Assembly: GCA_027460535.1 (NCBI GenBank)
Contig: JAPZAR010000037.1
Location: 1-9,236, forward strand
Direction of reading: 5' to 3'
Origin: Candidatus Methanoperedens sp.
Lineage (GTDB): Archaea > Halobacteriota > Methanosarcinia > Methanosarcinales > Methanoperedenaceae
DNA: 9,236 nucleotides
Position 1 is the first letter of the stretch. Every line of letters begins with the position of its first letter. The position numbers were made by a program, and so were the translations under genes. Shown here one piece after another: positions 1 through 9,236 of this stretch. The notes below the pieces were generated by a model, which was given only the letters and a program-made list of their open reading frames with translations, was not told where the DNA came from and ran no database searches.

Positions 1-1618
1 AATCACCTTTGCTAACGATTGTCTTCCATGCATTGGGCAACGAAGACATATAAAACCATGAACTTACTGAAAAATCCCCCGTTCCAAAGTCCAGAGCACC
101 ATTGGATGGATTTCCCATTGTTATATAATCATTCATTCCATCAAAGCTCGATCCATTTCCAAACTTACCCGAGGTTGAAGTCGGACACGCATTTCCCGAA
201 CATGTGCCGTTGTTCCCCCAGCTGCTCCAGTCTTTGAAGAGGGTTGAACTCTCGCCGCTTTCATTGTTGAACCTCCACCAGCCCGCTAAAGAGCGGTTCC
301 AGTCGATGAAGGCTGTGGTGTTCGCAGAATTGGAAATTGTTGTGTTAATGTAAGCATAGTTCTGGGTCAGGGTTGCTCCATCTGCTGGCGTGGGATCGGT
401 GAAGGAGATCGACGGAGAAGTTGTACCTGAACTGAAATTCATTGAAAGCGGCAGGTAATCGATATTATTTGCATCCAGGGTATGGCTTGAATCACATATC
501 CCATCCCGGTTGCCATCCGTACACGTCTGGCTGAAGCCTGTACCATTGGGATATGCCCAGACGTTGCCGGCGAGATAAGATCCTCCGATAATGTTTATTC
601 CTGGTGTTTTTGTAATGTTCCAGTTATTAGGTAAGTATTGGATGGAATTATTAGTATTGTTAAAAAAGTTATTATAAATAATGTTATTCATACTAACATC
701 CAGAGAGATGCCATTAGTATTGTTCGAGATAATGTTACTGCTCAGCACATTGCAGCAAGAGGTAGCGAATATACCGACGCCATTACCGGTATTACCTGTT
801 ATGATACTGCCGTTAATTGTATTGTTTGAAGACGTGACGAAAAATACACCATCTCCATTAAAGCTTGCATTATCTCCACTGAATGTGTTATTAAAACCAT
901 TAAATATAGAGAAACCATTGATGTTTGAGTTCGCAGTGCTGTTAATTATACTTCCATTGTGTACGCTATTATAGTGTATGCCAACCGTCCAGCCAGTTAC
1001 CTTCAGATTTTTTACAGTTACATTTGTTAGCGGGGCCGAATAGTTATAAACATACACGCCGTAACTGTCTGGAGCTTTCACGCCATCGATGGTGTAGCCT
1101 GCACCGTCAAAAACCACATTGCTGGAAGTGATGTTAATGCATTTTAATGCACCGCTATTTGTTATGCTCCGGTTGAGCACGTAACTGCCTTGTGAGGAAA
1201 TATTGCTGCAAGAATCCATTATTTGGCCGCCACCGGGCATTTGCTCAGGCAGATTTATTATCAAATTTAAAGTCATCGGTGGTGGGTCGCTTGCATTAAA
1301 AACTGCTGTTTGCTGAGCAGCAAAGTTACCAATGCTGAAAAATATGTTAGAACCATCATCCTCATACGTTCCGCTTACATGTATCATATATCTGCCGGCT
1401 GTTGTTATTATAGTGCTCCCTTTTGTGACATTTTCTATGGAGGCTTCCATTAGCGTGCCTGCCGGTACGTCAAATTGATCACTTAGATTTGCGAATCTTA
1501 CCGTCCCGCTGAAAGTGTTGGGAATCGGAGGAATAGGATCCGCCGAGGAAATTGAAACACCTGTGGTGAAAAGTATTGCTCCGAATAGTATTATTGAGAT
1601 AATTTTCCTATATTGCAT
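1..1618 (-). CDS. Secreted surface protein, 3'-truncated by the window edge: signal peptide, N-terminal beta-sandwich-like module, parallel beta-helix (PBH1/NosD-like) repeats, then a LamG/concanavalin-like region
   Basis: Absent from the ORF track because it has no in-window stop. The minus-strand frame starting at ATG 1618-1616 stays open for 539 codons to the left edge; I checked 600-1000 codon by codon and found no stop. Translation starts MQYRKIISIILFGAILFTTGVSISSADP (signal-like), followed by FSGTVRF...MTLNLII. Next come Asn/Gly-rich periodic repeats typical of right-handed beta-helices (NITSSNVVFDGAGYTIDG, NGFSIFNGFNNTFSGDNASFNGDGVFF, GNTGNGVGIF..SSNIISNNTNGISL). It ends GKFGNGSSFDGMNDYITMGNPSNGALDFGTGDFSVSSWFY, a LamG-like signature. 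N-x-S/T sequons are very dense. The start lies 11 nt after the stop of the upstream gene, preceded by AAGG. Confidence 0.8.
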   Translation of the reverse strand, partial: MQYRKIISIILFGAILFTTGVSISSADPIPPIPNTFSGTVRFANLSDQFDVPAGTLMEASIENVTKGSTIITTAGRYMIHVSGTYEDDGSNIFFSIGNFAAQQTAVFNASDPPPMTLNLIINLPEQMPGGGQIMDSCSNISSQGSYVLNRSITNSGALKCINITSSNVVFDGAGYTIDGVKAPDSYGVYVYNYSAPLTNVTVKNLKVTGWTVGIHYNSVHNGSIINSTANSNINGFSIFNGFNNTFSGDNASFNGDGVFFVTSSNNTINGSIITGNTGNGVGIFATSCCNVLSSNIISNNTNGISLDVSMNNIIYNNFFNNTNNSIQYLPNNWNITKTPGINIIGGSYLAGNVWAYPNGTGFSQTCTDGNRDGICDSSHTLDANNIDYLPLSMNFSSGTTSPSISFTDPTPADGATLTQNYAYINTTISNSANTTAFIDWNRSLAGWWRFNNESGESSTLFKDWSSWGNNGTCSGNACPTSTSGKFGNGSSFDGMNDYITMGNPSNGALDFGTGDFSVSSWFYMSSLPNAWKTIVSKGD

Positions 1619-1629
1619 AAAACCTTTTT

Positions 1630-2217
1630 TCATTTTTTTCCAACACTGAATACTTTAGATGCAAGCAAAACCATAAAAAGAACGACACCAGCTTCGATAC
1701 CAGGCAACTTAACTGCCCCCCTTCTCTGTAAAACCACCGGCTGTGTCTCATTCTTCTCTTGTGAAATTGTATTTGTTGCTTCTGGGATCGCCGGAGTGCC
1801 AACTTTTGGGGGGGCAGTGGAAGTTGCAGTAGTTGTTGTTCTTGATGCTTGAGGCTGTCCCGATCCCGATTGAGTGGATGTTGGCGCAATCTGGCCGGTC
1901 TGAGCGATCATCACGGTCAGGTTCAGTGTTCCCGGCGTAGTGCTCCATTTTATGCTCTGGGCCTTTACATTATTAACATAAAAATCCACCAGACCCTGTC
2001 CGTTTTCAACTTTCATGCCGTAAATCCCTGTTTGTGACAGTACTGTACTGCCTTTGACCTCTTCGCCTATCATTGCTTTGATCACAGTATCTTTTGGCGC
2101 AGGTGCCCCATTGATATAAACGCTGCCGCTCACTACCATCGGAAGCATGGGCACTGCGCTGGCCACCTGTGCAAGGAGAGTTATGCACAATAATATTCTA
2201 TATGTCCACCGCTGCAT
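1630..2217 (-). CDS. Small secreted protein with Thr/Ser-rich linker and C-terminal PGI + hydrophobic + basic tail (PGF-CTERM-like membrane anchor or sorting signal)
   Basis: This is track ORF 1630..2226. I prefer the second ATG (2217), which has AGGA 8 nt upstream; the first ATG has none at usable spacing. N-terminus MQRWTYRILLCITLLAQVASA is signal-peptide-like. The core VSGSVYINGAPAPKDTVIKAMIGEEVKGSTV..GIYGMKV..VDFYVNNVKAQ..GTLNLTV resembles the N-terminal module of the downstream beta-helix protein. The linker is APTSTQSGSGQPQASRTTTTATSTAPPKVGTPAIPEATNT. The C-terminus is LPGIEAGVVLFMVLLASKVFSVGKK. The gene overlaps the upstream gene by about 20 nt, suggesting translational coupling. Confidence 0.7.
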   Translation of the reverse strand: MQRWTYRILLCITLLAQVASAVPMLPMVVSGSVYINGAPAPKDTVIKAMIGEEVKGSTVLSQTGIYGMKVENGQGLVDFYVNNVKAQSIKWSTTPGTLNLTVMIAQTGQIAPTSTQSGSGQPQASRTTTTATSTAPPKVGTPAIPEATNTISQEKNETQPVVLQRRGAVKLPGIEAGVVLFMVLLASKVFSVGKK

Positions 2218-4597
2218 AAGTCGCATCCTGAGTCATGAATATCCAATAGCCTCTACCAGGCTCAAAAACATTAAACTCTTGCAGAGAGGGATTTCCAACG
2301 ATATACATCTTCCAGCCTTCATCAGGCGAATAGGTCAGAAGATGGCTGTATTTTCCATCTATCGAGATTAACGCGCTTTGAACTGGCATATTTCCTGTGG
2401 AAGTATGGCCTATCAGGTTCCATCCTGCTCTCAGGAGCATCGAAGGTGGTACGTTTGGACCTGCCATGTTCTTATACGAGAGTTTCTGGTATGATTGATT
2501 TGAGGCGTTATTGTATACCCAGTAGCCGCGCAGCGGAGTGATCTTGGAAGGATTTTCCCAAGCGTTGGTTGAAGTATTGTAGTACCATTTGATGTTGAAC
2601 GGGTCCAGGCTAAGGTTGGCAAAAGCAACATCAACTGCGGAATTATTCAGCGTCTTTGGCACCGATACGAGATTCCACGTATTTCCAACAAAGTTCAGGG
2701 TATCGAATGGCCGGGGAGGAGGCGGCGGCGTAAGGATTTCGTATGTCACGAAAGGGTAGTATCTCAGATCAGTTGCGCTGTCCGCAACCCTGAACTTCAA
2801 CTCACCCATGATGTCAACAGTTCCATCCTGTGTAAGGTCCACTGATTTATCTTTGTTCTTCAGTACAAGGGTATCGGTACCCGCTGCTACTACTTCCATG
2901 TTGCCAAATACATCAGAACTCTTAACTTCTGTGACTGACGTACCTATTGCCCATGTGTATCTCAGCTGCACCATATCGCTTGTGGCACCAGCAAAAACGC
3001 TGTCCACATATGTTATGAACAATGGAACATCTGTCTCGCCTGCAAAGCTCTTCTCTATGTAAGTATAAACTCCGCCCTGTTGGATTACCTTATCGTCCTT
3101 CTTTACGCCATCCTTGCTCAGAACAAGCCATACCTGTCTCGGCGATGCTTTGGCATCAACGCTCTGGGCTAATAGTGTCCAGCCGTCTCCGATATCCCAG
3201 GTCTCTCCGACCGTCAGTGACTTCTTTTCATTAGTGGCATTGCCCTGCTCGATTATAAGCTTGGCTAATTTTTTAGCATTGGATTTTATCGGTATGTAGG
3301 GCTGCGCCTGCCAGCCTATGATAGGATATTGCCCGGTTCCACTGGCATTGATCTTCAGCATATCAGAATCTGTGGCGTTGAGCTTACCATTTTCGACCAC
3401 TTTCAAAGTCTTGAAAGTTTTGGTCGTTGTGTATATCAAATTTTCATTAGCTCCATCAATGTTTCTATTTTGGACGCTCAAGACCCATAGATTCTCTGTC
3501 TTTAAGTCATTCTTTAAATCGTACCAGAATCCTGCAAAGTTTGAAGCATCCCAATAGCGAGGCGTGGGATCGCTGAGACTGCCTGGTACTGAAATGACCA
3601 AGCCGCGTACCTCATATGTTCCAGGCTGAGTTCTAACTACCATTGGGTAATATCTCAAATCGGTGGCGCTGTCTGCCACTCTGAATTTCAAATCACCCAT
3701 GATGTCAATAGTTCCATCCTGTGTAAGGTCCACTGATTTGTCTTTGTTCTTTAGTACAAGGGTATCGGAACCCGCTGACGTTAACACCATTTTGCCAAAT
3801 ACATCGGAACTCTTAACTTCTGTAACTGAAGTACTTATTGCCCATGTGTATCTCAACTGCACCATATCACCGGTTGAACCCGGGGACACGCTGTCCACAT
3901 ATGTAAGGAACATAGGGACATTTGTCTCATTTGCAAGGCTTTGATTGTAAATATAGATCCCGCCCTGTGCGATGATCTTGTCGCTAACGTTGATACCATC
4001 TTTATTAAGAACGAGCCTTGCCCGCAACGTACTTGCATTGATGCTGGCCGCGGTTAAATTCCAGCCATCCCCGATATCCCATGTTTCTCCCACTTCCAAG
4101 GTTTTCTTTTCAGTTGTCGCATTGCCCTGCTCGATAACAAGCTTGGCTAATTTCTTAGCATTGCCTTTTACCGGAATGTAGGGCTGCGCCTGCCAGCCTA
4201 GGATAGAATATTTTCCGGTTCCACTGGAATTGAACATCATCATATCAGAATCTGTTCCGTTGATCTTACCATTTTCGACCACTTTCAAAGTCTTGAACGT
4301 TTTGGTTGTTGTGTATATCAAATTTTCATTAGCTCCATCAATGTTTCTATTTTGGACGCTAACGACCGAAAGATTCTCTGTCATTAAGTTATTCTTTAAA
4401 TCGTACCAGAATCCTGCAAAGTTTGAAGCATCCCAGTAACGAGGCGTGGTATCGCTGAGACTGCCTGGTACTGAAACGACCGCTCCGCGGATTTCCACGC
4501 TATATGCCTGAATATTCGCACTTGCATGCATTGATGTTAGCATTGCAATAAGAATTGCCGATGCTGCAATGACAGCTATATCCAATTTTTTAATCAT
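2198..4597 (-). CDS. S-layer-family surface protein: signal peptide, two tandem DUF1608 (S-layer family duplication) domains, PPPPPRP linker, and a 169-aa unassigned C-terminal domain with no TM anchor
   Basis: This is track ORF 2198..4612 (804 aa). The first ATG (4612) overlaps a GGAGG box, so the likely start is the second ATG at 4597: MIKKLDIAVIAASAILIAMLTSMHASA, signal-like. The PRYWDASNFAGFWYDLKN...GWQAQPYIP...GETWDIGDGW...MVQLRYTWA...LKFRVADSATDLRYYP block occurs twice and matches my recollection of the Methanosarcina S-layer DUF1608 domain. The C-terminal part (aa 636-804 in track numbering) contains two WNL(V/I)..(R)GYW(V/I) sub-repeats. Confidence 0.9.
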   Translation of the reverse strand: MIKKLDIAVIAASAILIAMLTSMHASANIQAYSVEIRGAVVSVPGSLSDTTPRYWDASNFAGFWYDLKNNLMTENLSVVSVQNRNIDGANENLIYTTTKTFKTLKVVENGKINGTDSDMMMFNSSGTGKYSILGWQAQPYIPVKGNAKKLAKLVIEQGNATTEKKTLEVGETWDIGDGWNLTAASINASTLRARLVLNKDGINVSDKIIAQGGIYIYNQSLANETNVPMFLTYVDSVSPGSTGDMVQLRYTWAISTSVTEVKSSDVFGKMVLTSAGSDTLVLKNKDKSVDLTQDGTIDIMGDLKFRVADSATDLRYYPMVVRTQPGTYEVRGLVISVPGSLSDPTPRYWDASNFAGFWYDLKNDLKTENLWVLSVQNRNIDGANENLIYTTTKTFKTLKVVENGKLNATDSDMLKINASGTGQYPIIGWQAQPYIPIKSNAKKLAKLIIEQGNATNEKKSLTVGETWDIGDGWTLLAQSVDAKASPRQVWLVLSKDGVKKDDKVIQQGGVYTYIEKSFAGETDVPLFITYVDSVFAGATSDMVQLRYTWAIGTSVTEVKSSDVFGNMEVVAAGTDTLVLKNKDKSVDLTQDGTVDIMGELKFRVADSATDLRYYPFVTYEILTPPPPPRPFDTLNFVGNTWNLVSVPKTLNNSAVDVAFANLSLDPFNIKWYYNTSTNAWENPSKITPLRGYWVYNNASNQSYQKLSYKNMAGPNVPPSMLLRAGWNLIGHTSTGNMPVQSALISIDGKYSHLLTYSPDEGWKMYIVGNPSLQEFNVFEPGRGYWIFMTQDATYAAVDI
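2735..3625 (-). repeat. DUF1608 domain copy 2 (intragenic tandem duplication)
   Basis: Track aa ~330-626. A 53-nt perfect match links 3426-3478 to 4308-4360. A 30-nt perfect run agttccatcctgtgtaaggtccactgattt occurs in both copies. Confidence 0.85.
3626..4507 (-). repeat. DUF1608 domain copy 1 (intragenic tandem duplication)
   Basis: Track aa ~36-329 of the 804-codon ORF. Aligns to copy 2 at an offset of 882 nt (N-terminal part) to 891 nt (C-terminal part). Confidence 0.85.
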
Positions 4598-4605
4598 TTT
4601 AATTT

Positions 4606-4610
4606 CCTCC
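4606..4610 (-). promoter_or_regulatory. Shine-Dalgarno GGAGG for the S-layer-family gene
   Basis: Minus-strand sequence is aATGGAGGAAATTAAAATG. GGAGG lies 8 nt upstream of ATG 4597. Confidence 0.6.
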
Positions 4611-4867
4611 ATTCAACCAACTCACCTGCGACTTTGGGCTGCGTGTAGATAAAAAAACTATTAATACTATAATTCCCCATGCTATTCCAGGAACTCTCCA
4701 TATACCATTCTTATTTGAGACCATAATCAAGCCACCTCTTTTCACAAATACCACGTATCCCGAGCGATAAGTCTACAACTCATGCTCGCGGGAACTCCAC
4801 GACCTTATTCAATGAGACATCATCTCACGATAAGGAAATCTCCAAGCTTTTCCGGACGTACTGAGAA

Positions 4868-4875
4868 TATATAAA
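4868..4875 (-). promoter_or_regulatory. Candidate archaeal TATA box (TTTATATA) for the surface operon, implying a ~250-nt leader
   Basis: Minus strand reads gcTTTATATAttc. It is the only consensus-quality TATA between the gene start and the repeat region. A weaker AT-rich candidate lies near 4655-4680. Confidence 0.3.
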
Positions 4876-5054
4876 GCTTGTGAAATTGTGTTGATGTTGC
4901 AGAGTCCAGGAATTTCTCGCAGAATTCCGGGAAGAAACACCAAAAAAATTATTAATGAAAAGTAGTTATCGGATCTTGGGGAAGGAGAAGACTGGAGAAT
5001 GTCGGCTACATTTATAGTGCCTGCGACCTCCTAAGGAGCCAGTCGGGAAACCCA

Positions 5055-5191
5055 TGACCTGCGCGCCTTTATCTGCCGGTTCGTCGCCTGAAATCTAGCA
5101 CTGTTTGCTCTCCTCTTGTGGATTATACGCTAACGGTTGCATCGGGTTCTATCCCACGCCGCCACTGTAAAAATATGACATTAATGTAACC
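5055..5191. repeat. Degenerate copy (D) of the intergenic repeat module
   Basis: tacgctaacggttgcatcgggttctatcccacgccgccactgtaaaaatatgac aligns with tacgctattggttgcctgggattcctattggcgccgccacagtataaagatatac (7133-7187). It is preceded by gacctgcgcgcctttatctgccggtt (compare gactctgggcgccttcatctgcggtt) and followed by attaatgtaacc (compare attaatgtaatc at 7091). Confidence 0.5.
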
Positions 5192-5195
5192 TAAG

Positions 5196-5589
5196 TTTGA
5201 CAGATGGCAGTCTTCTTAAAAGAGAATATTCTCTTTTAACAACAAATTTTCGATATTTTATCAGGAAAATCTATTTGACAGTTGAAAAAAATTCCCCTAT
5301 TCTTGGCTATTTTTTAGCTTTTTTTCTGGAAATTCCTACAATTCTGAACTAAAATAGGCTTATTATTTGAGTGAAAATAACAAAAATATACCATTCTTGT
5401 TTATTTTTTTCGAAAATCTACAGCAACTGTCAAAAAACAAGTGAAAAATCAAAGAAATCGCATTCAACAAACAGAAATAGAACTGTCAAATTTATGCGTG
5501 AAAAAATGATGAAAAATGCAAAAACTACGTTTTATCGTTGATAATAAAAATTGTAAAATCATTCAGTAATAATTAGAACTGTCAAATTT
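5196..5589. repeat. AT-rich non-coding block with five copies of an AACTGTCAAA-type motif in opposed orientations
   Basis: TTTGACAGat at 5196-5205 and TTTGACAGTT at 5274-5283 have one orientation. AACTGTCAAA at 5425-5434, 5481-5490 and 5577-5586 have the other. The last two share 16 nt (tagaactgtcaaattt at 5478-5493 and 5574-5589). gtgaaaa starts at 5381, 5441 and 5497, giving degenerate 56-96-nt units. Confidence 0.7.
5216..5239. repeat. Perfect 24-bp palindrome ttaaaagagaat|attctcttttaa
   Basis: Read directly from the sequence: 5216-5227 is the reverse complement of 5228-5239. Confidence 0.9.
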
Positions 5590-5591
5590 GG

Positions 5592-5814
5592 GATGTAATC
5601 CAATCTGCGTTTATCGGCGTTATGCCCGCCGCGACGTATAGACACGTATCTCCTCGTATGGGCCATACGTGTGGGCGATGTCAACTGGCGCAACGGTTGA
5701 CGTGGACGCACCCTCCCGAGGCGCGACTCGGGGCGTTCATCTGCGGTTTGTTATTTGCGCTATTGGTTGCCTGGGATTCCTATTGGCGCCACAACTGTTA
5801 AAAAACATACTTTA
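5592..5814. repeat. Repeat module copy A (short-motif site filled by a hairpin element, followed by the ctattggttgcctgggattcctattggcgcc block)
   Basis: gatgtaatccaatctgcgtttatc ... ttcatctgcggtttgttatttgcgctattggttgcctgggattcctattggcgcc..catacttta aligns with 7092-7191, except for the extra 5616-5735 segment. Confidence 0.7.
5616..5735. repeat. 120-nt GC-rich hairpin element inserted in the AATCTGCG-TTxATC-TGCGG motif
   Basis: Flanked by tttatc (5610-5615) and ttcatc (5736-5741). Hairpins are cgtatgg/ccatacg (5655-5669), gtcaac/gttgac (5680-5700) and cccgag-gcgcga-ctcggg (5715-5732). The right half aligns with 6981-7016. Confidence 0.6.
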
Positions 5815-5904
5815 AATAATTAATTCCAATCCTGAACCTATCCCCACCACAGACGCATCTCACCTTACCCACTCATACATCCTCACTCAGAATGCCGCTG
5901 TATG

Positions 5905-5926
5905 AAAAATAGCTGAAAAACAAAAA
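5905..5926 (-). terminator. Oligo-T runs (3 x T5 on the minus strand) downstream of vapC-1
   Basis: Minus strand reads cgcTTTTTgTTTTTcagctaTTTTTcat, 23-44 nt after the stop at 5949. Archaeal termination typically uses oligo-T tracts. Confidence 0.4.
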
Positions 5927-5948
5927 GCGGTGCAGAATCAAAAACTAT

Positions 5949-6347
5949 CTACCTCATATCATTCATCTTAAAAGGATTATATATTTCCAGGTCTTCAACG
6001 CCGCTAAAATCTTTACTATTTCTTGTTACAAGAATCAAATCACCAGATAAGGCTGTTGCTGCAATTACGGCATCAGGTAGTTTAATTCTATGGTTTCTTC
6101 CAATATCTACCGTTAAGTCTGCTATTTTATTATTTAGTGGAATTGTTTTTGCAAAACTGACGAACTCCTTCGCCTTATCATATCCTTCTTTTGTATGCTT
6201 ATCCCATCCTAAAAACTCAATCCTTGTAATGATAGAAATATTAAAAGACATTTTGAGAATATTTTCAACTGTATCAAGTTCTTCCAGAGGAATTACATCA
6301 GCAAAATAGTAAATGAGAATGTTCGTATCTAATAGATATCTATTCAT
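5949..6347 (-). CDS. vapC: PIN-domain ribonuclease toxin (VapC family)
   Basis: This is track ORF 5949..6359. The sequence (MDKG)MNRYLLDTNILIYYF...RIEFLGW...LPDAVIAATAL...LVTRNSKDF carries the acidic PIN signature (D, E, D, D/N). Starting at the second ATG (6347) gives a classic ATGA overlap with the upstream small ORF's stop. Local GC is low, about 30% on the one line I counted. Confidence 0.85.
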   Translation of the reverse strand: MNRYLLDTNILIYYFADVIPLEELDTVENILKMSFNISIITRIEFLGWDKHTKEGYDKAKEFVSFAKTIPLNNKIADLTVDIGRNHRIKLPDAVIAATALSGDLILVTRNSKDFSGVEDLEIYNPFKMNDMR

Positions 6348-6508
6348 TCCCTTATCCATTCCTCTCTCAGTTTTTCAATCTCCACTTTAAAATCTATTCT
6401 CATATCCTTGTAAATTCCTTTATATTTTGAGGGATTGAAAACTTTTTTCTTCTCCTGCTTTCTCATCGGTCTTATAACCTTATCCTTGTGCATTGCTTTT
6501 TGTCTCAT
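6344..6508 (-). CDS. Putative antitoxin partner of VapC-1 (54 aa, Lys-rich, no fold recognised)
   Basis: My own translation; the ORF is below the track's size cut-off. Sequence: MRQKAMHKDKVIRPMRKQEKKKVFNPSKYKGIYKDMRIDFKVEIEKLREEWIRE*. Position and 4-nt (ATGA) or 16-nt overlap with vapC are typical of type II TA operons. The start is uncertain; internal ATGs lie at 6493 and 6466. Confidence 0.55.
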   Translation of the reverse strand: MRQKAMHKDKVIRPMRKQEKKKVFNPSKYKGIYKDMRIDFKVEIEKLREEWIRE

Positions 6509-6555
6509 AATGCATCTAATTAACTGAATGAGCTATAGATGTTAATAACCTTTTG

Positions 6556-6567
6556 TTTATGCATAAA
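6556..6567. promoter_or_regulatory. 12-bp perfect palindrome TTTATGCATAAA, a TATA-like or possible operator site upstream of the vapBC-1 operon
   Basis: Read directly; it lies 48 nt upstream of ATG 6508. The function is inferred only. Confidence 0.3.
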
Positions 6568-6627
6568 AGACAGCTAAAATCACTCGGAAAAACAGCAGCG
6601 TTGGCAGTTTCTATGTATTCTTATCCC

Positions 6628-6759
6628 TTACAGCAACCATTGGCCGCAATGCTGCCCCGTGTGCACAAGCGCCTTCCCATGCTCCCCCCACAGTTCCCGG
6701 GAAAGCGGCGCGCACTTGATGAACTGGGGGCGGGCGACCACGATTGAGATGATTTTCAT
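6628..6759 (-). pseudogene. wecB: Decayed 5' fragment (C) of a UDP-GlcNAc 2-epimerase gene
   Basis: My translation: [43 protein letters not shown]. It matches the conserved epimerase N-terminus ([10 protein letters not shown]...HTGQHYD), but with G to V, HYD to HCG and a premature stop. It shares a 33-nt perfect run with fragment B (6704-6736 = 7282-7314). Confidence 0.75.
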
Positions 6760-6785
6760 ATTCTGCTCTTAGATATAACGCGGGA

Positions 6786-6793
6786 TATATAAA
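6786..6793 (-). promoter_or_regulatory. TATA box (TTTATATA) upstream of wecB fragment C
   Basis: Minus strand reads ccctaTTTATATAtcccgcgttatatctaagagcagaatATG. The TATA lies ~27-34 nt upstream of the ATG, implying a leaderless or very short-leader transcript. Confidence 0.5.
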
Positions 6794-6910
6794 TAGGGCG
6801 CTTTTGGACATTGCGGGGATCTTTGGGCTGGTGGTTGTCCCGGTTCTCACAGAGGGCCATGACTATGAAAATATATAGTTTTTAATTCAATTTATCATAA
6901 TCCCTATCAA

Positions 6911-7035
6911 CAAATCTGCGTTCATCATGCCGAAACCCTGCGGGTTCTCGACTCCGCGCACACGCATGGCGCAGCCATGCGTGGACACGCCCTCCAGAGG
7001 CGTGACTCTGGGCGCCTTCATCTGCGGTTTTTTTT
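6911..7035. repeat. Second filled AATCTGCG-TTCATC-TGCGG site (B1) carrying a 90-nt hairpin element (6927-7016) and ending in T8
   Basis: Layout is caaatctgcgTTCATC[atgccgaaaccc...ctctgggcgcc]TTCATCtgcggtttttttt. Hairpins are a perfect 10-bp stem cacgcatggc-gca-gccatgcgtg (6961-6983), ccagag-gcgtga-ctctgg (6994-7011) and cgaaaccc/gggttctcg (6931-6950). Confidence 0.65.
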
Positions 7036-7091
7036 CGTTCCGTAGGTTGTTTCGGCCTTTTACGAAGCGCCGAGACTGTTGAAACAATTAA

Positions 7092-7191
7092 TTAATGTAA
7101 TCAAACCTGCGTCTATCCGCGGTTTTTTAATTTACGCTATTGGTTGCCTGGGATTCCTATTGGCGCCGCCACAGTATAAAGATATACTTTA
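7092..7191. repeat. Repeat module copy B2 (empty version of the short-motif site, followed by the ctattggttgcctgggattcctattggcgcc block), abutting wecB fragment B
   Basis: ttaatgtaatcaaacctgcgTCTATCcgcggttttttaatttacgctattggttgcctgggattcctattggcgccgccacagtataaagatatacttta. It is collinear with copy A but lacks the 120-nt hairpin segment. Confidence 0.7.
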
Positions 7192-7337
7192 TGTATTCTT
7201 ATCCCATGCAGCAATCCATGGTCATAGTGCTGCCCCGTATGCACCAGTATCTCCTCATGTTCCCGTCGCAGTTCGCGTGATAGCGGCGCGCACTTGATGA
7301 ACTGGGGGCGGGCGCCCACGATGGAGATGAGCTTCAT
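7137..7337 (-). pseudogene. wecB: 5' fragment (B) of a UDP-GlcNAc 2-epimerase gene that reads out into the repeat module
   Basis: This is track ORF 7137..7337: [41 protein letters not shown]... Epimerase similarity is clear for about 41 aa (7215-7337). The frame then continues through repeat sequence to a stop at 7137. Confidence 0.8.
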
Positions 7338-7370
7338 TTGTGTATCTGGGTTCTTTTAACTATTGAAATG

Positions 7371-7378
7371 TATTTAAA
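7371..7378 (-). promoter_or_regulatory. Candidate TATA box (TTTAAATA) upstream of wecB fragment B
   Basis: Minus strand reads caTTTAAATAcatttcaatagttaaaagaacccagatacacaaATG. The TATA lies ~34 nt upstream of the ATG. Confidence 0.4.
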
Positions 7379-7591
7379 TGTGTTTACTATGGTGTATTGA
7401 TGGAGGGAAAACACATGTGCATCCGCGAAATTAGCGGCATCTGTGTTCTATTCTATTTTGATGGCATCTGTTCTTTTGTGAGCGGTGGTTGCTTGGGGTT
7501 CGTATCGTGCGCCGGGGATTTTATATATAGTATGTGATTATATTATCTTTTAATCTGCTTATCAGGTTTCTGAAGGTGGCGACAGGAATAT

Positions 7592-8104
7592 TCACGGTTT
7601 CCAGACAGTTATGCCTTCGATTCGCTCAAAATCGCTGTCGTTGGTCGCGATATCAGATATTGATTCATATTTCATTACAGCTATATGCAGAGCATCATGC
7701 GTTAAAAGCATGTTTGCCTTCGCAACATTAATACTGCTTTTAAAAACGTCCGGCGAGATCTCACGTACAGTTAGATTGTCTATCTCCTGTATTCTATCGA
7801 TATCTTTCCATGAAGCCTCAAGCAAAGGAATTTCTTTGTAATTTTTCTTCAAAAATGGAACTGTCTCTTTTATCGAAATCTGAAATTTATCTGATGCCTC
7901 GATTAAAATCATCTTATGGAGAACTTCATCAAGAACAAGTGTTGAAGTAACACCATCGATCGCTCCATTTTCAACATCTTTTAAAATTCTATATGCGCTT
8001 TCACTAAACTTCGGATGATCAAATACCTCATATAGAAAGATATTGGCATCAATGAAAACTCTTTTACCCGTTGGAATTATGCTTAATCCTCGTTTAAATC
8101 CCAT
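7592..8104 (-). CDS. vapC: PIN-domain toxin (VapC-like, 170 aa with an extended helical insert)
   Basis: Track ORF with KRVFIDANIFLYEV...LVLDEVLHKM...LLTHDALHIAVM...IATNDSDF, which gives the PIN acidic residues in the expected order. It overlaps the upstream AbrB-type gene by 22 nt. Confidence 0.8.
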   Translation of the reverse strand: MGFKRGLSIIPTGKRVFIDANIFLYEVFDHPKFSESAYRILKDVENGAIDGVTSTLVLDEVLHKMILIEASDKFQISIKETVPFLKKNYKEIPLLEASWKDIDRIQEIDNLTVREISPDVFKSSINVAKANMLLTHDALHIAVMKYESISDIATNDSDFERIEGITVWKP

Positions 8105-8316
8105 ATTTCAGCCAATATTATTTCATCGATCTTGTCCTTATTTTCAACTTTAATAGATCCTCTGAGTTCATCTACGATTGTCTGTTTCGATCTTCGGGAT
8201 TTTGGTCTTATTAAAATCTCATGTTTTTCGGTCAGAATTTCAAAGTTCTCAATACCGAGTTGCCTTAGCACTCCTTTTGGGATTAGAATTCCTTCTTTGA
8301 CCATCTTGATTTCCAT
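8083..8316 (-). CDS. vapB: AbrB/SpoVT-MazE-type antitoxin (VapB-like)
   Basis: This is track ORF 8083..8334, whose listed start is a GTG. I prefer ATG 8316, which has GAGG 8 nt upstream; ATG 8304 is also possible. The sequence MEIKMVKEGILIPKGVLRQLGIENFEILTEKHEILIRP is a swapped-hairpin AbrB-like N-terminus followed by an acidic/basic tail. Confidence 0.75.
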   Translation of the reverse strand: MEIKMVKEGILIPKGVLRQLGIENFEILTEKHEILIRPKSRRSKQTIVDELRGSIKVENKDKIDEIILAEIWDLNED

Positions 8317-8350
8317 TTTCAAATCCTCTAACACCAGTTAGATATTCAAT

Positions 8351-8358
8351 TTATATAA
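8351..8358 (-). promoter_or_regulatory. Candidate TATA box (TTATATAA) for vapBC-2
   Basis: The ccTTATATAAattg box is centred ~38 nt upstream of ATG 8316, consistent with a short leader. Confidence 0.45.
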
Positions 8359-8524
8359 GGTTCACGTAGCTTATCGTATGATTTTTTTAAGTATAGGAAA
8401 CTATAAGCACTTATTCCCATCTTGCGTATTGTTTTTTCTCAGGACAATTGATGTTCACAAGCATCTGTTACGACAAGGAATACTTTCACATTGCTTGCAT
8501 TGTCATCTATGAACCAAGTTCATC

Positions 8525-9236
8525 TCACTCAATATTATCGAAAACATTCAAAATCTTATTGCTTGCACTTTCGCCAGCACACATATTCTGCTGAATGCTT
8601 GTGGGAACCGGTTTTTGTACAGTCCCAATAATCCTGCCCTTATCCGCCCCCACCAGCACATTCCACCCACCCTCCAGCGTCTCCACCCACTCTGTATTCT
8701 CCCGCAGTGTGATGCACGGCACTCCCAGCACATACGCCTCCTTCTGAATACCTCCTGAATCGGTCAGTATCTTCTTCGCACTTGCCATAAGCTTAAGCAT
8801 ATCCAGATATCCCAGGGGCTTGATCAGCTTCACATTCTCAGGCATCAGCAGCCCATATTCCCTCAGATATTTCTCAGTCCTCGGATGCACAGGAAACACC
8901 ACAACTCCGCCAGTCTCACCCAGCGCCTCGATGATATTCGTCATGTTCTCCCTGCTGTCAGTGTTGCCAGGACGGTGTACTGTGATCACAAGATACTTAC
9001 CCTTCTCAAGCGCAAGCTCCTCGATTATTCCGGACTTTTTCTCGGCTATCTTCAGGTTATACTCAAGCGCATCCACCATCACATCCCCCACCAGGTACAC
9101 ACCTGCTGAAATACCTTCATTTGCCAGATTATCCACCGCAGTCTGTGTAGGGCAAAACAACAGGTCAGATATATGGTCTGTCAGCACCCTGTTGATTTCC
9201 TCGGGCATGCTCCTGTCAAAACTGCGCAATCCAGCT
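8525..9236 (-). CDS. wecB: UDP-N-acetylglucosamine 2-epimerase (non-hydrolysing), 5' end outside the window
   Basis: The frame is open to the right edge. It reads (E)AGLRSFDRSMPEEINRVLTDHISDLLFCPT...VTVHRPGNTD...FPVHPRTEKYL...KPLGYLDMLKLMASAKKILTDSGGIQKEAYVLGVPCITLRENTEWVETLEGGWNVLVG, which are hallmark epimerase motifs. The track's M at 9229 is actually a TTG (Leu) inside the AGLRSFDR motif. About 95 N-terminal residues are missing. Confidence 0.92.
   Translation of the reverse strand, partial: AGLRSFDRSMPEEINRVLTDHISDLLFCPTQTAVDNLANEGISAGVYLVGDVMVDALEYNLKIAEKKSGIIEELALEKGKYLVITVHRPGNTDSRENMTNIIEALGETGGVVVFPVHPRTEKYLREYGLLMPENVKLIKPLGYLDMLKLMASAKKILTDSGGIQKEAYVLGVPCITLRENTEWVETLEGGWNVLVGADKGRIIGTVQKPVPTSIQQNMCAGESASNKILNVFDNIE

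Follow-up and report, generated by a model that had tools for sequence, protein, structure and literature searches.

The window analysed here, a 9,236-nt stretch of Candidatus Methanoperedens sp. (GCA_027460535.1, contig JAPZAR010000037.1, positions 1 to 9,236, forward strand), overlaps the adjoining 8.7-kb contig L011 of the same MAG by 139 nt at 100% identity, and together they form a composite locus of 17.8 kb. This locus contains six starts of wecB, two belonging to full genes and four to fragments, interleaved with five toxin-antitoxin (TA) modules: BrnT/A, MntA-HepT, an 84-aa/DUF2283 pair, vapBC-2 and vapBC-1. All of these are embedded in tandem, diverged intergenic repeats of ~95 nt, termed U units (Table 1). 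Most of the six wecB starts keep their own promoter, and the copies share 77-89% identity (77-92% in another comparison). The fragments break off at different points of the gene, at about nt 107, 121, 131 and 175. A TA module occupies every interval between wecB starts except one of the five, that between W1 and W2. The composite locus is thus a TA hot spot within a variable surface-glycan/S-layer locus. Scanning the window against Rfam and for tRNAs turned up nothing relevant, so the repeats are neither a known RNA nor a tRNA-type att site.

Table 1. Features of the window, in order of position, with the evidence for each
Feature	Coordinates	Strand	Evidence
U_0, diverged copy of the ~95-nt intergenic unit	5101..5194	+	nhmmer with unit profile, E 8e-15; continuous into ATGTAACC (5184-5191)
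U_A, site A unit: start GATGTAATCCAATCTGCGTTTATC, R' insert (5616-5735), L_A core (5753-5814)	5593..5814	+	alignments, nhmmer
Ambiguous 32 nt: vapC-side tip of block or diverged unit end (AATAATTAATTCCAATCCTGAACCTATC + CCCA)	5815..5846	+	resembles unit end 7092-7118
vapC-1 3' flank with four oligo-T runs (archaeal terminator-like)	5847..5948	-	read directly; 94% identity in L015
vapC-1, PIN-domain toxin, 136 aa	5949..6359	-	Pfam PIN E 8.7e-10, above cut-off
vapB-1, presumed antitoxin, 54 aa	6344..6508	-	ORF list; 16-nt overlap with vapC-1
vapBC-1 promoter/operator region with palindrome TTTATGCATAAA (6556-6567); vapB-side block end 6610/6611	6509..6611	-	read directly; L015 similarity
Site C joint: unit end (TATGTATTCTTATCC) and ~12-nt linker	6612..6638	-	alignments
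W2, wecB 5' fragment, codons 1 to about 40	6639..6759	-	blastn against full wecB copies
wecB upstream-region copy: TATA-like promoter (about 6760-6810), U_E (6821-6880), R insert (6927-7016)	6760..7034	-	blastn, nhmmer
U_mid repeat unit	7014..7105	+	nhmmer E 1.6e-17
U_B, site B unit: empty R site (TCTATC/CGCGG, 7112-7122), L_B core (7130-7191)	7109..7199	+	alignments, nhmmer
B joint (7190-7216) and W1, wecB 5' fragment (7217-7337)	7190..7337	-	alignments
U_D repeat unit and its end (AATCTGCTTATC, 7552-7563)	7458..7563	+	nhmmer E 1.8e-11; 28 nt from vapC-2 stop codon
vapBC-2: second PIN toxin (170 aa) and overlapping 83-aa upstream gene	7592..8334	-	Pfam PIN E 1.3e-11
wecB-2 (UDP-GlcNAc 2-epimerase), 3' two-thirds of full-length gene	8525..9236	-	Pfam Epimerase_2 E 1.7e-67; 5' end on L011

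The vapBC-1 block, a discrete vapBC pair within one copy of the local repeat, extends from about 5847 (or 5815) to 6611. VapC-1 keeps all four acidic residues of the PIN domain, with D11, E48, D96 and D117 invariant in an alignment of 11 homologous sequences. NCBIfam VapC models also match the protein, but under their curated cut-offs. The 54-aa product of vapB-1 has no match in Pfam or NCBIfam searches, to an antitoxin DNA-binding fold (AbrB, RHH, PHD, HTH) or otherwise, and genes of equal size and position are found in L015, L016, L023 and L025. Two of the features expected of a VapBC pair are present: a PIN domain with its four conserved acidic residues, and a small upstream gene overlapping the toxin gene. 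The palindrome upstream of vapB-1 is a candidate operator. Judged from its sequence, vapBC-1 is a self-contained type II TA module with its own promoter, a palindromic putative operator, vapB-1, a PIN RNase toxin gene and oligo-T terminators. The contents that the initial annotation had assigned to 5815-6611, namely terminator-like T-runs, vapC, a small antitoxin gene and a palindromic site, were all located there.

The surrounding repeats comprise U units, R elements and wecB fragments. The R' insert of U_A is flanked by TTTATC (5610-5615) and TTCATC (5736-5741), and the R insert of the wecB upstream-region copy sits between two TTCATC repeats; U_B continues unbroken into its unit end. W2 is 92% identical to wecB-1 over 156 aligned nt, of which 46 lie upstream of the start codon, and 82% identical to W1 (both blastn). 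Together with its upstream copy (window 7034-6641), it matches the upstream region and first ~120 nt of wecB-2 at 86% over 396 columns. The wecB similarity of the fragments ends at about 7217 and 6641-6650 (gene nt ~121), and a 66-aa ORF encoded by W1 matches the wecB N-terminus over its first ~44 residues only. A further candidate wecB stub, P0004, proved to be simply a frameshifted gene. The U family is also present in a second MAG, where copies on L010, outside the training set, were recovered at nhmmer E values of 4e-11 and 6e-8. When a degenerate L-core pattern was run against 185,579 species genomes, the only matches were two in bacteria, both due to chance; exact patterns cannot capture so diverged a family, and it was the profile that later found the copies in the second MAG.

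Three junctions define the position of the block. Site A (5733-5814) aligns with site B (7109-7191) at 84% over 83 columns (local alignment; blastn E about 1e-18), and site C (6612-6759) aligns with B (7190-7337) at 82% over 148 nt (local alignment; blastn E about 5e-36), whereas local alignment of A against C gives no significant similarity (score 17). The first 16 nt of the site C joint are identical to B 7190-7205. The A-matching and C-matching intervals of B share just the dinucleotide TA at 7190-7191, so the switch between them is sharp. This agrees with the proposal that B is collinear with A on its left and with C on its right, with the switch inside a TTTA/TA microhomology. The interrupted sequence had been described as a repeat/wecB-fragment unit. 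This holds insofar as wecB 5' fragments lie beside both C and B, but wecB does not reach as far as the TA: the final ~27 nt before it belong to a repeat-unit end.

In a MAG, such an arrangement could in principle arise from a repeat-driven mis-join. The locus is rich in repeats, contigs break within wecB, and one short contig, L003, carries a GC-rich 140-nt head and a fold-back tail. However, A, B and C are identical across contigs of four separate assemblies or samples: L001 and L002 cover all three junctions, L006 covers B, and L004 takes in both C and A, each at 99.9-100% identity to the window, the sources being an NCBI MAG, two ENA assemblies and one Logan assembly. The recurrence of the same junctions in independent assemblies shows that they are not assembly artefacts, and a mis-join is barely credible. 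L003, which differs from the window left of 6555, was considered as a third context of the block and rejected as unreliable, its head being unrelated and its tail folding back at the 5213-5242 palindrome.

The state of site B is indicated by other members of the repeat family. Two copies, at 5165-5191 and 7076-7102, contain CTGT, exactly 15 nt and then ATGTAAYC, like B 7172-7198, and this 15-nt register from CTGT/CAGT to ATGTAAYC/ATGTATTC is found in three copies in all. The sequence across the B junction is accordingly native to the U family, and B, as the natural continuation of a U unit, represents the unoccupied state. B had been put forward as the uninterrupted form, and the recurrence of its junction in two other copies bears this out. 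In an excised or unoccupied allele, the end of W2 joined straight to L_A would read ACTTTA/TGTATTCTTATCCCTTAC. An orthologous empty site was not found in another genome; a search for one through the neighbouring S-layer protein gave no such locus, the closest match (80%) being a paralog in a different context. Insertion is the likelier direction rather than a proven one, as the local comparison is between two paralogous units.

Evidence on the block ends comes from L015, a single 876-nt contig from another metagenome, whose copy of the block is 96% identical (94% in the non-coding ends). Similarity at this level (94-96%) ends at 6610, and the flank beyond is a different U copy, ~60-65% similar. 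Its loss within 1 nt of 6611 marks that end as a true breakpoint. The difference in identity between block and flank indicates that the block is much younger than its flanks or has been exchanged independently of them. The vapC-side end is less sharp. Positions 5815-5846 resemble a unit end when aligned with 7092-7118 (shuffle p about 0.01), so neither the precise position of the A-side breakpoint nor the seeming 2-bp duplication of TA is certain. The block may end near 5846, or a unit end from a previous site may have travelled with it. L015 cannot settle this end, since the contig stops 9 nt past the last clearly aligned base (w5847); these 9 nt were rejected as proof of an end at 5846, being too short and regaining similarity with a 4-nt indel. 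Of the discrete insertion at 5815-6611 suggested initially, the discreteness and the 6611 end are therefore retained, with a less exact limit on the A side.

On either side of the block lies a diverged unit end, and the two make up degenerate direct repeats. This architecture raises the alternative that B is the derived state, the duplicated unit having once held vapBC-1 or another module that was deleted through the unit-end repeats or the TA/TTTA microhomology. A crossover between the unit-end-like segments 5815-5842 and 6612-6625 would give an exact B-type junction, and W1-W2 is the only wecB-start interval that stands empty. The relative ages point the other way: the block is nearly identical to its copy in another population, while the A, B and C flanks differ from each other by 15-18%, which suggests that the duplication came before the block. 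Selection should also act against losing an addictive TA pair, and the B junction matches the native inter-unit sequence of never-occupied copies, with no vapBC-derived bases seen in it. Deletion is thus unlikely.

Signatures of dedicated mobility were sought at several levels. No terminal inverted repeats pair the ends of 5815-6611, and these ends, including subterminal positions, fold no better than shuffled sequences (z 0.2 to 0.8). The borders of vapBC-1 share no motif with those of the other four TA modules, and the block ends have no attC-like sites. No recombinase, integrase or transposase was detected among the ORFs or Pfam matches of the window and L011 (17.8 kb). The end comparison and the ORF and Pfam searches thus agree with the initial annotation, which saw neither terminal inverted repeats nor a recombinase in the window; beyond 9236, the adjoining 8.7-kb contig likewise has no integrase. 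Neither the W-joint pattern nor a block-end 24-mer had a match in JGI metagenomes, IMG/VR scans with the L core and VapC-1 gave nothing, and the sole match in a plasmid database search was a Haloterrigena wecB.

These results disfavour the idea, raised from the start, of a TA cassette moved by a trans-acting site-specific recombinase. In its fullest form, a recombinase encoded elsewhere would target the unit end (ATGTAATC..AATCTGCGTTYATC) and insert both TA modules and the GC-rich R elements. Unit ends do lie directly before R elements on three occasions, each with 6-bp TTYATC direct repeats, and they precede the vapC sides of vapBC-1 (CCTATC, 5837-5842) and vapBC-2 (AATCTGCTTATC) as well as the W1/W2 joints; two units have an empty site, and a unit end likewise adjoins the block in L015. 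Such adjacency is partly expected, since units fill most of the intergenic space. The duplicated target is seen with R elements only, the rest of the unit being absent after TA blocks, and the distance from site to cargo varies from 4 to 28 nt. The TA-module ends have neither a common motif nor hairpins nor inverted repeats, no att/attC-like structure was found, the 17.8 kb contains no integrase or transposase, and the unequal wecB breakpoints argue further against a cassette that targets the unit. Site-specific insertion is accordingly very unlikely.

Non-autonomous transposition of a MITE-like passenger, mobilized in trans, appears more improbable still. An IS630/Tc1-like element would leave a 2-bp TA duplication, and TA is indeed present on both sides of the block (5813-5814 and 6612-6613), with a single TA in B. 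However, terminal inverted repeats are lacking, and in L015 what follows the 6611 end is not TA. For an IS200/IS605-like (PATE-like) passenger inserted beside TTTA, the ends form no significant hairpins, and the TTTA adjoins 5815, which may not be the true end.

Relatives of vapBC-1 (69-77% aa identity) also occur in glycan clusters amid gene fragments. Among four other archaeal glycan loci with such relatives, two have diverged direct repeats of host-gene fragments flanking the vapBC pair itself: in L016 these are rmlA 3' fragments (84% identical), and in L025 they are GT1 fragments (89%) nested within rmlA fragments (86%). L017 carries a vapC relative in an AglB/glycosyltransferase cluster, where the pair enclosed by 382-nt repeats (82% identical) is another TA, AF2212/PIN. 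For the relative in L023, there is neither a surrounding glycan cluster nor repeats on either side.

The analysis establishes how the locus is built, that the predicted toxin is intact, that an independent copy confirms one end of the block, and that the B junction is native to the repeat family. We consider with moderate confidence that a TA module without mobility genes of its own was acquired in a repeat-rich TA hot spot by recombination through repeated flanks. vapBC-1 would have been placed at the boundary of two U units, adjoining the dead wecB 5' fragment W2, and site B would be the same type of interval lacking a module. The mechanism, which we infer, is most likely homologous or microhomology-mediated. 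One route would be a homologous or homeologous crossover within repeated wecB starts or U units, of which Campbell-type integration of a circle bearing a TA module would be one form; another would be microhomology-mediated joining at TA. Neither would require a transposase or integrase belonging to the module, and addiction would counter its loss through recombination between the flanking repeats. A more general proposal, decidedly unlikely in our estimation, is that TA modules in archaea of the Methanoperedens type spread as small recombination cassettes carrying a wecB start, an rmlA/glycosyltransferase 3' end or a U-unit end, and integrate by homologous crossover. If true, this would predict integrase-free TA arrays with diverged direct repeats between the modules, in which the TA pair would guard the repeats from collapse. 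In a stronger version, the U-unit end (AATCTGCGTTYATC) may be a dedicated insertion site common to R elements and TA modules.

The locus provides a clean sequence-level case, in an uncultured methane-oxidizing archaeon, of how a TA pair can occupy a variable cell-surface locus as a single discrete indel, where the surrounding wecB starts and U units organize an island of five TA modules. Should the repeat-flanked pattern, observed on several unrelated contigs, prove general, homology-anchored integration would offer a concrete and testable way for TA pairs to spread in the absence of dedicated mobility genes, and the persistence of gene fragments around TA pairs would be explained.

The arrangement shares features with several known systems. 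In integrons, each cassette ends in an attC site, whose imperfect inverted repeat folds in single-stranded DNA. Like integron cassettes, including the TA cassettes of Vibrio superintegrons, the locus has small modules separated by repeats and TA pairs as cargo. In contrast, the modules here have promoters of their own, the repeats between them are gene fragments that differ in length, attC-type imperfect palindromes are lacking, and no intI was found in the 17.8 kb. Tandem genomic islands, with repeated partial target genes at attL/attR (the ends of tRNA or protein genes), resemble it in that repeated wecB-start fragments punctuate foreign inserts; however, the wecB breakpoint is not fixed, the fragments have diverged, the inserts are <1 kb, full-length wecB copies lie mid-array, and no integrase was found in the 17.8 kb. 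As in the scars of O-antigen- or capsule-like glycan clusters, truncated sugar-nucleotide genes border variable segments, an example being the 95-aa wecB stub that follows a UDP-sugar dehydrogenase gene in L019-L021, but here the scars are multiplied and their intervals hold TA pairs, not glycan genes.

Homology-facilitated illegitimate recombination and Campbell integration are matched by extended homology on one side (wecB start/U unit) with a 2-4-nt microhomology on the other, and by direct repeats, 10-18% diverged, flanking the insert, as expected if one copy is donor-derived; the process is purely inferred here and undocumented for Methanoperedens. In bacteria, a Photorhabdus study found that TA modules cluster in high-turnover spots and act as autonomous selfish units (PMC13617665), and in Sulfolobus horizontally acquired vapBC genes occur in variable regions (PMC3718332). 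Unlike chromosomal type II TA units of this kind, the modules described here lie between diverged wecB-start or intergenic repeats, not beside IS remnants or integrases, and their host is an uncultured methanotrophic archaeon. In common with them, an intact, promoter-bearing vapBC shares its variable locus with a cluster of further TA modules, is present or absent against conserved flanks, has no recombinase of its own and occurs as near-identical copies in differing contexts. The vapBC-1 block in a wecB repeat thus reflects the ordinary behaviour of selfish TA modules and not a new kind of mobile element, in keeping with the established view that such modules ride as selfish passengers in regions of high turnover.

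In this locus, toxin–antitoxin (TA) pairs are enclosed by direct repeats that consist of host gene fragments and have diverged, and the repeats of the locus exchange sequence. The block bearing vapBC-1 is flanked by sites A and C, and site B is their uninterrupted counterpart. By local alignment, A (5733-5814) is 84% identical to B (7109-7191; blastn E about 1e-18), while C (6612-6759) is 82% identical to B (7190-7337; blastn E about 5e-36). The two B intervals overlap only in the dinucleotide TA at 7190-7191, and A and C show no relationship by local alignment. The alignments agree with the initial annotation, which had described three junctions with a switch inside a 2-4-nt TTTA/TA microhomology. 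Identical junctions occur at 99.9-100% in contigs of an NCBI MAG (GCA_027460495.1, Candidatus Methanoperedens sp.), two ENA assemblies and one Logan assembly, and therefore do not reflect mis-assembly. The window and the MAG contig differ solely by a 136-nt indel at 5433/5434, attributable either to copy-number variation or to assembly collapse in an AT-rich repeat region; the additional bases, which are in the MAG contig (L001 3665-3800), bear two further TTTGACAG motifs. A short metagenome contig, L003, joins an unrelated GC-rich, coding-like 140 nt (1-140) to window 6555 within the vapB promoter, and was set aside as evidence, being probably a chimeric assembly. L003 also folds back exactly at a near-perfect 30-nt palindrome (window 5213-5242; TTCTTAAAAGAGAAT/ATTCTCTTTTAACAA), which looks like an assembly artefact.

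The non-wecB portion of the B-type unit is a member of a ~95-nt family of intergenic repeats (U units). Their layout comprises ...TGCGG with a T-rich stretch, a core (GCTATTGGTTGCCTGGGATTCCTATTGGCGCC in A and B), a C(A/T)GT-A-rich stretch and an end, ATGTAATC..AATCTGCGTTYATC. A unit-profile search recovered copies in the window, two in the neighbouring contig L011 and two non-training copies in a second MAG (E 4e-11 and 6e-8). In the copies U_0 and U_mid, CTGT is followed after exactly 15 nt by ATGTAACC / ATGTAATC; at B, CAGT is followed after 15 nt by ATGTATTC (7191-7198), which spans the junction. This matching spacing identifies B as an uninterrupted unit whose end is joined to the wecB fragment W1, and the "27-nt tail" of the wecB fragments corresponds to the unit end plus a short linker. 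The sequence across B is thus native to U units, in keeping with one of the two states proposed for it earlier, an unoccupied counterpart or a precise excision. Alternatively, B may have lost a module through crossover between unit ends, a reading that fits the identity levels less well.

Three units carry a GC-rich, hairpin-forming R element of ~90-120 nt after ...TTYATC, with a second TTCATC beyond; this site is empty in U_B and in the unit of L015, an 876-nt metagenome contig. R elements have no match in Rfam and resemble a repeat family of the MITE or structured type. Their central hairpin shows some compensatory changes, their TTYATC/TTCATC flanks at this locus resemble a 6-bp target duplication, and another Methanoperedens MAG has them in both orientations. 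Separately, six occurrences of AACTGTCAAA (or AACTGTTAAA), a motif that also forms the 3' portion of the U-unit core, surround an AT-rich core in window 5196-5802 (minus strand, 5196 and 5274; plus strand, 5425, 5481, 5577 and 5793). The motif's window-wide total of seven matches at ≤1 mismatch was reached by only 2 of 200 shuffles. Such a layout is reminiscent of protein-binding repeats on either side of an unwinding region; no origin-related gene lies nearby.

Coordinates of features (window positions unless a contig is named). Numbered rows follow the composite locus in the wecB direction, the window minus strand
Order	Feature	Coordinates	Remarks
1	Multi-haem cytochrome genes
2	wecB promoter + 5' fragment W(-1)
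3	BrnT/BrnA		BrnT called in near-identical contigs L012/L013, not in L011
4	Promoter + fragment W0
5	MntA-HepT		NCBIfam
6	wecB-1		full-length
7	84-aa/DUF2283 pair
8	wecB 3' remnant
9	wecB-2	end at 8525	full-length
10	vapBC-2	8334-7592
11	Fragment W1	7337-7217
12	Site B
13	wecB-2 upstream-region copy + fragment W2	7034-6639	86% identity over 396 columns
14	vapBC-1
15	Site A
16	AT-rich repeat region
17	S-layer gene
	vapC-1	5949-6359	minus strand; PIN domain
	54-aa gene (vapB-1)	6344-6508	presumed antitoxin; 16-nt overlap with vapC-1
	Palindrome TTTATGCATAAA	6556-6567	upstream of 54-aa gene
	U units	5101-5194, 5733-5823, 6821-6880, 7014-7105, 7109-7199, 7458-7545
	R elements	5616-5735, 6927-7016; L011 about 7979-8068; L010 1020-1091, 1172-1253
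	L025 repeat pairs	381-500 / 1279-1398 and 3-250 / 2456-2705	nested

At its right end the window shares 139 nt (100% identity) with L011, from the same MAG; joined, the two give a 17.8-kb composite locus. Within it, a TA island (L011 3698-8344 plus window 6612-9236) interleaves six copies of the wecB start with five TA modules (BrnT/A, MntA-HepT, the 84-aa/DUF2283 pair, vapBC-2 and vapBC-1); only the W1-W2 interval, which holds site B, is empty. The full-length wecB copies are 94% identical over 1 kb, and the fragments break at different positions (about nt 107, 121, 131 and 175). Except at W1, which has different upstream sequence, the 60-nt wecB promoters (80-97% identical) have diverged less than the first 107 nt of coding sequence (77-92%). 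W1, W2 and a fragment in L010, another MAG, have a few bases in common past the point where similarity to wecB stops, indicating that their common truncation is old. Truncated wecB starts also occur in other genomes at the edge of a conserved UDP-sugar operon, with no TA module. Downstream of a wecB stub, L010 has a long hairpin of repeated CACGGAT / ATCCGTG motifs (about 6480-6570). The S-layer gene (2198-4612, minus strand) contains an internal tandem duplication of about 854 nt (82.6% identity), yielding two S-layer domains; the nearest database relative of its protein, at 80%, carries a PGF-CTERM signal and is a paralog from a different locus.

In VapC-1 all four acidic positions (D11, E48, D96 and D117) are intact, and none of them varies across eleven homologs; members of its family are widely distributed, with 60-77% identity in Thermococcus, Methanobacterium, Methanothrix and Anaerolineae. 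The product of the 54-aa gene has no family match in Pfam or NCBIfam; in L015, L016, L023 and L025 the toxin gene is likewise paired with a gene of matching size and position. Four oligo-T runs lie downstream of vapC-1.

L015, a single contig from another sample, provides an independent copy of the block, 96% identical from window 6610 down to 5847 (94% in the non-coding ends). Left of 6610 it has no W2 and instead carries a different U copy and unit end, only ~60-65% similar to any window unit. The vapB-side end at 6610/6611 is therefore a true breakpoint, which bears out the block as a discrete entity, and between populations the block is much better conserved than the sequence around it. 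This contrast, along with the 15-18% divergence of A from B and of C from B, argues for a block that was acquired or exchanged later than the local duplication. The position of the vapC-side end is less certain. Positions 5815-5846 align with a unit end (TAAT-TAATTCCAATCCTGAACCTATCC versus TAATGTAAT--CAAACCTGCGTCTATCC; shuffle p about 0.01), and L015 stops 9 nt past 5847 with poor similarity there, which an indel could explain. The block ends either near 5846, between two diverged unit ends, or at 5815, carrying the unit end of an earlier site; on either reading it is bordered by degenerate direct repeats. The dinucleotide TA on both sides fits a 2-bp duplication or simple microhomology, and in L015 the vapB-side end has no adjacent TA.

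Adjacency alone hints at a site-specific system directed to the unit end, as this end precedes the R elements, the two vapBC modules and the W joints; every other hallmark is lacking. As annotated initially, no terminal inverted repeats pair the block ends. As single-stranded DNA these ends fold no better than shuffled sequence (z 0.2-0.8), they share no motif with the borders of other TA modules or related loci, and the composite locus (window plus L011) contains no recombinase gene. The block does not qualify as an integron cassette, an IS/MITE element, an IS200/IS605 passenger or an integrase-type island. The initial interpretation is borne out in part, for the discrete block and the unoccupied B; its suggested recombinase-driven cassette mechanism finds no support.

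The same vapBC lineage (69-77% at the amino acid level) resides in glycan clusters of other archaeal contigs. In L016, vapBC comes after a hexapeptide transferase gene and has an rmlA 3' fragment on either side (309-398 and 1234-1324; 84%); in L025/L026, two glycosyltransferase fragments (89%) enclose it and are themselves enclosed by two rmlA fragments (86%). L017 has a relative in an AglB/glycosyltransferase cluster, where a different PIN pair is flanked by 382-nt repeats (3128-3501 / 4378-4757; 82%). The direct repeats around TA pairs in these contigs are 82-89% identical and are fragments of neighbouring genes (rmlA, a glycosyltransferase). The relative in L023 has no glycan-cluster or flanking-repeat setting.

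Single-crossover integration of TA-bearing DNA via a conserved anchor would generate the observed pattern, as would homology-facilitated illegitimate joining; neither donor nor circle was seen. Selection against losing an addictive pair would then help to keep the flanking repeats. We consider it rather unlikely that the locus represents an integrase-free, homology-anchored TA cassette array. In Photorhabdus, TA modules cluster in high-turnover spots as autonomous selfish units that are gained and lost (PMC13617665), and in Sulfolobus islandicus, horizontally acquired vapBC pairs occupy variable regions (PMC3718332). To these cases the present locus adds a new one from Methanoperedens, whose repeat architecture is unusually easy to read.

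What the first reader, a model, noticed from the sequence alone, without database searches (positions are those of the whole stretch)
6911..7128. Hairpin-rich 90-120-nt elements occupy a short conserved motif, with a duplicated TTCATC and an empty site nearby
The motif AA(T/C)CTGCG-T(C/T)(T/C)ATC-(T/C)GCGG-T(n) occurs uninterrupted at 7103-7128 as aaacctgcg-tctatc-cgcgg-tttttt.

At 6913-7035 and at 5602-5750 the same motif is split by GC-rich segments:
- 6913-7035: 90-nt segment, ...gcgTTCATC[6927-7016]TTCATCtgcgg...
- 5602-5750: 120-nt segment, ...gcgTTTATC[5616-5735]TTCATCtgcgg...

So the hexamer is present on both sides, like a target-site duplication. The 3' halves of the two inserts align: cgtggacgcaccctcccgaggcgcgactcggggcg versus cgtggacacgccctccagaggcgtgactctgggcgcc. 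A more degenerate copy appears at ~5055-5081. This looks like a small non-autonomous element (MITE or REP-like) with sequence-specific insertion, though I could not find terminal inverted repeats.
Basis: seen in the sequence. Interest (0 to 1): 0.65.

Follow-up and report, generated by a model that had tools for sequence, protein, structure and literature searches.

The report
Hairpin inserts in nuclease-cassette end repeats
The "conserved motif" is the 10-bp end repeat of small, widespread nuclease-gene (GxxExxY) cassettes, and in the methane-oxidising archaeon Methanoperedens gene-less copies of this repeat often carry a modular string of DNA hairpins, which together look like an undescribed kind of selfish repeat.

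Summary
The window comes from a Candidatus Methanoperedens MAG.

The 90- and 120-nt inserts belong to a family with at least 170 copies. I found the family only in Methanoperedens-type sequences. Each insert is a mosaic of 3 to 9 or more hairpin modules, kept paired by compensatory changes. Each is bounded by ATCTGCG-TTYATC on the left and (T/A)TYATC-TGCGG-TT on the right.

The TTCATC "duplication" is not a target-site duplication. Only 11 of 51 distinct copies have identical hexamers. The match reflects the 10-bp periodicity of the motif (ATCTGCGTTC)n.

The motif is not a host target site. It is the inverted end repeat of tiny cassettes that carry one gene, a GxxExxY/PDDEXK_3 PD-(D/E)XK nuclease. 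All 5 archaeal and all 3 bacterial genes picked by protein similarity alone have such repeats. One intact cassette lies in the window's own genome, and its end repeat holds an insert 88% identical to window 5602-5750.

Core-less repeats are common. At sites with homologous flanks the insert sits where the middle TGCG of a three-unit repeat would be.

The module also occurs in-frame inside two protein genes.

Mobilisation by the nuclease is inferred, not shown.

The parts
6913..6926 (+). Inner part of the decamer repeat module (AATCTGCG-TTCATC) of unit C
   Evidence: The same 14-mer bounds 85 distinct copies elsewhere.
6927..7016 (+). Type-A hairpin-mosaic core, 90 nt: H1 at 6932-6949, H2 at 6962-6982, H3 at 6994-7011
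   Evidence: nhmmer E = 6e-37 against the family alignment. Covariation in H2, with 0 of 500 shuffles reaching the observed values. 96-98% identical copies occur in other Methanoperedens MAGs.
7017..7030 (+). Terminal decamer unit TTCATCTGCGG followed by TT and a T-run; this is the outer end of the module
   Evidence: Conservation stops 2-9 nt after CTGCGG.
7031..7103 (+). Tail of unit C: an imperfect hairpin, then GCGCCGAGACTGTTGAAAC and an A/T-rich stretch
   Evidence: repeat family D5. The tail motif lies within 110 nt of 15 of 268 decamer ends, against 0.23% background.
7104..7128 (+).
   Evidence: About 60 core-less modules, mostly three-unit, occur in 710 kb of Methanoperedens loci.
7129..7195 (+). 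Tail of unit D, 85% identical to the tail of unit B
   Evidence: D4, D5.
5602..5615 (+). Inner part of the decamer module (AATCTGCG-TTTATC) of unit B
5616..5735 (+). Type-B hairpin-mosaic core, 120 nt, sharing the last hairpin module with type A
   Evidence: It is 88% identical to the core inside the 3' end repeat of an intact GxxExxY cassette in the same MAG (L234) and 82% identical to L055.
5736..5749 (+). Terminal decamer unit TTCATCTGCGG-TTT of unit B
5750..5815 (+). Tail of unit B (GCGCTATTGG...TATTGGCGCCACAACTGTTAAAAAA)
   Evidence: D4.
5055..5194 (+). Degenerate, truncated unit A: a remnant of the core's 3' end plus the terminal decamer (5055-5081), then a tail ending CGCCGCCACTGTAAAAAT
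   Evidence: 2 mismatches; D5.

Best explanation
SHOWN. The three sites are gene-less ('solo') copies of the end-repeat module of GxxExxY (PDDEXK_3, PD-(D/E)XK nuclease) gene cassettes. The module consists of 2-3 tandem 10-bp units (ATCTGCGTTC) ending in CTGCGG-TT. In intact cassettes it lies in inverted orientation on both sides of the roughly 130-codon gene. In Methanoperedens the module often carries a 'core' where the middle TGCG would be. The core is a mosaic of 3 to 9 or more GC-rich hairpin modules, about 90-270 nt long, with stems kept paired by compensatory substitutions. The window holds one type-A core (6927-7016), one type-B core (5616-5735), one core-less module (7104-7128) and one remnant (5055-5081). 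All four lie in a rearranged stretch with wecB fragments and toxin-antitoxin pairs. Solo modules are dispersed in unrelated flanks. They are mostly intergenic and rarely sit in-frame inside genes.

INFERRED. The modules are non-autonomous passengers of the cassette system. They are copied to new places, or converted between core-less and core-bearing states, by recombination started at the decamers. The cognate GxxExxY nuclease most likely supplies the cut in trans, in a homing- or gene-conversion-like way rather than by cut-and-paste with a target-site duplication. The hairpins act on a single strand, either in a DNA intermediate or as an RNA 3' structure of the cassette transcript.
For: Family and boundaries:
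- There are 20 copies in GTDB genomes and 102 metagenome loci, giving 106 distinct copies, all with the same ends and unrelated flanks.
- Information content falls to zero 6 nt to the left and 2-9 nt to the right of the module.
- A core-only profile gives 176 hits. All are in archaeal or metagenome loci and none are in 720 kb of bacterial decamer-bearing loci.
- Lengths fall in classes of 114-119, 125-150, 185-207 and 250-292 nt, always with identical ends.

Structure:
- 99.4% of cells pair.
- H2 has 5 pairs with changes on both sides, across 30 cells.
- 0 of 500 shuffles reach the observed values, and slid controls collapse.

Link to the cassette:
- GxxExxY ORFs are flanked by the decamers in 8 bacterial phyla and in Methanoperedens.
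- In an unbiased test, 5 of 5 archaeal genes fetched by protein similarity alone have the 5' repeat AACCGCAGATAAACGCAGATGAACGCAGAT and the inverted 3' repeat.
- Likewise 3 of 3 bacterial plasmid genes have inverted repeats of their own heptamer type.
- A second Methanoperedens subfamily uses ATCCGTG instead.
- Cores lie inside these end repeats in L179, L226, L233, L234 and L236.
- L234 comes from the window's own MAG, and its core is 88% identical to window 5602-5750.

Nuclease motifs: E, D, (E/D)xK and QxxxY are conserved.

Polymorphism:
- In one mutase gene about 100 orthologues have no insert, 2 have a 33-nt decamer-only insert and 2 have decamers plus core. These alleles are scattered across the gene tree.
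- L183 versus L138, and two paralogues in L203, have homologous flanks of more than 100 nt with and without the core.
Against: - No GxxExxY gene lies in the window.
- Nothing shows that the nuclease binds or cuts the decamers, or that any copy has moved recently.
- Conserved sequence sometimes extends beyond the repeats, so the true cassette ends are uncertain.
- In bacteria the arrangement of decamer arrays around the gene varies.
- The scattered distribution of mutase alleles could reflect recombination between strains rather than repeated insertion.
- The structure model of the protein was too poor to use.
- Both strands fold equally well. The preference for G.U pairs on the + strand is weak.
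Confidence: 0.6

Rival explanations
1. The core is an IS200/IS605-type single-strand DNA element (PATE/REP-like). A Y1 HUH transposase inserts it 3' of the sequence TTYATC. The decamer repeat is only its preferred target, and the right-hand hexamer is the element's own cleavage site.
For: - The cores have hairpins, no terminal inverted repeats and no true duplication.
- Their left boundary lies right after TTYATC and their right end is (T/A)TYATC, which need not match the left under this model.
- Two-unit 'empty' sites exist (window 7104-7128).
- One-sided changes mostly keep G.T pairs on one strand.
Against: - At sites with homologous flanks the alternative allele is the three-unit repeat, so the core replaces TGCG instead of being added.
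- The core is never seen outside decamer modules in complete copies.
- I saw no Y1 gene next to any copy. The only recurrent neighbouring gene is GxxExxY.
- 1-3 variable bases lie between the hexamers and the conserved core.
Confidence: 0.12
2. The module is mainly an RNA element. It would act as a structured 3' end, terminator or stabiliser, or as a processing stem, for the cassette transcript and for neighbouring genes. Its spread would be a by-product of that role.
For: - Stems are kept by compensatory changes.
- In cassettes the core lies just after the stop codon in sense orientation (L179, L226, L189, L234).
- The module ends in a T-rich stretch, which is the archaeal termination signal.
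- The basal CUGCG/UGCGG pairing works only on the + strand.
Against: - Orientation relative to neighbouring genes is mixed. Copies often sit 11-53 nt in front of start codons.
- Copies lie in-frame inside two protein genes on the opposite strand.
- Modules are gained, lost and duplicated freely.
- There is no conserved promoter and no Rfam match.
- This reading does not explain how a 33-nt module entered a coding gene.
Confidence: 0.18
3. There is no dedicated mobility. The decamers would arise and grow by replication slippage, and the hairpins by local palindrome formation. Similar sequences at different sites would be spread only by ordinary recombination and duplication of larger segments.
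For: - Unit number varies between 2, 3 and 4.
- Bacteria have long tandem arrays.
- Larger repeats containing the module exist.
- The window itself is a patchwork of duplicated segments.
Against: - The same about 30-nt module and the same about 90-nt core, at 90-98% identity, occur in more than 100 unrelated flanks with sharp boundaries.
- An identical 33-nt module sits in a conserved gene in two distant lineages.
- The same heptamer is shared across more than 15 phyla, always with the same gene family.
Confidence: 0.08

Closest known systems
REP/BIME elements with their RAYT (TnpA-REP) genes in bacteria
   Same: - Both are short interspersed palindromic units combined into mosaics of variable composition.
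- Both are mostly extragenic.
- In both, a single small gene is itself flanked by the repeats and is the presumed mobilising enzyme.
   Different: - The flanked gene here is a PD-(D/E)XK nuclease (GxxExxY), not a Y1 HUH transposase.
- The bounding sequence is a 10-bp tandem repeat, not a GTAG-headed palindrome.
- The host is an archaeon.
- The hairpin mosaic is nested inside the end repeat instead of being the repeat.
Rickettsia palindromic elements (RPEs)
   Same: Both are palindromic repeats of about 100-150 nt that can sit in-frame inside unrelated housekeeping genes and are read through as extra peptide (PMC10969869).
   Different: - In-frame copies are rare here: I recognised 2 host genes, and the peptide search found only short ORFs.
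- There is no sequence relationship.
- RPEs are not tied to a decamer repeat or to a nuclease gene.
MITEs (non-autonomous derivatives of insertion sequences)
   Same: Both are multicopy, gene-less and short. Both share end sequences with a gene-carrying relative and vary by internal deletion while keeping conserved ends.
   Different: - Solo units have no terminal inverted repeats.
- They have no target-site duplication.
- The gene-carrying relative is not a recognised insertion sequence.
- According to the 2024 review, archaeal MITEs have been reported from Sulfolobus, Halobacterium, Haloquadratum and Desulfurococcus, with no methanotrophic archaea among those the review names.
Free-standing homing endonuclease genes, and 23S rRNA intervening sequences with small ORFs
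   Same: Both involve a tiny selfish nuclease gene wedged between housekeeping genes (cobD-pgpA, moxR-DUF58, restriction-modification operons). Both are flanked by inverted sequences, with many transfers between phyla (PMC3424549).
   Different: - No recognition site, intron or intein context is known here.
- The flanks are periodic decamers whose type co-varies with the protein subfamily.
- Homing itself is not shown.
IS200/IS605-derived PATEs
   Same: Both have hairpin ends, no inverted repeats and no duplication, and both have a conserved short sequence at the left junction.
   Different: See the first rival explanation: the core replaces TGCG instead of inserting, and the associated gene is GxxExxY.

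Membership tests
MITE (strict sense) | Terminal inverted repeats at the two ends of the element | tested here: not met
   The ends of solo units are CAAYAAATCTGCG... and ...CTGCGGTT, which are not inverted copies of each other. Inverted repeats exist only around the whole gene cassette.
MITE (strict sense) | Target-site duplication of fixed length flanking each copy | tested here: not met
   The flanking hexamers are identical in only 11 of 51 distinct copies. The mutase insertion shows no consistent duplication.
MITE (strict sense) | Multicopy and gene-less, sharing ends with an autonomous gene-carrying element | tested here: met
   There are at least 176 core hits and about 60 core-less modules. 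The same repeat flanks GxxExxY genes. Whether that cassette is autonomous is unknown.
REP/BIME-RAYT system | Mosaic of palindromic units with linking motifs, interspersed and mostly extragenic | tested here: met
   Six or more hairpin module types occur in variable number and order. The peptide search found only short spurious ORFs.
REP/BIME-RAYT system | The repeats flank a Y1 (HUH) TnpA-REP gene | tested here: not met
   The gene flanked by the repeats is PF13366/TIGR04256, a PD-(D/E)XK nuclease. I did not run a genome-wide screen for Y1 genes.
IS200/IS605-derived element | Insertion 3' of a fixed 4-6 nt target, adding the element to an otherwise unchanged site | tested here: inconclusive
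   The left junction always follows TTYATC. However, alleles with homologous flanks show the core replacing TGCG of a three-unit repeat. Two-unit sites that would fit a simple insertion do exist.
IS200/IS605-derived element | A cognate Y1 transposase in the same genome | not tested
   No whole-genome sequence or Y1 profile was available for a screen.
End repeat of a GxxExxY (PDDEXK_3) cassette | 2-3 tandem 10-bp units with heptamer core ATCYGYG ending in GG-TT | tested here: met
   Window 5602-5615 plus 5736-5749, 6913-6926 plus 7017-7030, and 7104-7128. The same module appears at the 3' side of all 5 archaeal GxxExxY genes tested.
End repeat of a GxxExxY (PDDEXK_3) cassette | A GxxExxY gene between two inverted copies of the repeat | tested here: not met
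   The window has no GxxExxY ORF or fragment by hmmsearch or tblastn, so the window copies are solo. An intact cassette with the same type-B core lies on another contig of the same MAG.
Rickettsia palindromic elements | In-frame insertion into protein genes, read through without a stop codon | tested here: met
   L096 mutase (a 120-nt insert, absent from about 100 orthologues) and L041 U32 peptidase. This is an analogy only; the sequences are unrelated.
Any described RNA family (Rfam 15), tRNA or tmRNA | A match to a curated covariance model | tested here: not met
   The only hit was Leu_leader at 22 bits against a gathering score of 50, E = 0.48, over the core-less site. There were no tRNAs.
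Integron attC site | R''/R' core sites (RYYYAAC ... GTTRRRY) bounding an imperfect palindrome downstream of cassettes | tested here: not met
   Read directly from the sequence. None of the units has the core sites, and the window has no integrase.
Intrinsic-terminator-like hairpin | A short GC stem followed by a T-run at a gene's 3' end | tested here: inconclusive
   7100-7130 folds at -7.4 kcal/mol with z = -2.9, and the modules are followed by T-rich sequence. But orientation relative to genes is mixed. From general knowledge, archaeal termination needs only the T-run.

The most novel reading that the evidence does not exclude
GxxExxY/PDDEXK_3 genes, with their inverted arrays of subfamily-specific 10-bp repeats, are a previously unrecognised class of very small mobile (homing- or transposon-like) elements. 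They can be as short as about 470 bp and are spread across Bacteria and Archaea. They leave solo and palindromic gene-less derivatives. In Methanoperedens their end repeat has become the home of a second-order parasite or accessory: a self-folding mosaic of hairpins that is copied between repeat modules and can even be built into host proteins.
Probability: 0.4. Interest if true: 0.85.

Novelty: new variant of a known kind. Interest (0 to 1): 0.7.

Why it matters
If this reading holds, it has four consequences.

- It gives a function and a testable DNA substrate to GxxExxY/PDDEXK_3. This is a very large, widely transferred protein family annotated only as "unknown".
- It explains a class of 10-bp repeats that litter intergenic regions in many phyla.
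- It adds an interspersed hairpin-mosaic repeat to methane-oxidising archaea. That repeat can remodel intergenic regions and insert peptides of about 40 residues into enzymes.
- For genome annotation, it flags dozens of spurious 40-70-codon "hypothetical proteins" in each Methanoperedens genome.

Tried and rejected
- Rfam at a permissive threshold and ARAGORN found nothing.
- I rejected an integron attC reading. It was prompted by the toxin-antitoxin cassettes and gene fragments, but the core sites and an integrase are both absent.
- I rejected an archaeal bulge-helix-bulge intron or a C/D-box or K-turn RNA on the minus strand. The junction sequences cannot pair on the mRNA-sense strand, because the G.U pairs become A.C mismatches. 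Both in-gene copies are also open in the same frame.
- A diversity-generating-retroelement template/variable-repeat pair did not fit the non-coding hairpins.
- Folding single copies gave only weak z-scores of -1.3 to -2.0. A 292-nt composite folds very stably on both strands, so folding energy does not tell the strands apart.
- BLAST of the window's tail module against the other loci found nothing. A regular-expression scan did find the tail.
- The AlphaFold model of GxxExxY from a shallow alignment had mean pLDDT 56, so I ran no fold search.
- PDB sequence search, PADLOC and PHROGs gave no match for GxxExxY.
- Literature: the sequence strings returned only unrelated primers. 'GxxExxY' and 'PF13366' appear only in passing. 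Four searches combining Methanoperedens with repeat terms failed for technical reasons, so the claim of novelty rests on a limited search.
- The Rhodobacteraceae matches in the genome scan are a coincidence inside one orthologous coding gene.

Full report
**Origin and setting**

The window is identical to contig JAPZAT010000046.1 of assembly GCA_027460495.1. The one difference is a 136-nt stretch, flanked by AACTGTCAAA, that the public contig has and the window lacks. A protein from another contig of this assembly is named by NCBI as coming from Candidatus Methanoperedens sp..

The window encodes:
- a Methanosarcinales-type S-layer protein (PF07752);
- two PIN toxin-antitoxin pairs;
- the 3' part of wecB;
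- two duplicated 5' fragments of wecB.

The finding lies in a rearranged, largely non-coding stretch between these genes.

**Checking the observation**

- AATCTGCG-TTCATC, a 90-nt segment, then TTCATC-TGCGG-T8 occupy 6913-7035.
- AATCTGCG-TTTATC, a 120-nt segment, then TTCATC-TGCGG-TTT occupy 5602-5750.
- The uninterrupted AACCTGCG-TCTATC-CGCGG-T6 occupies 7104-7128.

The half-motifs occur 4-5 times against about 0.45 expected, and no shuffle out of 200 reaches that count. The 3' halves of the two inserts align.

All four units, including the degenerate one at 5055-5081, are followed by a shared tail ending GCGCC(N)ACWGT plus A-rich sequence.

No Rfam family or tRNA matches.

**The inserts are a large family restricted to Methanoperedens-type sequences**

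I scanned one genome per GTDB species for the two half-motifs spaced 90-120 nt apart. About 20 of these are Methanoperedens-type archaea carrying the same insert at 75-98% identity.

A metagenome scan anchored on the first hairpin gave 102 more loci and 106 distinct copies.

A profile of the insert alone, with the motif removed, finds 176 copies. All are in archaeal or metagenome loci and none are in 720 kb of bacterial loci that carry the motif.

Flanks are unrelated. Information content falls to zero 6 nt to the left of ATCTGCG and 2-9 nt to the right of CTGCGG.

The insert is modular. Hairpin modules occur in different numbers and orders between the same two ends:
- H1: GAAACCC-TGC-GGGTTCTC
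- H2: ACGTATGCC...GGCATACGT
- H3: CCAGAG-GCGTGA-CTCTGG
- H4: GTCAAC...GTTGAC
- H5 and H6

This gives length classes of 114-119, 125-150, 185-207 and 250-292 nt. Window 6927-7016 is the commonest form (H1-H2-H3). Window 5616-5735 is a second form that shares H3.

**The hairpins are conserved as structures**

I aligned 38 distinct copies.
- 99.4% of cells form pairs.
- H2 has five pairs with changes on both sides, across 30 cells.
- None of 500 shuffles reaches any of the five measures, and sliding the partners destroys the signal.

One-sided changes mostly give G.U on the + strand, but this preference is weak. A 292-nt composite folds equally well on both strands, with z = -7.8 and -7.2.

**The TTCATC "duplication" is not a target-site duplication**

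In 51 distinct canonical copies the two hexamers are identical in only 11. The common pairs are TTCATC/TTTATC, TTCATC/ATCATC and TTCATC/ATTATC.

The reason is that the motif is a tandem 10-bp repeat. Core-less copies are usually three units long, AATCTGCG TTCATCTGCG TTTATCTGCG G-TT. About 60 of them occur in 710 kb. In core-bearing copies the insert sits where the middle TGCG would be.

Sites with homologous flanks show this directly.
- In a phosphohexomutase gene, about 100 Methanoperedens orthologues have no insert. Two carry a 33-nt decamer-only insert, translated EPQMNADERR. Two carry decamers plus core, 120 nt in all. All of these lengths are multiples of three.
- The four insert-bearing alleles are scattered across the gene tree.
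- L183 versus L138, and two paralogues within L203, share more than 100 nt of flank on both sides and differ by core versus TGCG.

**The motif is the end repeat of a nuclease gene cassette**

The genome scan also returned loci from more than 15 bacterial phyla. In these the motif forms tandem or palindromic arrays of the heptamer ATCTGCG at 10-bp spacing, with up to 75 copies in 8 kb.

I clustered all ORFs of these loci. One family recurs across phyla: PF13366 PDDEXK_3, also known as TIGR04256 'GxxExxY protein'. The decamers lie immediately around the gene.

Methanoperedens loci show the same arrangement. For example, L150 has AACCGCAGATAAACGCAGATGAACGCAGAT on the 5' side and its reverse complement after the stop codon. 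The first residues of the protein (MEPQI(T/N)A(N/D)E...) are encoded by degenerate decamers.

Those loci had been selected for the motif, so I repeated the test on genes chosen by protein similarity alone.
- All 5 archaeal genes, including one from ANME-2, have both inverted repeats.
- All 3 bacterial plasmid genes have inverted repeats of their own type: CACGGAT, CGCGGAT and CACAGAG.
- A second Methanoperedens subfamily is flanked by ATCCGTG repeats.

So the repeat type follows the protein subfamily.

The protein keeps the E, D, (E/D)xK and QxxxY residues of RecB/Cas4-like PD-(D/E)XK nucleases. Its function is listed as unknown, with many transfers between bacterial and archaeal clades. It matches no solved structure by sequence and no defence or phage family.

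**The hairpin core lives inside these end repeats**

- In L179, L226 and L234 the 3' repeat of an intact cassette carries a complete core.
- In L102, L179, L233 and L236 the 5' repeat carries a partial one.
- L234 is from the window's own MAG. Its core is 88% identical to window 5602-5750.
- The window has no GxxExxY gene or fragment, so its copies are solo modules.

**Effects on genes**

Most copies are intergenic. Orientation relative to neighbouring genes is mixed, and the CTGCGG-TT end often lies within about 50 nt of a start or stop codon.

In two cases the module lies in-frame inside a real gene and is read on its minus strand as about 40 extra residues (...PQMKAPRVTPLEGVST...RVRGVENPQGFGI...). 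These are the mutase and a U32 peptidase. A search with this peptide otherwise found only 31 short hypothetical ORFs, all from Methanoperedens-type sources. These are probably spurious gene calls over intergenic copies.

**Mechanism**

Shown: the architecture, the family, the structural conservation, the link to the cassette, and the presence/absence polymorphism.

Inferred: the modules are non-autonomous derivatives copied or converted by recombination initiated at the decamers, most likely by the cognate GxxExxY nuclease acting in trans.

A conversion-like process fits three facts:
- the core replaces TGCG;
- there is no duplication;
- the same site can hold either form.

The rivals are weighed in their own section. 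They are an IS200/IS605-type single-strand element targeting TTYATC, a primarily RNA-level role as a 3' structure, and slippage plus segmental duplication.

**Comparison with known systems, and novelty**

The closest analogues are REP/BIME elements with RAYT genes, Rickettsia palindromic elements, MITEs and free-standing homing endonuclease genes. The strict MITE criteria (terminal inverted repeats and a target-site duplication) are not met. The REP-RAYT criterion of a Y1 gene is also not met.

I found no description of the decamer repeat, of its link to GxxExxY, or of the Methanoperedens hairpin mosaic in the searchable literature. Several of those searches failed technically.

I rate the finding as a new variant of a known kind, namely interspersed palindromic mosaic repeats. 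The underlying cassette system may be a new class of mobile element.

Noticed in passing
window 5200-5600 (and L001 3665-3800): This AT-rich stretch (26-27% GC) has no ORF. It carries about 7 copies of AACTGTCAAA(TTT) in both orientations. The public contig has 136 nt more between window 5433 and 5434, flanked by this repeat. The repeat resembles the end of the tail motif (ACTGTTAAAAA).
   Followed up: partly
window 7137-7337(-) and 6611-6759(-): These are two copies, 82% identical, of the first 40 or so codons of wecB (TIGR00236 positions 1-41, E = 1.9e-6). One has an in-frame stop. Each abuts a repeat unit. The full wecB runs from 8525 off the window end. The repeat units appear to mark breakpoints of segmental duplication.
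   Followed up: partly
window 5750-5815, 7031-7103, 7129-7195, 5082-5194: A tail module follows every unit: a T-run, an imperfect hairpin, then GCGCC(N)ACWGT and a TATA-like A/T stretch. Elsewhere it follows 15 of 268 decamer ends, against 0.23% background. It may be an outward promoter or a further part of one sub-family.
   Followed up: partly
L189 9700-10400, L150, L239, L024, L094; L080, L036, L035: Methanoperedens has other 10-bp repeat families. ATCCGTG flanks a second GxxExxY subfamily. I also saw CTTTGCG repeats, which I did not link to a gene.
   Followed up: partly
L238 1500-2130 (ANME-2): This is a very compact cassette, about 470 bp from repeat to repeat, with the 5' repeat inside the annotated coding sequence. 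A gene-less miniature copy follows it, preceded by the same 35 nt.
   Followed up: no
L233 and L234; L236, L238; L239: GxxExxY cassettes sit between housekeeping or operon genes. They lie between cobD and pgpA-cobS at the same place in two genomes, inside restriction-modification gene clusters, and between moxR and a DUF58 gene.
   Followed up: no
L060, L052, L074 (Spirochaete COTS27); L016 (Binatia); L056; L083: These loci hold long tandem arrays (0.3-1 kb) of 44-54-nt units, each made of three decamers plus a spacer, with up to 75 heptamers in 8 kb. Some arrays flank a GxxExxY gene in inverted orientation and some stand alone.
   Followed up: partly
L243-L249 (IMG/VR contigs): The decamer triplet occurs in 7 contigs classed as viral. 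It mostly forms gene-less palindromic pairs (three units, a short loop, then three inverted units). These contigs have no GxxExxY ORF. The Methanoperedens hairpin core is absent from the viral collection.
   Followed up: partly
L088 (Scytonema), L106 (Brocadiaceae): Bacterial decamer modules can also enclose GC-rich, hairpin-prone inserts unrelated in sequence to the Methanoperedens core. Hosting such inserts may therefore be a general property of the repeat.
   Followed up: no
window 2198-4612(-): The S-layer gene contains two internal repeats of about 890 nt at 84-88% identity (repeat families D1 and D2).
   Followed up: no
L011, L019, L020, L025, L028, L044, L089, L098: The Rhodobacteraceae matches to the search pattern all lie in one orthologous protein-coding gene. 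They are a coincidence and are unrelated to the repeat.
   Followed up: yes
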